Source: Gammaproteobacteria bacterium (GTDB lineage: Bacteria > Pseudomonadota > Gammaproteobacteria > SZUA-152). From it: DNA of 64,000 nucleotides. The position numbers were made by a program, and so were the translations under genes. Below, piece by piece: positions 1 through 64,000 of the stretch. How positions within the stretch are numbered: position 1 is the first letter of the stretch; every line of letters starts with the position of its first letter. The stretch is from assembly GCA_021647705.1 (NCBI GenBank), contig JAKIUF010000005.1, positions 43,936 through 107,935 of the forward strand, in the 5' to 3' direction. The notes beneath the pieces were generated by a model. It did not search any database. It saw nothing but the letters and a program-made list of their open reading frames with translations, and had not been told where the DNA came from.

Positions 1-295
1 TCACACGGGTTTTCACTATCAAATCAACGGCTAAGCGCTCAGTTTCTTTATTGTTATTGACTATTCACGCCGCGCTGATTAATCAGCTTGTGATGCCTCT
101 CACAGGCATGACAGTTATGCGGATAAAACACAGCACCATAACAGGGTGCCCAGGGAGCTAGACCCGGGAAAATACTACCCGGTAACACTACAAAAAACGC
201 AAACCGACGGGCTCCCTCAGCCAATCAGTTTGCGGGTAACAGTTTACCGATTCACAAGCAATGCAGCCAGCGTATCGACAAAACCTTTTTATATT

Positions 296-3214
296 TTATG
301 GTGGTGGCGCATCAAAAGTATTATTGAAATATTGTGCGCCAATATCTAACCATTCGTACAACAAACGCAATTCAGCGGGTGTTAACAAACCCATGTGTTC
401 CACAGTGCCTACCCCTGTTGTCGTAAAGCGATTAAAAAATCTTGAGCTGGCAGCTGCGCCTCTTACCCGCATAGACGGAGCTTCTTCAGCAGGGATATTT
501 CGCGTGACCATAATAGGAATTGGCAGCATCGTAACCGGATCAATGACCTGTACGATTTCCCCAGTCACCGGGTCAACCATCGTTTCAAACAACAGCTCAT
601 TAGTTACCGGGTCGCGCGCTTGCACTTCTTCAGTAACGGGCATCAATGCACCTCCCACTAACTGCCATTGCACTCGATCTTGTACCAATAACTCCTGATA
701 GGATTTAAAACGCTCCGGATCATTATCATTACCCCGCAGCCCATCACTAAGATCCAATTGAGCCATGGGCACCATAGGTGCATTTGCATTGGCGACATCC
801 TGATTACTGTGACAAGAAGTACAGGTGCGATCCAGCATTCCTGTCGCAAAATCAGTACGTGGTAAACTCCACAACGGATGAATACTGTCTTCGTAATTAA
901 TGATGGTACGACAAGTGAAGTCCCATTTTGCTCCTGCTACCGCACCGGGAATACATTGTGCAGTTGCCGGTATGCCGGCTGCCATGGCAACATCAAGTTC
1001 GGAATAGCGCAAGCTAATATCATCAGGGATAGGGCTCGCTTTTGCCCACACATCAAAGAACACTGGATTGGGACTCGGACTGAGCTCAGGGCAACCTGTG
1101 TCTGTTTTAAGCAAAACACCATTTGCATTAGTGCAACTGACTCGGATACGCGCCTGCGCCATGGTTTCACCATCCTGCGGGAAAATGGTCTCATCAACCG
1201 TTAGCGTCATCGGGTCATCCGTCGAAGTACCCGGAAAAGTCCAATCCGGCACGGTCAGTTCCGCACCAATATTGAGCGCCGTTGGCGCATCGGTGTAACC
1301 ATGAGGCACCGGTAACGCGGGTGCTGTGACACTGTGAGTATGGCAACCATTACATTCCAGAGTTTCGCCCCCGCGTACCTGTATCCAGTTCAGGTGTCGC
1401 CCGCCAATGCGACGGCCATCTTTATCCACTACCTGAATTGACAAGGGCACATTGGCGGGCACTTTAGTCATCACCGAACCATCCGGCTCGATGGTGGCAT
1501 AACCAATAATCTCACGCATGCCGCCGCGCCGACCACCGGCACCAAAGGCCACGCCAGCATCAAACTCTGTAGCAGCATCCTGGCGGTCCGGTATCGCCGT
1601 TGCTTTGACGATACGCAAATAGCGTGCATTACGTTGATCCGCGCCCGTTCTGGTGGGATTAGCCATTTCGGCCAGTGTAATGACCGGGTTGCTCATATTA
1701 TCTAAGGTACCCAGCGCATTAAAATTACCATCAAAATCGTAAACACTACGAATATGCAAAATACCGACAAACTCTTCTTCCGCCAGCGCCTGATCCAGCT
1801 CCAGACCAACAACTTTATCAATCAACACCGCTGGACGCGGGCGTGGTGCCAACACGACAGGTTCATCAATGATGATATTTTCTTCAGGGATAAGCACTGG
1901 CAGCTGGGTATCCTGTGCAAAGTCGTATACATAAATACCGTATAACGGAAAAGCCTCTACAGCATCGGTAGGAATGACGCTCGGACAAGGCGTAGGAGCA
2001 GCATCGGGAATGCGCAAACCGTCTGAATCTGTAAGATGCAGACGGCATTGCGACCAGCTCACTAACGCGCGGTTGCTGCCATCCGCAAGCGGGTACACTG
2101 AACGATACCGGCCAGCCGGTGAAATGCTGTCATCGGTACGCACATCCTGATTAATCGCCAGCACTTGCCCCGGACCCGCCAACATACCCAGGTTGGGTAC
2201 CGTTGGTTGATTAATATCGGCGTAGTCCGCTACATTGATGGCCACTGGTGCGCCACCACCGCCCGAACCATTAAATGGTTTCAGCATGGTCAGCACACGT
2301 CCATCATTCAGTTCACGCGGATCCAGGAATTGTACTGTACTGCCATCGGTGCCCACGTCGGCATCATGTAAACCATAAAGCGCCTTCAGTTCGGTGCCAT
2401 CGGGATGTATCGTGTACAGCCTGATGGCACTGCGCGCCCTCGCACCATCCCAGCGTGAGAAAATAATCTCACCACTGCTTAATACACTGGCATCCAGGTC
2501 GTGGCTTTGGTTGAATGAAATCTGTTTGATGTCAGTGCCATCGGCATTCATCACATGCAATACCACGGCGGGTTCACGCAAATCTTCATCAAAAGGCGAA
2601 AACTGGCTTTTGCCCTCATTGAGCAAGGATTCTCGTGTCGTCACCGAGGCATTGGAGCTAAACACAATGCGCCCGTCAGGCAGGTAATGCGGGGCAACAT
2701 CATCACCCTTGGCGGCGGCAAAATCATCGGCGATAACCCGGGTCGGACAACCGCCTACTTCGGTGTCATATTCGTAGAGATTCCACTTGGGCACATCATT
2801 GCCATTGGTGAGGTCTTCCAGGCGCAAAGAAAAAATCAGTTTGGTGCCATCGTAAGAGGTTTCCAAGTCTCGTACATCACCCGTGCCAACACCATCATCA
2901 TCAATATCGGTAATACACAGGGTAATGTTTCGTTCCGCGGCGGATATCGAGGCACGCTCCCGTAGGTAAACATCCCCACCTTCATTAAAATCTGTGGCCT
3001 CACGCACGTCAGGATCCACGGGTATCGTTTCGTTGGTATCCTGATCTACTTCCGTAGGCACAGGGCGCTTGACATAGGCAATGGAAAAATCAGGTACGGT
3101 TTGATCCTGATTCTCTGCTCCACAACCCGCTAACAACAGTACAGCTACTGCAAAACACAGCATCCGCACACGTAATAGCTTCTTATATTTCAATGAATCA
3201 CTGCCAAAAAACAT
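296..3214 (-). CDS. Large lipoprotein (972 aa) with two CXXCH c-type heme-binding motifs and repeated beta-propeller-like (TolB/WD-like) segments
   Basis: Lipobox LLLAGC near the N-terminus. Motifs CNGCH and CTSCH in the C-terminal third. Repeated '...DGT.LIFS / DGRIVFSS' strand-like segments. Long uninterrupted ORF. Confidence 0.55.
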   Translation of the reverse strand: MFFGSDSLKYKKLLRVRMLCFAVAVLLLAGCGAENQDQTVPDFSIAYVKRPVPTEVDQDTNETIPVDPDVREATDFNEGGDVYLRERASISAAERNITLCITDIDDDGVGTGDVRDLETSYDGTKLIFSLRLEDLTNGNDVPKWNLYEYDTEVGGCPTRVIADDFAAAKGDDVAPHYLPDGRIVFSSNASVTTRESLLNEGKSQFSPFDEDLREPAVVLHVMNADGTDIKQISFNQSHDLDASVLSSGEIIFSRWDGARARSAIRLYTIHPDGTELKALYGLHDADVGTDGSTVQFLDPRELNDGRVLTMLKPFNGSGGGGAPVAINVADYADINQPTVPNLGMLAGPGQVLAINQDVRTDDSISPAGRYRSVYPLADGSNRALVSWSQCRLHLTDSDGLRIPDAAPTPCPSVIPTDAVEAFPLYGIYVYDFAQDTQLPVLIPEENIIIDEPVVLAPRPRPAVLIDKVVGLELDQALAEEEFVGILHIRSVYDFDGNFNALGTLDNMSNPVITLAEMANPTRTGADQRNARYLRIVKATAIPDRQDAATEFDAGVAFGAGGRRGGMREIIGYATIEPDGSVMTKVPANVPLSIQVVDKDGRRIGGRHLNWIQVRGGETLECNGCHTHSVTAPALPVPHGYTDAPTALNIGAELTVPDWTFPGTSTDDPMTLTVDETIFPQDGETMAQARIRVSCTNANGVLLKTDTGCPELSPSPNPVFFDVWAKASPIPDDISLRYSELDVAMAAGIPATAQCIPGAVAGAKWDFTCRTIINYEDSIHPLWSLPRTDFATGMLDRTCTSCHSNQDVANANAPMVPMAQLDLSDGLRGNDNDPERFKSYQELLVQDRVQWQLVGGALMPVTEEVQARDPVTNELLFETMVDPVTGEIVQVIDPVTMLPIPIMVTRNIPAEEAPSMRVRGAAASSRFFNRFTTTGVGTVEHMGLLTPAELRLLYEWLDIGAQYFNNTFDAPPP

Positions 3215-3499
3215 ACTGCCACCTTCGTTTGTAATCAGGTAAAATCGCCAGTGCGGGCTAACGCCAACTCAAGCTCCTCATTCATTAATACGACTATATC
3301 GACTTTTTTGCCGAGAGCTCAGTCACAAACTCGTTACCGCTCCTTTCGCAGTTATCGGGCACAATCCACGCGCACTTTATACAAAATTTTCTACGCCGTA
3401 CCTGTATACCTTTGCCACATGCCACGATAAACGTCGAAAAACTGACATTTGTTCCGCATACTGCCATAAATACTGGCCAATCTATCGCTGATTTACCGT

Positions 3500-3530
3500 G
3501 GTTTTAGCCGCTCACTGCACGTATAATCCG
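3500..3530 (+). promoter_or_regulatory. Putative sigma70 promoter of the gcv operon (perfect TATAAT at 3522-3527)
   Basis: TATAAT lies about 20 nt upstream of the first riboswitch aptamer. The -35 element is weak (GGTTTT/TTTAGC region). Confidence 0.35.
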
Positions 3531-3545
3531 CAGTTCAATGGAATA

Positions 3546-3736
3546 TCACTGCGGGAGAGTGTGGTTCTCTGATTATTATTTGTCAGGGTAAAAAACCACC
3601 GCCGAAGGCGCAACCGCCCGGAATCGCTCAGGCAACCGGACCGCAGACCGACAATCGTTGACTCTGGAGAGAGACTGAAGCTACAGGCGTCAGTCCGCCG
3701 AAGGGGCTAAAGCTCTCAGGCACCACGGACAGAGGG
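3546..3736 (+). promoter_or_regulatory. Tandem glycine riboswitch (two aptamers) in the gcvT leader
   Basis: Aptamer 1: GCGGGAGAG...CACCGCCGAAGGCGCAACC...CTCAGGCAACCGGACCGCAG. Aptamer 2: CTCTGGAGAGAG...GTCCGCCGAAGGGGCTAAAGCTCTCAGGCACCACGGACAGAGG. Both carry the conserved GGAGAG / CCGAAGG / CTCAGGCA glycine-aptamer blocks. They sit immediately 5' of gcvT. Confidence 0.8.
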
Positions 3737-3799
3737 GTGGCAAAACAGCACAATTGCTGTTTGAAAACCCGTGTCCATAAAAACCAGAGGTCTACACGT

Positions 3800-4939
3800 A
3801 TGTCATCATCACCGTCAGCAACACTTTCGCCAGCACGCACCCCACTGTACGCGCAACATCTTGTCGCCGGGGCAAAAATGGTGGATTTTGCTGGCTGGAA
3901 AATGCCCATCCACTACGGCTCACAACTCGAAGAACATCATCAGGTGCGTAATGACGCAGGCATGTTTGATGTCTCCCACATGGTGGTGCTGGATCTCACG
4001 GGTAGCGGCATCACTGATTTTTTGCGTTATCTGCTAGCTAATGACGTGGCACGGATCCAAACTCCTGGCAAAGCACTGTATTCCTGTCTGCTTAACGAGC
4101 GCGGTGGCGTTATTGATGATCTCATCATCTATTTTATGGCTGAGGACAGGTACCGCATGGTGGTTAACGCCGCCACCCGCGACAAAGACCTAGCCTGGGT
4201 TCGTCAGCAAGCTTTAAACGCGAATAATAATAAAAAATGCAACGTGGAAATCCACGAGCGCGACGACCTGGCAATGATCGCCGTACAAGGTCCCAATGCG
4301 CGCGATAAAGCCCACGCCGCACTGGGTACAGACATCGATGCCGCCCGCGAACTCAAGCCCTTTTTTGCCGCAGATTGCAATGACAGCAAGGGCAACCTGT
4401 TTGTTGCCCGCACCGGTTATACTGGCGAAGATGGCTACGAAATCATCCTGCCCGCCGAACAGGCAGGTGCAACCTGGGAGGCACTACTGGCCTCCGGAGT
4501 CAAACCCATCGGTCTCGGTGCGCGTGACACCTTGCGACTGGAAGCCGGTATGAATCTGTACGGCCAGGATATGGATGAAGACATCAGCCCGCTGGAAGCC
4601 GGGCTCAGCTGGACAGTGGCCTTCACGCCGGAAGAGCGTGACTTCATCGGTCGCGCCGCTCTAACCCAACAAAAAACCGATGGTCCGGCAAACAAACTCG
4701 TTGGCCTGATCCTCGAAGATCGCGGCGTATTACGCGCCCACCAAAAAGTCATCACCGAACACGGCGAGGGCGAAACCACCAGCGGTAGTTTTTCCCCCAC
4801 CTTGGGTAAATCCATTGCCCTGGCCCGCGTACCCACTGCCGCAACTGAGCACTGCCAAGTAGAAATACGTGGTAAACAATTGGCCGCACGCATCGTAAAA
4901 TACCCCTTTGCCCGAAAGGGTAAAAGTCTGTTTGATTAA
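3800..4939 (+). CDS. gcvT: Glycine cleavage system T protein (aminomethyltransferase)
   Basis: N-terminus [41 protein letters not shown]... is typical of GcvT. Followed by gcvH and gcvP. The ATG at 3800 was chosen inside the longer tool ORF (3737). Confidence 0.9.
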
Positions 4940-4986
4940 GCATCCATAACAAACAATTTAAAGAAACAATCAGTGAGGAGACAGCC

Positions 4987-5382
4987 ATGAGCAATGTGCC
5001 AAGCGAATTAAAATACACCAAAAGTCACGAGTGGATTCGTACCGAGGTCGACGGCAGCATTACCGTAGGCATTACCGATCATGCGCAGGAATTGCTGGGT
5101 GACATGGTCTTTATCGAATTGCCAGAAACCGAGGCCAATTACACCGCCGGTGATGAATGCGCTGTCGTAGAATCCGTAAAAGCGGCTTCTGATGTATACA
5201 GCCCAATCACCGGTGAAGTGATTGCCATCAATGAAGAATTGGCCGACGCCCCCGAAACTGTCAATGAGGATGCCTTTGATACCGGCTGGATGTTCAAAAT
5301 GCAGCCCGAAGACGCCGGTGAAATTGACGAGTTGATGAGCGCTGAAGCCTACGCCGAATTGATTGCCGAAGAAGAGCATTAA
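4987..5382 (+). CDS. gcvH: Glycine cleavage system H protein (lipoyl carrier)
   Basis: [18 protein letters not shown]...[17 protein letters not shown] contains the lipoyl-lysine motif region. 131 aa. Confidence 0.9.
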
Positions 5383-5387
5383 GCCTA

Positions 5388-5421
5388 AACCCTGCAAGTG
5401 ATCGTACTTGCAGGGTCCAGG
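5388..5421 (+). terminator. Perfect 10-bp stem-loop (CCCTGCAAGT-GATCGT-ACTTGCAGGG) between gcvH and gcvPA; possible attenuator or processing hairpin
   Basis: Perfect inverted repeat read directly from the sequence. A T-rich tract follows after a few nt (TTTTGTTTTTATC). Confidence 0.3.
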
Positions 5422-5465
5422 TTAAATTTTGTTTTTATCAAAACCAACATTAAGTAGATATCGCA

Positions 5466-6824
5466 ATGCCTTTTATTCCCCATACTGAAAATGACACTCG
5501 CACCATGCTCGACACCATCGGTGCCGATTCCATCGAAGACCTGTTTGATGAAATACCCGCTGAATTGCGTGCCCAACCCTTGAGCGAAGTCCCCGCAGGC
5601 CGAAACGAAATGGCCGTCTCCCGACTGCTACAGGCACGCGCGGCACAAGACATACAGGCGTTGTCATTTTTGGGGGCGGGTGCTTACGAACATCATATCC
5701 CTGCGGCAGTGTGGGAACTGACCACCCGTGGCGAATTCTACACCGCTTACACTCCCTATCAGGCCGAAGCCAGTCAGGGAACTTTGCAGTTATTGTATGA
5801 ATTCCAGACCATGATGACCGAACTCACCGCCATGGATGTCTCCAACGCTTCCTTGTACGACGGTGCCTCAGCACTGGCTGAAGCAGTATTGATGGCAGTA
5901 CGTGCCAATCGAAAATCCAAAAGCAAGCGTATTTTGATACCCACCACGGTAAATCCTACTTATCGCAGCGTGGTCAACACTATCGTGCGTCATCAGGGCA
6001 TCCAACTGGAATTAGTAAATTATGATACACAGAGCGGATACATCGACCCAGCCAGCCTGCCAACCGATCCCGGTGACATCACTGCACTGGTGATCCCACA
6101 ACCCAACTTCTTTGGCGCACTGGAAGATGTCGATGCTCTCACCGACTGGGCACAAGCCCACGGCGCACTGGTGATCGGCGTGGTCAACCCCACCGCCATG
6201 GCATTGATTACACCGCCCGGCGAATGGGGTAACGGTACAGGTGCCGATATTGTTTGTGGTGAAGGCCAACCGCTAGGCGCACCGTTGTCTTCCGGCGGCC
6301 CCTATTTTGGTTTTATGTGCTGTGCGCAAAAACATGTGCGGCAAATGCCTGGGCGTATCATTGGTCGCACCGACGATATCGAGGGAAAAACCGGTTATGT
6401 ACTGACACTGCAAGCCCGCGAGCAGCATATCCGCCGCTCCAAGGCCACTTCCAACATTTGCACCAACCAGGGACTACTGACCACAGCAGCCACTATCTAT
6501 TTGTCCTTAATGGGCCCGGAAGGATTACGCCAAACTGCCGAGCACAGCCACGCCAATACACACAAACTGGCAGAAAAACTGTGCGCGATTAAAGGTGTCG
6601 AAAAAATATTTAACCGCCCCTGTTTTCACGAAACTGTATTGCGTCTGCCTAAACCAGCCAATGAGATATTGAGCGCGCTGGATACACAGGGAGTGCTGGG
6701 TGGTTTTGATCTGTCTCAGACTTATCCTGAGCTGGGTAATGCCATCTTGGTCTGCGCGACAGAAACCAAAACCGACAATGATCTTGAGCAATACGCCACG
6801 GCACTGCGCAATGTTCTTGCATAA
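5466..6824 (+). CDS. gcvPA: Glycine dehydrogenase (decarboxylating) subunit 1
   Basis: [35 protein letters not shown]... is typical of GcvPA. 452 aa. Confidence 0.9.
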
Positions 6825-6867
6825 CTTTCTCACAACCAACAGCGCAAATTAAACACGCCCTCAGCAT

Positions 6868-8760
6868 ATGCCATCCTACGAAAAAACCCACATTATTCAC
6901 CCGGCAGAAAAAGCACCAAGCCGCAGCGAATTATTGCGTTGGGCTGGCTGGTTTTTTCTTGCCAACAGTTTTATTGCACTGTTGATTGCACTGCGATACC
7001 TGACGGCGGTGCAATTTCCTGACGGTGATTACACCGTAACGTTCAGCATACTGGCCTTCATTGGTCACTTTGCCTCGATGGGATTCATCGGGGCAATATT
7101 GTTATTTCTGCCCATTCTGCTTTTCCCGCGCCGATCATTTATTTTTGGCTTAGGCATCGTTATCGCACTCATTTTTATCCTGGGAATCACCCTGGACACG
7201 TTCATTTTCAGTCAATACCGTTTTCACTTCAACGGCATGGTAATGAACCTGTTGCTCGGCGGTGCTGCTGAAGAAATTTTCACCTTCTCCGCTTTTTTAT
7301 GGACGCTGCTGGGTCTGTTTGTGTTAGCCCTGATTGGCTTTCAATTCTGGTTAAGCCGACGCATATGGTCTTTTGTGCTGGCCACACCTCATCGCCCCTT
7401 CGGTTACATTGTTGGTTTTTTACTATTCACAATATTTTTTGCGCAAAACGTTTTATATGCCTGGGCCGATGCTAATACCTATACGCCCATCACCAAACAA
7501 ATCCGTTTTTTACCGGCTTATAAACCTCTCACTGCTGATCGATGGTTTATTGCTCGCGGTTGGGCAGACCCCAAAAACGGTGCCAAACTGGCACATATCG
7601 ATACTAGCAGCTCACTTGACTACCCAACGCAGCCGCTAACCTGCACAGCGAAAAACACGCCATTTAACATCGTTTATATTGTGGTGGACTCCTGGCGTTT
7701 TGATACTCTCACAGCTCGAGCGACGCCCAATATTTACCGTTTTGCAAAAGATGCCCTAGTGTTTAACAACCACTACAGCGGAGCCAATTCCACTCGCACC
7801 GGAATCTTCACGCTGTTTTATGGCCTACCCGGCACCTATTGGCATGCCATGCTGGCAGAACAACGTGGCGCAGAATTTATCAATCAACTCATTGTTCAAG
7901 ATTACCAGCTGGGTATTTTTGCCAGTGCCAAGCTCTATAGTCCGGAATTTGATCGCACCGTATTTGCCAACGTTAAAAATCTGCGCCTGCAATCCAAGGG
8001 GAATTCACCTCGCCAACGCGACCAAAATATCCGCGATGAGTTTCTTGTCTTTCTTGATAAACAGATGGAAGAAAAAAACAGGCGATCTCCCTTCTTTGGT
8101 TTTCTGTTTTTTGACTCCCCGCACGGCTACGATTTCCCCAGCGACTATCCTTTGACCTTTGAGCCCAGTCTGAAAACTGTCAACTACATCGCGCTTAACA
8201 ACGACTATGATCGCACGCCATTTTTTAACCGCTACAAAAACTCCGTGCATTTTGTCGATAGTCTTATCGCACCGATTCTCGACAAATTAAAGACTGACAA
8301 GCTATTGGACAATACAATAGTCGTCATCACCGGCGACCATGGCCAGGAATTCAATGACAACAAGCTGAATTACTGGGGACACAACAGTAATTTTTCACCT
8401 TGGCAAACACAGGTACCAATGGTCATTCACTGGCCCGGAAAAGACGCACAGCATATCAACAAACAAACCAGCCATTTTGATATTTCACCGACACTGATGA
8501 AGGATGTACTGGGTTGCAGCAATGACCTGCACGACTACAGCAGTGGCAACCACTTACTCACTGAAGAGCCCGGGCCTTACCTTTTACTTAGCAACTATAA
8601 CCAGTTTGCGGTCATGGAAAAGGACCGCCTCACCGTGGTAGATGAATTTGGTAATGTCGATATTCTGGACAAACATTACCGCAACATTCCCGATGCCAAA
8701 TTATCCAATACACTCATGCTCTCGGTGATGGATGAAATGAGCCGCTTTTATAAAAAATAA
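6868..8760 (+). CDS. YejM/PbgA-like inner-membrane protein (N-terminal 5-TM domain plus periplasmic sulfatase/alkaline-phosphatase-superfamily domain)
   Basis: Hydrophobic N-terminal third with multiple TM segments. Sulfatase-fold signatures follow ([18 protein letters not shown]). Lower GC than the flanking gcvP genes. Confidence 0.6.
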
Positions 8761-8810
8761 ACGTAAGCTGTTTTTATAAAAATACACTTGATACACAACA
8801 GGCAAAACAC

Positions 8811-10277
8811 ATGCACGATACACACACACCCTTGATTTTTGAACATTCCCGACCAGGCCGGATAAACAATACACATACCCAACGCAGCACCGCTCAAACG
8901 AGCATCATTCCTGACGCCATGCTGCGTAAAACACCGCCACGCCTACCGGAAGTGTCAGAAATGGATGCCGTACGTCACTATACCCGCCTGTCGCAAAAAA
9001 ACTTTTCCATCGACACCCATTTCTACCCGCTGGGTTCCTGCACGATGAAACACAACCCGCGCGCCTGTAATACGCTAGCCATGCTACCCGGCTTTCTCAG
9101 TCGCCACCCACTGTCTCCAGAGCAGCATGGCCAAGGCTATTTGAGCTGCATGTGGGATTTGCAGGAAATTCTCAAAGACGTGACCGGCATGACGGCCGTT
9201 TCCCTCACCCCCATGGCCGGGGCCCAAGGTGAGTTTGCTGGTGTCGCCATGATACGTGCCTATCACGATGCCAATAATGACACCACACGCAGTGAAATTC
9301 TGGTACCCGATGCAGCCCACGGCACTAATCCTGCCACGGCCACTATGTGTGGTTATGCCACTAAAGAAATCCCCACCGACGCCAATGGTGACGTGGATGT
9401 CGATGCACTTAAAGCCGTCGTAGGCCCGCAAACGGCAGGCATCATGCTCACCAACCCCTCTACGCTAGGTGTGTTTGATCGACGCATTAAAGAAATTGCC
9501 GGGATCGTACACAAAGCAGGAGGATTGCTCTATTACGACGGAGCCAATCTCAATGCCATACTCGGCAAGGTCAAACCCGGCGATATGGGTTTTGATGTGA
9601 TTCACATGAACTTGCACAAAACATTTTCTACCCCGCATGGCGGTGGTGGACCGGGAGCCGGGCCCGTGGGTGTCAGCGAACGCCTCAAACCCTTTATGCC
9701 AATTCCCGTTGTGGGAAAAAATGACAATGGTTATTACTGGCTGACAGAAAAAGATCTTCCACAAAGCATTGGCCGTCTTTCCGCCTTCATGGGCAATGCC
9801 GGAGTATTGTTACGCGCCTATATTTATGCCTTGCTGCTAGGGCGTGAAGGCATGACACGGGTTGCGGATTACGCCACACTCAATGCCAATTACCTAATGG
9901 CAAAACTCAGTCAGGCCGGTTTTGACATGGCTCTGCCTGAGCGACGTGCCACTCACGAATTTATTCTAACCCTGAAACGGCAGGCTAAAGAGCAAGGCGT
10001 TACCGCCATGGACTTTGCCAAACGATTGCTGGATTATGGCTTCCATGCACCCACCACTTATTTTCCATTGATCGTGCCGGAGTGTCTGCTCATTGAGCCA
10101 ACAGAATCGGAATCCAAAGAAACACTGGATGCCTTTGTGGAGGCCATGGCAGCAATACAAAAAGAAGCAGAATCTGATGCGCAAACGTTAAAAGGTGCCC
10201 CATATACCATGCCCATGCGCCGTTTGGATGATGTTAAAGCGGCACGCGAACTTGATTTGCGCTACAAACAGTCATGA
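8811..10277 (+). CDS. gcvPB: Glycine dehydrogenase (decarboxylating) subunit 2
   Basis: [18 protein letters not shown]-dependent motifs, 488 aa. Confidence 0.9.
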
Positions 10278-10636
10278 GCAAACCCGGTAATACAGGACTG
10301 AAGCGCGTCATCAAGGCCGCGGGCTATTCCTGGGCCGGTCTCAAAGCCGCCTTCAAACACGAAGCCGCCTTTCGACAGGAACTGGCACTATGCCTTGTGC
10401 TGATTCCAACTGGATTGTGGCTGGGAGAAAGCGGTATTGAGCGCGCCCTGCTCGTCGGCAGCCTGCTGCTAGTGTTAATCATCGAATTGTTAAACTCAGC
10501 CATCGAGGCTGTGGTGGATCGTTTTGGTGGAGAACAACATGAATTGTCAGGGCGCGCCAAAGATATTGGCTCGGCTGCTGTGTTTATTGCCTTGTTAAAT
10601 ACCGTGGTGGTTTGGGTTTTGTTATTGATCCCATAG
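10274..10636 (+). CDS. dgkA: Diacylglycerol kinase
   Basis: [36 protein letters not shown]... is the classical DgkA N-terminus with 3 TM helices. Its start overlaps the gcvPB stop (ATGA). Confidence 0.85.
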
Positions 10637-10720
10637 GATATTACGTTTTCGGATTATCAATATAGCTCTTTCTCCTTTCAAATAACCCGCGACATTTGAA
10701 ACCGCATATTTTGGCGGAAT

Positions 10721-10905
10721 CCTGATGCATATACCCGTAGCGATTGAGATTTAGGTCGTGTGCACGCCCTATTTGCTCCATGGCTGCGTTGTTGTCCTTG
10801 CAATAGAGTGACTATTACGCGTCATTTCGCCTTGCCATGAAACAAATATGACGCACACTTAAACCTAACTCCCAAACGCTACGGGTATATATGAATATGA
10901 TCAGG
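10721..10905. repeat. 185-bp MITE-like element with ~36-40 bp imperfect terminal inverted repeats
   Basis: Left end CCTGATGCATATACCCGTAGCGATTGAGATTTAGGT. Right end (reverse complement) CCTGATCATATTCATATATACCCGTAGCGTTTGGGAGTTAGGT. No ORF inside. Confidence 0.4.
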
Positions 10906-11288
10906 CATCAAGCAGTCTTCTTTAATAAGCACATCTTTTTCACCTGACTAATTTATGTAGCATCTCACCCGTGTTTTTCAATTGATTGATGGGGCTCCCT
11001 ATTTATTAAAAGTCCGAAATATCGTTTAAAAAAACCAAATCTTATAACCATAACGCTTACGGTAAATCCAGAATCGCACTAATCATTCTCTATACCACTG
11101 ATCAACCATGAAGTTTTTCAAATAAATACAAGATGGCCTGATTCTTGTATATCTGTTTATTATTATCTGTAAAAAAACATTACCCAATGAAACTTATAAG
11201 CCTTTATTTCGTATCACTTACAGCATTTCTTATTGCGGTTATTTTTCTGAAAATGATCATGTCAGCTATAACTATTAATTAGATACAA

Positions 11289-12650
11289 TTGATGTTAACC
11301 GAAGTAATTACTGCTGAATCAGACCTTGTCAATACATTATCACGCATACAATTCGGCATTACAGCCAGCTATCACATTATTTTCCCCAGCCTTTTGATTG
11401 GCTTGTCTACGCTACTCACTTATCTTTACGGCAAGTGGCTTCAAACAAACAATCATGTGTACCTTGTCAGCTATGAATTCTGGCTAAAATTAGTCGCTAT
11501 CGTATATCTACTCGCGGCTATCACAGGCGTCGCGCTTTCTTCACAAATAGATAATGTCTTTGGTGGTTTTTACCAGCAGTTGGAAAGCGCTTTATCTCCT
11601 ATACGGCAAATCGAATTGATTCTTGCTATCGTTTTAGAGGGCGGCTGCATAGGTGTAATGCTTTTTTATGCCCGCACTCAACGATCTTACGGCCGTTTTT
11701 CCGCAACTATTTTATTCAATATTGGAATCTTCTTAACGGCATTATTTGTTATCAGCAGAAATTCATGGATGAATACACCAGCAGGCATCGAGTGGATTGA
11801 CAATGAAATTCATGTACTAAATTATATCGATATTCTTTTTAACCCAAGCTTCCCATTGCGTTATCTGCATATGATTGTGGCGGGATTAATGGCTACCAGT
11901 TTTGTTGTTATGGGAATTGCGGCCTTTAGGTTACTTAAATATAACCATGATATCGTTGCCATTAAAAGCTTTAACATTGGATTCAAATCGGCATTAGTAT
12001 TTACGATATGCCAATTCATTATTGGTGACCTACACGGCCTTAACGTATACAAACATCAACCATTAAAAATAGCCAGTATGGAAGGGCACTGGGAGACCAA
12101 AAAAGGGAGTGATTTTATTCTTTGGGCAAACCCCAGTGAAGAAAATGAACTCAATCACCACGAAATAAAAATACCGTATGCATTAAGCATAATCCTTACT
12201 CACGAAATTAATGGCGAAGTACTAGGCATAAAGGAGATGCCAAAAAATGAACGGCCTAATATAAGCCTCGCGTTCTATACCTTTCGGATAATGCTTGCCT
12301 TGTCACTACTGATGTTAGCCATGGTGTTAATCGGTGTAATCAAATCAAAATCAAACCCGCTCCATCAGCAGAAATGGTTTTTAAGAATAGCATTATTTAT
12401 GTCACCTTCTGGCTTAATCGCAATTATTGCCGGATGGATTGTCGCCGAAGTTTCCCGACAGCCCTGGGTAGTTTACGGCATGATTAAAACCAGCCAAACA
12501 ATTAGCGCTCACTCAGCCGAGCAAATAATCACTTCGATGATCACCTTCTCACTCCTGTATCTGCTTTTATCGATTGCTGCAATAATATTTGTCGGCAAAG
12601 TTATTCTTAATGGAAACGTACAAACAAAATATAGGATAGGAAGCGATTAA
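11289..12650 (+). CDS. Cytochrome bd-type quinol oxidase subunit I-like protein (CydA family), apparently orphan (no cydB)
   Basis: N-terminal [23 protein letters not shown] matches the CydA signature. Nine or more TM segments. The gene is AT-rich (~36% GC) relative to its neighbours. No subunit-II gene follows. Confidence 0.7.
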
Positions 12651-14431
12651 TGTTTGGCGGCGATTACATCAGTTATATTGATGCCAAGTTTTATCATACG
12701 TGAACGTAAAGTATTGGGGTGCATGGACAATACTGCAGCGGCACCTCTTGTGCCAGAAATAATACCGCGAGTATGCATTAAAATGCGTTCAATGTGTGCG
12801 CGTTCTACTTCTGCCAGTGTCAGTAGCTGTTGAGAATCAGCCCCCGCTACTTCTAGCCTCTTTGGGATAAGACTTATCACATCGACACTGGACATTGTTG
12901 CCAATATTGCGGCACGCTCGATAACATTCCTCAGCTCGCGGATATTCCCTGGCCAGTCATATGCCTCTAACATTGCCAAACCATCACCGGAAAACCCGGT
13001 AAGCGTCTTACCAAATTTGCGTGCTGCACAACTGAGAAAATGTTTCGCCAACAATGCAACATCTTCGTGACGCTCACGTAATGCCGGGGCTTCTATCGGG
13101 AATACATTTAAACGATAATAGAGGTCTTTTCGGAAGCTGCCTTCTTCGACCAACTGAGCCAAGTCACGATTCGTTGCAGCGATAATCCTGACATTAACAC
13201 GGATCAGTTTTTCACCACCAAGGCGCTCGAACTCTTGCTCTTGCAGCACACGCAAGAGTTTTACTTGCGTATCTAACGGCAATTCACCAACCTCATCAAG
13301 AAACAAAGTGCCACCATCAGCAAGCTCAAAGCGCCCTCTGCGGCGATCATGCGCACCAGTAAAGGCTCCCTTTTCATGACCAAAAAGCTCACTCTCTACC
13401 AGGCTTGATGACAACGTCCCACAATTCACCTTTACCAGCGGGTGATCACGCCGCGGGCTATTTTCATGTACTGCATGGGCGATTAATTCTTTACCTGTCC
13501 CGCTTTCTCCTAATACCAGAACGCTCGCATCCGTCGGTGCGACATGTTCAATTTTTTCCAGCATTCGTCGAACAGGTAACGATGTACCGACAACCTCACC
13601 AAAAGCCAACTCTTCTCGAATTTCTTCCTGTAAGTAATTGTTTTGCTCTTCAAGCTGCTCTTTTAATTTTGCTACCTCATCAAATGCTTCAAGAAGATCT
13701 TTTTTAGCCTTTTTTTGCGCAGTGGTATCTTTAAAAACCGCAACAGCTCCCACTAATGTTCCATTCTCATAGATGGGAGTACTGGTGTATTCCACCGGAA
13801 AACAGGTACCATCTTTACGCCAAAATACCTCGCCTTCAATATGATGGATTACACCATCTTTTATTGCGGCATAAATTGGACATTCTTCCTGGGGGTAGGG
13901 CGTTCCATCTTCGTGACTATGATGATGAAGATAATGAATTGAGTGACCAATCATCTCTGCGGCACTCCAACCTGTCATGCGTTCTGCGGCTGGATTAACA
14001 AACGTTGCCTTACCTTCGAGATTAAGCCCGTAAATGCCTTCGCCAGCGGCGTTCAGAATCGACTCAGCATGGTGCTTAAGCACCTTTATGTCAGCTTCGG
14101 ATTTTTTATACTGGCTGATATTAGCCGCAATGACATCCACACCAACAACACTCCCACTCTTATCGTTCACGGGCGTCATCGTAAAAAGAAATAGGCGACT
14201 GGCAATACATTGTTCAAACGCCTGAACCTCGCCATTTAATGCTTTTTGACAGTTTTCAATTAATTCAGTGGAGATGCCAAGGCTGTGCAGCCGCTGCCCC
14301 AGTATTGATGCACCATCATAGGGAAACGGCCATTTTTGTCCTGCAAACTCGATAACACACATATCATGACCCACCCTCCAATAAAAACTTTGGGCGATCT
14401 CTTTTAGCTCATTGCTCATCACGATTTTCAC
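12647..14431 (-). CDS. Sigma-54-dependent transcriptional activator with tandem PAS sensor domains (NtrC/Fis family enhancer-binding protein)
   Basis: Central AAA+ sigma54-interaction domain ([21 protein letters not shown]-type motif region). C-terminal HTH. N-terminal PAS-like repeats. Confidence 0.85.
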
Positions 14432-14802
14432 TTTTACGTTACTGATGTTACGCAGAATTCAGCTATGGGTTCATTATTCGAGAGCGTGGCATCAGTTGCT
14501 TTAAAAAAGACACTTTACTGTCTATTCGTCACCCAATAGAGCATCAAGCCTAACGAAATATCGTGCAAAAGCCAAACAAAGACATAAACCTTCTTTTCTT
14601 GTCACTATATTTCGTACATTTACTATATATCGTAACACTCTGTACGCACCGTAATTCATATTGCATCCGCACGAAACATCTATCCTGTTGAATTAAAAAG
14701 AAATTCATTACAAATAAAAAGATGGCTCATTTTTTGCCTTATCACTGCGAAGGGCTGCACTTAAATAGTGTGCTACCCGCACTAAATCATCTGGAAAACT
14801 CA

Positions 14803-15849
14803 ATGACAAAAGATATGAGCCTTAACATTACCACCGCCCTATTATTGATAATAAGCACTCACACACTAGCAGGCTTCGAACCACTACCACTTATTGCTCC
14901 AGAGCCATCAGACAACCCAAGCTCTGTCGCCAAAATAAACTTAGGGAAACAACTTTTTTTTGACCCTCGCCTGTCACTTGACGGAACAATATCCTGCAAT
15001 ACTTGCCACGATGTTTCTGGTAACGGCACCGATAGCGCCGCAGTCTCAACGGGTATCGGTGGACAAAAAGGAGAGCGTTCTGCACCCACCATATGGAACG
15101 CCGCCTTCTTAAGCTCACAATTTTGGGATGGGCGCGCCGCTACGCTTGAGGAACAAGCAAAAGGTCCGATTCTCAACCCTATTGAAATGGGAATGCCACA
15201 TCAGGAGGCTGCTGTTGAGCGTATTGCGGCAATCCCTGGATACCGAAAACAATTCGCCGCGATCTTTGATGAAAAAAAACCCGTAACTTATGACAATATC
15301 GCCAAAGCAATCGCGGCCTATGAGCGCACACTCATCACACCCAACAGTCCGTTTGATCGTTTTTTAAGAGGGGATAAAACAGCGCTGTCTGCACAAGCAC
15401 AGAAAGGCATGAAGGAGTTCGAAGAAATTGGCTGTATTCTTTGCCATAAAGGGCCAGCTCTCGCAGGACCATCGACGCTGAAAAAAGGTGAAATTTATTT
15501 TCAATGGTTCCCGGCCATGCCCAGCGACTACGATGAAAAATACAAACTTAAAGAAGACCTTGGATACAATCAGGGAAATGATAAAGCCCCTACAGGTAAA
15601 TGGCGTGTACCCACTCTGCGTAACATCGCCCTCACAGCACCATACTTTCATAACGGCTCAGTAAAAACATTAAATGAAGCCGTGCGAGTAATGGCCCGCG
15701 CACAACGCAATCGCGTACTAACAGATCAACAAGCTGCAAACCTTGTCGCATTTCTTGAGAGTCTGACAGGTGAATTTGTTGTACAAAAAAGACCTGAACT
15801 TCCGCCAATGGGCGATGAGGATCAACAATCAACGCTTTCAAACTATTGA
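14803..15849 (+). CDS. Di-heme cytochrome c peroxidase (CcpA/MauG family)
   Basis: Signal peptide, then two CXXCH motifs (CNTCHD and CILCHKG) with CCP-typical spacing. The ATG at 14803 was chosen inside the longer tool ORF. Confidence 0.85.
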   Translation: MTKDMSLNITTALLLIISTHTLAGFEPLPLIAPEPSDNPSSVAKINLGKQLFFDPRLSLDGTISCNTCHDVSGNGTDSAAVSTGIGGQKGERSAPTIWNAAFLSSQFWDGRAATLEEQAKGPILNPIEMGMPHQEAAVERIAAIPGYRKQFAAIFDEKKPVTYDNIAKAIAAYERTLITPNSPFDRFLRGDKTALSAQAQKGMKEFEEIGCILCHKGPALAGPSTLKKGEIYFQWFPAMPSDYDEKYKLKEDLGYNQGNDKAPTGKWRVPTLRNIALTAPYFHNGSVKTLNEAVRVMARAQRNRVLTDQQAANLVAFLESLTGEFVVQKRPELPPMGDEDQQSTLSNY

Positions 15850-15966
15850 AATAAGCTCCACAGAGCAGAGATGGGGGGCACAGACACATGAACAAAATAA
15901 AAAGAGGAAAGCCTGTGATTTACAATAAAATACAGTCAAACAGCCATGACCTTTGAGGTGTAGACA

Positions 15967-17169
15967 TCAAAACCCTAACATCACGCTTAGAACTAACCTT
16001 GAGTCAGATGCAAATGATTTTAATGCTGGATCATTATCGACATGGGAAAATTTATACAGGTTTGCTTCAACAAACCATTGATGCTTGATACGTGTTTTGG
16101 CTCGAAGATCCCAAAGAGTTGAATCATAATCCAGGTCACGGGTTAATCGCAGCTCATATTCGGTGCTGTTTAAGTCATTTACAGCAAGGCGAAGACCAAG
16201 AAAAATATCATTCTGAAAAGGCGTTATAGGCGAGCTACTATCAGATTTTCGTCCATCATAATAATACTCACCATACAATGTCAGCGCATTTTTGCTGGAA
16301 CCCATACGTGGAAATTCACGTTCCAGACCAATACCCAAACCGGTAAAATTATCATCACTCGTAGAGCGATAAGTTGACTCCAGCTTCACCAACAATTGCC
16401 CTTTGATCCATAACAGTTCAAGCCCGGCTTGTTCTATCCGGGCATAATTGGGTTGTAATGTGATGACATGAGCAATGCCATCCAGATTTGGTGTAAAATA
16501 AGGTGTCCGGGCATGGCCTTTGTAATAAGAGACAGCAAACTCCAGGGATGCCAGCATTTGTGAAATACGCACTGCGGAAGAAAGTGTATTTTGTCCCTTT
16601 TCAAACTCTGCATCAGAATATGCAAATGCTGAGTTCCTGAACCGGTCTTTCCTTTCAGCCAAACGCTCTTCCCGGCTATAAGGCAATAACCATACATCAG
16701 CCCTACCATTATCCAGTAACCAGGAAAGCCTCCCTCCTGGAATACCTTGCTTTATGTCCCCCTGGAAATCCTCAACGCGATCTCTCGGGTTCAGTATGTC
16801 CACCGGGCTGAATGCTTCCAGCACACCCCAGCGTTCCATTAACATACCGCCAGACATTTCAAGCTGTGAAGCGTAGTAACTCAATGCAAGTTCACGCACA
16901 TCACCCCGCCCGGATTTATTCGCCGCAGGATGATAACGGCCAAAAACAGACACATTGATGTCGGTATTACGATTTATCTGACCGTTATAATCCAAGGTTG
17001 TAGCAAGCGCATACTGACTTTGACGATCAGACTGTTCACTGAACAGCGGGGCTTCAGCATAATACTCATACCGGCCTTCCACCTCTCCTTTAAATGTTGC
17101 TCCATTGGCTATCGAATATAGTGCTAACATCGAAAAAACCAATAATACAGAAGCGTGGCCTTTCTTCAT
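15967..17169 (-). CDS. Outer-membrane beta-barrel protein (DUF1302-like), last gene of the PKS/MMPL operon
   Basis: Signal peptide. Alternating amphipathic beta-strand pattern rich in Y/G. C-terminal ...SVMLGF ending in Phe. Sits directly downstream of the LolA-like gene. Confidence 0.55.
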   Translation of the reverse strand: MKKGHASVLLVFSMLALYSIANGATFKGEVEGRYEYYAEAPLFSEQSDRQSQYALATTLDYNGQINRNTDINVSVFGRYHPAANKSGRGDVRELALSYYASQLEMSGGMLMERWGVLEAFSPVDILNPRDRVEDFQGDIKQGIPGGRLSWLLDNGRADVWLLPYSREERLAERKDRFRNSAFAYSDAEFEKGQNTLSSAVRISQMLASLEFAVSYYKGHARTPYFTPNLDGIAHVITLQPNYARIEQAGLELLWIKGQLLVKLESTYRSTSDDNFTGLGIGLEREFPRMGSSKNALTLYGEYYYDGRKSDSSSPITPFQNDIFLGLRLAVNDLNSTEYELRLTRDLDYDSTLWDLRAKTRIKHQWFVEANLYKFSHVDNDPALKSFASDSRLVLSVMLGF

Positions 17170-17171
17170 TA

Positions 17172-17951
17172 TTATTTGGACCATCTTCTCAGCGCGGTGG
17201 GATTAAGGTCGCTTTCCTTGAAGTCTGCACCAAACTCATAATCAGACCAAATAATCGTCGAGACAGCACCGGTCCTCAGGTTGCTCATCACCATTTTCAT
17301 CGGTCGCCAATACTTACCTGCAAATTTTTTATAGTCATAAAAATGCATTTCTTTTAACGGCCTTCCGTTACTATCATGATATAACAACCGCAAGGGATGA
17401 TAGATTTCCTGGTCCACCCACTCTTTTATCATTTTGTAACTGGAATAAGGATAAGCAGGTGTATTTTCAACGACAAATGTTGGTTTGCCATCCAGCAGCT
17501 CATCTTTGATGTATTTGTAGGTGTATTTTTTGACTTCCCAGGTGCCAATATCTTCAAATGACAATTCACTACCTGCAAAACTTCCACTTTTATCTCTGGC
17601 GGCAAGGCGTTTAGTACGACGAAGTGCGGGCATATAAATCCATTGGTCATCCGGCTCCAAACCATGTGAGTAAGTTAAAGAGACCATTCCGGCCAGGTCT
17701 CTGGGCTCCAGAAAATTGACCAGCCGTTTGTCGCCGTCATCAGGAACTTCAATTGTATACATTTTAAATTTTCGTTCACTGGTAAACCCTCCCGGCCCTT
17801 CCAGGGTCATTATTCCCGATACCGCATAGTTACCAAATCCGGAATCTCGACGCTGTGTTTCTTCTGCAATTTCCAAACCCCGGTCAATATCGGCAAAAAC
17901 CGAAAATGTTGCCAGCAGACTTGCTCCAAATAACAGTGCTCGTTTTTTCAT
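17172..17951 (-). CDS. Periplasmic LolA-like (DUF1329-type) lipid-binding protein
   Basis: Signal peptide MKKRALLFGASLLATFSVFA. Size and sequence pattern match the LolA-like proteins that accompany MMPL exporters. 1-nt overlap with the MMPL gene (ATGA). Confidence 0.5.
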   Translation of the reverse strand: MKKRALLFGASLLATFSVFADIDRGLEIAEETQRRDSGFGNYAVSGIMTLEGPGGFTSERKFKMYTIEVPDDGDKRLVNFLEPRDLAGMVSLTYSHGLEPDDQWIYMPALRRTKRLAARDKSGSFAGSELSFEDIGTWEVKKYTYKYIKDELLDGKPTFVVENTPAYPYSSYKMIKEWVDQEIYHPLRLLYHDSNGRPLKEMHFYDYKKFAGKYWRPMKMVMSNLRTGAVSTIIWSDYEFGADFKESDLNPTALRRWSK

Positions 17952-20239
17952 TATAATTTCCTTGTCTTATAAACAACGGATGGCAGAAACAGGAAGTCGA
18001 ATATCAGGGCCAGAAAAATAACAATCGCTGTCATCAATCCCATCCATGCGTTGATTTGAAATCCTGAAATCGCCAGGCAGGAAAAACCGGCGACCAACAC
18101 AATGGTTGTAATGAGAATCCCCGGCCCTGAATTTTTCATCGCATTCAGGATTGCCTGACTGTGATCAACATCCTTGCCTTTTCGTTCCCTGCGCAATGCT
18201 TCAATCAAGTGTATGGTGTCGTCCACGACAATACCCAGGGTAACGGCAACAATGGCAGCAACCGCCATACCGACTTCACCAACGATCAGCGCCCAGCCAC
18301 CCAATGCGGCAACCGGAGGAATAAAATTGGCCAGAGTGGCAAACACACCTAATACAAAAGATTTAAACAAGAAGAAAAGAAGGACAGAGACCGCTAGCAG
18401 CGCAAGCAGCGTTCCTTTTAGCATTTGGTCAATATTACGTTGGCCAATATAAGAAAAAAGAATACTTGTCCCTGTTGCTTTAGCCGTTTTATGCAATAGT
18501 GGAGTATGCTCTCCCATCCATTGCTCAGCGCGCTGAACAAGATCAAGCATTTCGGATGTTGAGGCATCATACAGTGATACTGTCAGCCTGCTTTCACTTT
18601 TATCCACGGTCACCTGATCCCTCAGTCCAAGCCCCATGGGCAGGGACATTTCGTATAACCATAAATATTGAGCAGCCACATATTTGTCGGTGGGCAAAAT
18701 ATAGTTTTCTTCATCACCACCATTCATGGCTCGATTGATCGTTTTCATGATGTCGGCCAAAGAGTGGACGTGAGACACTTCAGGCTGTTCTCTCAGCCAG
18801 TCTGAAAACTGGTTTAACTGATTTAAGTACTCAGGGTCTGTGATGCCATCCGGGTCGGTTGCCGGTGAGTAATCAATGGTATAAAAACCACCGATATGCT
18901 GATTCATATAATCTGTATCATTTCTGAAATCGAAGCGCTCATCAAAATACTGTACATAACGATCATCCAGTTTATTGGTCAGTGCCAGACTGGCTAGGCC
19001 AAGGCCCAATACAAGAGAGGTCACAATCACTTTGTTTGTGTGACGGGTCACCAGTCCATGCAAAAAAATCCACAGTGACTCTGGCACCAATGGACGTTGC
19101 TGAGAGACACGCCAGGGCAACATCAGAAGCAAAACCGGTAACAAAGTAAGGCTGAAGCCCCAGGCAAACAAGGTACCAAAACCGGCAATCATGCCCAGAT
19201 GGGCAAAGGGAGGTGATTCACTGAACATTAAGGAAAAGAAACCCACGGCGGTGGCCAGACTGGTCATGGTGATGGGACGAATCGTTTCTTTCAGACCCTG
19301 TTGTATTGCCCAGGATTTATCCTTATCAGGGTTTTCCCGGCGAAACCGGGAAACCGCCGAAACAAGGTGTATACAATCTGCGGTTGCAAGCGTCAGAATG
19401 ATAAAGGGTGCAGTGACACTGGGAGATGAGAGGGGTATACCCAACATTCCGGCAACCCCCATTCCACAAGCAATAGCCGCCAGCATAATGACCGTTATTG
19501 CCGAAACTACCCAGACTGACCTGAAGATTAACCAGAGCAGAAAAAGCATCAGCGTAATCATAATCGGGGTTAATAATGCCCCATCATTGGCACCGGCTTC
19601 ACCGAATGCATTGTCCAGCGCCAATGAGCCGGACAGCCGTAAATCAAGCTCATCCTGTGTTGATTCAAAATCGGTAATAATTTTCCTTGCCTGTTCCGTT
19701 AAATTAAATGCAGGGTCTCCCTGTAAAGTGTCATCCAGACGAAACTCCACAGCTACCAATCCTACCTTTGCATCACGGCTCAACAGTTGCCCAAGTAACA
19801 TGGGCTCCTGTATGGCGGCTTGTTTTAAAGCCTGTGCATCCAGGAGAGAAATCTCATCCCCTTTCCGATAAAGATGGTCGATGACAATATCGTCTCCCCG
19901 TGCAACAACACGTTGGAAGTTCGTCACTGAGTCCACACGTTTGGTGTGTGACATCGCCCAGGCTTTATCCGTTAATGTGGTTAACGCTTTTAGTTTTGAG
20001 GGGGTAAACAGGTCGCCCTCTCGGGCGGAAACAATAAATACCAGCGTATTTTCACGGCCATATTTTTTTTCAAAGCGCTCCAATTCCAGAAGTTCCGCGT
20101 TTTCATCTGAGAAAAACACTCGAGCATCACTTCTGAATTCCAACCCGGCAATGCCTGCCGAAATAATAGAGGTCAATAACAACGATATCGAAAAAACAAA
20201 CCAGGGGCGCGCCAGTATCCATTTGGCATAACAATCCAT
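17951..20239 (-). CDS. MMPL-family RND-superfamily lipid exporter
   Basis: 762 aa with two blocks of ~6 TM helices, each preceded by a large periplasmic loop. Typical MMPL topology. N-terminus MDCYAKWILARPWFVFSISLLL. Confidence 0.8.
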   Translation of the reverse strand: MDCYAKWILARPWFVFSISLLLTSIISAGIAGLEFRSDARVFFSDENAELLELERFEKKYGRENTLVFIVSAREGDLFTPSKLKALTTLTDKAWAMSHTKRVDSVTNFQRVVARGDDIVIDHLYRKGDEISLLDAQALKQAAIQEPMLLGQLLSRDAKVGLVAVEFRLDDTLQGDPAFNLTEQARKIITDFESTQDELDLRLSGSLALDNAFGEAGANDGALLTPIMITLMLFLLWLIFRSVWVVSAITVIMLAAIACGMGVAGMLGIPLSSPSVTAPFIILTLATADCIHLVSAVSRFRRENPDKDKSWAIQQGLKETIRPITMTSLATAVGFFSLMFSESPPFAHLGMIAGFGTLFAWGFSLTLLPVLLLMLPWRVSQQRPLVPESLWIFLHGLVTRHTNKVIVTSLVLGLGLASLALTNKLDDRYVQYFDERFDFRNDTDYMNQHIGGFYTIDYSPATDPDGITDPEYLNQLNQFSDWLREQPEVSHVHSLADIMKTINRAMNGGDEENYILPTDKYVAAQYLWLYEMSLPMGLGLRDQVTVDKSESRLTVSLYDASTSEMLDLVQRAEQWMGEHTPLLHKTAKATGTSILFSYIGQRNIDQMLKGTLLALLAVSVLLFFLFKSFVLGVFATLANFIPPVAALGGWALIVGEVGMAVAAIVAVTLGIVVDDTIHLIEALRRERKGKDVDHSQAILNAMKNSGPGILITTIVLVAGFSCLAISGFQINAWMGLMTAIVIFLALIFDFLFLPSVVYKTRKL

Positions 20240-20246
20240 ATTAATT

Positions 20247-21563
20247 TTACACTCCTGCGTAAGCTGTGGTATTCGCCAGTATTCGTTTTAAGGAATCCAG
20301 CGTATAAATAAAGTCTTCCTGTGTATGTTCTGAGGTAATAAAAAAACGAAGACGCGCTTCATTTTCAGGAACCACGGGATACATGACAGCATGGGCAATA
20401 ATGCCAACCTGTTGTAAATCTGACATCAGGTGAACAGCTAACATGCTATCTCCCAACATCACAGGCACTACGGCTGAGGCACCACTCCCTCCTGTATCAA
20501 ACCCCCGTTCTCTTGCCAGTTGGGAAAACTGTCTGACATTATTTTGCAGTCTTTCCACTCGCCATGATTCTTCCAGCATTATTTTTATTGCCCTGTTCGC
20601 GGCAGCGGCAGATGCAGGAGGGAGTCCGGTACTGTACAGAAGCACACCGGGTGCAAAGAAACGCAGCAGTCTTATCATTTCTTCAGAACCACCCAGAAAA
20701 CCACCGCAGCTGGCAAAACTCTTGCTCAGCGTCCCCATAATAATATCAACCTGACTGGCATTAATGTTCCAGTGTTCGCATAAACCCCGCCCGCTTTTTC
20801 CTACCACACCCAATGAGTGAGCCTCATCCACCATCAGCCAACAGTTGTGTTTCTTTTTAAGTTCAACAAGGCGGGGAAGATCTGCCAGATCACCATCCAT
20901 GCTGTAAGCGCCTTCAACAATGATAATTGCTTTTTCATAATTTCCCCGATTCTCATCCAGTAAAGTCGCCAGAGCATCGAAATCATTATGGGGGAAAACA
21001 ATCCGGCGGCTATCAGCCATAACAGCGCCCATAACACCACTGTTATGCATATATTCATCCATAATGATCAGGTCGCGTTTACCCATGAGGTAGCCAATAG
21101 TTGCCACGTTTGTCATATAACCACCCACAGTGGTTACACAACTTTCAAAACCAAACGCATCACACAGGGTGTGTTCCAGCTCCGCATGTATCGCCATCTC
21201 TCCCCCCACCATGCGTGCAGCACCTGCATGTGTCCCATATTGATCGAGAGAGTGTTTGGCGGCATTAATAACGCGCTCATCATTAGCCAGACCAAGATAG
21301 TTGTAACCCGAATAACAAATAAATTCTTTTTTTCTGCTGGTGACCTTGTTGGACAAATGACCGGAGCGCGGCATAAAGTAGGGATTATTCATCCCTTCCC
21401 GTCCATACACATCATCAATTTTTTCAATGATTTTATAATCTGCGGTCTTTGTAACATCCATGGCATGGATACGGGTGTTATCAATACCAGCATCTGTGTT
21501 GATCTTCTTTTTTCCCAAAAACTCGGACTTAAATGATTCTAATAAATCTGCATTCACACTCAT
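20247..21563 (-). CDS. Alpha-oxoamine synthase family PLP-dependent acyltransferase (8-amino-7-oxononanoate synthase / serine palmitoyltransferase-like)
   Basis: Class-II aminotransferase fold. PLP-lysine motif GTLSKSFASCGGFLGG. Start taken at MSVNADLL..., 20 bp downstream of the PKS stop. Confidence 0.85.
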   Translation of the reverse strand: MSVNADLLESFKSEFLGKKKINTDAGIDNTRIHAMDVTKTADYKIIEKIDDVYGREGMNNPYFMPRSGHLSNKVTSRKKEFICYSGYNYLGLANDERVINAAKHSLDQYGTHAGAARMVGGEMAIHAELEHTLCDAFGFESCVTTVGGYMTNVATIGYLMGKRDLIIMDEYMHNSGVMGAVMADSRRIVFPHNDFDALATLLDENRGNYEKAIIIVEGAYSMDGDLADLPRLVELKKKHNCWLMVDEAHSLGVVGKSGRGLCEHWNINASQVDIIMGTLSKSFASCGGFLGGSEEMIRLLRFFAPGVLLYSTGLPPASAAAANRAIKIMLEESWRVERLQNNVRQFSQLARERGFDTGGSGASAVVPVMLGDSMLAVHLMSDLQQVGIIAHAVMYPVVPENEARLRFFITSEHTQEDFIYTLDSLKRILANTTAYAGV

Positions 21564-21582
21564 CAAACATCTCCATATTTTG

Positions 21583-24500
21583 TTATGCCGCAATATCTTC
21601 CTGATTATCAATTTGTAATTGATCGCGGCATTTGTGCGCCAAAGCGGATATTGAACTACTGCCAATCAACTCCAGCGCTGAAACCGATACTCCCAGAGTT
21701 GCATCCAAACTCACACGGATCTCTGTTGCCATCAGGGAATCAACACCCAGTGATTCCAGAGGGCGGGACGGGTCAATCTGTTCTACCGGCATTTTTAATG
21801 CTGTGGCAAAAACCTCTGACACCAATGAAGTCAGCACTTGTGTTTGCACTTCCTGATCCAGCACCGCAAGTTTTGCTGACAAACGTGACTTGACAGAATC
21901 ATCATGTTCTTCCCTTGCGTCCTCAAGCACTGTGCGATAGCGCGATGAATGAACCGCATTTATCTCATACCCACTCCATTTTCCCCATTCGGGCTGAGAG
22001 GAAATACTGATATTGACCTGGCCCGTTGATATTGCACGCTCCATACCATTCAATCCCAGATTAAATGAGAGCGGTGAAAGCCCGATTTGAGTCAGGTGAT
22101 CACCGATCTTGCTATCCTGACTCAACATGCCCACAGAACCAATTGCACCCCAGTTGATACTCATGCCTGCTTGGTTATGCAACTGGCGATACCTTGCCAA
22201 GGCATCAAGAAAACCATTTGCCGCACAATAATTAGCCTGACGGCTATTACCCAGCAAAACAGAAATGGAGGAGTACAAAACAAAATGATCTAGTTTATGC
22301 ACCTGTGTGGTGACGTGAAGATTCCAGGCACCTAATGCTTTGGGAAGCATGACCTTGTGCATGTCCTCTTTTGTCATTTTTTCAATGGGTTTGTCTTCCA
22401 GCAAACCTGCGGTATGGAAAACCCCCTTAAAGGGCATCCCTATTCCTTCGATCATCTTGATCATATTCTGAACGGAAGCCGTCTTTGAAAGATCACAGGG
22501 TTGTGCCGTGGCATGCGACCCCATGGCGGCTAGCGTCTCCATAAATACTTGGTCATCACGACTCTCTCCGGCCCTTCTGCTACACAACACAATATGTCCA
22601 GCCCCGCGTCTGGCCAGCCATTTTGCCGTCTCTTTTCCCAGGCCGCCAAACCCTCCTGTGACAAGATAAACAGCATCGGGAAAAATATTAACGGTATCCA
22701 TTGCCTGTGCAGGCAACTCTGAATCATCATCAAAATTCAGCACTAAATTATCATCTGTCATTGATGGACCATGATGAACAAACTGTTTTAATTTCGTGCT
22801 TTGTCCTTTGAATTTTTCTGTATTGCCTGTCATCACCTCATGCAAGCATTGAACAACTTGTGCTTTGTTATTTTTCAGGTCACTGGCCAGACTGTAACGA
22901 ATCATCGAACCTATGTTGTACCGACACATAAAGGCACTTTCATTATTCGCAAGGTCAACAACAATACCGCCCTGTACCAGCATATTAAACCCAAAAAATT
23001 TGTCCCATTCCTCAACAGGTACGGCAAGTAGCGAAATGTTTTTATCACCAACAATATCGTCTATTGAAGTCTTGCCCCAATCGTGTTGGTTCGCCGACAC
23101 CGTGATAACGTCGATTTGTTTTTCCTTAAGCAGGGATGAGAGCGCCTGACCCAGCGCGTTCTCACATACCAGCGCGGTTGATCCCGCAGACAGTGAAACA
23201 GCATTCATGATCCGTCGGGCAGAAACCCTGCAAATTGCCTCGCTGGCAACAAAAGACGCTGATACAGCATTATCAATTTTCACCAACAACCCTGCATCCA
23301 GAGATATCAGAGCATGAGAAGAAAGTGCGAAAGGAATAATTCCCGCAACACGATCACCTACATTATAATCACTTACATTCATGCCAACACGAGTTATGCG
23401 AGCACACACTCCTGTCAATCCAAGTTCACTGGCATTGTCCTGAGAGCCGGTTATATTTTTGGGCAGATTAATCGTCTCAATTTTTAATTCAACCTCATCG
23501 GCAGCAACTTTAGGTGCCGCCATCTCGATTAATCCAAAAGCATTTCCATTCTCTGCTGGCATCAACTCAAACCTGTCATTCGACCCGGCAGACAGTGTCG
23601 TTTCATGAGCTTCCAAAAATATCCCTGACGGCAACAATTCCGAGAAATAACGCCCCGAACTTCGTAATGCAACTTCATCTTTATTACGATTAGAAAGAAG
23701 CTCTTTCAACAATGCCGTAATATTTTCATCATCAACCATTTTTGGCAGATCAATAATAGTGGTATTGAGATTTTTTATTTCATTGAACGCCACCCGACTC
23801 AACCCCACCAACGCCCCCTGGGCCGGAATAATGCTGGTATCAAAAGTATCAATAATAAAGGCACTTCGCGTCACGATATAAAGCCGGGGAGTGGATGGGG
23901 CTTTTGCCAGTATTTGTATTAATTCGAGCAGGTGTGTACTGGCCTGTATCCCGACAGGGTCCAGAGCATTGTCATAACCTGAATCAGCCATATATAAAAC
24001 GGCATCAAATTTTGTTGTGTCTATGCTTCCCGATACCACTTCATCCATAGAGGCGACGGTACAGTCGGTGGTGGTCTGCTGTGTAATATTAGTGCATATC
24101 GTGCCGAAAATTGAGACATCACCCTCTTCAATAGCCAACCATTTTTTGTTGGCTATCGTAAAATCATCAAGCTCTTCAGCTTTCCACTCAAATCGGAGAT
24201 CACCCTCGGGATATTCTTTATGCTTATCTTTGTTCAGCAATGCCGAACAGACCAAGCCATTGATACTGGCAACTATATTGCCATCCTCATCACACACCCA
24301 TAAATCACATTCGATTTTTCGTGCAGTGCGTTTCTTCATGCGACCATGACAATAAACTCGCGCAGGAAGTACACCGTAAATTTTCATTTCATTAATCGCT
24401 GTTGGCAAAAATGTCCCTTTTTCAGGATCCAGCAAACATAATACGGTTTGCAGGCAACCATCCAGCAGACTTGGATGAACTTGATAGTGATGACTATCCT

Positions 24501-27500
24501 GAGCAAGGTCATCCGGTAAAACTAATTGGCTGATAACCTCACTGCCATTATCTTTCAAATAACAGCAGACTATTGGTTGAAACAGCGGCTTGTATTGCAT
24601 AGAAAATTTTGCAAAGTTCTGATAAACCTCATTAGCCTGTAGTGGTTTCTCAAGCCTTGTTAACAGATCTTGAATATCGACTCTGGAATTTCCAGCTGAG
24701 CGCAACGGATAAATAAACGCACTTGCATGCCGACTGACCTGATCAGGATTTTGTTCATCAAAACTTTTTACGGTAAATGTATCTCCCGCTTCATTCACGG
24801 TTACTTCCATATTGAGTGCTTTGTCTGAGTCAAGCACCAGCGCTTTCTCAATAGAAATATCCGTCAGTCGCCACCCCTTGCCCAAATCCATCGACGTGCC
24901 CTGAGCACATTCAATCATGGCTTCGATATACCCTGCGGCAGGCATAATGGAAAGCCCATCAACAACATGGTCTTGCAGATAATTCAACCGATAATCGGCG
25001 AGATCGCTACGCCACACATTGGCTGCGGGGATTTTCATTCCCAATAATGGGTGTTCAATATCGTCCAGGCGATCACGTCGCTGGGCCTCGGATTCACGCC
25101 ACAAAACTTCACGTTGCCAGGGATAAACAGGCAGCTTTATAAAGCGGCCCTCCGGGTGACGAAGCTGCCATTGCAGCTCGGCTCCTTCTGCATAGGCGGT
25201 AGCGATGGACTGATAAAAAGATTCAAGCTCCCGTTGTTTTCTGTTTAAAGTTTGACACAAATTTACTTCTGTTCCGGCATCAGTACAAATTTCCTTAATG
25301 GCATTACGCAATACAGGATGAGGGCCCACTTCGATAAACACACGGTAATCGTCATCAATCAATGTGCGTATTGCTTTTTCAAAATAAACGGGGTTGCGCA
25401 CATTTTCACACCAATAAGCAGCGTCATAACGTATGTCTGTTATGCATTCTCCAGTGACGGTTGAATAAAGCGGTATAGTGGGCTCAACAGGTGTCAGTGA
25501 TGACAGCTTCTCCATTAGTTCCGGCTTAAGTGGCTCCATCATGGGGCTGTGATAAGGCACTTCAACAGCCAATGCCCGGGCAAACACATCACGCGCTTCT
25601 AGTTGCGCTCGCAATTCATCCAGACAGTCGGAATCACCCGCCAGCGTCACCCCGGTGGGGCTGTTGATTGCGGCAATACTGACCTTTCCCTGGTAAGTCG
25701 TGATCGCTTCCAATGCCGCTTCGTGTGTTAAACCAACCGCCAGCATACCGCCCTGGTGTGCTGCTTTTTTCTGAATCTGGCTACGATAAAAAGCCACATG
25801 TAACGCATCTCGTAGGCTTAACATACCAGCAGCCCAGGCAGAACTTATCTCCCCCACCGAATGACCCACTACTGCCGCAGGCTCCAGGCCTTCCGATCGC
25901 ATTGTCTCGGTCAGCGCATATTGAATAACAAAATTTGCCGGTTGTGCGTATTGGGTTTCTGTAATGCGGGAATCTTTTTCAGACTTCATCATTTCCGCTT
26001 TAATGGAAAAATCGGCAATCTCTTGAAAGATTTTGTCAGCGTGCTCTACGGCTTCTCTGAACACAGCATTGCCTTGATAAAGCCCCTGACCCATCCCCCA
26101 CCATTGCGGCCCCATTCCCGTATAAATAAAAACAGGTTTTACCTGGCCAGTAAAAGGTTTACTGCCTTCCGCTGCCTGCGGTGAATATCCCTTCTCAACA
26201 TATTCACCCAATACACTAAGCATTTCCTTGTCATTTTTACCCCACAGTGCGAGACGATACTCCAGGTGTCCCCGTCGCCGTGAGGCTGAATAAATAACAT
26301 CATCCAGCTTGCTGCCAGAATGCAACAACTGTAAATAATCTTTCGCTAAGGTTTTTACGGCTTCCTGACTACGTGCAGAAATGGGTAACAATTTGCAAGA
26401 CTGTTTGCCAACCGTTCTTTTACACTCTCCCATTACCTCATTGTTTATTTCTGGAGGCAGGCTCAATATGGCATGCGCATTGGTACCACCATAACCAAAA
26501 GAGTTAATGGCAATACGTCGGGTTTCACCTTCCGCTGCCAACGAACTCAATTCTGTCGCCAGCATCAAGCCATTTTCACCAAAAGGAATATTGGGATTGG
26601 GTTCTTTAAATGTCGCCAGAGGCGGTACTTTGTTATGTTTTAACATCATGCAGACTTTGATGATGCTGGCAACACCGGCCGCCGCTTCCAGGTGTCCTAT
26701 ATTACTTTTCAAGGAGCCTATCTTGCATAAATCGGTACGCTGTTGACCGTAAACTGAAGCAATAGCTGATGCCTCTATGGGATCGCCCACCGGGGTGCCG
26801 GTTCCATGCGCTTCTACATATTGAATACTTTGCGCAGCCAGCGAGGCACGGGCAACCACCTTTTCCATCAAAACCTGTTGAGACTTCGCGCGGGGAACGG
26901 TAATGCCACTGGTACGGCCATCCTGATTAACACCCACAGCATCAACAATCGCCAGAATAGGATCACTGTCCGCCAATGCCTGCTGAAGTGATTTCAGAAT
27001 GACAACGCCAGCTCCTTCACCACGGCCATAACCATCTGCCCGTGAATCAAAACTTTTTGACAAGCCATCACGCGCCAGGAATTGCCCCTTTGACATGGCA
27101 ATCGGGTATTCCGGGCGCAACATAAAGTTTACCCCTCCGACAATAGCCATTTCACACACACCACTGCCAATGTCATTCACTGCATATGAAAACGCGACCA
27201 GTGAAGATGAACAGGCTGTATCAACAGAAATACTGGGACCGCGCAGATCATAAGCATATGAGAGACGATTGGAGAGCATGGTCAGTGTTGCACCGGAAGC
27301 ACTGTGTGTACCGATTTCACTTCGCGCACTACTGCCCAGTTGATTGAGCATATGATCCAGGGTAAATCCACCCACATAAACACCGACATCCCGCCCTGCC
27401 AATGTCGTCGGATCTATTCCCGCATCTTCCAGTGCTTCCCATGACACTTCCAGCAACAGGCGTTGCTGGGGGTCATAAAACTCTACTTCCCGAGGTGCAA

Positions 27501-27753
27501 AATTAAAAAACCCTGCATCAAATTCTTTATAATTCCAGTCAACAAAATGCCCTTTACGCACATATGATTTTCCGGATGCCGTGCCTTCCGTATTATAAAA
27601 CCGTTTCGCTTCCCAGCGATTTTGAGGAATATCACTTATTGCATTTTTACAATCGGCAATATTTTCCCAGAATGCGTCTGCTGTATTCGCACTTCCGGGG
27701 AAACGGCACCCCAGCCCGACAATCGCGATCTTTGATTCCTTATCAATATTCAT
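21583..27753 (-). CDS. Type I polyketide synthase, single fully reducing module (KS-AT-DH-ER-KR-ACP), 2056 aa
   Basis: KS active-site Cys DTACSSSLVA. AT serine GHSVGE. DH HPLLGMKIP...DGLSIMPAAGYIEA. MDR-type ER segment (...GDRVAGIIPF...). KR Rossmann VYLVTGGFGGLG with YxxxN (YCAAN). ACP LGVDSLMATE. Confidence 0.9.
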   Translation of the reverse strand: MNIDKESKIAIVGLGCRFPGSANTADAFWENIADCKNAISDIPQNRWEAKRFYNTEGTASGKSYVRKGHFVDWNYKEFDAGFFNFAPREVEFYDPQQRLLLEVSWEALEDAGIDPTTLAGRDVGVYVGGFTLDHMLNQLGSSARSEIGTHSASGATLTMLSNRLSYAYDLRGPSISVDTACSSSLVAFSYAVNDIGSGVCEMAIVGGVNFMLRPEYPIAMSKGQFLARDGLSKSFDSRADGYGRGEGAGVVILKSLQQALADSDPILAIVDAVGVNQDGRTSGITVPRAKSQQVLMEKVVARASLAAQSIQYVEAHGTGTPVGDPIEASAIASVYGQQRTDLCKIGSLKSNIGHLEAAAGVASIIKVCMMLKHNKVPPLATFKEPNPNIPFGENGLMLATELSSLAAEGETRRIAINSFGYGGTNAHAILSLPPEINNEVMGECKRTVGKQSCKLLPISARSQEAVKTLAKDYLQLLHSGSKLDDVIYSASRRRGHLEYRLALWGKNDKEMLSVLGEYVEKGYSPQAAEGSKPFTGQVKPVFIYTGMGPQWWGMGQGLYQGNAVFREAVEHADKIFQEIADFSIKAEMMKSEKDSRITETQYAQPANFVIQYALTETMRSEGLEPAAVVGHSVGEISSAWAAGMLSLRDALHVAFYRSQIQKKAAHQGGMLAVGLTHEAALEAITTYQGKVSIAAINSPTGVTLAGDSDCLDELRAQLEARDVFARALAVEVPYHSPMMEPLKPELMEKLSSLTPVEPTIPLYSTVTGECITDIRYDAAYWCENVRNPVYFEKAIRTLIDDDYRVFIEVGPHPVLRNAIKEICTDAGTEVNLCQTLNRKQRELESFYQSIATAYAEGAELQWQLRHPEGRFIKLPVYPWQREVLWRESEAQRRDRLDDIEHPLLGMKIPAANVWRSDLADYRLNYLQDHVVDGLSIMPAAGYIEAMIECAQGTSMDLGKGWRLTDISIEKALVLDSDKALNMEVTVNEAGDTFTVKSFDEQNPDQVSRHASAFIYPLRSAGNSRVDIQDLLTRLEKPLQANEVYQNFAKFSMQYKPLFQPIVCCYLKDNGSEVISQLVLPDDLAQDSHHYQVHPSLLDGCLQTVLCLLDPEKGTFLPTAINEMKIYGVLPARVYCHGRMKKRTARKIECDLWVCDEDGNIVASINGLVCSALLNKDKHKEYPEGDLRFEWKAEELDDFTIANKKWLAIEEGDVSIFGTICTNITQQTTTDCTVASMDEVVSGSIDTTKFDAVLYMADSGYDNALDPVGIQASTHLLELIQILAKAPSTPRLYIVTRSAFIIDTFDTSIIPAQGALVGLSRVAFNEIKNLNTTIIDLPKMVDDENITALLKELLSNRNKDEVALRSSGRYFSELLPSGIFLEAHETTLSAGSNDRFELMPAENGNAFGLIEMAAPKVAADEVELKIETINLPKNITGSQDNASELGLTGVCARITRVGMNVSDYNVGDRVAGIIPFALSSHALISLDAGLLVKIDNAVSASFVASEAICRVSARRIMNAVSLSAGSTALVCENALGQALSSLLKEKQIDVITVSANQHDWGKTSIDDIVGDKNISLLAVPVEEWDKFFGFNMLVQGGIVVDLANNESAFMCRYNIGSMIRYSLASDLKNNKAQVVQCLHEVMTGNTEKFKGQSTKLKQFVHHGPSMTDDNLVLNFDDDSELPAQAMDTVNIFPDAVYLVTGGFGGLGKETAKWLARRGAGHIVLCSRRAGESRDDQVFMETLAAMGSHATAQPCDLSKTASVQNMIKMIEGIGMPFKGVFHTAGLLEDKPIEKMTKEDMHKVMLPKALGAWNLHVTTQVHKLDHFVLYSSISVLLGNSRQANYCAANGFLDALARYRQLHNQAGMSINWGAIGSVGMLSQDSKIGDHLTQIGLSPLSFNLGLNGMERAISTGQVNISISSQPEWGKWSGYEINAVHSSRYRTVLEDAREEHDDSVKSRLSAKLAVLDQEVQTQVLTSLVSEVFATALKMPVEQIDPSRPLESLGVDSLMATEIRVSLDATLGVSVSALELIGSSSISALAHKCRDQLQIDNQEDIAA

Positions 27754-28618
27754 AATCCATTATCCTCACGGTAAACGTACAGACATTACCCATATTTCCC
27801 TATTTACTTTTCATCGATCACAACAAAAACATGACCTCCCCGTCAATCACAGATCAACTTAATATATTTTTGCATTGATGACGAACAACTTTATCACAGA
27901 AAAATATGTAATATTTACATTCCTACACAATCTCCTTATTCGACCACTAAATACTGTTATAAATTTATGGAAATAAAAAAAATAACTGTATATTTATAAT
28001 CGCTATTATTTTTATAAATAATATCTATCAGTATTTTTCTATCAATTTTTTGTTATACAAAATGCGCTTGATCACTTTGCACCCAAAAACCAAGGAACAC
28101 TCTCAACTAAGTCGGGTTAATTATGAAAATCAAAAAACTTGCTGCAAGAAAATAATTTTTCTTCGTTCACTCACAACACATTACACCCCGACAAAAATAT
28201 TTCGCTTACTGATTCCGGTTTTATTTTTTGAACGGAAAGGAAAAATGCTCGACAAAATTTTTCCAATACTGCTCAGAAAGCATTTTCAATACACCCGGTT
28301 ATTATTAAGTGCCCTGTATTTATTCAAATCTATCCTTTTTCCTGAATACGCTTCAATTGACAACACCCCTCAACTAAACAGGTAACATTACCCGGGAAGT
28401 TATACCCATAGCGTTTAGGACTCAGATCTGATTGAACACCTCACAATGAAATAACGATATACGTGTATTTTGTCTTGCCATGGAGAAAATATGCCCACAC
28501 GTAAACCTGAACCCCAAACGCCACGGGCATATGCCAAAAGTCTATTTATTTTTGCTTAACTGGGCAGTAGTGATAAAATGCAGGGATTTCCCCTACAAGA
28601 ACATACAAAGGAAGATTC
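27754..28618. other. 865-bp strongly AT-rich non-coding region upstream of the PKS operon (probable promoter/regulatory region; the 111-aa ORF inside is unlikely to be real)
   Basis: Long A/T runs (e.g. AAATAATAATTTTTATAAATAATATCTATCAGTATTTTTC). Composition differs sharply from the flanking genes. Confidence 0.5.
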
Positions 28619-29551
28619 ATGTCTGCGCTCATCTGTGGTTCCTATGCCTACGACACCATCATGGTGTTTCCGGACAAATTCAAACATCACATCCTGCCGG
28701 ACAAGGTGCATATGTTGAATGTGTCATTTCTGGTGCCTGAGATGCGCCGGGAATATGGTGGCTGTGCGGGCAACATCGCCTACAACCTCAAACTGCTGGG
28801 TGATGCCCCATTACCTATGGCAACCGTCGGCAAAGACTTTGACCTCTATGCCAACTGGATGGACCGATGCGATATCACACGCAATCACATCAAGGTTTAT
28901 GACAGCACCTTCACCGGTCAGGCCTTTATCACTACAGATCAGGATGACAATCAGATTACTGCCTTCCATCCCGGTGCCATGAATCTCTCCCACGAGAATC
29001 AGGTCTCTGATGCTGAAGGCGTCACTATCGGCATTGTTTCTCCCGATGGTCGTGACGGCATGATTCAACATGCACAGCAATTTGCCGAAGCCAACATTCC
29101 GTTTATTTTTGATCCCGGCCAAGGCATGCCCATGTTTGACGGTACAGACCTGCTGCGCTTTGCTGAACAAGCCACCTGGATCACCCTCAATGATTATGAA
29201 GCTCAGTTATTCGAAGAACGCACCGGTAAATCACCCCATGAAATTGCTGAAATGGTCGATGCCCTGATCATTACTCGGGGCGGCGAAGGTTCGCATATCT
29301 ATACCCGTGAACATCGCACTGAAATCCCTGCCGTTCCGGCCAAGCAACTGCTCGACCCCACCGGCTGTGGTGACGCCTACCGCGCCGGCCTGCTCCATGG
29401 CCTGATGCACGATATGGACTGGGAAACCACTGGGCGCATTGCCTCGTTAATGGGTGCCATAAAAATTGAACAGCACGGCACACAAAACCACAGTTTTACT
29501 CGTGATGCCTTTGATACGCTCTTTCAGGAGGCTTTTGGGCGTTCTATTTAA
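28619..29551 (+). CDS. PfkB-family carbohydrate/nucleoside kinase (ribokinase-like)
   Basis: Ribokinase-like N-terminal glycine-rich region. C-terminal DPTGCGDAYRAG is the PfkB ATP/anion-hole signature. Confidence 0.8.
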   Translation: MSALICGSYAYDTIMVFPDKFKHHILPDKVHMLNVSFLVPEMRREYGGCAGNIAYNLKLLGDAPLPMATVGKDFDLYANWMDRCDITRNHIKVYDSTFTGQAFITTDQDDNQITAFHPGAMNLSHENQVSDAEGVTIGIVSPDGRDGMIQHAQQFAEANIPFIFDPGQGMPMFDGTDLLRFAEQATWITLNDYEAQLFEERTGKSPHEIAEMVDALIITRGGEGSHIYTREHRTEIPAVPAKQLLDPTGCGDAYRAGLLHGLMHDMDWETTGRIASLMGAIKIEQHGTQNHSFTRDAFDTLFQEAFGRSI

Positions 29552-29641
29552 CCCAGGCTTAACATTCGTTCCCTATTAAAAGCATTACAGCCATCATCCC
29601 GATACGGATCGGGATGATGCACCCGCCAAAAACAGGCACTT

Positions 29642-31630
29642 GTGGATAGAAACACACCCGTGAAGGGCCGGACAATCACTCACAAACTCATTCAAAAGCT
29701 CGCTCCTCTCGGCCCTCTCGCTCCGGCCATCGCCTTTGCCTGCTTCTTTTTATTGTTTTTCAGTATCAGCCGTTTATTGCTCGCACTGGTTTATTTTTCA
29801 GAAATCAATGCTGTAAATGGCGCACTATGGCTATTTCCGGTGGGCGTGCGCATGGACGTGATGATTATTTCCGCCCTGCTACTCATCCCCACCCTTCTAC
29901 TATTACTCATGCCACCCTTCGCCCAACGCTGGTGGTATTTTTTTATTACCAGCCTGCTTGCCTTGTTCAGTATTGTGCTCATTTATTTTGAAATCACCAC
30001 ATACACCTTTTTGTCCGTTTACAATGCGCGGCCCAATCATTTGTTCGTGGAATATATGGCAAACCCTGGCACGGTGCTGGATATTGTGCTGACCAATTAC
30101 AAGTTGCCGTTGTTTTTCGGCCTGTTGGTAATGGCCGCCATCGGCGGGTGGATGGCACGCTTCACTTATCAGCTCATGTGCAATGCATCACAGTGGCTTT
30201 GGTGGAAACGTCTGCTGATTACACCGGTTGTTGTATTGTTGCTGATGCTGGGTATACGTTCATCGTTAAGTGACAGCCCGGCCAACCTAGGCAGTGCCGC
30301 TTTTTCAGAAGACAGCTTGGTTAACGAACTTGCCCTTAATTCCAGTTATGCCGTAGCTTACGCCACATATAACTTTTTTAATCAACAGCAAAACCTCGCA
30401 GAAAAATACGGCCACATGGCGGAAGATGAAATTATTCGTCGTGTACAACAACAAACCGGCCTACCCGCAACCGCTTTTGATGATCCGGCCATTCCGTTGG
30501 CTCATGTACAAACAGCCAACACGCCACTTGTCCAGCCACGCAACCTGGTCATCATTTTATCTGAAAGTCTCAGTGCAGAATTTATTGGCAGCCTGGGTGG
30601 TCTACCCCTATCACCGCAATTTGATGCGCTGAGCCAACAAGGTATTTTTTTCGACAATCTGTATGCCACGGGTAAGCGCACCAACCGCGGCCTGGAATCC
30701 GTTATTACCGGCGCATTACCCATTCCCTTCACCAGCGCCATTAAACTGCGTCTGGCACAGTCTGATTTTTTCACCTTACCTGCGCTGCTGAAAACTCACG
30801 GCTATCAAACCAGCTTTTTATACGGTGGTGATACCAACTTCGATAATATGCGACGTTTTCTCAGCTACAACGGTGTAGACCGGATTATTGAGGGTAGCGA
30901 CATCAACAATGCCCGTTTTCGCAACCACTGGGGAGTATCGGACGACGATATTTTCTCCACCGCCAATAACTTCTTTCGTACCCAAGCCGACAACGTCCAG
31001 CCTTTTGCCAGCATTATTCTCACGCTCTCCAACCATGAGCCCTTTGATTTTCCCGACAGTGATTTTGAGCTTTACGAACAACCCCGCGCCACACAAAACA
31101 ACGTCGCCAAATATGCCGACCATGCCCTTGGTCGTTTTTTTACGCAAGCCCGCACGGAAGCCTATTTCGACAACACCGTATTTCTCATTGTCGCTGACCA
31201 CGGCGTGGAAATTCAGGCTCGCGGGTTGATTCCTGCCGCCAAATATCATGTGCCCGCACTGATTCTCGGGCCCGACATTACACCGCAACGTATCAAGATA
31301 CTGGCCAGCCAAATTGACCTGCCACCCACCGTGCTGGGCCTGCTGGGCATTACCACACGCCATCCCATGCCCGGTCGCAACCTGCTGCGCCTGCCAGCTA
31401 ACCTCCCGGGGCGGGCCATTTATCATCTTGGCGGTACCTATGCCTATCAAATCGAAAACCGCGTGGTTTTGCTGCGCCCTGGCCATGCAAACCGCCAATA
31501 CCAACTTCGTGATAGCAAGCTCACACCAATGACGCTCGACGCCGAACTGGAAAAAGACGCCCTGGCTCACCTGCTGCTGCCCGACCTCCTGCATCGCCAA
31601 CAACGCTATCGGCTGTCAGCTCAACCCTGA
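29642..31630 (+). CDS. LTA-synthase/MdoB-like sulfatase-family membrane transferase (5 TM plus periplasmic alkaline-phosphatase-superfamily domain)
   Basis: GTG start. N-terminal multi-TM segment, then sulfatase-fold region (LVIILSESLSAEF..., VADHGVE). Confidence 0.7.
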   Translation: MDRNTPVKGRTITHKLIQKLAPLGPLAPAIAFACFFLLFFSISRLLLALVYFSEINAVNGALWLFPVGVRMDVMIISALLLIPTLLLLLMPPFAQRWWYFFITSLLALFSIVLIYFEITTYTFLSVYNARPNHLFVEYMANPGTVLDIVLTNYKLPLFFGLLVMAAIGGWMARFTYQLMCNASQWLWWKRLLITPVVVLLLMLGIRSSLSDSPANLGSAAFSEDSLVNELALNSSYAVAYATYNFFNQQQNLAEKYGHMAEDEIIRRVQQQTGLPATAFDDPAIPLAHVQTANTPLVQPRNLVIILSESLSAEFIGSLGGLPLSPQFDALSQQGIFFDNLYATGKRTNRGLESVITGALPIPFTSAIKLRLAQSDFFTLPALLKTHGYQTSFLYGGDTNFDNMRRFLSYNGVDRIIEGSDINNARFRNHWGVSDDDIFSTANNFFRTQADNVQPFASIILTLSNHEPFDFPDSDFELYEQPRATQNNVAKYADHALGRFFTQARTEAYFDNTVFLIVADHGVEIQARGLIPAAKYHVPALILGPDITPQRIKILASQIDLPPTVLGLLGITTRHPMPGRNLLRLPANLPGRAIYHLGGTYAYQIENRVVLLRPGHANRQYQLRDSKLTPMTLDAELEKDALAHLLLPDLLHRQQRYRLSAQP

Positions 31631-31928
31631 CTGAGCCCAGCCATGCAACGCTAAAAAGACGCTGCGACATGCCTACAACCAGGCAACAGCAGACCAAAGC
31701 CCATAAAAAGCAAATGGGCATAGGTAAATATACTGTTCCATACGGGCAAATACCATGACCCCTCTCCTGTAATTTCTCTGGTTTTAGGCCCGGCCAGCTT
31801 TTATACTCCACGCTGCTGAATAATGCAGGTTGCCCACATCGTCAGCCAGGAAGGCCAACGCCCCGGTAACAACGCCTAAGACAAGGCGCACTGCCCACCC
31901 AAAGCTGTATTTAGGAGTCAAACGCCCC

Positions 31929-32762
31929 ATGCAAGCCAACATTCTGTTTCACAATAATGGACACATGGTCCTTACCTTCACTGATCTGGTCACCGGTGAA
32001 GGCATACAAGCCAATCAAATGGTCATTATCCAGGAAGGTCACTCAGCCGTTTTTGATCCGGGCGGCGATCTCACCTATATGCCGTTAAGCATGGCCATCA
32101 CCAAATATGTAAAAATTAAAGACATCGACTACGTCATCGCCAGCCACCAGGATCCCGATATCATCTCCTCCCTGGACAAGTGGCTAATGTACAGCGACGC
32201 CAAAATCGTGGTCTCCAAACTCTGGGAGCGCTTTGTACCACATTTAGTGCCCGGCTACATGAAAGAAAAAGCAGAAGGCCGCATGATTGCGATCCCGGAC
32301 CAGGGCATGTACATCCCCATGGGACGCTCGGTTATCAAAGCCATTCCCGCACATTTCCTACACTCGGTAGGCAATTTTCACTTCTACGACCCCATCAGTA
32401 AAATCCTGTTTTCTGGTGATGTGGGAGCCTCAATGGTGGATAAACATCCTGAACGGGCGGTACAGGATTTTGACCGACACATCTCTAAAATGCAGGCATT
32501 TCACGAACGTTACATGGTCTCCAACAAAGTCTGCCGACTGTGGACAAGAATGGTGCGTAATATGGATGTCGAGATGATCGTGCCACAACATGGCCGCCCC
32601 TTTCAGGGCAAAGAAATGATCAGCAAATTTCTTGACTGGTTTGAAACCCTGGAATGCGGTATCGACAAGCTGACCCAGCATGATTATATGGTGCCACAAA
32701 ACAGTGGAGGAAAAATAAACGACGAAAAGGAAGAGCCATTACCCCTTCTTTCTCCGATGTAA
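31929..32762 (+). CDS. MBL-fold metallo-hydrolase / di-iron ODP-like protein
   Basis: Metallo-beta-lactamase fold motifs (IASHQDPD, later His/Asp ligands). AGGAG RBS 10 nt upstream of the ATG at 31929. Confidence 0.65.
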
Positions 32763-34841
32763 TCCGGCAAGGCTCTCCAACGGTGGCAAACAATGTCCCT
32801 CGCGACAGATATAAGCCCGGACTCCAGTTGCTGGCACCGCATAAGCTGCCAGCATACCGGGAAGCATAGGCGCATCATCAGGAATAACCACCTGTAAACG
32901 ACGCGGCGCATATTCCTGATTCAGTGCCACAGTCCATTGCGCCATTTTTTCCGCCGCCTCCACCCCAGCGCTACGCAACACAATGGTTTCTGTCGGATAT
33001 AAAAATTCCTCGGCTGCCGTTAACAACGCATTGTGTGCATGGGGAAAACCACGCACATCCTGCCAAGCCGCATGTAACGTTTTTTCCGCCGCATCCACAT
33101 AACGACGGTTACCCAACAAATAACCCACGCGCAATAATACCTGTGCAGCAATACCGTTGCCCGATGGCGTCGCTTCATCCATCCATGGCCGGGGACGCTG
33201 AATCAGTTTTTCGTGATCATCCGCAGTAAAATAAAACCCACCATCATCTGCAGAAAAATGCGCCAACATGGCATCGAGCAAAGCGATGAGCATGTGAAAA
33301 TCATCATCACACCAACGCGCCTCCAGTAATGCCAAGACACCGTCCGCCAAAAAAGCGTAATCATCAAGATAAGCCATAAGATGCGCCTTGCCATCTTTAC
33401 TGGTGGCCAACAAACGGCCATTCACCCACAAATTTTTGCGCACAAAATCCAGCGCCTGCTCTGCCGAAGTAATAAAGTCCTTCCGCCCCAAACGTCGGCC
33501 AGCCACCGCCATGCCCTTGATCATCAAACCATTCCAACTGGTAAGAATTTTTTCATCACGACCGGGGCGCACCCTTGTTTCACGCACCGCCAATAATTTT
33601 TCCCTGCCTGCTCTCAGTATTGATTGCGCCAAAGACAACTCAAGATGCAATTCATCTGCAATATTTTCCAGACTGCAAAACACATGCAAATGCCAAGCAC
33701 CCTCAAAGTTCGGCGTACGATCCAAACCGTAATGCCGCGACAGTACCGCGTATTCCTCATCGGTTAACAGTTGCTGTACTTCCACCAACTGCCAGGCATA
33801 AAACTTTCCTTCTTCACCTTCCGAATCAGCGTCTAACGTGGAATAGTACCCCCCTAAAGGTGATTGCATTTCGCGCATCACCCATTGAGCCGTTTCTTCT
33901 GCCACCTGCCGAAAAACAGCATCCCCGGTGGCAGCATAAGCATCGGCATACAACACCAGTAACGGCCCATTGTCATAAAGCATTTTTTCAAAGTGCGGAA
34001 TCATCCACTGCTCATCAACAGAATAACGACAAAAACCACCCCCCAACTGATCATAGATCCCTCCGGAAGCCATGGCATGCAAGGTCGTACGCGCCATTTC
34101 CAGCGCCTGTGCATCCGACCCGTCTGTGGCAGACCAATGGCGTAATAAACGCTCAATATTGGTGGGGTGAGGAAACTTCGGTGCCGTACCAAAACCTGCA
34201 TAGTGTTTATCGTAACTCTTCTCTAGCTGGCGTCGTGCCTCATCCAATACCGCAGCTTCTATTTCAGTATCAGCCGATGCCCGTCCCTCACTGGCACGTT
34301 GCAGATATTCGCGCACCGAATCACTTTGTTTACCCACATCATCCGGGTGCTCATGATAAAAATCTGCCACGCGCTGCAAAATATCAGCAAAGGCAGGCAT
34401 GCCATGACGTGGCTGTGGTGGAAAATAAGTACCACCAAAAAAAGGGGTATGGTTATCAGCCGTTAAAAACATATTCAGCGGCCAGCCACCACCGCGCTGA
34501 TTCAGCAACTGATACGCAAACTGATAAATTTTATCCAGATCAGGACGCTCTTCACGGTCTACCTTGATATTAATAAACAAGGTATTCATCAGCCTAGCCG
34601 TGGCTTCATCCTCGAAAGACTCATGCTCCATCACATGACACCAGTGACAAGCGGAATACCCTATCGACAACAAAATCGGTTTGTTTTCCGCGCGGGCTTT
34701 GCTCAATGCCTCCTCACCCCAGGGGTGCCAGTCCACTGGATTATGGGCATGCTGCTGGAGATAAGGACTGGTTTCATTAATTAGCGAATTGGGCACTGCG
34801 TAATTCCTATGAGGTACTCGAATGAAACGCCACCGTAGCAA
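32739..34841 (-). CDS. Thioredoxin-domain protein of the YyaL/SSP411 family (DUF255 plus six-hairpin glycosidase-like domain)
   Basis: N-terminal [22 protein letters not shown]...[16 protein letters not shown] is the DUF255 thioredoxin-like signature. About 700 aa. Confidence 0.8.
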
Positions 34842-34929
34842 ATGGAATCCGCAAATAACAGATGACAGTTTGTAGGGAATTTATCGGCTTCCACAGCCCC
34901 CTGTGAAAACCCACATCGAATTTGATAAC

Positions 34930-35230
34930 CGTAGGGTGGGCACGTTTTTTGTGCCCACGCGTGTACCAGCTCGGCCTGCATTAAACCAACTGTGATAAAA
35001 ATGTCTTGGCAGAAACAATTACCGGACGCTTTATATCAATAAACTCGCCATCAATTGCCACATTGTAAAATAGTCAAGACCAAAACAAGACACCCCTTAA
35101 AATGGTCGAGATTATACTGACTATGCTGACTGGGCCTGAATAAATGAAAATCCAACGCAAAGGCGCGAAAACGCAGAGGACGCAAAGAAAAGGGGGCGTA
35201 GGGTGGGCACGTTTTTTGTGCCCACGCGCA
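34930..35230. repeat. Pair of direct REP-like palindromic units CGTAGGGTGGGCACGTTTTTTGTGCCCACGCG (34930-34961 and 35197-35228)
   Basis: Identical 32-bp units, each a GTGGGCAC/GTGCCCAC hairpin with a GTAG head. They lie in the YyaL-rlmI intergenic space. Confidence 0.55.
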
Positions 35231-35354
35231 TACTGAATGAATCAGCTGAATCACAACAAACGTAACAGGATTAGATTGTAAGCTTGCCCACAGCTAGCGA
35301 TAATAGCACTTTCTCCCGCACGACAACTCGTGCAAAAAATAGGAATCACCCACC

Positions 35355-36554
35355 GTGAGCAAAACCCTCCCTCCCCTGCGTCTCAAAAAAAATGAAGAAC
35401 GTCGCCTCAAGGCAGGCCATTTATGGGTCTACAGCAACGAAATCGATATCGACAAAACGCCACTGAAAGATTTCTCCCCCGGCACAGCCGTCAGCATCGA
35501 AGATTCGCAGGGTCATGTGCTAGGCAATGCCTACGTCAATCCGCATTCACTGATCAGCGCACGGCTGATTAGTCGTGATACAAAATATGTACTGGACCAA
35601 TCACTGATAACCCACCGCCTGAACATTGCTCTCTCACTGCGCGAACAATGTTTCGCACAACCCTTTTATCGCCTGGTACACGGTGAAGGGGACAACCTGC
35701 CCGGACTGATAGTGGACCGCTTCGCGGACGTACTGGTGGTGCAAATCACCACTGCAGGCATGGAAATGCAAAAACAGGCCATCATCGCCGCGCTGGAAAA
35801 AACCCTCAAACCTGCGGCCATCGTATTGCGCAACGACAGCCCCTCCCGCAAAGCCGAAGAACTGGATAGCTACGTCGAAACCGCCAGCGGCAAGTTACCG
35901 GAATCAGTGCTACTGGAAGAAAACAACACCCGTTTTGAAATCGATGTACTCAGCGGTCAAAAAACCGGCTGGTTTTACGACCATCGCATGAACCGTGCGC
36001 GCATGCAGCATTACGTCAAAGACAAGCGGGTACTGGATGTCTTCAGCTACATCGGCGGCTGGGGGATTCAGGCGCTCACCGCCGGGGCCAACGAAGTGAT
36101 GTGTATTGATGCTTCAGCCAAAGCCGTTGATCGCATGCATCACAATGCCTGCCTGAACAACGTAGAAGATAAACTGGTGAGCGTAGAAGGCGACGCCTTC
36201 GAAGCACTAAAATCCCTGCGCCAGGAACGCGAACGTTTTGACGTAGTGATTATCGACCCACCCGCCTTCATCAAACGCAAAAAAGATTTCAAAGAAGGCC
36301 TCACCGCCTATCGACGCATTAATCAAATGGCCTTGCAGGTACTCAACAAAGGCGGCTATCTGATCAGCGCCTCCTGCTCGTTTCATCTCACACGCGCGCA
36401 ACTGCACGACACCATTTTAAAAGCCAGTCGTCATATTGATCGCAATGCGCAAATTATCGAGCAAGGTCACCAGGGGCCAGATCATCCGGTACACCCAGCC
36501 ATTGCGGAAACCGATTATTTAAAGGCATTTATCACCCGCATTTTGTCGAATTAA
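35355..36554 (+). CDS. rlmI: 23S rRNA m5C1962 methyltransferase (PUA plus class-I SAM MTase)
   Basis: MSKTLPPLRLKKNEERRLKAGHLWVYSNEID... matches the RlmI N-terminus. SAM-binding motif region present. GTG start. Confidence 0.85.
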   Translation: MSKTLPPLRLKKNEERRLKAGHLWVYSNEIDIDKTPLKDFSPGTAVSIEDSQGHVLGNAYVNPHSLISARLISRDTKYVLDQSLITHRLNIALSLREQCFAQPFYRLVHGEGDNLPGLIVDRFADVLVVQITTAGMEMQKQAIIAALEKTLKPAAIVLRNDSPSRKAEELDSYVETASGKLPESVLLEENNTRFEIDVLSGQKTGWFYDHRMNRARMQHYVKDKRVLDVFSYIGGWGIQALTAGANEVMCIDASAKAVDRMHHNACLNNVEDKLVSVEGDAFEALKSLRQERERFDVVIIDPPAFIKRKKDFKEGLTAYRRINQMALQVLNKGGYLISASCSFHLTRAQLHDTILKASRHIDRNAQIIEQGHQGPDHPVHPAIAETDYLKAFITRILSN

Positions 36555-36574
36555 TGAATTAAGTATTGCACCCT

Positions 36575-36960
36575 CTTGTGCATCACACTGTTGATCTGGA
36601 TATGATCCTTCCGATGCGTATGCCAAAAAACGCAATAAAGCAGAACGGTTCACCGGCATCTTCTTTGCCCATAGGAAGATGACAAGCTTATCGAAACTGA
36701 GTTAAGGCTCCTTCGGGAGCCTTTGTCATTCATAACGCTCTTAAAAACATAGCGCTATCCCCGTCAGCCAACAAGCCAAGTCGGGTAGGGTGGAACAAGC
36801 GTAGCGGTTCCACCAAACAGGATAAGGGACATATTCAAGGTTCGATTGCTATCGACGTCCACCTTGACTCACCGTTTGCTGGTGAGTTGTTGTTGAATAA
36901 GAGATTTTTTCTCCGACTTCAGGCAATCGGAGTTTTGTTGCAGAGTGTTGATTTTTTGTC
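36575..36960. repeat. Copy 1 of a ~300-390 bp structured repeat (UUCG-tetraloop hairpin GGCTCC-TTCG-GGAGCC, REP unit, two hairpins followed by T-runs)
   Basis: About 90% identical to 38320-38890, with a ~150-bp indel between the copies. Ends with CTCCGA-CTTCAGGCAA-TCGGAG-TTTTGTTG. Confidence 0.6.
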
Positions 36961-37029
36961 AGCGGTCGTAAGCTATAGAGGTGATTTGTTGTTCCGTAAT
37001 CGCCTGTTGGTGGAACCGCTGCGCTTGTT
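36783..37029. repeat. Inverted pair of REP-like units GTAGGGTGGAACAAGCGTAGCGGTTCCACC (36783-36815 forward, 36996-37028 reverse) flanking ~180 bp
   Basis: The two 30-bp units are reverse complements of each other with 1 mismatch. Each is itself a GGTGGAAC/GTTCCACC hairpin. A third forward copy lies at 38719-38751. Confidence 0.6.
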
Positions 37030-37524
37030 CCACCCTACGGGTTTACTCTGTGCTGAATAGAGAAAATCAAAAGGGATCAAGTATCATATTGACGATTTAT
37101 TTTAACCGCTAATTTAATGGAATTAATCTCATCCTTCATACGCAACTTCCACTTTGAATAGTTTAAGCATTTCTGAAGAAATAATTTTCTACCAACTAAC
37201 CGCTAATATGATACTTGACCTTCATTTTTTTATCACCCGCATTTTGTCGAACTAACGAATTAAGCAAAATCATCAAGTTAAAAATAGGTTGGCGGTGAGT
37301 TTGCGAACCCCAACGCTACCTCAGCATGCAGTTTAAGAGGCACTGGGAATTAGGTCGCATTTTCAATAAAATAAATTTTATGGGAATAGATAACATTCAT
37401 ATCTTTATCCTGTTTTTATAAAAAAGTGGCTTGCCCCTTGTGCCAAAAACAATCTATAAAACGGATGAATTAAGTATTGCGCTCTCTTATTTTGATAGAA
37501 AAATGGCTCATATGGTCAGCCGTT

Positions 37525-37926
37525 TTATATATTGAATAGCTGTATTGGGGTGTATTTTTTATAATGAGAAAAATCCTTATCCGTCGTGAATATTTCTGAT
37601 TTCAGTCGAAACGCAACCGCACAAATCAAAAAATCAACATGTGAACCTTGAACACCTTTTGACCGACAGGTATTCGAAAATGTTGCTGCCTGAACATAGT
37701 CACCGTCAATGATTTGCTCATTTTCAAAATAGCGTAATTTGCTATTTAATTTCTCAAACTTAGATTTGACGCTATAGCCCGACAAAACCTCCTGCCTGAT
37801 TGGACCAAGCATTACCACCCTTTGGTCTGAAATCAGGGTTTCAAGCTCCTTAACACAAGCCTCATATCCTTTTTTTTTGGATCTTAAAGCGTATGACCAT
37901 ATTGGCGTATCTACGATGACCTTCAA
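37525..37926 (-). CDS. vapC: PIN-domain toxin (VapC family)
   Basis: MKVIVDTPIW... with conserved acidic residues of the PIN fold. 133 aa. 4-bp overlap with the upstream antitoxin gene. Confidence 0.7.
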   Translation of the reverse strand: MKVIVDTPIWSYALRSKKKGYEACVKELETLISDQRVVMLGPIRQEVLSGYSVKSKFEKLNSKLRYFENEQIIDGDYVQAATFSNTCRSKGVQGSHVDFLICAVAFRLKSEIFTTDKDFSHYKKYTPIQLFNI

Positions 37927-38120
37927 TGCGCTCTGCCCTTTTTATAATCGTAATCAGCATCAGGATCCAGCTTCCCAAACAACTCTATAATTTCCAATTG
38001 CTTACGACGATTCACAAACTCTTTTAAAGCATAATTAACCGTATCTTTTTTAGTTTTTAACCCGCTGAGCAATAGAGCTTCTTCCAATAATTTGTCGTCA
38101 ATTGCTAAATTCGTTGCCAT
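37923..38120 (-). CDS. vapB: VapB-type antitoxin (small DNA-binding protein)
   Basis: 65-aa MATNLAIDDKLLEEALLLSGLKTKKDTVNYALKEFV... translationally coupled to the PIN gene. Confidence 0.5.
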   Translation of the reverse strand: MATNLAIDDKLLEEALLLSGLKTKKDTVNYALKEFVNRRKQLEIIELFGKLDPDADYDYKKGRAH

Positions 38121-38319
38121 TTTGCATCTCCTTTTTCTCACACAATAGGCGACACATAGCAGTGTGTCAACAACGAATCCTCACAGGGTACCGGTAAAAA
38201 ACCCAGGTACGGCTAACGCCATACTCAGTGCCCGCCCTGAAGGCGCATGCTTCCAATAATCTCCCGCTCAACAATGTTAATTTGAAGAACATCTGCGCCC
38301 GTGAGCAGCTTAAATCGGC

Positions 38320-38890
38320 GTTTCCTGAGCCACTTATACAACACACTGTTGATCTAGATATGGTCATTCCGATGCGTATACCAAAAAATGCAATAAAGCA
38401 GAATGGTTCATTGGCATCTTCTTTGCCCATAGGAAATTGACCATCCTCGGTTACCCAAATACTGCATCCTGGTGCTAAAAAAATGTACGGATAACCCCTC
38501 TCACGGGACATTAATCCGCTAGAAAAAACCGGTAACGGCATACGCCCCAGTCTTGCAATCAAGCAGAAATGTATTCAACAGTGAACAGTGCAGTCAGCCC
38601 GGCAAAGCGGTGACAAGCTTCTCGAAGCTGAGTTAAGGCTCCTTCGGGAGCCTTTGTCATTCATAACGCTCTTAAAAACATAGCGCTCCCCCCCCTCCGT
38701 CAGCCATCAAGACAAGTCGGGTAGGGTGGAACAAGCGTAGCGGTTCCACCAAACGGGATAAGAGACATATTCACGGTTCGATTGCTATCTACGTCCACCT
38801 TGACTCGCCGTTTGCTCGTGAGCTGTTGTTGAATAAGGGCTTTTTTCTCCGGCTTCAGGCAACCGGGGTTTTGTTCACTGCAACATAGAC
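38320..38890. repeat. Copy 2 of the ~300-390 bp structured repeat (carries an extra ~150-bp internal segment)
   Basis: Shares CACACTGTTGATCT...GCAATAAAGCAGAA... and ...CTGAGTTAAGGCTCCTTCGGGAGCCTTTGTCATTCATAACGCTCTTAAAAACATAGCGCT...GTCGGGTAGGGTGGAACAAGCGTAGCGGTTCCACC... with copy 1. Confidence 0.6.
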
Positions 38891-38945
38891 CATACACTGG
38901 CAGACAAAGAGATTGACAACTGATTAAGGCGGTAAACAAAAGAAA

Positions 38946-39057
38946 AATAGGGGTCAAGTTTATTGTATAAAATCAAAAAATATTTTCGTACTCAATTTTT
39001 GCTGGGAAGGGTATGGGTAGCTAATGTCATTATACAATAGGCTTGACCCCTTCACTC
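38946..39057. repeat. 110-bp TIR element copy 1 (MITE-like; ends AATAGGGGTCAAG...CTTGACCCC)
   Basis: Near-identical to 40661-40770 and 42629-42757. Terminal inverted repeats GGGGTCAAGTTTATTGTATA / TATACAATAGGCTTGACCCC. Confidence 0.6.
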
Positions 39058-39233
39058 TTACGAGACTAAATCACTTCAACTTTCGTTTACGGCCTGCTGC
39101 CTTGCGGCACGTCGTGCTTAACATTTAGGATTACTCCCGCCTGCCCGACGCTTGCTACCCGGTGGCTGACCTGCCTTGCCGGGGCGGGTTTCTCACCCGC
39201 TGGAATAATCGACCTGGCTCGGCCGCACACCCC

Positions 39234-39725
39234 TTAACTTTTTTTGTTGTCTGAAAAATTCTCATTTCTAATAATTTGTTTTAACTTCAGATAATACCCA
39301 TTTGAGGTCTCTACCCAAACGCCGTCCCATTCACCGCCTTTGTTTGTCCATCGACTAGCAAGGAAAAATTCAACAGAATGACCGACATCTACACCCTTGT
39401 TTTTTAAGTCTGCACGCAAACTTAAAAATGCATCTTGTGATTTTATCGTCATGATTTTTTCAGGTTTATTAGTAAACTCGCTTTTTGTATAAATTATTCG
39501 CCAAATAAATATGCTACTGACTCCCCTGTCAGCCTCTTCACGATACAACAACTTAGCATCTGCTGGAAATTCCAGGCCGCTTATTTTTTCTATATGCTCA
39601 ACCGGTTCAGACAATACCTGATCCGGTACTTCTAATAGGCGCGAAACAGAAAAAACACCCAGTACAAAGAGAAAACTCAGTACTATCACGAATAGTAGGA
39701 TCAGCTTTTTCACATTACCTACCAC
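39234..39725 (-). CDS. Hypothetical membrane-anchored protein (163 aa) in the integron cassette region
   Basis: N-terminal TM helix LILLFVIVLSFLFVLGVF. 11-bp overlap with the upstream ORF 39715-40398. Confidence 0.5.
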   Translation of the reverse strand: MVGNVKKLILLFVIVLSFLFVLGVFSVSRLLEVPDQVLSEPVEHIEKISGLEFPADAKLLYREEADRGVSSIFIWRIIYTKSEFTNKPEKIMTIKSQDAFLSLRADLKNKGVDVGHSVEFFLASRWTNKGGEWDGVWVETSNGYYLKLKQIIRNENFSDNKKS

Positions 39726-40398
39726 TGGATATGGGCTCCATTTTGGATAAAACGGTTTTATCGCCCCATTTATGCTGACTTTTAATTTGACCGCACAAAT
39801 TAAATTCTTGAGCTAAACCTTGTCGATGGAACAACCCCATGAATTCGTCGGTAATGTCTACATTGAAAATTGTTACCGACTTGCCTTTATCCCAATTGTA
39901 TCTATCGACACAATTGAAAACGAAATCCATTTGATATCCTTTACCGCCCACACCGTCATGTTCCACAATAAGGTTCGCTTTCCCCCATATTGAATATCCA
40001 CCAACCGCAAAAAACCAGTTTTTACTTTCAATTTGTCTGTTATACTCTTGCACCATTCGAGAAGCTACGATATTGTATGCTCCGGGCGGCAAAGTCTCAG
40101 CGAAAACCTTTGCTTCAGCTGCTTCCCTAGTATGTAGCAATTTAGCACTTTCCACTTCATCAACCATCCCCTGTAAATCAAACTCGTACTCTTTTCCCGA
40201 ATTCAATAAGTAGTGTAGCATGTGCTTGGCGGCATCATCACCAACTAGAACAGTTGCATGCACCATATAATTCAATATTGCGACTTTTAACGCGATCATT
40301 TTAGCTTCAGGTTTCTCACTATTCCAGAGTCCTGCGCCGGGATCATATTTTACGACTGGGTCAGTCGTTCCAATTATAAAATTTGGCATCACTCTCAT
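39715..40398 (-). CDS. Hypothetical protein (227 aa) in the integron cassette region
   Basis: Uninterrupted ORF, minus strand like all cassette ORFs. No recognisable motif. Confidence 0.5.
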   Translation of the reverse strand: MRVMPNFIIGTTDPVVKYDPGAGLWNSEKPEAKMIALKVAILNYMVHATVLVGDDAAKHMLHYLLNSGKEYEFDLQGMVDEVESAKLLHTREAAEAKVFAETLPPGAYNIVASRMVQEYNRQIESKNWFFAVGGYSIWGKANLIVEHDGVGGKGYQMDFVFNCVDRYNWDKGKSVTIFNVDITDEFMGLFHRQGLAQEFNLCGQIKSQHKWGDKTVLSKMEPISSGR

Positions 40399-40660
40399 CC
40401 CTTAATTTTTTCAATCTAAATTTCCTCCACCCTATAATGACAAAATCATACTGTCAAACGAACGAAAGGCTTGTACTGTGCTTTGTTTTAACACTGATGA
40501 AAGAAGGAGAGACCTTTCGATTTCTGCTCAGCTCAATCAGTGCCACTCTGCAAATTGTCCGCGTTAATCACTTTTGTTAGCCTTTTATTGGCACCCACAA
40601 CAATTTCGCTCCAATATGCTTATGGATTAAAACAGATAGTAATCTATGTTTATAAAATAG

Positions 40661-40770
40661 AATAGGGGTCAAGTTTATTGTATAATATCAAAAAATATTT
40701 TCGTACTCAATTTTTGTTGGGAAGGGTATGGGTAGCTAATGTCATTATACAATAGGCTTGACCCTTTTAC
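40661..40770. repeat. 110-bp TIR element copy 2
   Basis: 97% identical to copies 1 and 3. Abuts the truncated 3' end of the IS91 N-terminal fragment. Confidence 0.6.
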
Positions 40771-41046
40771 TTTCAGGTCATTGAGCGCCAAGGGTATTGT
40801 GAAGATGGCGTGGTGATGTGGGCAGTCCAGCAATACCCTTTGGGTGTTAATCAGCCATTCTTCGGTTGGCATGCCTCGACATTGGGGGCAGGCGCAGTGT
40901 TTACAGGAGTTGTACCAGATGCCGTTGAGGTGGTTGTTTTCACAGTATTGCGCATGTCCGCCCAGGGCGGCGGTACGACAGGTGGAGAGTTTGTCCAGGG
41001 CTTTCAGATGATGTAGCGGTAAGCTGACTTTTTGTCCGCTTGTCAT
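40675..41046 (-). mobile_element. IS91-family transposase, N-terminal zinc-binding fragment (pseudogene; reading frame runs into the 110-bp element)
   Basis: LGGHAQYCENNHLNGIWYNSCKHCACPQCRG...HHHAIFTIP matches the N-terminal Zn-binding and first conserved block of IS91/Y2 transposases. No HUH/Tyr catalytic region follows. Confidence 0.6.
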
Positions 41047-41103
41047 GTGCTACCAAAGCACAAACGAAACGTTGCGGAGGCCTGTCCGGCTCTACTGCGC
41101 CTG

Positions 41104-41781
41104 TTATGCATTGGCTTTTATACGTGACAACATTGAAATGTATGGGTTTGCTCTGATAGTTATCAATTTTTTAAACGTAGCTTCAATACTTTTATCATTC
41201 TCAGGCATTCGTTTTAAAAGACTAGAATTGCTACCCTCATAATACTGAAAAATAGAAATGTATGTTTCATACCACATTACCCACTCAGCCTCTTTGGGAA
41301 CCCACCCAACTAAGTCCAAATATTCTTTTTGCAGATGTAAAGATTCTTCACTCACACCATGCGCCTTAAAAGGGTATATATACAAGAATCTAATAAACTC
41401 ATCCAGCAACGCACCAGCCCATGTCGTAATCTCTAGATCGCTAACTGCCTTTTCTACTCTTTTGTCTAGAATATCTTTTTGATAATGGTAAACAGCATTC
41501 CTACAGCGCTTTATTGTTAGAACATAGTCTTCATATACTGATAGAAGCTCATTTATTGCTTTATCTGACTCTTTTAGGCTATACCAGCCTTCTACAACAA
41601 CGTACAAAGATGCCAACCATTGACTACTGTATATAAAATATTTTACCCCACTTTCTTCGTTTTTAATTTTTCGCTCAAAATTATGGCGTTCAATATCAGA
41701 ACGATAAATGTATTTACCCCACGAAGCCACCTCAAGTATTTTTTCTGGCATAGGTATCTTCCAATGCATAACGATAGCCAT
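41104..41781 (-). CDS. Hypothetical cassette protein (225 aa)
   Basis: Long minus-strand ORF. Its stop overlaps a GTTATGC core-like motif at 41100-41106. Confidence 0.5.
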   Translation of the reverse strand: MAIVMHWKIPMPEKILEVASWGKYIYRSDIERHNFERKIKNEESGVKYFIYSSQWLASLYVVVEGWYSLKESDKAINELLSVYEDYVLTIKRCRNAVYHYQKDILDKRVEKAVSDLEITTWAGALLDEFIRFLYIYPFKAHGVSEESLHLQKEYLDLVGWVPKEAEWVMWYETYISIFQYYEGSNSSLLKRMPENDKSIEATFKKLITIRANPYISMLSRIKANA

Positions 41782-41832
41782 AAGCCGCGCGGCTTTTTTG
41801 CGTCGGCTTGATGGCCTGGTTATGCCAGAAAT

Positions 41833-42297
41833 TCAAAATAGTTGCCCAACTATATAATGCCAACTCATCAGGCTCGCAATAACAATTAATGCTGGAGCAT
41901 GAGGTATTAGTACAGGTGCCAAAAACATGTTAGATAATATTTCTTTGTACCATGACTGAGAAGAGGAAAATACCTCAAACCAACTTGTATAAGCTTGTAA
42001 TGGAAATATTTCTTCTGATTCTCCTCTGAAGTATTCCTCAATTGCAGATATCCTTGGTCCTGAGCAATACTGAAAGAATTTCCACAACGCCTCCATGACC
42101 CAGAGAAAAAGTGCGGCGAGGCCCGCTAGCACCATAATTGACATTGACTTTGATTGAAATGCCAAGCCGATACCGCCAAGCGCGACAGTTATAGACCACC
42201 CCTTAATAAGCAACGCTCTTCTATCAAAATCTTCATAAGCATTTTGCAGTAACAGATACTCATCCTTAAGAAGATTATCTAAGTGCTCTTTTTCCAT
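41833..42297 (-). CDS. Hypothetical membrane protein (154 aa) cassette
   Basis: Two or three predicted TM helices. Its ATG is preceded (minus strand) by GTTATGACCAATTAGGAATCTATGA, i.e. a core-like GTTATGA next to an attI-like sequence. Confidence 0.5.
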   Translation of the reverse strand: MEKEHLDNLLKDEYLLLQNAYEDFDRRALLIKGWSITVALGGIGLAFQSKSMSIMVLAGLAALFLWVMEALWKFFQYCSGPRISAIEEYFRGESEEIFPLQAYTSWFEVFSSSQSWYKEILSNMFLAPVLIPHAPALIVIASLMSWHYIVGQLF

Positions 42298-42490
42298 TCA
42301 TAGATTCCTAATTGGTCATAACTTATTAGTATTAGGCATATTTGCCCGGTTATCCGGCAGTATTACACGAAGAATCAGGCACATTTGCCTGCTAATCACT
42401 GAAAACCGGTCAACTTGCCCTGATATGTTGATATTGGGGTGGTATTTAGGCATATTTACCCGCTATTTTTCTCAAACTCTATGCTTCGGA
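42298..42490. other. Second, degenerate attI-like region (duplicate of 44659-44739 with a ~100-bp insertion)
   Basis: AACTTATTAGTATTAGGCATATTTGCCCG at 42322 and GGTATTTAGGCATATTTACCCGCTATTTTTCTCAAACTCTATGCTTCGGAAATCACC at 42440 match the sequence immediately upstream of intI at 44676-44739. Confidence 0.55.
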
Positions 42491-42491
42491 A

Positions 42492-42628
42492 ATCACCATG
42501 TCAACTCAGAATTCTGGAAAAGATTTATTGACAGAAATGCGCGATTTAATGCGACGGTTGCATTATTCCATCCATACTGAACGCGCTTATTGCGACTGGG
42601 TTGCGCGCTTTATTCGTTTTCATCAGAG
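42492..42628 (+). pseudogene. Integron integrase 5' fragment (first ~43 codons of an intI paralogue), truncated by the 110-bp element
   Basis: [43 protein letters not shown] is 95% identical to the N-terminus of the intact intI at 44740. The frame then runs into the repeat. Confidence 0.7.
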
Positions 42629-42757
42629 AATAGGGGTCAAGTTTATTGTACAATATCAAAAAATATTTTCGTACTCAATTTTTGTTGGGAAGGGTATGGG
42701 TAGCTAATGTCATTATACAATAGGCTTGCCCCCTTCACTCAGCCCCCTTCACTCAAG
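42629..42757. repeat. 110-bp TIR element copy 3 (with a 12-bp tandem duplication CCCCCTTCACTC at its right end)
   Basis: Near-identical to copies 1 and 2. Lies between the intI fragment and the IS91 C-terminal fragment. Confidence 0.6.
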
Positions 42758-43207
42758 CACTATCCGGAAAAATGGGTCGTTGATTGTAAATCGGTCGGTT
42801 CCGGTGAACAGGCGCTGATTTATCTGGGGCGTTATCTCTACCGGGGTGTTATTCGGGAGAAGGATATTGTGAGCTGTGAAAATCGGAAGGTGACTTTTCG
42901 TTACCAAAACAGCAAGACAAAGCAGTGGGATTTCAAAACGGTTTCGGGCGAACAATTCTTGTGGCTGATTCTCCAACACGTACTCCCGAGACGCTTTCGA
43001 CGCACACGCAATTTTGGTTTCCTGCATCCCAACAGTAAACGGTTGATTCAGGTGATTCAGCTTTTGTTTGGGCTCGATATAAACCGGACTCTGGCATGGA
43101 TGAAAGAAAGACCCAAAATGATTTGTCGGTGTTGTGGTGGAAAGATGACGATCATCAAAACCCGGCTTTCTCCCATCCGTCTGCTGGCGGCTTTGGTTCC
43201 AACTTGA
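42758..43207 (+). mobile_element. IS91-family transposase, C-terminal fragment (pseudogene)
   Basis: EKWVVDCKSVGSGEQALIYLGRYLYRGVIREKDIV...CRCCGGKMTIIKT matches the C-terminal conserved block and terminal Cys cluster of IS91-family transposases. The N-terminal two-thirds are missing. Confidence 0.6.
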
Positions 43208-43540
43208 TGATGGAGAATAATGACCCGTTATGTAACCTCACCTCATAAAGCAGAAAAAATTTCAGTGGTACGTGCTGAGGGGTGAACTTGCCTGCGATTA
43301 GGGAAAAACTGACAACTATCCTTCTGATACAAGAAAAAATTGCCGCAATGGTAATATAAGGGCTTAAGTTCAAGGCTTGCGGAATATTATTCGCCTCGAA
43401 TGGCAGCGAACTCAAAAAGCTATCTTCATGGTCAATCTATACTCCAGCCACCGGGCTTGTCCAACAAACCGGTTCAGATCGCGGTTCGTTCCTCACGCGA
43501 TCTAACCTAATTCGTTATGTTGATTTTGTTTTAAACATAT

Positions 43541-43990
43541 TTAATTTAGATACCTAATACCTACGATAAATGCTGCTAGTGAACCAAGCTGAATTACACA
43601 ATAATTGATCATGAATTCTACTCGATGCTCCTCTCTTTGCATTAACCTACAAAACGGCCCAAGAAAATACCCTGTCGATTTCATTTGGTAAGCACTAAAC
43701 GATGCCAAAGCAGACAGCATGAACCAAAATATTGCACCACCAAAATCACCTACATCGTCTGCAACAATTATGTAGAAGATGGAGATTACAATAAGTCCGT
43801 AAACTGGTCTCATTAATTTTTTGTTAATTGTTTTTTCTAAATTATTTTTCCTGACATATTCACGCTGCTGATTATCGCTTACTTCCAATATTGAGTTATA
43901 TTTTTCTAACGCAATACCGCAATTGGCACACTGCCAATCTGGAACAGCATTTTTTTCGTTTTTAATATACTTGCACTTAGGGCATTTCAT
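43541..43990 (-). CDS. Integron cassette 2: membrane protein with N-terminal zinc-ribbon (CPKC...CANC), 149 aa
   Basis: MKCPKCKYIKNEKNAVPDWQCANCG, then 2-3 TM helices. Its ATG lies ~33 nt downstream (minus strand) of the attC1 crossover site. Confidence 0.55.
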   Translation of the reverse strand: MKCPKCKYIKNEKNAVPDWQCANCGIALEKYNSILEVSDNQQREYVRKNNLEKTINKKLMRPVYGLIVISIFYIIVADDVGDFGGAIFWFMLSALASFSAYQMKSTGYFLGPFCRLMQREEHRVEFMINYCVIQLGSLAAFIVGIRYLN

Positions 43991-44019
43991 AATTAACTAT
44001 TACCGATCTACAATTTTTT

Positions 44020-44136
44020 ACATAACGCCAACATCAGCGGTTGCTGAAAGCGACGGTTTTTTGTGTGACAATGAGCGACAGCGAATAACACAAAAAAACG
44101 GCGCTTTTGGCGATCCGCTGGATGTTCTGGTTAGGC
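44020..44136 (-). other. attC site of cassette 1 (117 bp)
   Basis: On the minus strand: R'' GCCTAAC overlaps the stop of ORF 44140-44658; the site ends in R' GTTATGT. Imperfect internal palindrome (CCGCTGGATGTTCTGG... / ...CCAACATCAGCGG) with extrahelical bases. Confidence 0.6.
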
Positions 44137-44139
44137 GAT

Positions 44140-44658
44140 TTACGTATATTCCGCAGGCGGCAGATCACCGCACACCATTGCTGGTTTAAAAATAAACTTT
44201 GTCTCATATCGTTTTTTTCCAAAAATTCTTCTGTGTAGCGAGAACAACCAATTGAGCATTGATTTAGGTGCATTGTATTTAGCGGTAATCTGAAATGAAT
44301 CAGATTTAATACCTAAAGACTTCCCTCCACCATCAGGATATTCGTTTAAATTCTGTTCATCGAACCTAAAAAGGTGGATCATCTGTCCAGGTGCCATTTG
44401 AGGTATTACTGTTTCCATAATTTCTCCAAGGCTTTCCCTTGGCTTATTTCTTTTTAATCCTCCAGATACTTCTAACTCGATATCCTCAGCTCTAACACTT
44501 CCAATATTTACAATACTAAATTGAATGAAAATATCTTGTTCAGGGCTGAATCTATTTCTTAACTCATAATATATTTCAAGAACAGGTTTATTGTGATTGG
44601 ATATTATTTGTAATCCAACTCTCATCATTCCGGCGACAGTTGATCCTGCGACTTCCAT
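44140..44658 (-). CDS. Integron cassette 1: hypothetical protein (172 aa)
   Basis: ATG is 14 nt downstream (minus strand) of the attI core GTTAGGC. No recognisable domain. Confidence 0.55.
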   Translation of the reverse strand: MEVAGSTVAGMMRVGLQIISNHNKPVLEIYYELRNRFSPEQDIFIQFSIVNIGSVRAEDIELEVSGGLKRNKPRESLGEIMETVIPQMAPGQMIHLFRFDEQNLNEYPDGGGKSLGIKSDSFQITAKYNAPKSMLNWLFSLHRRIFGKKRYETKFIFKPAMVCGDLPPAEYT

Positions 44659-44739
44659 ATTTTTTATCCTCGCCTAACTTATTAGTATTAGGCATATTTA
44701 CCCGCTATTTTTCTCAAACTCTATGCTTCGGAAATCACC
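44659..44739. other. attI recombination site of the integron (core GTTAGGC on the minus strand at 44672-44678)
   Basis: Lies between intI and the first cassette. Contains the TATTAGGCATATTTACCCG repeat, also present twice in the degenerate copy at 42298-42490. Confidence 0.55.
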
Positions 44740-45720
44740 ATGTCAACTCAGAATTCTGGAAAAGATTTATTGACAGAAATGCGCGATTTGATGCGGCGTT
44801 TGCATTATTCCATCCATACTGAACGCGCTTATTGCGACTGGGCTGCGCGTTTTGTTCGTTTTCATCAGATGAAGGCGCGGGATGCACTTTTTGTGGATGC
44901 AGAAAAAAATGTGGAGGATTTTTTGACGCATTTGGCGGTACAGGAGGCTGTAGCGGCTTCGACGCAGAACCAGGCTTTCAATGCGTTGGTCTTCCTGTAT
45001 AAGCGGGTACTGCTACAACCTCTGGAAAATGTGTCGGCAACCCGTTCGCGTAGAGAACCACGAATTCCGGTGGTGTTGACGCGAGAGGAGGTGAAGCAGG
45101 TATTGACTTTGCTGGAAGGAACAGCGGAGTTGGTGGTAAAGCTGTTGTACGGTTGTGGTTTACGGATTACCGAGGCGGTGCGTTTGCGGGTGCAGGATAT
45201 CGATTATGGGTACAAGCAGGTCACTGTGCGTAATGGTAAGGGTAATAAGGATCGAGTGACACCGTTCCCCGCCATTCTGGAGTCTCTGCTAAAGAATCAT
45301 CTGGAGCGGGTGATGGCCGTTCATGAGCGGGATCTTGAGGATGGGTTTGGCGCGGTTTATTTGCCTTATGCTCTGGCTCGCAAGTATCCAAATGCGGAGA
45401 AGGAGTGGAATTGGCAGTATGTTTTTCCCAGCAGGAAGTTGTCGGAAGACCCTCGGAGTGGGATGACGCGTCGGCATCATGTGGATCAGTCGGTGGTGAA
45501 TAAGGCCATTCGGCAGGCGGTGCGCACAGCGGAAATCACGAAAAAAGTGAGTGCGCATACCTTTCGTCACAGCTTTGCGACCCATTTGCTGCAACGGGGC
45601 ACAGATATTCGCACTATTCAATCGCTGTTGGGGCATCGGGATGTGCAGACAACCATGATTTATACTCATGTATTAAAGCAGGGTGGAGAGGGTGTGGTCA
45701 GTCCTTTGGAGGATTTGTAA
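44740..45720 (+). CDS. intI: Integron integrase (tyrosine recombinase, IntI family)
   Basis: N-terminal [22 protein letters not shown]. IntI-specific additional domain [21 protein letters not shown]...[11 protein letters not shown]. Catalytic box [12 protein letters not shown]...[16 protein letters not shown]. Divergent from a minus-strand cassette array. Confidence 0.9.
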
Positions 45721-45785
45721 CAAACAAAACGAATACTCTGTAGGCCACAATTATATTGCTCTCTGACGGGGCTACCGATTAACCG

Positions 45786-46997
45786 CTATTGCACCAACTG
45801 ATTCAAGTCAAAGATCGGTAATAAAATAGCCAGAACAATCACCAGTACAATAGCACCCATACTCAAAATCAGCAGCGGTTCAAACAACCCCATCAGCCCG
45901 GAAATCAGTGTTTCCATTTCCCGCTCCTGACCACCCGCTGCACGTTCCAGCATATCTTCAAGGTTGCCACTGGCTTCACCACTGGCAATGAGATGCACGG
46001 TCATGGGTGGAAAATAACCGCAAGACTCCAGCGCCAAATGGATGCCCGAGCCTTCGCGCACGCGCCTGGCCGCAGCATCCACCGCTTCGCGCATGGGCAG
46101 GTTGTTCATTACCTGTGCGGAAATCCGCATACCATCCAGTACGGGCACTCCACTGGCTACCAGAATACTAAACGTACGGGCAAAACGTGCAGTTTCCAAA
46201 CCCTTCACCAAGCGCCCAATCAATGGCATAACTAACAATAGCTGGTGAAAACGGAAACGCACGGCATGCGATTTCAATGAGTATGCAAAAGCCACTCCTG
46301 CAATCAATAGAACGAAAAAAATACCTGCACCATAGTTTTGCACAAACTCGCTGCTGGCAATCAGCCCTCGGGTCAGTGCGGGCAATTCCTGGCCGATGTT
46401 TTCAAACACTTGCACTACTTGCGGCACTACATACGCTAGCAGCAAAATGACTACTGCAATTGCCACTAAGGTCAACAGGGCGGGATAGATCAGCGCCAGC
46501 ATCATTTTCTGTGAGAGTTGCTGACGTGATTCAGTGTAATCTGCCAAGCGCTCCAATACGATTTCCATATGCCCTGACTGTTCGCCCGCCGCTACCGTGG
46601 AACGAAACAGGTCCGAGAATACATGGGGAAAATCAGCCAGCGCGTCGGCCAGGGCATGGCCTTCCAAAACCCGTGAGCGTACCGCTGCCATCATGCTTTT
46701 GAGGCGGGGTTTTTCGGTTTGCTTGGAAACCGTTGCGAGGGTTTCATCAATGGGCATGCCGGAGCGCACCAGGGTCGCCCATTGGCGGGTAATCAGTGCA
46801 AGGTCGGTGGAGCTAATGCCGCGCTGAAACAGGGAGCGTTTACTGCGGGCTTCACGCTGTTGCACGACTTCAACGGATAAAGGTGTTAACCCTTGCTCTC
46901 GCAGCTGCTGGCGAATTTGCCGTGCGGCATCGCCTTCCAGCACACCGCTTTTTTCGCGGCCACGTTCATCCAGTGCGGTGTATTCAAATGCGCCCAT
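45786..46997 (-). CDS. gspF: Type II secretion system inner-membrane platform protein
   Basis: MGAFEYTALDERGREKSGVLEGDAARQIRQQLREQGLTPLSV is the typical GspF N-terminus. 403 aa, 3 TM. Confidence 0.85.
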   Translation of the reverse strand: MGAFEYTALDERGREKSGVLEGDAARQIRQQLREQGLTPLSVEVVQQREARSKRSLFQRGISSTDLALITRQWATLVRSGMPIDETLATVSKQTEKPRLKSMMAAVRSRVLEGHALADALADFPHVFSDLFRSTVAAGEQSGHMEIVLERLADYTESRQQLSQKMMLALIYPALLTLVAIAVVILLLAYVVPQVVQVFENIGQELPALTRGLIASSEFVQNYGAGIFFVLLIAGVAFAYSLKSHAVRFRFHQLLLVMPLIGRLVKGLETARFARTFSILVASGVPVLDGMRISAQVMNNLPMREAVDAAARRVREGSGIHLALESCGYFPPMTVHLIASGEASGNLEDMLERAAGGQEREMETLISGLMGLFEPLLILSMGAIVLVIVLAILLPIFDLNQLVQ

Positions 46998-47042
46998 AAT
47001 CGAGTATCAGGTATCCGGTTGTCAGCAACCCGTGACCCGTTT

Positions 47043-48599
47043 CTAATCCTCCTTCGTTACGCGCAGCACTTCTTCAACACTGGTATCACCCGCCAATACA
47101 CGGCGCAGACCATCATGCCGAATACCGGGAGATTGCTGTCGCGCATAACGTTCAATTTCGTGCTCACTGGTGCCGTCATGGATCATGTTGCGCAGGTTGT
47201 CATCCACGTTTACCAATTCATAAATGCCGGTACGGCCGGAGTAACCCTGAAAATTACAGTGCTTACAGCCTTCGGCTTTGTAAAAAGTCGGTGGATTGGC
47301 TGCATCCAATGCAAAGCGCTCACAATCAACGTCGTTAACCGTGTACGGTTGCTTGCATTCTTTACACAGCAGACGCACCAGACGTTGCGCCAGCACACCC
47401 AGCAAAGTCGATGACAATAGGAAGGGTTCCACACCCATGTCACGCAACCGGGTAACGGCACCCACGGCGCTGTTGGTGTGCAGGGTGGATAACACCAGAT
47501 GGCCGGTGAGTGATGATTGCACCGCAATTTCGGCAGTTTCCAGATCACGGATTTCACCCACCATCACTATATCTGGATCTTGGCGCAAAATTGCGCGCAG
47601 GCCACGAGCAAAGCTCATATCAACTTTTGCATTCACGTTGGTCTGGCTGATGCCGTCGAGGTCGTATTCCACGGGGTCTTCGACGGTCATGATGTTGCGT
47701 TTGTTATCGTTGAGCTGTGTTAATACGGCATAAAGCGTGGTGGTTTTACCCGAGCCGGTGGGGCCGGTCACCAAAATAATGCCATGCGGTTTACGGATGA
47801 CCTTGTCCATATTTTGATGAGTCTGTTTGTCCATACCCAGGTGCGATAAGTCCAGACGCCCAGCCTGCTTGTCGAGCAAACGCATCACCACGCGCTCACC
47901 CTGTCCGGTGGGGATAGTGGAGACGCGCACGTCCACCGCACGCCCGGCAATACGCAAACCAATACGTCCATCCTGCGGCAGGCGTTTTTCGGCAATATCC
48001 AGTTTTGCCATCACTTTAATACGTGACACTAACAACGGTGCCAGCACGCGACGCGGCGTCAGCACTTCTCGCAACATGCCGTCCACACGAAAACGCACCA
48101 CCAGTCGCGTTTCGTAGGGTTCGATGTGGATATCCGAGGCATCTTCCTTGATGGCTTGCGTCAGCAGTGCATTGATCAAACGAATAATCGGTGCATCGTC
48201 TTCGCTTTCTAAAAGGTCTTCCGGTTCGGGCAGGGCTTGTGCAACCGCAAACAGATCGGCCTCGTCATCAAGGTCATCCATCATTTGCATGGCTTCGCCG
48301 GAGTGCTGCTCGTAGGCCTTTTGCAGACGCGCATCAAATTCATCAGCATCAATGCATTCAAAATGCACCGGACGTGACAGAAAACGACGCACTTCAGCCA
48401 GCGTCGTACTGTTCACACCGGGGCGCATCAGCACCACAACATGTTCGGGTTTTTTTTCGCTTACCAGTACACCATTGCGCTTGGCAAAGATGAAGGGGAG
48501 CGCAGGAATGGCCGGGGCAACAGGGGGGGCACTGTCAGTCAACACAGTCTCGGCTGTGTTGTCAGGTGCAATATCGACGACGCTATTCATGAGTGGCAT
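47043..48599 (-). CDS. gspE: Type II secretion system ATPase
   Basis: Walker A GPTGSGKTT. C-terminal tetracysteine motif (CKEC...CKHC). 518 aa. Confidence 0.9.
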   Translation of the reverse strand: MPLMNSVVDIAPDNTAETVLTDSAPPVAPAIPALPFIFAKRNGVLVSEKKPEHVVVLMRPGVNSTTLAEVRRFLSRPVHFECIDADEFDARLQKAYEQHSGEAMQMMDDLDDEADLFAVAQALPEPEDLLESEDDAPIIRLINALLTQAIKEDASDIHIEPYETRLVVRFRVDGMLREVLTPRRVLAPLLVSRIKVMAKLDIAEKRLPQDGRIGLRIAGRAVDVRVSTIPTGQGERVVMRLLDKQAGRLDLSHLGMDKQTHQNMDKVIRKPHGIILVTGPTGSGKTTTLYAVLTQLNDNKRNIMTVEDPVEYDLDGISQTNVNAKVDMSFARGLRAILRQDPDIVMVGEIRDLETAEIAVQSSLTGHLVLSTLHTNSAVGAVTRLRDMGVEPFLLSSTLLGVLAQRLVRLLCKECKQPYTVNDVDCERFALDAANPPTFYKAEGCKHCNFQGYSGRTGIYELVNVDDNLRNMIHDGTSEHEIERYARQQSPGIRHDGLRRVLAGDTSVEEVLRVTKED

Positions 48600-48614
48600 T
48601 AACAGACAGAGCTT

Positions 48615-50720
48615 TTAAAACTCGCCTTCCTCATCTTCCCAGTCAGAAAATATAGACACGGAATCCTGTTTCGCGGGCGCACGCTGATCCTGCTGTTGAT
48701 TTTCAGATGGTTTTTGTTGCTGCGAGCGAGTAATAAAGGGGGCTGGCAATTCCAGAAACTCTTCAGCCTCAGGCATCACTGGGTGCGATTCATTTGACAT
48801 TAAACTCACACCATCTTCACCCAACCGTAGTTGTTCGGAACGAATAAAATTGTATTTGCTGCGCGTCAGTTTAAAACTGTCTTCTTTGGTGCGTAGAATG
48901 GTGGGACGTAAAAACACCATCAGGTTGGTTTTCACTTTTTTCACCGAGGTATAGCGAAATAAAGCGCCCAGCAACGGGATATCTCCCAGCAAGGGTACTT
49001 TTTGCTCAGTTTCCACCAGATCGTCTTTAATCAAACCACCCAGTACCAGCATTTTGCCATCATCCACCAATACGCTGGTTTTAAACGAACGTTCGCTGGT
49101 AATAATGTCGCCCGCACCGGCCGCACCACCTGCAATACCATCTATCGTTTGCTCAATATCCAGACGAATGGCATCGCCTTCGTTGATTTGCGGTTTTACT
49201 TTCAAGCGAATACCCACCTGTTTACGCTCGAAGGTTGTGAAGGGGTTAACGGAGGAATTTCCTCCACCAGTGTTGGCAAAAGCGCCGGTAGGAATCGACA
49301 GTTCCTGACCCACAAAAATTTCTGCTTCTTCGTTATCCATAGTGACCAGACTGGGCGTGGATAACACGTTGGTAATGCCGTCACCTTCCAGCGCGCGGAT
49401 TAGCCCGGCAAAGTTAAAGGTACCGCTGCTGAATTGACCCAGGCCGATGGTCACACCCGAGCCAATGGCTGACAGTGCCGCAGCCGTACCACCCGCACCG
49501 GATGCCGCCGCCCTTGCAGCGCCCTGTGCGAGTCCGGAGATACTGCTACTGCCGCTACCGAAGTTGATTGCACCCACCGGGTTATCACCACCGCTGCCAT
49601 CAAACAACCATTGTACGCCCAGTTCCGCAGCCCGATCCGAGGATACCTCGGCAATAACCGCTTCTACCATCACCTGCGCACGGCGCACATCCAGCTGGGC
49701 AATCACGGATTTCAGTGAACGAAACACCGTGGGTGCAGCGGTAATCACCAGCGCATTGGTGCTTTCATCCGCCTGAATATCAAAAGGCTGGCGAGATGAT
49801 GTAGGCGCTGCCTTGGCTTTTTTATCAGTGGTATTTTTGGTTTTGCCCACCCCAGTCAGTACCGGCACCAAATCCTTGGCCTTGGCGTAGCGCAAATAAA
49901 TAACATGAGTATCTCCCACCACTTCGGAGGGAGTATCCAAGTGTGAAATAATGGCACGCAGCTGCAAACGTTCGGCGCGCTCGCCACCAATCAAAATACT
50001 GTTGGTACGCTCATCCGCCACCAACATGGGCTTGCTGCCCTTGAGGTTCTTTTTACCGGCCTGCTGTCGCAGGCTAGTGAGCACTCGCACCAGGTCCGAG
50101 GCCACGGCGTTTTCCAGCTGTACAATTTCGATTTCACCGCTGGTCGGCTGATCGATGCGTTTGATGATTTTCACCAGTCGCGCAATGTTGGCTGCACGAT
50201 CAGAAATAATCAGCACGTTGCTTTGCGGGTAAGCGGCGAGGTGGCCCTGCGGCGGAACCAGAGGACGAAGAATGGGTACCAATTGAGCGGCGGTGACATG
50301 CTCAATTTCGATCACTCGGGTTACCGCCTCGTCACCTTTTCCCGGCTGGCGTGATGAAACAAACGGCATGGCACTGTGTTTGGCGTCGGCATCAGGCACA
50401 ATTTTAATCGCCTTGCCACTGGGGACAGCGGTATAACCGTGTACTTCAAGAATGGACAAAAAAACCTTATAGACTTCATCCTTACCCATGGCGCGATTGG
50501 AAATCAGCGTCACTTTGCCTTTGACGCGTGGATCAACAATAAAGTTTTTGCCGGTGACTTCCGCAATAGAGCTGATCACTGCACGGATATCAGCTCCCTT
50601 GAACTTCAGCGTGCTGGTTTCGGCAGCAAAGCCAGGGGATAACCACAGCAGCCCAACTGCCAACAAGACATAGCTTAATTTTCGCCACTGCGATTCCATT
50701 TGTACTCGTTCAATCTTCAT
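48615..50720 (-). CDS. gspD: Type II secretion system secretin
   Basis: 701 aa. Signal peptide, N domains and secretin C-domain (...VPLLGDIPLLGALF...). Confidence 0.85.
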   Translation of the reverse strand: MKIERVQMESQWRKLSYVLLAVGLLWLSPGFAAETSTLKFKGADIRAVISSIAEVTGKNFIVDPRVKGKVTLISNRAMGKDEVYKVFLSILEVHGYTAVPSGKAIKIVPDADAKHSAMPFVSSRQPGKGDEAVTRVIEIEHVTAAQLVPILRPLVPPQGHLAAYPQSNVLIISDRAANIARLVKIIKRIDQPTSGEIEIVQLENAVASDLVRVLTSLRQQAGKKNLKGSKPMLVADERTNSILIGGERAERLQLRAIISHLDTPSEVVGDTHVIYLRYAKAKDLVPVLTGVGKTKNTTDKKAKAAPTSSRQPFDIQADESTNALVITAAPTVFRSLKSVIAQLDVRRAQVMVEAVIAEVSSDRAAELGVQWLFDGSGGDNPVGAINFGSGSSSISGLAQGAARAAASGAGGTAAALSAIGSGVTIGLGQFSSGTFNFAGLIRALEGDGITNVLSTPSLVTMDNEEAEIFVGQELSIPTGAFANTGGGNSSVNPFTTFERKQVGIRLKVKPQINEGDAIRLDIEQTIDGIAGGAAGAGDIITSERSFKTSVLVDDGKMLVLGGLIKDDLVETEQKVPLLGDIPLLGALFRYTSVKKVKTNLMVFLRPTILRTKEDSFKLTRSKYNFIRSEQLRLGEDGVSLMSNESHPVMPEAEEFLELPAPFITRSQQQKPSENQQQDQRAPAKQDSVSIFSDWEDEEGEF

Positions 50721-50792
50721 CCTGTTCCCCGGCCATTGTATTTCTGACCATTACATTCCTGGCCAGTACGGCCTGTTGTTAATTCTCTCACG

Positions 50793-51758
50793 TCATTCCA
50801 CCTGAAAGGCAAAAGATTCCATCACTCCGTTGCGCTCCACATCCAAGATCACCGAGCTTGCCGTAGACAAGTCGCGCATAATTTCCAAGGCTTTAATAGG
50901 GTTGTCCAGCGCTACACCGTTCACCCCTGTCACTACATCACCACTTTTCAGCCCGAAACGCCCCAGCAGTTTTCGGTCTTTGCCAGGACGAATGCGATAA
51001 CCTTTGAGTCTGCCCGTGGCCTTGTCGGTTACCGGTGAAGCGTTCACCAAATTCATCAGTGTTTGTGGCTCGCTCATCAACGCATCGCGATACTGGCGTA
51101 ACAAGGCAGCATTATCTGCGGTACCGGCTTGCGTTGTACCACGGCCACGACCACGCGCTCGTGATGTGTTCTGTGTCGCCGTGCGCGCGACCATCGCACT
51201 GACAATCTCATCTTTCGGCAAACGCAAGGTTTCAAGTCGGCCACGGTGCTCAAGGATCACCCTATCTACATAAATTTCACGCAATACCGCATTACCAGGC
51301 AATTCTTCATCTATGGCATATGCCTCTTCCATACCTTTGCCATCGGCAATAATCGCTCGTGCCTCAGAAGGATCAGAAGATGCCAGTAAACCATGCAACT
51401 TCAAATTCAGTCGGGTATCCGGAGCCTCAGTCATTTGCGCCATAGGCACCGATGCAACTTTCTGAATTTCACCGAACAGGTGCCATTGAGCAATACGGTT
51501 GATATCGGAAGCACGCGGTTGAGCAACCTTTGCAGTGGATTGAAGCGACGTACGAGGTAGTAACATCGGTTCCGATGGCTGGCTGGGCAACACCTGCCAA
51601 GTCAGCTGCGCAAGGCTTTGCGCCAACAATATGATAAGCAATAGTAGCACCAGCAGAGGCAGGCGTTTATCCATGCCTACGGCTACCAGCCGTGCCATAA
51701 CATTTGCGCCTATATCCGTGCGAAGGGGTGTGCCCCAATCAGCCATTGCCTTGTCCAT
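50793..51758 (-). CDS. gspC: Type II secretion system protein C (C-terminal PDZ domain)
   Basis: Lies upstream of gspD. TM segment LLVLLLLIILLAQSL. C-terminal PDZ-like GDVVTGVNGVALDN. The exact start is uncertain. Confidence 0.55.
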   Translation of the reverse strand: MDKAMADWGTPLRTDIGANVMARLVAVGMDKRLPLLVLLLLIILLAQSLAQLTWQVLPSQPSEPMLLPRTSLQSTAKVAQPRASDINRIAQWHLFGEIQKVASVPMAQMTEAPDTRLNLKLHGLLASSDPSEARAIIADGKGMEEAYAIDEELPGNAVLREIYVDRVILEHRGRLETLRLPKDEIVSAMVARTATQNTSRARGRGRGTTQAGTADNAALLRQYRDALMSEPQTLMNLVNASPVTDKATGRLKGYRIRPGKDRKLLGRFGLKSGDVVTGVNGVALDNPIKALEIMRDLSTASSVILDVERNGVMESFAFQVE

Positions 51759-52086
51759 CGGTCATGCTATTTTACTACCCTTTTGATTACTGACCAGCAC
51801 TGTCGGCCAAGTCAGGCAAACTCGGCAGAGTCGCCAAATTTTGGTATATGCAGCGAGGCTTTGCACCTTTCCACCACAAATCTTGCTGTAATCCTCGCGA
51901 AGCACCTAGAAATCGCCTTCTTTTAACAGCCCTTACCTTTGAATTTAATACACTTTTCATACCACCCAGACAGGCAGCACTACAAAATACCAGTATTTCA
52001 CGGCAATCACCAGCCCGCCAGAAGTCGCAGGTCAACGAATGCATACCCAAAACCAATGAACAGGTTACAATGTGGGCGTTACCGTT

Positions 52087-52728
52087 ATGCGACACAATAA
52101 GCTACTGCACAATTCTTTCATAATGATCACCGTCCTGTTCCTCGGGGCGGTAGACGCCGGAGAACCCCGGTTTGTTCCGCTGGGGCATAATGGCGAACCG
52201 TTGCCTGCGAGTGAGCGCAAACAGTTGCAAGAATGGCCTTGCATACTTGATCAAGACACCGGGTTGATCTGGGAGGGAAAATCCAGAACCGCCGGCCTGC
52301 ATTACCGCAATAATACCTTTAGTTGGTTTGACCCAAATCACACACAAAACGGCGGCCTGGCGGGACAGCCCGGCAACAAACAATGTCGCGAAGGTGCCCA
52401 AAAAAATGCCTGTGATACCCATCGCTTTGTGCAAGCCGTAAATGACGAAGAACTCTGTAATGCTCACAACTGGCGCCTGCCACGCCGAGAAGAGCTCCGC
52501 AGTCTGGTGAACTATAGTATTCCTTACCCTGGCCCCACCATAGACACGCTGGCCTTTCCCAACACTATCTCACAATTTTACTGGTCCGCCGACTCCAATG
52601 CCAGCGAGCCACTGGAAGCCTGGGGCATCGGTTTTTCTTTTGGTTTTGATTACGCCTATTTCAAAAGTAACCGGGTACATGCCCGGCTGGTGAGCAGTAG
52701 TCAGCAAACCGTGCAGACACAACCATGA
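52087..52728 (+). CDS. Secreted DUF1566 (Lcl C-terminal-like) domain protein
   Basis: Signal peptide, then WRLPRREELRSLV, the DUF1566 hallmark. Divergent from the gsp operon. Confidence 0.6.
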   Translation: MRHNKLLHNSFIMITVLFLGAVDAGEPRFVPLGHNGEPLPASERKQLQEWPCILDQDTGLIWEGKSRTAGLHYRNNTFSWFDPNHTQNGGLAGQPGNKQCREGAQKNACDTHRFVQAVNDEELCNAHNWRLPRREELRSLVNYSIPYPGPTIDTLAFPNTISQFYWSADSNASEPLEAWGIGFSFGFDYAYFKSNRVHARLVSSSQQTVQTQP

Positions 52729-53225
52729 AATTGTTTCGTTGCTTTTTCATCATGCTGTTGGGTTCCGTCGCTGGTGCCAGCAGCCCTGTTGTCATGGCAC
52801 AAAGCTGCAACAGTAAAATAGCGACCACATCACCCACACAACGCTTTCATGATAATCAGGATGGCAGCGTCACTGACCAACAAACCGGCCTGCAATGGTC
52901 TCGCTGTAGTCTGGGCCAATACTGGGAAGATAACACCTGCCTGGATGAACCCCGAGCCTTGCCTTACGCTATCGTTGCACTGGCCGTAGAGGAAGGTTGG
53001 CGACTACCGAGCATTAGCGAGCTTAGCTCTCTGGTTGAGTTACGTTGTTCAGCCCCTGCGATCAACAATAAAATATTCCCGGCCACAACGCCTGCTGCTT
53101 ACTGGACGGCAACCCGCTTCATCAATCGTGACGGCTATTTTTGGCAAATGCATTTTTTACACGGCGAAGGCATACCAGAGAAAGCAGATAGTATGGCGTA
53201 TGTACGTTGGGTACGAGGCAAGTGA
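52725..53225 (+). CDS. Secreted DUF1566 domain protein (paralogue)
   Basis: Signal peptide MKLFRCFFIMLLGSVAGA. GWRLPSISELSSLV motif. Overlaps the upstream paralogue by 4 bp. Confidence 0.6.
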   Translation: MKLFRCFFIMLLGSVAGASSPVVMAQSCNSKIATTSPTQRFHDNQDGSVTDQQTGLQWSRCSLGQYWEDNTCLDEPRALPYAIVALAVEEGWRLPSISELSSLVELRCSAPAINNKIFPATTPAAYWTATRFINRDGYFWQMHFLHGEGIPEKADSMAYVRWVRGK

Positions 53226-53271
53226 CCCAGAGGGAGGAAACACTCCCTAGTTGCCGGATTAAAGAACCCTT

Positions 53272-54852
53272 CTAATGCTCCCGCGTCGCATGAAACTCAA
53301 TTTCCGGCCAGCGTTCTTTAATCAGTTCCAAATTAATACGGGTGGGTGCTATGTAAGTCAAATTACCATCACCGTCTATCGCTAAATTGTCACTCGCCTT
53401 GCGCTTGAAATCATCCAGCATTTTTTCATCGTCGCATTCTACCCACCGTGCTGTAGCCACATTAACATTCTCGAAACGACATTCCACGTTGTATTCGTGT
53501 TGCAGACGATGGGCAACCACATCAAACTGCAACACACCCACTGCACCGACAATAAGATCATTGTTATTCATGGGTCGAAATAATTGTGACGCGCCCTCTT
53601 CACACAGTTCCTGTAATCCTTTTTGCAATGCTTTCATGCGCAACGGGTCCAGCAGGCGCGCGCGTCGAAACAGCTCCGGCGCAAAATGCGGTATACCAAT
53701 AAATTTCAGCTCTTCACCTTGTGTGAAGGTATCACCAATCTGAATACTGCCGTGATTATGTAAACCAATGATGTCCCCCGAATAGGCATTTTCCACATGT
53801 TCGCGATCAGAAGCCATGAAGGTGATGGCGGTGGGAATTTTTATATCACGAGCAATGCGCACATGCCTGACTTTCATGCCCTTGCTGTAGGTGCCGGAGC
53901 AAATACGTAGGAAGGCGATGCGATCACGATGTTTGGGATCCATATTGGCCTGAATTTTAAACACAAAACCGGTAAATTTTGCTTCGTCTGATTTCACCTC
54001 ACGACTTTTACTCATGCGTGATGGCGGTGGCGGTGCAAAATTCACCAATGCATCCAGCAACTCCTGCACACCAAAGTTGTTGATGGCAGAACCAAAATAC
54101 ACAGGCGTGAGCTTACCGGCTAAAAAAGCATCAAGAGAAAACTCATGACTGGCACCACGGACTAACTCCACCTCTTCACGAAACTCATTCATCATACTGC
54201 CAAACAGTTCGTCCAGACGCGGGTTATCCAGCCCTTCGATAACTTCACCTTCTTGTACCTTGCCACCGTGCGTGGCGCTGAACAGGTGAATATTATCACT
54301 GTACAAATCGTATACACCTTTGAAGTTTTTGCCCATGCCAATAGGCCAGGTCATAGGTGCGCACTGAATTTTCAGCACATCTTCCACTTCATCCAACAGT
54401 TCCAACGGATCACGGCCTTCGCGGTCCAGCTTATTGATGAAACTGATAATGGGCGTATCGCGCAGACGGCAGACGTCCATCAACTTGACCGTGCGCTGCT
54501 CAACACCCTTGGCACAATCAATGACCATCAAGGCAGAATCAGCCGCAGTCAGCGTGCGATAGGTATCTTCCGAGAAATCTTCATGGCCCGGCGTATCCAG
54601 CAGATTGATGATTTTATCCCGATAGGGAAACTGCATGATGGAGGTGGTGACCGAGATGCCACGCTCCTGTTCCAGCGCCATCCAGTCGGAAGTGGCATGA
54701 CGCGCAGCTTTGCGGCCCTTGACGGTACCGGCCAACTGAATGGCGCTACCGAACAACAGCAGTTTTTCAGTGAGTGTGGTCTTACCCGCATCGGGGTGGG
54801 AAATAATCGCAAAGGCCCGGCGTCGCTGAACTTCTTGCAGGAACTCGGACAT
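53272..54852 (-). CDS. prfC: Peptide chain release factor 3 (GTPase)
   Basis: [32 protein letters not shown]... matches the classical RF3 N-terminus with G1 motif. 526 aa. Confidence 0.9.
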
Positions 54853-54936
54853 ATCGCTAACTCAGTGTCAGAAAAATAAACGGTTACGTGGATGCCACTA
54901 CGCCACATCTCAGTGGCAAGCGATGGCGAAAAAAAA

Positions 54937-55012
54937 TGGTGGGCCGTCCGCGACTCGAACGCGGGACCATCGGATTAAAAGTCCGGTGCTCTACCAACTG
55001 AGCTAACGGCCC
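54937..55012 (-). tRNA. tRNA-Lys (anticodon UUU)
   Basis: The reverse complement reads GGGCCGTTAGCTCAGTTGGTAGAGCACCGGACTTTTAATCCGATGGTCCCGCGTTCGAGTCGCGGACGGCCCACCA. This is a cloverleaf with a TTT anticodon and encoded CCA, closely resembling E. coli lysT. Confidence 0.85.
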
Positions 55013-55153
55013 AAAAAAAGGAATGCAAATCATACAGAAATGACGGGGAATAACAAGGTAAAGTGTTGCGTTGTTCGACAAATATAGTTATTGGCTACAC
55101 ATTTGCGCACAACACGCTGCAATTTACGCCTAAATCCTGCAAGTAATCGTAAC

Positions 55154-56416
55154 TTATACGGCGTCGAGCTTGCGCAGCCGGTTGGGCAACAACTTCATAT
55201 CAGCCAAACCAGCCACTAATGCCTTCACAAAAGAGGCTTCTTCTTCGTACACCAGCTTGTAATATTGCACTTTCATGGTAATAGCGCTACCAAATACGAT
55301 AGCGACCAATGCCAAAAAGGAACCCGCTGCCAGCGTAGAGACACCGGTAATGCCTTGGCCAATGGTACAACCTAAAGCCAGCACACCACCAAAACCCATC
55401 AGCATAGCCCCAACAATATGCGTGACAAAGTCCTTAAACGAAATAAACCATTCAAAGCGCAGGCTTTTACTCAGCAGCGACCATAGGAATGAACCGACAA
55501 TCACCCCCATCAGCGCCATAATGCCAAAGGTCAGCATGGAGCGACTCAAGCCGCTACCGATATAAGCAAAGGTCTGCCCCATAGGGTTAATAAAAGTAAA
55601 TGACTGTGGGCTCAAGGGTCGCCCCACAGCGGGCTTACCTTCCTCTGAATCGGCCAACATATCCCATTCGCCATAATAGTCACTAAGGCTGTACAACTCC
55701 TCATCCACGGTGATTTCCACATTGCTGCTCACATACCAGCCACCCAGCACAACCAAACCAACAACGATACCACCCAGAATATTGTCACGACTGTTACGGA
55801 AATCTGCCGATTTAAACACAAAAACCAATGTTGCCAGCACCAGCACAATACCAATCAGCAAACGGGCCATCACTGCATTATCAGGATTGAGTAGCGTACC
55901 AAAATCCTGTGCCTCACCAACATCGATGGCTAATGGGCGAATCCAGTCATAAAAAAGCAGACCGAACAGAGTTTTATCTGAATCAGGAAAGGGATTTGTC
56001 ATAAAGTAGGCAATCACCGCAATCACCACTAACACCACAACCGACTTAAAGTTGCCCCCTCCAATGCGAACCAGAGTCTTGTTACCGCAACCACTGGCCA
56101 AAGTCATACCAATACCAAACAAAACACCGCCCAGCAGATTTTCAGCCCAGATGAGCTGTGAATTGCGATAAGGCGGAAAAGCAGCATCGGCATTAATCAG
56201 CCCCATCGTTTCAAGAATCACAACACCCAGCATGGCAACTGCTATGGCTAATAACCAAGCGCGAATCCGCCCCAGGTCACCCATATTGACCCAGTCAGAA
56301 ACAGCACCCATGGTACAAAAATTAGTTTTATTCGCCACAACCCCCAGCAACAGAGCAAGAGCAAAGGTGACCCACAAAAAAACCGTTTCCGCTTCAATAA
56401 AGCCTTCGAATATCAT
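55154..56416 (-). CDS. YeeE/YedE-family inner-membrane protein (putative thiosulfate/sulfur-compound transporter)
   Basis: Two conserved Cys-containing motifs (NFCTMGA and LGCTIGQG) in a ~10-TM protein. Confidence 0.7.
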   Translation of the reverse strand: MIFEGFIEAETVFLWVTFALALLLGVVANKTNFCTMGAVSDWVNMGDLGRIRAWLLAIAVAMLGVVILETMGLINADAAFPPYRNSQLIWAENLLGGVLFGIGMTLASGCGNKTLVRIGGGNFKSVVVLVVIAVIAYFMTNPFPDSDKTLFGLLFYDWIRPLAIDVGEAQDFGTLLNPDNAVMARLLIGIVLVLATLVFVFKSADFRNSRDNILGGIVVGLVVLGGWYVSSNVEITVDEELYSLSDYYGEWDMLADSEEGKPAVGRPLSPQSFTFINPMGQTFAYIGSGLSRSMLTFGIMALMGVIVGSFLWSLLSKSLRFEWFISFKDFVTHIVGAMLMGFGGVLALGCTIGQGITGVSTLAAGSFLALVAIVFGSAITMKVQYYKLVYEEEASFVKALVAGLADMKLLPNRLRKLDAV

Positions 56417-56821
56417 GCGCCACCCTCTTGTCCCTTTGTATATTTGATGCTCTAACTCAAATCCACACCGTTCTGGAATTTTTGATACTCGGTTAATGAA
56501 ACAACGATATCGCTTCGCGGAAAAGCACTGAATCTGAGAGTCTGTCCGAGAAGCGCATCAGCCAAGTCTAATACTATTAACGAGCACTCTGGTGGATTTT
56601 TTTATCAAAATTTTCTATCGGGACATTACAAGCCCAAGCAAACCGGTTAAATGCAGGTTAAGCGTCAAAAACACGCGGCATTTAACGCAGCACCGGGTAT
56701 TTAACGCAAAGTTTTTGGTGTTTTCTCTGCGTCCTTTGCGTCTCTGCGACCTCTGCGTTTATAACACCCCACTTGTTTAGTGCCACTAAACATAATCTCC
56801 AGCAGGCAAATTTCAGGCACA

Positions 56822-56856
56822 AAAAAACCAGGCATATAGCCCGGTTTTTTTAAGAT
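56822..56856 (-). terminator. Rho-independent terminator downstream of rplQ (A-tract / imperfect GC hairpin / T-tract; potentially bidirectional)
   Basis: AAAAAAACCAGGCATATAGCCCGGTTTTTTT lies immediately 3' of the rplQ stop. Confidence 0.6.
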
Positions 56857-56877
56857 ACCATTACAGGATCGGTAAAC

Positions 56878-57297
56878 TTATTCTTTCGTCTCCGCCACAG
56901 TCTCGACGTCAGCGCCTTCCGTTTCATCAACAGCCAACTCAGGGCGGTCCACCAGCTCAACAATAGCCATGGGTGCATTATCACCAGGACGGAAACCGCA
57001 CTTGAGGATACGCAGGTAACCCCCCGGGCGTGATTGGTAACGCGGACCCAACTCAACAAACAATTTGCTTACCATGTCGCGATTACGAATACGATTAAAC
57101 ACGATACGACGATTTGCAACCGAGTCTGATTTTGCACGGGTAATCAGCGGCTCAACCACACGACGCAATTCCTTGGCCTTGGGTACCGTGGTCTTGATCA
57201 CTTCATGTTCAAACAGTGATGAGGCCATATTACGAAACATCGCCTTGCGATGACTGCTGTTTCGATTCAATTGACGACCTGATTGACGATGACGCAT
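56878..57297 (-). CDS. rplQ: 50S ribosomal protein L17
   Basis: [32 protein letters not shown]... Confidence 0.95.
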
Positions 57298-57379
57298 GGA
57301 ATGTTCCTTTAAACTCTATTTCTTGGTACAAAAATTTAATAAGCCGAACCCGGACAAAAAGCCCAGCAATATGCGACTT

Positions 57380-58372
57380 TTATGTAAGCTCGCGCTGTTC
57401 TTTCAGGCTGGCAGGCGGCCAGTTTTCCAGTCGCAATCCCAGAGAAAGCCCCTTGGTGGCCAATACGCTCTTTATTTCGGTAAGCGATTTTTTGCCCAGG
57501 TTCGGTGTTTTCAGCAATTCCACTTCAGTACACTGAATCAGATCACCGATATAATAAATTTGCTCAGCTTTCAGACAATTTGCCGAACGCACAGTAAGTT
57601 CGAGATCATCAACCGGACGCAGCAGCACTGGATCCACTTCAGGCTCGTCAGACTTAGCTGTATCTTCTTCACGACTTTGCAAATCAACAAAAGTCGATAA
57701 CTGATCCTGAAGAATGGTTGCAGCAGAACGCACAACTTCTTCCGGATTGAGAGAGCCATCAGTTTCCAGCTCAATAATTAATTTGTCGAGATCAGTACGC
57801 TGTTCAACACGGGCACGTTCCACTGTATAAGCAACACGCTCAATCGGGCTGAAGGAGGCGTCCAGTTGCAAACGACCAATCGCACGACCCTCACCTTCTG
57901 AGTCACGAGTCGTTGACGCTTCATAGCCACGACCGGTACTGACCTTCAAGGTCATCTTCAGCGAACCATTTTTGGTCATGTGCGCAATAACATGATCCGG
58001 GTTCACTAATTCAATATCATGATCCAGGGTAATATCAGCAGCCGTTATCGGACCTTCACCGGATTTTTCCAGTTTCAGCACAACTTCGTTGCGCGTATGC
58101 ATGCGAAATGACAACCCTTTGAGATTAAGCAGGATATCGATCACATCTTCCTGCACGCCTTCAATAGTGCTGTATTCGTGCAACACACCTTCAATTTCAA
58201 CTTCAACAACTGCACATCCAGAAATTGAAGACAGCAAGATGCGGCGCAAGGCATTACCCAAGGTATGGCCAAACCCTCGCTCCAAAGGCTCTAAAGTCAC
58301 TTTGGCGTGTCGGTCATTATAGACTTGGACGTTAACAATACTTGGTTTCAAAAATTCAGACACTAAACCCTG
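57380..58372 (-). CDS. rpoA: DNA-directed RNA polymerase subunit alpha
   Basis: [17 protein letters not shown]...; 330 aa. Start moved to the internal Met of the longer tool ORF. Confidence 0.95.
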
Positions 58373-58484
58373 CATGGATTTTCCTCTCTGGCCATCTGGC
58401 ACACTGTCATAAAACGCTTATAAAAATCGTTTTTACAAACAACACCATCTATGGCTGACTTGTGTTTCTGGTTTGTACCACCAA

Positions 58485-59111
58485 TTACTTGGAATACAAT
58501 TCAACAATCAAATGCTCATTAATGTCAGATGACAATTCAGCACGTTCCGGACGCGCTTTAAACACACCGGTGAACTTTTTAGCATCAACTTCAATCCATT
58601 CCGCGAACCCGCGTTGGCCTGCCATATCTAGCGCAGATTGGATGCGTAATTGATTGCGGCTACCTTCGCGCACAGCAACTTCATCCGCAGGGTTAACCTG
58701 ATAAGATGGAATAGTTACTGTCACGCCATTCACGCTGATTGCTTTGTGACGCACCAACTGACGCGCTTCGCTGCGTGATGCCGCAAAACCCATGCGGTAT
58801 ACCACATTGTCTAAACGCGATTCTAATGCCTGTAATAGATTTTCGCCGGTCGCGCCTTTACTGCTATCAGCAGATTTATAATAAAGACGGAACTGGTTTT
58901 CCAGAATGCCGTAAGTACGACGCATCTTCTGCTTTTCACGCAACTGCGTTGCATAATCAGAAGTACGGGTACGGCGTTGACCGTGCTGTCCCGGAGGAAA
59001 AGCTCGATTTTCCATCGCGCATTTGCTGCCGTAACATTTCTCGCCTTTCAGAAAGAGTTTCTCGCCTTCACGACGACATTGACGACATTTTGGACCTACA
59101 TATCTAGCCAT
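58485..59111 (-). CDS. rpsD: 30S ribosomal protein S4
   Basis: [26 protein letters not shown]... Confidence 0.95.
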
Positions 59112-59154
59112 TCTTCACTTGCTCCAAAAGATGCTCAAACTTAAATCCGCGAAC

Positions 59155-59538
59155 TTAAACGCGACGACGTTTCGGCGGGCGACAGCCATTGTGCGGAATC
59201 GGCGTTACATCAGTAATACTTGTGATGTTAAAACCGTTTGCGTTGAGTGCGCGGATAGCAGACTCACGACCTGGACCTGGACCTTTTACACACACATCAA
59301 GATTTTTCATGCCCATTTCCTTGACCATAGCGGCAACACGTTCAGCCGCAACCTGTGCCGCGAACGGTGTGCTTTTACGCGAACCTCGGAAACCGGAACC
59401 ACCCGCAGTCGCCCAAGCCAAAGCATTACCTTGACGATCAGTGACTGTGACAATGGTATTATTGAAGGTCGCATGCACATGCGCGATACCATCAACCACG
59501 TTCTTTTTAACTTTCTTGCGAGTGCGAGGACTTGCCAT
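59155..59538 (-). CDS. rpsK: 30S ribosomal protein S11
   Basis: ...[46 protein letters not shown]... Confidence 0.95.
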
Positions 59539-59632
59539 TCGGATAACCTGTATTAATCAATACTGCATTAATGAAAAAGTAAGTAGTGCGCAGCGTCTAC
59601 ACGCCTTGGCGGTACTTATTTGGCTGTGTAAT

Positions 59633-59989
59633 CTAGTTACGCACCATGCGACGAGGGCCTTTACGTGTACGAGCATTCGTTCGTGTACGCTGGCCGCGCA
59701 ATGGCAGACCACGACGGTGACGAATTCCACGATAGCAACCCAGATCCATCAAACGTTTGATGTTCATGGAAACTTCACGTCGAAGATCACCCTCAACGTC
59801 GAACTTGCCCACTTCAGCACGTAACAAATCGAGCTCTTGCTCGGTCAGGTCCTTGATCTTGGCATCTTCTTTCACACCCGAAGCCGCACAGATTTGCTTT
59901 GCACGTGTCGGCCCAATACCAAAAACCGCCCTCAGCCCAATCACCGTGTGCTTGTGCGCTGGAATATTAATACCCGCAATACGAGCCAT
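59633..59989 (-). CDS. rpsM: 30S ribosomal protein S13
   Basis: [19 protein letters not shown]... Confidence 0.95.
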
Positions 59990-60078
59990 TCAAACAATCT
60001 CCAAAATAACGCCGCAGAAAGCCGGCTATTGTAATCAGTTTCCTACCCATCAGCAAGTGCGACGAGTAAAAGTCAATA

Positions 60079-60192
60079 TTAACCCTGTCGCTGCTTATGG
60101 CGAGGGTCTACACAAATCACGCGAACCACGCCCTTGCGGCGCACAACCTTGCATTTATTACAAATCTTCTTAACCGAAGCACGTACTTTCAT
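60079..60192 (-). CDS. rpmJ: 50S ribosomal protein L36 (38 aa; not in the ORF track because it is short)
   Basis: The reverse complement translates to [37 protein letters not shown]. It lies between rpsM and secY as expected. Confidence 0.9.
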
Positions 60193-60274
60193 GGTCTGTC
60201 TCCAAACAGCTAACGGCCTACTTTGGCCCGGGCCTTGCCCAATTTACTTATTCACAGTACTCATTCACAACAGC

Positions 60275-61621
60275 TTAAATACCGCTGCGACCATACCCCT
60301 TCAAGCTGGCCTTCTTCATCAGACCTTCATACTGGTGCGACATCAGGTGCGCCTGAATCTGGGAAATAAAGTCCATTACCACAATCACGATAATCAGCAA
60401 AGATGTGCCCCCAAAATAAAACGGGACATTCCAGTACACAATCATAAATTCTGGCAGCAAACACACGGCGGTTATGTACATCGCGCCAACAAGCGTTAAT
60501 CGTGACATGACTCCATCAATATACTTCGCCGTATTCTGGCCGGGGCGAATTCCGGGAATAAACGCACCGGAGCGCTTCAGATTATCGGCAGTATCTTTCG
60601 GATTAAACTGTAACGCCGTATAAAAAAAGCAAAAGAAAATAATCGCCATCGCATACATAAATACATATACCGGCTGCCCAGGCGACAACGTACCCGCAAT
60701 ATCTTTCAGCCAGCCCATGCCTTCTGTCTGACCAAACCAGCTAGCCAACGTAGCTGGAAATAAAATAATACTTGAGGCAAAAATCGGCGGAATCACACCT
60801 GCCATATTGACCTTCAATGGCAAATGGCTTTTCTGCGCCGCATACACCTTGCGTCCCTGTTGACGTTTGGCATAGTTAACCGTGATACGTCGCTGCCCAC
60901 GCTCCACAAAAACTACAAATCCGGTTACACCAATCGCAAGCACCAGCAAAATCAGTACTAGGAATGCGCTTATTTCACCGATACGCGCCAGCTCCAGAGT
61001 CCCGCCAATCGCTGATGGCAGTCCCGCAACAATACCCGCAAAAATGATTAACGAGATACCATTACCAATACCTCGTTCAGTCACCTGCTCACCCAACCAC
61101 ATCAAAAACATGGTGCCGGTCACCAGACTGATAACCGCAGTAAATACAAACCCTGGGCCCGGTGAAGGCACTAATGCTAACGCACCCGCTGTCTGCCCCT
61201 GTAGCGCAATAGCAATACCAATAGACTGAAAAAGCGCCAGACCTAATGTACCGTAGCGTGTGTACTGGGTAATTTTGCGTCGCCCAGACTCACCTTCTTT
61301 TTTCATCTGCTCCAGCTTGGGCACCACCGCAGTCAACAGCTGCATGATGATCGAGGCAGAGATATAAGGCATAACGCCCAAGGCAAACAATGACAAACGG
61401 CCTAAAGCACCACCAGAGAACATGTTGAACATGTCAAGAATGGTACCCTTTTGTTCCTCAAACAATACTGCCAGTGCCCCAGGATCAATTCCAGGAACAG
61501 GAATAAATGTACCAATGCGGAAGACCACCATCGCCATGACCACAAACAGTAAACGTTGCTTGAGTTCAGATAATTTACCCGAACCCATTGCGCCAAGCAT
61601 TGAAGAGTTTGTAGCTGACAC
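60275..61621 (-). CDS. secY: Preprotein translocase subunit SecY
   Basis: ...[23 protein letters not shown]...[15 protein letters not shown]...; about 443 aa. Confidence 0.95.
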
Positions 61622-61627
61622 CGGTTT

Positions 61628-62062
61628 TTAGTCCTCGACCTTTCCGCCAGCGGCTTCAATTGCCGCGCGTGCGCCCTTGGTAACACCTAAGCCACTGACT
61701 GTAACGGCTTTCGATATTTCACCTGACAGGATCACCTTGGCACGTTTAATCTGCTGACCGACAATGTTCGCTGTTTTCAGCGCAAGCAAATCCACTGTGT
61801 CGCCCTCAACCATCGCCAGCTCATGCAACCTGATTTCGGCAACATACCGTGCGGTGCGTGAAGTGAAGCCCACTTTAGGTAAGCGACGCTGCAAAGGCAT
61901 CTGCCCACCTTCAAATCCAACTTTGGTGAACCCACCGGAGCGTGATTTTTGACCCTTGTGGCCACGGCCACCAGTCTTACCCAGACCAGAACCAATACCA
62001 CGACCTACACGTTTGGCATTTTTCTTTGAGCCATCCGCAGGTTTAAGTGTATTTAAATACAT
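61628..62062 (-). CDS. rplO: 50S ribosomal protein L15
   Basis: [44 protein letters not shown]... Confidence 0.9.
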
Positions 62063-62063
62063 T

Positions 62064-62246
62064 TTATGCTTCCTCAACCTTCAGCAGATAAGACACTGTA
62101 TTAATCATTCCACGATTACACGGCGTGTCTTCAACGGAAACCGTCTGATGTATGCGACGCAAACCTAAGCCGGCAACACAGGCCCTGTGCGCTGGTAACC
62201 GACCAATAACGCTTTTGCTTAATGTAATTTTGACTTGATTAGCCAT
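62064..62246 (-). CDS. rpmD: 50S ribosomal protein L30
   Basis: [36 protein letters not shown]... Confidence 0.9.
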
Positions 62247-62249
62247 GAC

Positions 62250-62756
62250 TTACCCCGAAATCTCTTCAACACTTTTACCGCGCTTGGCAGCAACAGCTTC
62301 CGGTGTTGTCATTTCACTTAATCCTTTGAACGTAGCCCGCACAACATTGATCGGGTTATTTGAACCGATACATTTTGCCAACACATCACGCACGCCCACA
62401 GCCTCAAATACCGCCCGCATAGGACCGCCGGCAATAATTCCGGTACCTTCAGAAGCAGGAAGCATGACGACCTTGGCCGCGCCATGATTACCAATAAGCG
62501 GATATTGCAAAGTGCCGCCTTTCAGATTGACTTTGCGCATGTTTTTGCGAGCATCTTCCATAGCCTTTTGCACAGCAACCGGCACTTCGCGCGCCTTGCC
62601 TCGTCCAAAACCAATCTTGCCTTCACCATCGCCCACTACTGTCAGCGCAGTAAAACCAAATATGCGACCACCCTTTACCACTTTTGCCACGCGATTGATA
62701 TTAACCAGCTTCTCAATCAAACCGTCGCTATTAGCTTGTGCATCAAATTTAGCCAT
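62250..62756 (-). CDS. rpsE: 30S ribosomal protein S5
   Basis: ...[47 protein letters not shown]... Confidence 0.95.
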
Positions 62757-62778
62757 GCCAGATACCTTATTCCTATTT

Positions 62779-63132
62779 TTAGATAGTCAAACCGCTTTCA
62801 CGAGCGGCATCGGCAAGCGCTTTCACGCGGCCATGATATTTGAATCCCGAACGATCAAAAGCTACTTGATCAACACCGGACGCCTTTGCACGCTCTGCGA
62901 TGAGCTGTCCGATTTTAACCGCAGCCTCAACGTTACCCGTATGTTTCAGAGCCGACTTCACATCAGTTTCTAATGTCGAAGCGCTGGCAACAACACTGGA
63001 ACCATCTGGTGAAATCACCTGTGCGTAAGTGTGTTGCGCAGTACGATGCACACAGAGACGGTGCGCACCCAGTTCGCGAATTTTGGAACGTGTGCGTAAT
63101 GCACGACGTAAACGACTTTGTCTTTTATTCAT
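62779..63132 (-). CDS. rplR: 50S ribosomal protein L18
   Basis: [40 protein letters not shown]... Confidence 0.95.
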
Positions 63133-63146
63133 TTTGTAATGCGCCC

Positions 63147-63680
63147 CTACTTCTTCTTGGCTTCTTTACGGACAACATGCTCATCCGTATAACGAACACC
63201 TTTACCTTTGTACGGCTCGGGTGGGCGATAAGCGCGAATATTTGCAGCCACTTGCCCGACCTTTTGCTTATCAATACCCGTCACTACAATTTCTGTCTGG
63301 CTGGGCGTTTCAATACTGATGCCTTCAGGCACTTGGTATTCAACCGGGTGTGAAAAACCCAGTGACAAGTTCAGCTTTTTACCCTGTGCTTGCGCACGAT
63401 AACCCACACCGACTAGCGTCAGCTTTTTCTCAAAGCCCTGCGACACGCCTGTCACCATGTTATTTAACAAGGCACGGGTGGTGCCCGCCAATGCATTTGA
63501 GCTTTGCTCAGTATTGCGAGCAGCAAAAGTCAATGATGACTCTTCCTGACTGACTTCAACCAATTTATGAATTTCGTGATTCAACTCACCCTTGGCACCC
63601 TTCACTTTGACCAACTGGCCATTCAAGGTAACTTCAACGCCTGAAGGAATTTGTACCGGATTATTTGCAACGCGTGACAT
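63147..63680 (-). CDS. rplF: 50S ribosomal protein L6
   Basis: [33 protein letters not shown]... Confidence 0.95.
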
Positions 63681-63691
63681 TGTTCTCCTCC

Positions 63692-64000
63692 TTATGCAAC
63701 GTAGCAGATGACTTCGCCACCGTGGCCTGCTTTACGCGCAGCACGATCTGTCATCAAGCCTTTAGAGGTGGATACAACGGCCACACCCAGCCCGTTCATC
63801 ACAGAAGGCAGTTCATTTTTGCCTTTATAAACACGCAAACCAGGGCGGCTCACGCGCTTAATCATATCAATAACCGGCTTACCCTCATAATACTTAAGGG
63901 CAACTTCCAATACCGGCTTGCCATCGATATCCTGTGTGTTAACACCTGTGATATAACCTTCTTTCACCAACAAATTCGCAATTGCGATTTTCTTTGTGGA
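63692..64000 (-). CDS. rpsH: 30S ribosomal protein S8 (partial; N-terminus lies beyond the window edge)
   Basis: C-terminal ...[24 protein letters not shown]. Confidence 0.85.

Follow-up and report, generated by a model that had tools for sequence, protein, structure and literature searches.

Does the repeat found beside a chromosomal integron in this window (the whole 64,000-nucleotide stretch of DNA analysed here) represent a structured-RNA gene, as an earlier note on the sequence proposed? The duplication itself was confirmed: two copies lie on the + strand at 36570–36939 (copy 1) and 38328–38875 (copy 2), 1.4 kb apart and 88–95% identical, with BLAST E-values between them of 1e-35 to 1e-105. 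Copy 1 lies directly 3′ of rlmI (35355–36554), as had been described; copy 2, which had been placed right after the VapBC cassette, lies upstream of vapB and on the strand opposite to vapBC (37525–38141, minus strand). The right-hand limits needed correction, as the homology stops at 36939 in copy 1 and at 38875 in copy 2, 15–20 nt before the positions first assigned. We conclude that debris at the distal end of the chromosomal integron probably underwent segmental duplication fairly recently to give these copies, which are not a structured-RNA gene.

The copies can be aligned in block A (36572–36683 versus 38330–38441; 87.5% identity, with 14 of 112 positions differing), block B (36680–36762 versus 38611–38693; 95%, 4 of 83 differing) and block C (36761–36939 versus 38697–38875; 92%, 14 of 179 differing), and divergence between them rises from 4.8% in block B through 7.8% in block C to 12.5% in block A. 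Copy 2 is about 170 bases longer, the surplus (38442–38610) being absent from copy 1, where TGAC microhomology marks the edges of the gap. The last 36 nt of rlmI recur on the + strand at 37229–37264 (94% identical to 36528–36563), and 24 nt following its stop codon recur at 37465–37488. Because the 3′ end of rlmI is also duplicated, the duplication took in more than the element originally described. Block B contains a 60-nt stretch with no difference between the copies; its low divergence and this unbroken run count against the debris reading, and selection or gene conversion may be responsible, while, by our rough estimate, chance alone would give a run of this kind with about 15% probability at such divergence.

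Two copies 1.4 kb apart amid mobile DNA, each with a sharp right boundary, could also be expected of a small non-autonomous mobile element inserted at two places. This explanation appears quite unlikely, since there are neither terminal inverted repeats nor a target duplication, and the left edge of copy 1 falls inside sequence that runs on leftward in copy 2. Furthermore, BLAST found no third copy within the window, and none was found in plasmid or phage collections. In pattern scans of genomes and metagenomes, contigs of this one organism were the only ones to carry the block B motif alongside the remainder of the unit, and a viral scan for block C found nothing. Exact-protein look-ups for RlmI and VapC gave matches only in the source genome and in short contigs of the same organism.

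The left block of copy 2 (38256–38414, + strand) is a 160-nt internal fragment of an IS110/IS1111-family transposase gene (DEDD_Tnp_IS110 plus Transposase_20), corresponding to approximately codons 156–209 of 347, with 80% DNA identity to L037 and 81% identity to positions 2097–2256 of L055 by blastn (tblastn E = 2e-11). A 1-nt deletion shifts the frame of this fragment after ..DLDMVI, and the fragment is common to copy 1 only from about 38328 on, its left end lying about 70 nt outside this shared portion. The left block of copy 1 (36570–36656, + strand) is likewise an IS110/IS1111-family transposase pseudogene fragment, in which tblastn aligns PLVHHTVDLDM at 36572–36604 and blastn gives 77.5% identity to the IS in L055 (2169–2256); it meets the 3′ flank of rlmI at CYCTT microhomology. 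An intact gene with DEDD and Transposase_20 domains is absent, as only about 53 codons with a frameshift are present. The earlier note saw no convincing ORF shared by the copies and named a degraded protein gene as what would speak against its reading; for the left third this is what was found, namely a degraded IS110-family transposase gene.

The left block thus resembles IS1111/IS110 insertion sequences, including the IS1111-attC group (ISPst6, ISKpn4), in encoding part of a DEDD/Transposase_20 transposase, and differs from them in its shifted frame and in lacking the IS ends and the non-coding guide-RNA region: outside the part matching L055 2097–2256, blastn found no match to either in the window, where 160 of about 1617 nt (1617 nt in the compared IS) are present. 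Some members of the IS1111 family target attC and REP sequences (PMC11187229), which fits the integron and REP setting of the window. IS1111-type elements also carry a guide-RNA non-coding region downstream of the transposase gene (PMC11187229), and in full-length IS relatives the gene is followed by a non-coding region of 491 nt, raising the question of whether the region past the transposase fragment encodes a seekRNA or bridge RNA. This is highly improbable: the similarity seen in the window is confined to 160 nt of coding sequence, although the relatives share 74–75% identity with one another across the entire IS, and homologues of block B occur with no IS110 gene nearby. Upon comparison with the full-length IS copies, we rejected an IS non-coding or seekRNA origin.

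Two other protein-based readings were considered for the same bases. A resemblance by eye between block A and a decayed PemK toxin gene (RIPKNAIKQ versus KIPRNSMPQ) found no support from tblastn or nhmmer; block A is the transposase fragment. On the minus strand, a hydrophobic peptide, MGKEDAGEPFCFIAFFGIRIGRIISRSTV (36670 down to 36581), is encoded by a frame that is open in both copies and carries, by our own count from the alignment, about 4 synonymous versus 3 non-synonymous changes, so that a type I toxin-antitoxin system consisting of this peptide and an antisense RNA could be imagined. Such a system is hardly credible here: the ATG has no Shine-Dalgarno sequence, the stop codon is not conserved, the frame in copy 2 continuing as a 131-codon ORF that matches no family, and the same bases are accounted for by the + strand transposase frame, which has database homologues. 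The small peptide was rejected on the lack of a ribosome-binding site and of a conserved stop codon.

Following the transposase fragment, copy 2 contains a stretch (38415–38585, + strand) that blastn and nhmmer matched neither to the non-coding region of the IS nor to the toxin gene, nor to the 5′ half of the RNA discussed below. We also considered copy 2 as the rest of a group II intron, based upon a match to RF02003 at 39081–39202 (minus strand), and rejected this candidate, as no domain V/VI model matched and a MITE-like repeat lies between the two. That the debris reading does not explain where 38415–38585 and block C come from counts against it.

The central block derives from an RNA gene. 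Using a toxin-plus-RNA profile as the nhmmer query, we found that the center of copy 2 (38586–38682, + strand; E = 8e-22) contains the last ~80 nt of a toxin-associated RNA gene and its trailer, and that the center of copy 1 (36675–36756, + strand; E = 8e-16) contains the last ~60 nt and ~20 nt of trailer. Copy 2 has the 3′ arm of helix P2, a weakened P3, the terminator and the conserved trailer, and matches loci L011, L007, L013, L034 and L035; copy 1 has the P3 loop GAUGACAAG, the 3′ arm of P3, the terminator and the conserved trailer. The homology begins abruptly, at 38586 (CAGTGCAG) in copy 2 and at 36675 in copy 1, and hence the promoter, P1 and the 5′ arm of P2 are missing. The nhmmer comparison finds P1, the CAUUCGAGACU linker and P2 with its AAAGGUCCGCCCA loop in neither copy, and a forced alignment to R1, a model of the RNA that we built in this analysis and that has no Rfam counterpart, yields mismatched pairs upstream of 38586 and 36675. 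Copy 2 scores 59.3 bits and copy 1 scores 30.8 bits with R1, compared to 86–160 bits for full-length members and 16–30 bits for unrelated loci that share just the hairpin.

Aligned by hand, copy 2 retains both arms of P3 and 9 of its 11 pairs, but the fold of minimum energy is a different structure (−11.1 kcal/mol versus −18.2 kcal/mol in the family), while P3 of copy 1 is reduced to its loop and 3′ arm. The terminator hairpin of the family, AAGGCUCC-N4-GGAGCCUU followed by UUGUCAU, is present and identical in both copies. This is the UUCG hairpin (AAGGCTCC-TTCG-GGAGCCTT, in copy 1 followed by TTGTCATTC; + strand, 36704–36723 in copy 1 and 38635–38654 in copy 2; −13.8 kcal/mol in each), which had rightly been called perfectly conserved. 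We found no + strand promoter-like site within or just upstream of either copy, and a tblastn search of the whole window for a PemK/MazF-like toxin gene found none, the best match having an E of 0.67 and lying away from the copies. With the promoter, P1 and P2 gone, and half of P3 also lost from copy 1, neither copy can make the parental RNA. The window copies are truncated, non-intact members of the RNA family. Hence the proposed small RNA family is real insofar as the UUCG hairpin and the 60–80 nt preceding it belong to a structured family, but the copies themselves are not intact, and what was described as a structured non-coding element is a mosaic in each copy and does not amount to a discrete RNA gene.

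The existence of the parent RNA as a real, conserved and structured family absent from Rfam is well supported. It is approximately 135 nt long, forms three covarying helices, has its own sigma-70 promoter and occurs in other Gammaproteobacteria, with 13 full-length members found elsewhere; homologues of block B are present at L007, L008, L011, L013, L025, L034, L035, L038, L039, L041, L042, L046 and L049. Across the 13 members, 96.5% of pair cells are standard pairs and 20 of 35 pairs show compensatory changes, values that none of 500 shuffles reached. The promoter, TTGAAA/TTGAGA-17-TATATT as read from the sequences, is conserved about 7 nt before the RNA 5′ end and is present in L008, L011, L013, L034, L035, L038 and L039. 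A search of Rfam, the check that the earlier note had recommended, matched no family: with Rfam 15 at gathering thresholds there was no match in 36000–39000, and at E up to 5 there was only a chance-level anti-hemB hit (16 bits versus a threshold of 49.5). The homologous loci and viral loci matched no Rfam family either, and the family is apparently undescribed.

In 8 of the 10 toxin loci examined in the sampled genomes and metagenomes, the RNA immediately follows a solitary PemK/MazF-like toxin gene, and this toxin gene has no conserved protein antitoxin partner. At L035, for example, the 145-aa toxin is encoded at 5476–5913 and the RNA at 5953–6088. On a Polaromonas plasmid, a distant version of the RNA follows a toxin that is 46% identical. 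The RNA core also occurs in 12 viral contigs; the P1-CAUUCGAGACU-P2 core is found in phage contigs that have no toxin, and these phage copies could be antitoxin mimics. The toxin-RNA module was not found in the E. coli genomes searched, and literature searches on yifN, and on PemK with an RNA antitoxin, found nothing relevant. It is conceivable, though rather doubtful, that the central block is what remains of a structured RNA, undescribed so far, that serves as antitoxin, or as pseudo-substrate inhibitor, of the solitary PemK/MazF-fold toxin. The window copies would then mark the former site of a toxin-RNA module or, less likely, be orphan 3′ domains still in use.

If the RNA neutralises the toxin, the module would constitute a new toxin-antitoxin arrangement, type III-like with a MazF-fold toxin. 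ToxI, the RNA of the type III ToxI/ToxN system, is a tandem-repeat array upstream of its toxin. The parent family is comparable in being a structured RNA that is bounded by promoter and terminator and tightly linked to a toxin gene of endoribonuclease type (PemK/MazF fold), whereas it differs as a single, non-repetitive RNA downstream of the toxin, and the window copies have no toxin nearby. The parent RNA family is a by-product of value, while the repeat itself matters little for the window.

Beyond the central block, both copies contain a REP-like palindrome on the + strand (GTAGGGTGGAAC..GTTCCACC at 36785–36816 in copy 1; 38721–38752 in copy 2), and the palindrome of copy 1, which has an inverted copy at 37007–37038, is a variant form of the GTAGGGTGG-hairpin repeats of this genome. 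Two further + strand hairpins follow. Hairpin 2 reads CTCACC-GTTTGCT-GGTGAG followed by TTGTTGTTG in copy 1 (36868–36886), where it folds with −11.9 kcal/mol, and is decayed in copy 2 (38804–38822; −4.3 kcal/mol), where A:U became G:U and C:G became C:C, that is, one wobble change and one broken pair; the earlier note did not mention this decay. Hairpin 3 reads CTCCGA-N10-TCGGAG followed by TTTTGTTG in copy 1 (36911–36932) and folds there with −6.9 kcal/mol, and with −7.9 kcal/mol in copy 2 (38847–38868), where A:U became G:C, a compensatory change, and U:A became U:G. These pair changes are exactly those reported earlier for the terminal hairpin. As covariation they carry less weight: the compensatory change is genuine, and as such counts against the debris reading, but it is a single event, with P ~0.03 by simulation for at least one compensatory double change among 12 stem pairs, and the neighboring hairpin 2 has decayed.

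Fold z-scores for the two strands (−2.5 and −2.65) reveal no strand preference. By eye, all three hairpins on the + strand have a GC-rich stem and, directly after it, a U-rich tract, yet a consensus terminator scan called none of them; as we read its criteria, the misses are due to the 10-nt loop in one hairpin and to too few T after another. As predicted terminators, for example for rlmI, these hairpins may at most have retained a role.

These features bear upon whether the copies are functional small RNAs, either a shortened toxin-associated RNA with a new 5′ part or an rlmI 3′-UTR RNA ending at the UUCG terminator. We consider this unlikely. The best conserved part of the repeat is indeed block B, with its intact terminator hairpin of −13.8 kcal/mol, copy 1 does sit in the rlmI 3′ flank, and both the single compensatory change in hairpin 3 and the 9 of 11 P3 pairs that copy 2 keeps by hand alignment speak for this reading. 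However, neither copy has a promoter, the family core (P1, CAUUCGAGACU and P2 with its AAAGGUCCGCCCA loop) is missing, the two copies are cut off at different points, and the 5′ part of any such RNA would be a frameshifted transposase fragment. In addition, folding shows no strand preference and hairpin 2 is lost in copy 2.

We next turn to the integron, whose integrase is encoded at 44740–45720 (TIGR02249, 447 bits versus a cut-off of 265) and whose cassette genes are on the minus strand, running toward rlmI. The region also holds MITE-like repeats, IS91 fragments and a group II intron fragment; ARAGORN found no tRNA or tmRNA gene in 35000–45000. The position of the unit at the end of the integron array, together with an imperfect AGCAAAC...GTTGGCT on the minus strand of copy 1 (36880–36766; partly complementary arms, −14.8 kcal/mol), which is the second-best candidate of the attC scan, could indicate that the unit is an ORF-less cassette or that block C is an attC site with a conserved folded DNA strand. 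Both possibilities are very unlikely: in copy 2 the GTT of the attC-like site reads GAT (substitution at 36771 versus 38707), and block C forms several local hairpins and no long single one, with a DNA-fold z of −0.16 (copy 2), compared to z of −4.4 and −6.8 for two of the clear attC sites of the array, which are single hairpins. No attC-like site was found on the other side of either copy. Because the copies lack attC boundaries, the suggestion that the RNA is cassette-borne could not be substantiated.

ORF-less integron cassettes and cassette-borne sRNAs, such as sRNA-Xcc1, share with the repeat a non-coding stretch in or beside a chromosomal integron array, but the window copies lack attC boundaries, are oriented opposite to the cassette genes and have no Rfam match up to E 5. 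Another parallel is offered by the intrinsic terminators and the sRNA and IS relics of integron-adjacent hotspots, which likewise combine GC-rich hairpins and U-rich tracts on one strand with IS and RNA-gene fragments that have no intact function, set among other pieces of mobile DNA; the difference is that the parent RNA gene of the central block is not in Rfam. The repeat should be annotated neither as a small-RNA gene nor as an integron cassette.

We infer the following order of duplication and deletion events for the debris reading. A patch of debris would have accumulated between rlmI and the distal end of the integron, its ancestral form being best kept in copy 2. This patch would have been built from an internal piece of a transposase gene of the IS110/IS1111 type, ~170 nt of unexplained sequence and the 3′ end of the RNA gene with its terminator, together with the REP-like palindrome and the two hairpin-plus-U-tract motifs. 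Copy 1 would be a derivative that lost the 170 internal bases by deletion between the TGAC microhomologies, and its left end may represent an illegitimate junction inside the transposase fragment. Copy 2 could act as a stop for transcription running antisense into the cassette array, and copy 1 could provide up to three tandem terminators 150–380 nt past the rlmI stop codon. If transcription reads through from rlmI, copy 1 could belong to a 3′ UTR from which an RNA is processed, a point that counts against the debris reading.

The duplication proposed in the earlier note is real: copy 1 (36570-36939, +) and copy 2 (38328-38875, +) share a left block A (36572-36683 and 38330-38441, 87.5% identity), a central block B (36680-36762 and 38611-38693, 95%) and a right block C (36761-36939 and 38697-38875, 92%), and copy 2 carries an extra ~170 bases at 38442-38610. 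The UUCG hairpin of block B is identical in the two copies, as had been stated. No third copy of the element occurs within the window, and the close relatives found were contigs of the same organism only.

The claim of an intact RNA element did not hold, as the left block is a frameshifted relic of an IS110/IS1111-type transposase gene. An ORF at 38228-38440 (+) matched one database protein, P0001, whose locus DNA is 80% identical to 38276-38414; a full HMMER search returned 76 relatives of P0001, the long ones with DEDD_Tnp_IS110 and Transposase_20 domains. By tblastn, NICAREQLKSAFPEPLIQHTVDLDM and then, past a 1-nt deletion, DAYTKKCNKAEWFIG are placed at 38288-38415, and the tail PLVHHTVDLDM lies in copy 1 at 36572-36604. 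In copy 2, the IS fragment extends ~70 nt to the left beyond the shared part. The full IS, with limits set from six near-identical copies (99.7-100%), is ~1617 nt long and has a 491-nt non-coding region 3' of the transposase gene. An IS1111-type guide RNA (PMC11187229) was considered for the structure downstream of the transposase fragment. This candidate was ruled out because similarity to the IS in the window is confined to 160 nt of its coding region (38256-38414 and 36570-36656), and a comparison with the full-length IS found neither its ends nor its non-coding region anywhere in the window. The six copies (L057-L062, ENA ERZ28763718) offer a basis for defining the IS together with the guide RNA it presumably encodes.

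Judged by homology, the central block is the 3' end of an RNA gene. A pattern scan with one genome per species placed real homologues in only four gammaproteobacterial genomes or MAGs, and a metagenome scan added two. The sequence that the window shares with these loci makes up the 3' portion of a conserved ~135-nt unit, which in the homologous loci starts ~7 nt after a sigma-70 promoter (TTGAAA or TTGAGA, 17 nt, TATATT). The earlier note had proposed a covariation analysis with homologues; for the full-length parent family, RNAalifold and pair counts over 13 members gave helices P1, P2 and P3 plus a terminator. Standard pairs fill 96.5% of pair cells, compensatory changes affect 20 of 35 pairs, the observed pairing values were reached in 0 of 500 shuffles and slid controls scored far lower, on an alignment fitted to the covariance model, which favours structure. 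An independent MAFFT alignment (9 sequences) contains 13 covarying pairs. The Rfam search, also proposed, yielded no family matching the RNA at homologous or viral loci.

In outside loci L035 (toxin gene plus RNA at 5476-6088), L013 (5481-6116), L011 (7572-7968), L038 (3001-3652), L039 (3001-3634), L041 (3001-3643), L025 (6394-6981) and L034, the RNA lies 30-95 nt 3' of a solitary 143-145-aa PemK/MazF-like gene (Pfam PF02452; labelled 'YifN, PemK superfamily' by the sources). No conserved protein partner of the toxin was found at the toxin-plus-RNA loci examined, and ACA is present in conserved loops of the RNA, which is a candidate RNA antitoxin. The parent family is the interesting by-product of the analysis. 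A distant version (23.7 bits) occurs on the betaproteobacterial plasmid pH8NP1 of Polaromonas sp. H8N (L063, 1577-1694), 3' of a 46%-identical PemK/MazF toxin gene, with compensatory changes in P1 and a similar terminator. The RNA core (P1, CAUUCGAGACU, and P2 with its AAAGGUCCGCCCA loop) is also found in 12 viral contigs (L043-L054, IMG/VR; for example L049 2941-3078, -, and L046 2721-2859, +), where the 3' parts are variable and the toxin gene is absent. Neighbouring ORFs in several of these contigs are predicted, by eye only, to resemble terminase subunits, and a tRNA gene is nearby in two. Spiribacter halobius (CP086615.1, L042, 3514-5508) has a full-length copy at 5372-5508 (-, 109 bits) with a group II intron directly downstream of the RNA's terminator (reverse-transcriptase gene 3514-4740, -), a position that is expected because class C introns home behind terminators.

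The RNA gene is truncated in both copies. A DNA profile built from toxin plus RNA aligns with just two stretches of the window, 38586-38682 and 36675-36756, and in copy 2 the alignment begins at 38586 (CAGTGCAG, the 3' arm of P2). The family covariance model gives 59 bits for copy 2 and 31 bits for copy 1, versus 86-160 bits for real members; loci with only the hairpin in common score 16-30 bits. In copy 2, P3 has lost the fold typical of the family; the window contains no toxin gene, and no promoter-like site was found on the + strand near either copy. Both strands fold equally well (z-scores -2.5 and -2.65). As to where the central block came from, the earlier suggestion of a small RNA family is right; as to what the copies are now, it is wrong.

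The right block contains a REP-like palindrome, a middle hairpin (hairpin 2) and a last hairpin (hairpin 3), and no homologue of it was found in database searches that included plasmid, phage and viral collections. The palindrome belongs to the genome's GTAGGGTGG type, present five times in the window versus 0.28 expected by chance, and is a variant of the CGTAGGGTGGGCACGTTTTTTGTGCCCACGCG-form repeats that differs in its stem; REP-type repeats of that form lie at 34931-34961 and 35198-35230, intergenic and upstream of rlmI. The idea of a cassette-borne element finds no support when block C is read as an attC site: GTT reads GAT in copy 2, and block C does not form one long hairpin as the clear attC sites of the array do. 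Covariation between the copies had also been put forward. In hairpin 3, one pair has indeed changed in a compensatory way (A:U to G:C) and another has become a wobble pair. Hairpin 2 has decayed in copy 2, where one pair is now a wobble and another is broken (-11.9 kcal/mol in copy 1, -4.3 in copy 2). When the observed 14 substitutions were placed randomly in block C, at least one compensatory event in 12 stem pairs had P ~0.03, a value for hairpins picked after the fact, two sequences and a single event. The covariation is weak evidence for a conserved RNA structure, and would fit mild selection on hairpin 3 as a terminator.

Other repeats surround the copies. The last 36 nt of rlmI (35355-36554, +) and 24 nt past its stop recur at 37229-37264 and 37465-37488, so that the rlmI 3' end and downstream sequence (36528-36577) have a second copy, split by ~200 nt. 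This insert is flanked by an 8-bp direct repeat, GAATTAAG, and its right end forms a 19-bp inverted repeat with the vapC end (37450-37468, 37516-37534), possibly the attC of the vapBC cassette. A CYCTT microhomology marks the left junction of copy 1, and TGAC microhomologies flank the 170-nt gap. The duplicated rlmI end, the longer IS fragment in copy 2 and these microhomologies do not fit a discrete unit that transposed; we infer that a tandem segmental duplication followed by deletions accounts for these facts. Copy 1 lies 150-380 nt past the rlmI stop codon, and the copies most likely have no present role, or one in + strand termination.

The setting is an integron whose integrase gene occupies 44740-45720 (TIGR02249, 447 bits), and the cassette-type genes between it and rlmI are on the minus strand. 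Clear attC-like sites are recognizable by eye at ~44135-44025, 43510-43450 and 41843-41776. The distal half of the array has undergone extensive rearrangement and contains MITE-like repeats, IS91-family fragments, a second attI with the intI 5' end, and the start of a group II intron. For the vapBC genes (37525-38141, -), the analysis found a separate promoter-like site and, upstream, a terminator-like hairpin. Three 124-nt MITE-like repeats (38933-39056, 40648-40771 and 42616-42739; 90-93% identity) have 22-bp terminal inverted repeats (AGGGGTCAAGTTTATTGTATAA), with copies bordering truncated IS91 gene fragments and the duplicated 5' end of intI. A related 150-nt element with similar termini (GGGATCAAGT) lies 3' of copy 1 at 37073-37222. 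The two IS91-family transposase fragments, one an N-terminal zinc-binding part and the other a C-terminal Y2_Tnp part, lie in the array in opposite orientations (40675-41046, -; 42707-43207, +). The attI region and the initial ~130 nt of intI occur twice, with 97% identity (42319-42627 vs 44675-44869), so that the cassette at 41833-42297 is preceded by a second attI-like junction (GTTATGA). A group II intron 5' end at 39081-39222 (-; Rfam RF02003, 54 bits) lacks a reverse-transcriptase gene, is cut off by a MITE-like repeat and shares the strand of the cassette genes, unlike attC-type group IIC introns, which are usually on the opposite strand (PMC3001079). Elsewhere in the window, a tandem glycine riboswitch with two aptamers (59.8 and 48.7 bits) lies at 3542-3742 (+), upstream of an ORF at 3737-4939.

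Follow-up and report, generated by a model that had tools for sequence, protein, structure and literature searches.

Does the region that separates rlmI from the type II secretion operon in this uncultured gammaproteobacterium hold an integron and, if so, of what kind and in what condition? The locus belongs to a MAG from hydrothermal-vent metagenomes, and positions refer to the window, the 64-kb stretch of DNA that was analyzed. We are confident that a small chromosomal integron occupies this site. The integron is genuine, small, and ordinary in kind; what is unusual in its array is a second, beheaded intI/attI platform and a break-up by transposon remnants. Housekeeping genes lie on both the rlmI and the gspF side within one 162-kb contig, only 65 nt separate the gspF stop from the intI stop, and these flanks are kept in relatives. 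The composition of the array is foreign to its surroundings, with GC values of 0.34-0.44, not the roughly 50% that a sequence-only reading had attributed to the cassettes, against 0.50-0.56 in the flanks. That reading had also called the locus a sedentary chromosomal integron; the chromosomal position beside type II secretion genes holds, but the term sedentary, taken strictly, does not apply because the array is small, its attCs are dissimilar (117 and 60 nt), and the same site has no integron in a relative whose flanks are approximately 90% identical.

The identity of the integrase is established. The gene intI (44740-45720, plus strand) encodes an intact protein of 326 aa with the domains PF13495 and PF00589, scores 447.4 bits against TIGR02249 (cutoff 265) over the full length of the profile (1-315 of 315), and aligns with VchIntIA (PDB 2A3V) at an E-value of 5.5e-90 over residues 7-324. 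As had been claimed from the letters alone, the IntI-specific segment, whose absence was named as the result that would count against an integrase, is present and aligned in that comparison, as are all the catalytic motifs, including IYTHV; there is no frameshift. The NCBI annotation (MCF6255421.1) is likewise “integron integrase.”

On the minus strand beside intI lies attI-1 (44672-44710), a simple site of the form GCCTAAT-N8-GTTAGGC with its crossover at G44678|T44677, delimited by alignment with five relatives and with the second attI described below. Its core GTTAGGC (44678 to 44672) is where it had been predicted, and the ATG of the first cassette (44658) follows 13 nt further on. We also observed that attI-1, despite standing beside the intact integrase gene, is a deletion derivative that lacks 114 nt, a feature absent from the earlier reading; the deletion falls between two repeats, two of the three repeats seen in relatives are missing, and an independent set of reads (L082) has the same deletion. 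If the lost repeats work like the accessory sites DR1/DR2 of attI1, their absence could lower the efficiency of attI-1. A Pc promoter had been expected in the 5' region of intI on the minus strand; a candidate is present there (TTGACA-17 nt-TAGAGT, 44718-44746, 10/12 consensus matches), with its -35 box overlapping the intI start codon, but promoter-like matches in this region show no excess over shuffled sequences (7 vs 7.8). TTGACAT is invariant in relatives, for which coding constraint could account.

The proposed minus-strand cassette array proved real in part. Only four cassettes (cas1-cas4) have recognizable boundaries, two of them with an intact attC (44020-44136 and 41766-41825) and two with the R'' box alone, so its extent had been overcalled. 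The first six bases of each cassette match the complement of its own R'' box at 6/6, 6/6, 5/6, and 6/6 positions for cas1 to cas4, respectively. Sites were sought on both strands of the 64 kb with a purpose-written scan, distinct from the covariance model of IntegronFinder, which placed 23 of 24 oriented matches on the expected strand in a positive control on related integrons. It returned three strong sites (44020-44136, 43459-43520, and 41766-41825), all within 2.4 kb of intI, and two to three marginal matches in the rest of the window. The strong hairpins combine R'' and R' boxes with spacers of 5-6 nt and a G bulge of the sort expected in recombinogenic bottom strands; their fold z-scores are -6.0 (44020-44136), -4.1 (41766-41825), and -3.4 (43459-43520). 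Even with relaxed thresholds, the scan found no attC in the 5 kb to the left of 41766, where degenerate attCs may have escaped this purpose-written scan.

Cassette 1 (44026-44677, minus strand) starts with TTAGGC, which complements its own R'' exactly, and carries an ORF (44140-44658, 172 aa) of no known family, without a match in Pfam, NCBIfam, or PADLOC. Its attC1 (44020-44136, 117 nt, canonical orientation), correctly located in the earlier reading, has the boxes R'' GCCTAAC (44136 to 44130) and R' GTTATGT (44026 to 44020), and its bottom (plus) strand folds as DNA at -31.1 kcal/mol (z = -6.0, none of 200 shuffles as good), with the bulged G as an extra base in the 5' arm (catcCagcgg vs ccgctgatg). 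The R'' box does not overlap the stop codon (44142-44140) as had been stated, since three bases separate the two. Cassette 2 (43515-44025, minus strand) begins with TTATGT, complementary to R'' ACATAAC at 43520 to 43514, and its ORF (43541-43990, 149 aa) encodes an N-terminal zinc ribbon followed by a hydrophobic C-terminal half; of its attC only R'' ACATAA(C) is left. Cassette 3 (41772-42321, minus strand) joins an ORF (41833-42297, 154 aa), with only a weak PADLOC match to PDC-M50A (E-value 1e-4), to the canonically oriented attC3 (41766-41825, 60 nt; bottom strand -16.6 kcal/mol, z = -4.1, bulged G). Cassette 4 (41103-41771, minus strand) begins with TTATGC, complementary to its own R'' GCATAAC (41109 to 41103), which overlaps the stop codon of its ORF (41104-41781, 225 aa) and is all that remains of the attC; the 58 nt beyond it show no fold (z = -0.6). 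In cassettes 2 and 4, everything past the R'' box of the attC has been taken over by remnants of IS91-family elements, a different one in each, and excision of these two cassettes via their own attC is no longer possible.

A truncated second platform (42316-42627) interrupts the row between cassettes 2 and 3; it consists of 130 nt of the intI 5' end and a complete attI, and had escaped the sequence-only reading. Repeat search and ORF translation identify intI' (42498-42627, plus strand) as a second copy of intI cut down to its first 43 codons, with two amino acid differences from intI. The repeat is 96-97% identical to the intI/attI-1 copy (97% over 182 nt in the repeat search), apart from the 114-nt indel. 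Alignment with relatives shows that attI-2 (42316-42497, minus strand) is full-length, with three GGSAAATRTGCCT repeats and the core GTTATGA (42322 to 42316); it aligns without interruption to the attI of each of the five relatives, and homology with all of them ends exactly at AATAAGTTA|, which fixes the ancestral layout of the site. A copy of the Pc candidate lies at 42476-42504. An independent assembly, VAPF01068494.1, has the intI' junction as well.

The element that replaced the attC of cassette 2 is an int-tnp IS91-family remnant (42756-43520, plus strand), made up of the C-terminal third of a transposase (42756-43207), a conserved 250-nt tail that is 83% identical to that of L087, and an attC-like hairpin (43459-43520). 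The transposase fragment matches PF04986 and positions 216-355 of NF033538 and is 73% identical in amino acids to a full-length copy. Together with intI', it contradicts the claim that every ORF between rlmI and intI is on the minus strand. The hairpin is plus-strand oriented, with its bulged G on the minus strand, and is an inverted attC belonging to this int-plus-transposase element, whose conserved end begins directly beyond AA|C of cassette 2; this inverted site is a further addition to the earlier reading. The same end occurs at about 65 other loci, with 65 distinct junctions, antisense within cassette arrays, where the join falls precisely at RYYYAA|C in the R'' box of a target attC and duplicates no sequence. 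Such a join amounts to conservative recombination of the kind that cassettes undergo, on the opposite strand from normal cassette insertion, and the element type is widespread and inserts backwards into integron recombination sites. A search for a published description of such an attC-inserting IS91-family element found none.

Further truncation points are marked by a fragment of a group II intron and by a 111-nt MITE present in three copies, also new relative to the earlier reading. MITE copy 3 (42628-42738, minus strand), with the inverted ends AGGGGTCAAG...TTGTATAAT, bridges the intI and transposase fragments and is accompanied by a 14-nt tandem duplication (42728-42755). Copy 2 (40660-40770, minus strand) abuts a pseudogene fragment (40771-41083, minus strand) of a second, different IS91-family transposase, which covers the zinc-binding N-terminal domain (PF14319; NF033538 positions 16-111), shares just 27% identity with the N-terminus of the int-tnp transposase, and, compared with P0158, has an in-frame stop and has lost its start. 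Copy 1 lies at 38945-39056 (minus strand). The copies are 96% identical by blastn, and the window contains six terminal-repeat matches against 0.01 expected. The intron 5' fragment (39081-39230, minus strand; Rfam RF02003, 54.1 bits, gathering threshold 49, E-value 6.8e-10) starts with GTGCG about 5 nt past the stop of a 163-aa ORF and ends before MITE copy 1. That ORF and an overlapping one of 227 aa (39234-40398, minus strand) have no assigned function and a cassette-like low GC content; the relaxed purpose-written scan detected neither attC nor cassette boundary for the pair. The vapBC toxin-antitoxin pair (37525-38141, minus strand; NF047959, PF09957) had been taken for cassette cargo; we read it instead as conserved chromosomal flank because positions 37229-38256 are 92% identical, at core-genome divergence, to the sequence that immediately follows rlmI in the related genome GCA_027000605.1, and because the relaxed scan found no attC near it.

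Could the integrase be an ordinary XerC/D-like or phage enzyme, and the hairpins chance palindromes or terminators? XerC, XerD, and XerA models do match intI at E-values of 1e-42 to 1e-46, but at 145-158 bits, far under their cutoffs of 220-335, while the TIGR02249 cutoff is exceeded by 180 bits. Together with the VchIntIA alignment across the IntI-specific segment, the oriented attCs with their boxes, spacers, and bulged base on the correct strand, cassette starts complementary to their own R'', and the control on relatives, this refutes such a reading, to which we give virtually no credence. A mobile integron carried by a plasmid or transposon, or else a chimera or binning error in the contig, would fit the low GC, the integron-free relative, and the closest IntIs (89-92% amino acid identity), which lie in unrelated contexts without gspF or rlmI. 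It is nevertheless very improbable, given the housekeeping genes on both sides of one contig, the 65-nt spacing to gspF, a score of 302 bits against the IntI1-type equivalog NF011946 (cutoff 435), the absence of adjacent tni, tns, rep, or mob genes from the ORF list, and a second MAG with the same arrangement, 99.995% identical over 21.2 kb. It is just as hard to credit that the second intI/attI copy is a collapsed or chimeric repeat, although short-read contigs do break at this repeat: the copies differ in sequence, the second has unique junctions on both sides, and the cas2-tnpC-MITE-intI' junction lies inside single contigs of VAPF01068494.1 and GCA_021647965.1. Independent assemblies reproduce the cas2-tnpC-intI' junction and the cas3-cas4 junction, and the array structure is not an artefact.

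A more serious alternative is a functional fossil, with a recognizable platform and a frozen array decaying under IS, MITE, and intron invasion. The array is identical across two MAGs and several independent read sets, with the same cassette order in every assembly of this population and no ongoing cassette exchange seen among them; attI-1 has lost 114 nt, two of four attCs are destroyed, the second intI is down to 43 codons, and the distal 5 kb yielded no detectable attC. Against this, intI is full length with complete catalytic residues and no frameshift, the attI-1 simple site and two canonical attCs are intact, and the lack of variation carries little weight because all samples may derive from one clonal population. 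We regard a fossil as possible but rather unlikely.

For the small chromosomal integron that we favor, we infer recombination activity, Pc use, and history from the arrangement. Acting on the folded bottom strand of a cassette attC, the integrase would recombine it with attI at G|TT, which would place incoming cassettes head-first beside the promoter overlapping the intI start; excision would proceed by attC x attC recombination. Along the minus strand from intI, the order is the Pc candidate, attI-1, and cassette 1 with its intact attC, then cassette 2, whose attC was replaced from the R'' box onwards by the inverted int-tnp element. A MITE, the second platform (43 intI codons, Pc copy, and complete attI-2), and cassette 3 with its intact attC follow, then cassette 4, its attC after R'' replaced by the pseudogenized fragment of the second transposase, and finally a MITE, the two ORFs of uncertain status, the intron stub, the third MITE, and the conserved flank with vapBC and rlmI. 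Two platforms probably came to stand in tandem, and recombination between MITE copies may later have deleted most of the second intI as well as most of the mobile elements.

The integron resembles that of the Vibrio cholerae chromosome (VchIntIA/IntI4) in the end-to-end alignment of the integrase with its extra segment and catalytic residues, in an intI divergent from attI and a same-strand array, in attC boxes ordered R''-L''...L'-R' with a bulged G in the bottom strand, and in cargo of mostly unassigned function. It differs in having four bounded cassettes instead of about 180, heterogeneous attCs instead of uniform VCRs, three GGSAAATRTGCCT repeats in its attI, a truncated duplicate of the platform within the array, and a close relative without the integron at the locus. 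The simple site of attI1 in class 1 integrons is GCCCTAAAACAAAGTTAGGC, which GCCTAAT-N8-GTTAGGC resembles; the upstream direct repeats are candidate accessory sites comparable to the integrase-binding DR1/DR2, and a promoter at or inside the intI 5' end is a further, candidate, likeness. In contrast to class 1, the integrase is not IntI1, there is neither a 3'-CS nor a Tn402 backbone, and attI-1 lacks accessory repeats through its deletion.

The int-tnp element is attC-joined at a fixed position and orientation, similar to the attC-targeting IS1111-attC elements and group IIC-attC introns, but it combines a Y2 HUH transposase with a Xer/IntI-like tyrosine recombinase, carries its own attC-like hairpin, and joins without duplication at RYYYAA|C. 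Transposase genes bounded like cassettes occur elsewhere in the IS91 family. For instance, ISShvi3 adjoins an attC in Shewanella (PMC9229058), and class 1 integrons on IncN IMP-6 plasmids (e.g., NZ_AP018758.1) carry an IS91-family transposase gene as a cassette; the L167 transposase unit starts with TTGAAC after the aadA2 attC and has its own attC end, GTTCAAC...G|TTAGAT. The fragment at 40771-41083 is 50.6% identical to the class 1 cassette transposase and is likewise oriented as a cassette, immediately past an R'' box, but it is a pseudogene whose own attC is gone.

The locus is a genuine integron: the core of the sequence-only reading (an integrase gene, an attI site and cassettes bounded by attC sites) stands, while the extent, vapBC cargo, GC content and "sedentary" label that it proposed do not. 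The 326-aa protein encoded by the integrase gene intI (44740-45720, plus strand) matched TIGR02249 over the entire profile (1-315 of 315) in a profile search, at 447 bits against a cutoff of 265, and scored well under the cutoffs of the XerC, XerD and XerA models; its Pfam domains are Phage_int_SAM_4 and Phage_integrase. It aligns end to end with VchIntIA, the crystallised protein from Vibrio cholerae (2A3V; E 5.5e-90), and the IntI-specific segment and the R, K, H-x-x-R, H and Y catalytic motifs all lie within this alignment. When we checked whether the additional segment might be absent, both the TIGR02249 score and the 2A3V alignment confirmed that it is present, and the gene is therefore an IntI. 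NF011946, used as the test for a mobile-class IntI, gave 302 bits, below its cutoff of 435. The identical protein MCF6255421.1, from a MAG labelled Gammaproteobacteria bacterium, is annotated by NCBI as "integron integrase". Taken by itself, the locus adds one environmental chromosomal integron to those on record, with an integrase that the NCBI pipeline had already named; it is also a compact natural example of integron decay and remodelling.

On the minus strand, 62 nt off the intI start, lies AATAAG|TTAGGC, with the core running from 44678 to 44672 and the ATG of the first ORF 13 nt further downstream. The attI core GTTAGGC at 44672-44678, previously recognised by its motif, is now borne out by comparison with relatives. 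A repeat search revealed a second copy of this platform at 42316-42627, consisting of the 5' end of intI (intI', 42498-42627, plus strand; 43 codons with two amino-acid changes) and the sequence upstream of it (attI-2, 42316-42497). An attI with a GTT crossover at a cassette start thus occurs twice in the window, at 44672-44678 (attI-1, beside the intact intI) and at 42316-42322. Five related loci (L016, L002, L004, L010 and L009; IntI 78-87% identical) align contiguously with the second copy and not with the first. The attI homology ends at AATAAGTTA| in all five, a different cassette follows in each genome, and the recombination point is therefore placed there. This comparison also shows that the clade's ancestral attI measures about 176 nt and has three GGSAAATRTGCCT repeats, and the relatives define an attI family whose three conserved repeats are testable as integrase-binding sites. 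The site beside the intact integrase, attI-1, is missing 114 nt between the first and third GGSAAATRTGCCT repeat and retains nothing but the simple site GCCTAAT-N8-GTTAGGC; the same deletion was found again in an independent read set (L082). The attI1 site has accessory sites DR1 and DR2, and if the repeats are analogous to these, the deletion may have weakened the live platform at attI-1. Recombination between attI-1 and the second cassette, cas2, would create the junction …CTAATAAG|TTATGTAAAAAATTG. No LexA box was found in attI, either in the window or in close relatives.

So odd a double-platform structure might be taken for an assembly artefact. This is unlikely, because the junctions recur in independent assemblies (VAPF01068494.1, VAPF01048071.1, SRR6439365 and SRR32233992), where cas1-cas2-transposase fragment-intI' and cas3-cas4 each fall inside single contigs, and because the two platform copies in the window differ from each other in sequence. 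The best promoter-like site, TTGACA and TAGAGT separated by 17 nt (minus strand, 44746-44718), matches the consensus at 10 of 12 positions, and its -35 element overlaps the intI start codon. Promoter-like sites around it are no more frequent than in shuffled sequence, and the Pc promoter therefore stays a candidate. The site was copied along with the second platform (42504-42476); if it is functional, each half-array would own a Pc. Through the duplicated platform the distal cassettes have an attI and a promoter copy to themselves, one of the features that make this locus instructive as a case of decay, together with an attI without accessory repeats and the presence of a miniature element (MITE) at every truncation point.

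For attC sites we used a purpose-written scan that pairs ....AAC with GTT.... boxes at distances of 45-160 nt, requires spacers of 2-8 nt and paired arms, and also logs the arm bearing an extra base. Run over the whole 64 kb on both strands, it detected three strong attC-type sites, all within 2.4 kb of intI (44020-44136, 43459-43520 and 41766-41825), along with two or three marginal matches elsewhere. In a control on related integrons, 23 of 24 oriented matches had the expected strand, opposite to that of intI. The bottom strand of attC1 (44020-44136), when folded as single-stranded DNA, reaches -31.1 kcal/mol (z -6.0) and that of attC3 (41766-41825) -16.6 kcal/mol (z -4.1), each with the bulged G that is typical of recombinogenic attC bottom strands. 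The scan, the fold and the bulged G on the bottom strand uphold the attC described earlier at 44020-44136. The first six bases after attI-1, attC1, attI-2 and attC3 are TTAGGC, TTATGT, TTATGA and TTATGC, and the R'' boxes of the four cassettes that begin there (cas1 to cas4) are GCCTAAC, ACATAAC, GCATAAC and GCATAAC, complementary to their own cassette starts at 6, 6, 5 and 6 positions, as the circular-cassette model predicts.

These four minus-strand cassettes are the ones with boundaries, where nine had been counted, and among them an attC is retained only in cas1 (172 aa) and cas3 (154 aa); it is lost from cas2 (149 aa) and cas4 (225 aa). The cas2 protein carries a zinc ribbon, and its C-terminal half is hydrophobic; none of the four proteins could be assigned to a family with significance. 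Searches of Pfam, NCBIfam and PADLOC gave nothing significant on the cargo function of any of the four; the cas3 protein (41833-42297, minus strand) has a partial PADLOC match to PDC-M50A (E 1e-4, 20 bits) that is too weak to interpret. To the left of 41766 no attC is detectable, even at relaxed thresholds. The sequence past the cas4 R'' does not fold (z -0.6), and a further candidate at 40486-40582 was rejected, having an arm of just 4 bp. Two ORFs of 227 and 163 aa (39234-40398) have cassette-like composition and are without boundaries. Cassette GC is 0.34-0.44, compared with 0.50-0.56 in the flanks, and not the roughly 50% previously given. We also compared related assemblies for the cassette shuffling that had been suggested as a check: cassette order is identical in a second MAG and in the independent assemblies, which offers no evidence either way on current cassette exchange.

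The integron is chromosomal, as had been proposed, since the 162-kb contig that carries it has housekeeping genes to either side of it and the second MAG, with 99.995% identity over 21.2 kb, shows an unchanged arrangement. It adjoins no transposition or plasmid genes and does not fall into the mobile classes 1-5. The term "sedentary", however, is not justified by array size, attC homogeneity or locus conservation. Under the strict test there are four bounded cassettes as opposed to tens, and the attC sites, of 117 and 60 nt, have unrelated stems. Neither gspF nor rlmI lies nearby in any of the 80 most similar intI loci. A relative, L171, whose flanks are 83-90% identical, has the mrp antiporter operon after rlmI, and neither an integron nor type II secretion genes are present there; another relative, L173, has only vapBC in common. 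The integron marks a synteny break between position 36555 of the window and 11200-17100 of L171, which carries the same upstream genes (PKS, PfkB, sulfatase, YyaL, rlmI), followed by the mrp/pha cation antiporter operon and rpoS-nlpD where the window has the type II secretion operon.

The toxin-antitoxin pair vapBC (37525-38141), formerly counted as cassette cargo, is not demonstrably so, because in GCA_027000605.1 it directly follows rlmI at 92% identity, the level of the surrounding core genes. The window has an insertion of 660 nt (36566-37228), absent from L173, that separates rlmI from vapBC; a second copy of the final 36 nt of rlmI stands at 37229-37264, and the insertion is partly repeated at 38330-38875 (88-95%). 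A separate insertion of 200 nt (37265-37464) is flanked by a repeat of about 9 nt (GAATTAAG). The intergenic DNA around rlmI also contains REP-like palindromic repeats, including a 32-nt exact repeat (34930-34961 and 35197-35228) and a unit, GTAGGGTGGAACAAGCGTAGCGGTTCCACCAA, that occurs three times, with both orientations represented (36785-36816, 37007-37038 and 38721-38752).

Several elements interrupt the array. The 111-nt MITE occurs as three direct copies, 96% identical (38945-39056, 40660-40770 and 42628-42738), with inverted ends of about 23 nt containing TGTATAAT; there are no further copies in the window and none among about 180 other loci. Target duplications are not visible at any of the three copies, and all three mark truncation points: one copy separates intI' from a transposase C-terminus, one comes after an N-terminal transposase fragment, and one after a group II intron stub. 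We infer that recombination between MITE copies probably caused the deletions. A 14-nt tandem duplication (42728-42755) is found by the copy at 42628-42738. The intron stub, about 150 nt (39081-39230, minus strand; RF02003 at 54 bits, gathering threshold 49), is a 5' D1 fragment only (39081-39202), the remaining domains and the intron-encoded protein being absent. It starts 5 nt past the stop of the 163-aa ORF in the orientation of the cassette ORFs, and no attC hairpin lies upstream of it.

The two transposase fragments belong to the IS91 family. The N-terminal one is a pseudogene (41083-40771, minus strand) that begins within 27 nt of the cas4 R'', matches PF14319 and positions 16-111 of NF033538 at 41046-40772, and, compared with the transposase protein P0158, has an in-frame stop and has lost its start. 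The other (42756-43207, plus strand) is a C-terminal third matching PF04986 and positions 216-355 of NF033538. Within the window, these fragments alone carry the domains that identify IS91, Zn_Tnp_IS91 and Y2_Tnp (HUH, two tyrosines). Lying on opposite strands with MITE copies beside them, they might be read as one IS91 gene split by inversion between MITE copies, but 105 residues are missing between them (profile positions 111 and 216) and the MITE copies are direct, not inverted. Their identities to one full-length transposase, 27% for the N-terminal and 73% for the C-terminal fragment, show that they are of different lineages rather than halves of one gene. Similarly, intI', which neighbours the C-terminal fragment, might be the integrase of the IS91 element; yet it shares 97% identity with intI and a complete attI precedes it, and the element's own integrase is a different protein without the IntI insertion. 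The third strong attC-type site, the hairpin at 43459-43520, follows ACATAA|C of cas2 and could pass for that cassette's own attC. Its bulged base, however, is on the opposite strand, and its sequence is conserved beside the 3' end of the transposase represented here by the C-terminal fragment, at about 65 unrelated loci. The hairpin goes instead with the transposase, the two forming a remnant (42756-43520) of what we call the int-tnp element.

This attC-mimicking element is the most interesting by-product of the integron analysis. A survey seeded with the window transposase fragment covered 80 metagenomic loci and several long contigs, and the element-bearing sequences are window 42756-43520 and loci L024, L026 and L084-L166. 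An intact copy measures about 3 kb and is made up of a left end, a recombinase gene, a transposase gene, and a tail with a hairpin. The left end, TTGGACGRAGCCGC, is conserved and always preceded by G. The tyrosine recombinase, of Xer/IntI-like type, matches TIGR02249 at 151 bits, split in two stretches, and is therefore without the IntI insertion. In every copy inspected, the catalytic HxxR...Y region can be read only after a frameshift at one recurrent A8 tract (GGGATAAAAAAAAGA; L084 ~6030-6050, L097 ~3475, L098 ~1545, L118 ~1425); the frameshift might reflect programmed slippage or act as a phase-variable switch. The transposase has 372 aa and scores 360 bits as IS91-family, and the 3' part comprises a 250-nt tail and a hairpin of about 58 nt, GTCCAAC-AAAC-GGTTCAGATYGTGG...CACRATCTAACC-TTATTC-G. 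The hairpin stem covaries, with variable triplets TGT/ACA (33), CGT/ACG (20), CGC/GCG (3), GGT/ACC (3) and TTT/AAA (2); the triplets are unpaired in 4 of 65 cases, and the bulged C is kept in 60 of 65.

Conservation at the right end stops at G|TT, and the next four bases are R-K-R-Y (also given as GTTRRRY) across 65 distinct junctions, the commonest being GTTAGGC; the left junction is G|TTGGAC, inside attC sites. These junctions, which do not match the IS91-type GTTC/CTTG target with ori and ter ends, look typical of a tyrosine-recombinase crossover rather than of an IS91 target. Where both flanks are visible, together they make up one canonical attC of the host array, cut between A and C of R'' without duplication (worked through for L097). 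Copies stand head to tail in three loci (L118, L144 and L163), where R' at the junction, GTTGGAC, complements R'' of the element, GTCCAAC, at every position, just as it would in a cassette closed into a circle. When loci are set with the element on the plus strand, other attC sites are minus in 33 cases and plus in one, and all nine of the composite target sites seen at left junctions are minus. Taken together, the junctions, the reassembled target attC, the head-to-tail copies and the strand bias point to a cassette-like conservative recombination that appears to be the mirror image of the normal crossover position and always antisense to the array. Candidate enzymes would be the recombinase that the element encodes, IntI of the host or the transposase. 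Top-strand insertion at RYYYAA|C would always place the element antisense within the array and decapitate the attC belonging to the cassette upstream.

We are tempted, though not quite half persuaded, to see in the remnant at 42756-43520 what is left of an integron parasite of about 3 kb that is widespread and of which no description was found, combining an int gene with a recurrent poly-A frameshift, an IS91 Y2 transposase and an attC mimic, and inserting conservatively into the top strand at RYYYAA|C in the R'' of a resident attC. No description of an IS91-type element that targets attC was found in the literature searched; ISShvi3, of the IS91 family, has been remarked to adjoin an attC in a Shewanella integron (PMC9229058). 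If confirmed as new, the int-tnp element would rank as the third type of parasite aimed at attC sites and as a natural system that recombines the "wrong" attC strand, with a bearing on how strand choice is enforced.

A different arrangement is found in the class 1 integron of IncN IMP-6 plasmids, in which an IS91-family transposase forms a regular, correctly oriented cassette. With the transposase of this cassette, the N-terminal fragment shares 50.6% identity. Considered alongside the int-tnp remnant, this likeness places the origin of both remnants in the window in integron-associated IS91 lineages. In NZ_AP018758.1, the transposase cassette lies between aadA2 and qacEdelta1 (4856-6320 of the extracted locus, L167), starts with TTGAAC after the aadA2 attC, and has its own attC of about 97 nt (GTTCAAC...G|TTAGAT).

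Follow-up and report, generated by a model that had tools for sequence, protein, structure and literature searches.

The integron region of the window (the whole 64,000-nt stretch of DNA analyzed here) is a rearrangement scar, real yet fairly ordinary, with one twist: the full ancestral attI site lies in the truncated copy of the platform. Two attI/intI-5′ platforms are present in direct orientation, each with a genuine G^TT cassette junction and two cassettes, and the second attI, together with the first 43 intI codons, is sited 2.2 kb upstream of the working intI. The integron is chromosomal and is flanked by an rlmI-like gene and gspF. An earlier note on this DNA had proposed two integrons in tandem, and we confirm two head-to-tail platforms of the same family. 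We consider, with moderate confidence, that these platforms were welded by a MITE-associated deletion, that neither is a recent copy of a resident one, and that partial gene conversion between them came later.

The right unit reads intI, shortened attI, c1, attC1 and c2. Its intact intI gene (44740..45720, + strand, 326 aa) encodes a true integron integrase: TIGR02249 was matched at full length (1–315) with 447 bits (cutoff 265), and both the IntI-specific insertion segment and the R/K/HxxR/H/Y residues can be made out in the sequence, which runs from codon 44 onward as ATGAAGGCGCGG. With the IntI1 equivalog NF011946 the score was 302.5 vs. a cutoff of 435, placing the enzyme outside class 1. 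The attI site lies beside intI, and the first cassette is joined to it at G^TTRRRY. Cassette c1 (ORF 44140..44658, − strand, 172 aa) carries attC1 (44020..44136, − strand), a 117-nt site (GCCTAAC...GTTATGT, ΔG −31 kcal/mol) with the RYYYAAC...GTTRRRY ends and the extra base in L″ of a cassette recombination site. In the second cassette, c2 (ORF 43541..43990, − strand, 149 aa), the first 6 nt (TTATGT) match its R″ (ACATAAC), and its attC is interrupted.

The left unit reads attI′ (full length), c3, attC3 and c4, followed by an IS91-family fragment (IS-alpha). Its intI′ remnant (42498..42628, + strand) comprises codons 1–43 only, with a match to Phage_int_SAM_4 positions 1–35, and cannot encode a functional integrase. 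In ORF 42498–42707 these 43 IntI codons, with 2 substitutions, run into a TIR element; the earlier description of a frame entering a 110-bp TIR element and then an IS91 C-terminus was thus accurate, the cut falling after codon 43. The substitutions are V35 and I38, vs. A35 and V38 in the intact gene, and the V35/I38 type occurs in intact genes elsewhere. Cassette c3 (ORF 41833..42297, − strand, 154 aa) is followed by attC3 (41766..41825, − strand, 60 nt, GCATAAC...GTTATGC, ΔG −18 kcal/mol), in which the AAC/GTT ends are paired and the extra base lies in the 5′ (L″) arm on the − strand, the normal array orientation. The ORF of c4 (41104..41781, − strand, 225 aa) has no family match, and its true start is likely the ATG inside R′ of attC3. 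The c4 attC begins with GCATAAC at 41108–41102 and is then cut off by the IS-alpha fragment, so that c4 alone has lost its attC, to another IS. The same c4 protein adjoins c3 in L089–L093 too. The cassettes of the two platforms are unrelated; Pfam gave no matches for c1–c6, and PADLOC gave weak matches only, for c2 and c3. A scan to the left of 41100 revealed no convincing attC, and the additional left cassettes that had been suggested are not retained.

The attI′ site (42322..42497, 176 nt) has its crossover at G(42322)^TT. It aligns end to end with the attI of L020, L094, L103, L106 and L006, and attI′ with the 5′ end of intI′ is 82–90% identical to L020, L094 and L103 over ∼180–310 nt. The left platform had been called decayed, but its attI is complete, as in all relatives, and only its integrase is truncated. 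Three direct copies of YAGGCA-N4-6-TGCC are present in attI′, at 42332, 42375 and 42446. The TTAGGCATATTTRCCCG motif was found at 42332, 42446 and 44688, with a degenerate copy at 42375, when ∼0.3 chance matches were expected; three copies had indeed been reported (42322, 42445 and 44688), the first of them ∼10 nt away from its position at 42332. The left junction ...ACTAATAAG^TTATGA adjoins c3 (42316–42322, tcataac on the + strand; also read ...AATAAG^TTATGA), where ORF 41833–42297 had been seen to abut attI-like sequence with a core-like GTTATGA. The left unit hence combines attI homology to the same integrase family with a genuine cassette junction and, beyond it, attC3. The right junction reads ...ACTAATAAG^TTAGGC at 44678/44677, and the junction AACTTATTAGTAT(T/C)AGGCA is conserved in L094, L020, L103 and L106. 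A second short repeat (42319–42348 vs. 44675–44704, 30 nt with 1 mismatch) corresponds to the attI-cassette junction.

The right integron had been described as intact, and this is correct for its full intI and two cassettes but not for its attI (44678..44739; crossover G44678^TT), which spans just 62 nt and fuses motif 1 with motif 3. It lacks the 114 nt matching 42332–42445, present in all relatives, and with them motif 2 and the TTGATA box. The short form also occurs in Logan contig L002. The 114 nt may have been lost in a separate event, between two direct copies of the 17-nt motif. A conserved promoter-like TTGATA-17-CATATT (+ strand, 42428–42456) lies in attI′, so that a Pint-like promoter is found on the left only, and a Pc-like promoter (TTGACA-17-TAGAGT, − strand) is found in both copies, at 42504→42476 (left) and 44746→44718 (right); these promoter calls are consensus matches that are no more numerous than in shuffled sequences, and conservation is their sole support. 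From the alignment, the intact intI appears to be without its conserved promoter-like −35 box. No LexA-box-like CTGT-N8-ACAG was seen by eye in either attI.

In attI1, accessory binding sites raise recombination efficiency. By analogy, cassettes probably insert more efficiently at the complete attI′ than at the short attI. We infer that a single IntI could serve both attI sites, and that a Pc-like promoter accompanies each of them. The left cassettes had been considered frozen by the loss of their integrase; they are not necessarily so, because attI′, attC3 and the Pc-like promoter all survive intact, and the cognate IntI, encoded 2.2 kb away, can act in trans. A modest reading is that the truncated platform may be where a two-attI integron mainly captures and expresses its cassettes, with the neighboring IntI provided in trans.

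A repeat search of the window showed that 42446-42627 (+ strand; motif 3, the 5′ UTR with the Pc-like promoter on the − strand, and intI′ codons 1–43) corresponds to 44688–44869 over 182 nt, with 97% identity and 6 mismatches (at 42548, 42554, 42557, 42601, 42608 and 42612, the first being A42548 vs. G44790). This agrees with the earlier estimate that 42440–42628 repeats the attI-proximal sequence and ∼43 intI codons at ∼95% identity. Within the repeat, 101 nt (42447–42547 and 44689–44789) are identical in both copies, whereas other alleles differ there at 8–15 sites. In the final 80 nt, the copies differ at 6 sites, and either copy differs from the IntI alleles of other lineages at 5–7 (0/101 vs. 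6/80 differences, Fisher p = 0.007); the divergence of codons 18–43 between the copies equals that between IntI alleles of other lineages. Derived changes are present on both copies. Identity over 101 nt beside lineage-level divergence in codons 18–43 argues for gene conversion, and the comparison points to a mosaic of old divergence and recent conversion, a reading that rests on six substitutions. Since the coding parts have diverged to the degree seen between alleles of different lineages, the source would be a diverged second integron or an old duplication.

The earlier note had preferred a duplication of the resident platform in situ, with one copy then destroyed by mobile-element insertion and its cassettes frozen. 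Such an origin is in keeping with repeats that are direct and 2.2 kb apart, and with 101 identical nt that carry derived states absent from every other allele. The last 80 nt, however, have diverged to the between-lineage level, which is not that of a recent in-situ copy; moreover, the copies differ in attI architecture, their cassettes are unrelated and, with attI′ and attC3 intact, in principle not frozen, and the sequence to the right of the truncating element is not intI but an element residing in the attC of the other array, without a target-site duplication. We therefore regard this origin as unlikely. The picture would be the same for a diverged neighbor and for an ancient in-situ duplication whose copies later diverged and were partly converted.

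The truncating element (42629..42739, + strand, ∼111 bp, core 42633–42733) lies between intI′ and a second IS91-family remnant (IS-beta). It is a MITE: short and non-coding, with 22–28-nt TIRs (GGGGTCAAGtttATTGTAtAAT), and present in several copies, three of them direct in the window (this being copy 3) and a fourth, inverted and in a different context, in L098. A metagenome scan recovered the MITE in four contigs only, all from one metagenome. When the flanks were compared, no target-site duplication was found at any of the four copies, consistent with recombination or deletion after insertion or with a family that makes no such duplication. Every copy is followed, on its right-hand side, by a truncated mobile element.

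At copy 3, this neighbor is the 3′ 775 bp of IS-beta (42740..43514, + strand), comprising the transposase end, the 3′ UTR and its own attC-like hairpin, and ending at the G43514 of GTTATGT. The coding fragment (42740–43207) spans transposase residues ∼213–364 (IS91-family NF033538 positions 216–355/356), and the remnant is 94% (aa) and 89% (nt) identical to the intact copy in L085. The attC-like end, attCx (43459..43520, + strand, GTCCAAC...GTTATGT), is inverted relative to the array, and its last 6 nt are the complement of R″ (ACATAA^C) of the interrupted c2 attC. We considered attCx as the attC of c2 itself and rejected this: the same hairpin trails the IS91 gene elsewhere, with homology ending exactly at G^TT, and the bulged base places its top strand on the opposite strand. 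IS-beta is the element in the c2 attC of the right array, so what follows the MITE on its right is part of the right-hand array. The MITE junction, at which intI′ codon 43 faces IS-beta residue ∼213, is accordingly not a simple insertion but a deletion joint that links two arrays. The integrase is cut at the TIR element, as had been claimed, but by a deletion joint with no target-site duplication and not by insertion of a mobile element; the IS91 C-terminal fragment, sitting in the c2 attC, did not cut intI.

The other fragment, IS-alpha (40771..41046, − strand), holds 92 codons from the N-terminal end of another IS91-family transposase (NF033538 positions 16–111), lies 57 nt beyond c4 and is fused to MITE copy 2 (40659–40771) at the right end of that copy. 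Pfam matches to the fragments are Y2_Tnp and Zn_Tnp_IS91, in line with Y2 HUH transposases of the IS91 family that have an N-terminal zinc-binding domain. The IS91 remnants come from two unrelated elements: the C-terminal fragment is 94% identical to P0002, and the N-terminal one only 25% to the N-terminus of P0002. A single IS91 split by inversion between MITE copies was also rejected. Both fragments abut the same (right) MITE end, an arrangement that homologous recombination cannot yield, and they are unrelated in any case.

Under the fusion that we favor, a second, diverged integron would have come to lie beside the first, or an old duplication would have supplied it; candidate routes for a diverged neighbor are inter-strain recombination, in an island that is visibly mosaic, or the insertion of a further unit. 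The c2 attC was interrupted at its R″ box by IS-beta, a 2.4-kb recombinase/IS91 element. Recombination between two MITE copies, or an adjacent deletion from the right end of a MITE, would have removed the rest of intI′, the inter-unit DNA, the right array's distal cassettes and 1.65 kb from the 5′ side of IS-beta. Gene conversion would later have homogenized the first 101 nt of the repeat. Of the parental structure, neither an intI′ that is complete apart from a MITE within it nor a second, intact intI was recovered at this locus, the latter being absent from MAG, metagenome and Logan contigs. Likewise, among 80 genome loci of relatives and the closest alleles (P0122, P0243 and P0245) there was no second intI and no instance of the same locus; all have a single platform, a long attI and different flanks. 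The gspF gene, the methyltransferase gene and c1–c6 are absent from all of them.

IS91/ISCR elements mobilize DNA adjoining their terIS (5′) end. One-ended rolling-circle transposition by IS-beta, with transposase in trans, might have carried a donor block (MITE, intI′ 5′ end, attI′, c3 and c4, on the 5′ side of IS-beta) into the c2 attC. The intI′/attI′/c3/c4 block is indeed on the 5′ (terIS) side, intact IS-beta copies occur in the same metagenome, and the right junction is a standard IS-beta junction. Against this, the precise ends on both sides of all intact IS-beta copies, with their rejoinable flanks, look like site-specific insertion and not like run-on, no left boundary of a transposed block was identified, and the remnant has neither the transposase N-terminus nor the recombinase. 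We judge this route highly improbable.

The earlier note had asked whether assemblies support the tandem, and they do. An NCBI MAG contig of 110 kb (JAKITR010000009.1) is 99.995% identical over 20.5 kb, with one SNP, and includes the whole tandem; metagenome contigs VAPF01068494.1 and VAPF01048071.1 are identical to 42447–44789 and 40435–42486, respectively; and Logan contigs break or continue at the repeat in the expected way. The assemblies all seem to derive from short reads, and the order across the exact 101-nt repeat is resolved in the MAG-type contigs only. The ends of VAPF01068494.1 are this same 101 nt, as a de Bruijn graph would give for a tandem or a circle, and Logan contigs break at the repeat edge, but an assembly artifact or population mixture, with one real platform and a 2242-bp unit that is a circle or belongs to another strain, is scarcely credible: the order in JAKITR010000009.1 and the window is identical, the exact IntI of the window is recorded on another, 162-kb NCBI MAG contig, the junctions intI′(variant)-MITE-IS-beta and c1-short attI-intact intI were found in separate contigs, variant bases show two distinct repeat copies, and it is hard to see what biology a 2.2-kb circle with half an IS and 43 integrase codons could have. 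Because the MAG contig and the independent metagenome and Logan junctions agree, the tandem is not an artifact. A second haplotype, with a recombination breakpoint within the island, was found in VAPF01020443.1. A 5′ fragment of a group II intron is also present in the same island.

Truncated intI1 structures are common in the literature. As in IS-truncated class 1 integrons (e.g., IS26-truncated intI1 of clinical plasmids), the integrase is cut near its 5′ end and attI, Pc and cassettes are left in place, presumably still expressed. In contrast, this integron is chromosomal and non-class-1, its truncating joint results from a MITE-associated deletion, and a second, intact cognate intI, beside an attI of its own, is encoded on the same strand at a distance of 2.2 kb. 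ISCR1 probably acts by rolling-circle capture, and In6/In7 duplicate the 3′-conserved segment. The region resembles these complex class 1 integrons in having an IS91-family element between backbone copies and two cassette regions in series; however, the 5′ platform (attI/intI-5′) is repeated here rather than the 3′-CS, and the IS91-type element, itself truncated, is a passenger in one of the arrays. In Acinetobacter class 1 integrons and integron mobilization units, transposase-less short TIR elements at the boundaries mediate rearrangement. Those MITEs are 288–439 bp and flank the mobilized integron, whereas the one described here is ∼111 bp and marks deletion joints inside the array.

IS-beta sits in array attCs, as do attC-targeting elements (the IS1111-attC group and group IIC-attC introns), and resembles the IS91-like ISShvi3, which is reported beside an attC of a Shewanella integron. 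It differs from the attC-targeting elements in that it is reversed at RYYYAA^C of R″, has an attC-like hairpin of its own and encodes an Xer-like tyrosine recombinase besides the IS91-type HUH transposase. Translation of the recombinase's catalytic C-terminus requires a conserved −1 frameshift at an A8 run. Intact copies (L085 and L099–L102) are exact modules of 2418–2444 bp (TTGGAC...GTCCAAC...G), all with precise ends on both sides and rejoinable flanks. IS-beta has the structure of a cassette: it starts with TTRRRY, and R″ of its attC-like end pairs with the first six bases; the hairpin shows a bulged C and 2 compensatory pairs. Its orientation is not that of an array cassette, since it lies at R″, inverted with respect to the neighboring attCs and intI, and this inverted insertion, at the RYYYAA^C crossover of R″ of the resident attC, was seen in the window, L030, L028 and L102. 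We read the remnant as the tail of an uncharacterized kind of mobile unit. Tentatively, such units may mobilize themselves into integrons through recombination between a strand of their attC-like site and the "wrong" strand of an attC already in the array. The catalyst would be their own Xer-like recombinase or a hijacked IntI, and the HUH transposase might supply a single-stranded circle.

The general picture of integrons is unchanged by these data, which suggest that (i) sedentary integron arrays can grow and reshuffle by MITE/IS-driven fusion of whole platforms, besides cassette capture; and (ii) the region is a natural case of one integrase gene beside two cognate attI sites, each with a cassette promoter, in which the dead platform has the complete attI and the live one a minimal attI. 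This attI pair could directly serve to ask what the accessory attI repeats and the conserved promoter box add to an integron outside class 1. The recombinase/IS91 unit, with its attC-like end and backward insertion at R″, is found again in several unrelated integrons and may merit a study of its own.

A low-GC island (∼36,555–45,720) lies between an rlmI-like RNA methyltransferase gene (35355–36554, + strand) on the left and the type II secretion gene gspF (45786–46997, − strand) on the right. At its right edge, a profile search identified intI (44740–45720, + strand), whose full-length product is an integron integrase by TIGR02249 (447 bits, cutoff 265); the protein is not IntI1, because its score with the equivalog model is under the cutoff. 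The nearest IntI relatives (74–95% aa identity) belong to uncultured Gammaproteobacteria (Chromatiales, Methylococcaceae, Achromatium, Thioploca and Marithrix) and hydrothermal-vent metagenomes, and the exact IntI is recorded on a second, 162-kb MAG contig. Cassettes run leftwards from intI on the minus strand.

A repeat search matched 42446–42627 to 44688–44869 (182 nt, 6 mismatches, the first 101 nt without difference). The repeat takes in intI codons 1–43 and the 52 nt that precede them; the repetition pointed out in the earlier note is real. A second repeat (30 nt, 1 mismatch; 42319–42348 and 44675–44704) covers the attI-cassette junction: the c3 ORF (41833–42297) adjoins ...ACTAATAAG^TTATGA, and the c1 side of the intact integron has the same junction sequence, ...ACTAATAAG^TTAGGC. 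The 17-nt motif TTAGGCATATTTRCCCG, with ∼0.3 matches expected by chance, occurs at 42332, 42446 and 44688 and, in degenerate form, at 42375. In the left copy, codon 43 is followed by a ∼111-bp element bounded by 22–28-nt terminal inverted repeats (MITE copy 3), and this in turn by the C-terminus of an IS91-family transposase (model positions 216–355 of 356).

It is very unlikely that the tandem is an assembly artefact. The NCBI MAG contig JAKITR010000009.1 (‘Gammaproteobacteria bacterium’) has the identical unit order, and over 20.5 kb its sole difference from the window is one SNP (45080, G/A, T114M in IntI; all relatives have T). In another project's metagenome, VAPF01068494.1 equals 42447–44789 and VAPF01048071.1 equals 40435–42486, both exactly. 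Logan contigs (SRR32233990-93) have one of three layouts: a start exactly at 44688, an end 30 nt inside the repeat, or a continuous stretch of c1, short attI and intI. From the six variant bases of the 182-nt repeat, two distinct copies exist. VAPF01068494.1 carries the same 101 nt at both ends, for which a de Bruijn graph gives the same outcome with a tandem or a circle; unit order across the repeat is resolved only by the long contigs.

Scanning for RYYYAAC...GTTRRRY hairpins revealed three sites: attC1 (44020–44136, − strand, 117 nt), attC3 (41766–41825, − strand, 60 nt) and attCx (43459–43520). In attC1 and attC3 the extra base is in the 5′ arm of the minus strand. This is its position in a canonical attC top strand, as in attC-aadA7 (2L extra base), and the array orientation is therefore normal. 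The right unit reads intI, attI, c1, attC1, c2, and the left unit attI′, c3, attC3, c4. The c4 attC starts with GCATAAC at 41108 and is interrupted by IS-alpha (40771–41046, − strand), an IS91-family transposase gene reduced to its N-terminal 92 codons; left of it, the hairpin scan detected no convincing attC. In both units the 182-nt repeat brings with it a Pc-like promoter (TTGACA-17-TAGAGT), which is on the strand of the cassettes and whose −35 overlaps the start codon of intI. Both hexamers are kept in relatives, and the assignment draws only on this conservation because promoter-like matches in the region are no commoner than in shuffles.

A ∼180-nt attI architecture is common to all relatives with sequence upstream of intI (L094, 93% aa; L103/L104 and L105/L106, 94–95%; L020, L006, L008, L014 and others). 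It consists of the junction AACTTATTAGTAT(T/C)AGGCA, three direct copies of the motif YAGGCA-N4-6-TGCC and a conserved TTGCCCTGATATnTTGATATT block. The truncated left platform aligns with it at full length (82% over 179 nt with L020 and 90% over 308 nt with L094), and the intact right platform is without 114 nt, the equivalent of 42332–42445. The right attI motif is a hybrid, with the left flank of motif 1 and the right flank of motif 3, which is what a deletion between two direct repeats leaves behind. This deletion takes out motif 2 and a TTGATA hexamer. In the left copy, TTGATA-17-CATATT points into intI′, and relatives keep the hexamer at that spacing. The live intI is thus left with a minimal attI and without a candidate −35 box, and the dead intI′ has both.

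The repeat was analysed on either side of its first mismatch. Over the 101-nt part, the window copies have 0 differences, and each differs at 8–15 sites from L094, L103, L105 and L020. In the 80-nt part their 6 differences equal the distance to the alleles of these relatives (5–7 sites), and the contrast between the parts is significant (Fisher p = 0.007). With relatives as outgroups, four changes fall in the left copy (three synonymous and V38I) and two in the right copy (V35A and one synonymous). Intact alleles with V35 and I38 exist (P0243, P0245), but at the nucleotide level neither is the donor. The array growth by platform duplication proposed in the earlier note does account for a repeat, but it fits poorly with an 80-nt part as diverged as other alleles. 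Read most simply, the sequences point to platforms that became different long ago or within separate lineages, and to a later conversion tract that would have rendered the copies identical between motif 3 and approximately nt 50 of intI. VAPF01020443.1 (L096) matches 37843–40556, being identical over 37843–40429 except for one SNP and then ∼12% diverged to the contig end. It reads as a second haplotype with a recombination breakpoint just upstream of ORF 39715–40398, and this switch marks the island as a mosaic in the population. Relatives' integrons lie in differing genomic contexts, with homology ending at the intI stop codon; therefore, units of this integron family move.

The earlier note regards the left cassettes as frozen, a view that need not hold for c3. 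In the left unit attI′, attC3 and the Pc-like promoter are all intact, and the right-hand intI is the sole integrase gene of the pair. If IntI acts in trans, c3 would still be excisable and new cassettes could enter at attI′; only c4 would be fixed. Accessory sites raise the recombination activity of attI1, and by analogy attI′ should be a better insertion site than the short attI. The two units would place two cassettes, c1 and c3, promoter-proximal.

The fragment next to MITE copy 3 (IS-beta, 42740–43520) is the remnant of a family with intact members in L085:201–2644 (same metagenome as the VAPF contigs), L099:4–2421, L100:1638–4055, L101:113–2530 and L102:544–2974. Intact units are exactly 2418–2444 bp, from TTGGACGAAGCC to CTAACCTTATTCG, and contain a Xer-like tyrosine recombinase, an IS91 transposase and, ∼250 nt beyond, an attC-like hairpin. 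The recombinase is 33% identical to IntI over 128 aa, scores below every NCBIfam cutoff and lacks the IntI-specific insertion. The first six bases of each unit (TTGGAC) pair with the hairpin R″ (GTCCAAC), giving it the layout of a gene cassette. A C is bulged out of the hairpin's 5′ arm, and a comparison of six copies shows two compensatory base-pair changes. L085, L086 and others are homologous to the window precisely up to G^TT, the insertion point is RYYYAA^C of a resident attC R″ box, and in L085 and L102 the flanks rejoin to a complete resident attC (L102, dG −26 kcal/mol). In the window, L030, L028 and L102, the position of the bulge shows that IS-beta points against the neighbouring attCs, and the element shares the strand of intI. 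After the IS-beta end the window reads TTATGT..., the complement of ACATAA^C, which is the R″ expected for c2 (c2 starts with TTATGT). Therefore, IS-beta inserted in the attC of c2, and the remnant belongs to the right-hand array.

In four of four IS-beta relatives examined, the recombinase ORF ends after ∼246 aa, and the catalytic C-terminus (HxLRH...LGH...Y) is in the −1 frame, starting right behind an A8 run that is conserved (L085:1028, L086:789, L099:809, L102:1349). For two of these relatives, transposase identity to the window fragment is 72–94%. The run looks like a site of programmed frameshifting or transcriptional slippage. That IS-alpha and IS-beta are halves of one element was rejected: the C-terminal fragment shares 94% identity with P0002 (residues 215–364), and the N-terminal fragment only 25% with the N-terminus of P0002. 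The ‘IS91 remnants’ of the earlier note are both of the IS91 family, but they derive from different elements.

Precedents are known for mobile elements truncating integrases, for MITEs bordering integrons, for elements that target attC sites and, in complex class 1 integrons, for IS91-type elements lying between integron segments that are repeated. A literature search for integrons in tandem or with a duplicated or second attI brought up only truncated-intI1 structures. The IS-beta observation is the most novel part of the finding.

MITE copy 3 (42629–42739) joins intI′ codon 43 to IS-beta residue ∼213, and no target-site duplications were found at the three window copies (the others at 38946–39056 and 40659–40771, all in the same orientation). 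Since the IS-beta remnant is part of the right array and a target duplication is absent, MITE copy 3 is a deletion joint between the two units: the left intI copy does run into the element, but this is not a simple insertion. To the right of each of the three lies a mobile element that has been truncated (the 5′ part of a group II intron, IS-alpha and IS-beta), and what it lacks is always the part next to the MITE. Recombination of one MITE copy with another and adjacent deletions starting at the right end of the MITE are both compatible with this pattern. A fourth copy (L098:1162–1271, 95%), in a further contig of the metagenome, is inverted and comes after a Phd/RelE-type toxin-antitoxin pair. 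The intron fragment (39081–39202, − strand; RF02003, 54 bits against a gathering score of 49) probably starts at GTGCG (∼39228), ∼5 nt past the stop codon of ORF 39234–39725, and is cut off by MITE copy 1.

Remote from the integron, 117 nt (10730–10846) are 95% identical to L020:1412–1528, directly downstream of intI in another MAG; this stretch, without a match in Rfam, may be another small repeat element. At the island left edge, the last ∼26 nt of the rlmI-like gene with downstream bases (36528–36577) recur 701 and 911 nt further on (37229–37264 and 37465–37488). A vapBC pair occupies 37525–38141. A ∼370-nt block is duplicated 1.8–1.9 kb apart at 88–95% identity (36572–36939 vs. 38330–38875), and the repeats at this edge look like nested insertions.
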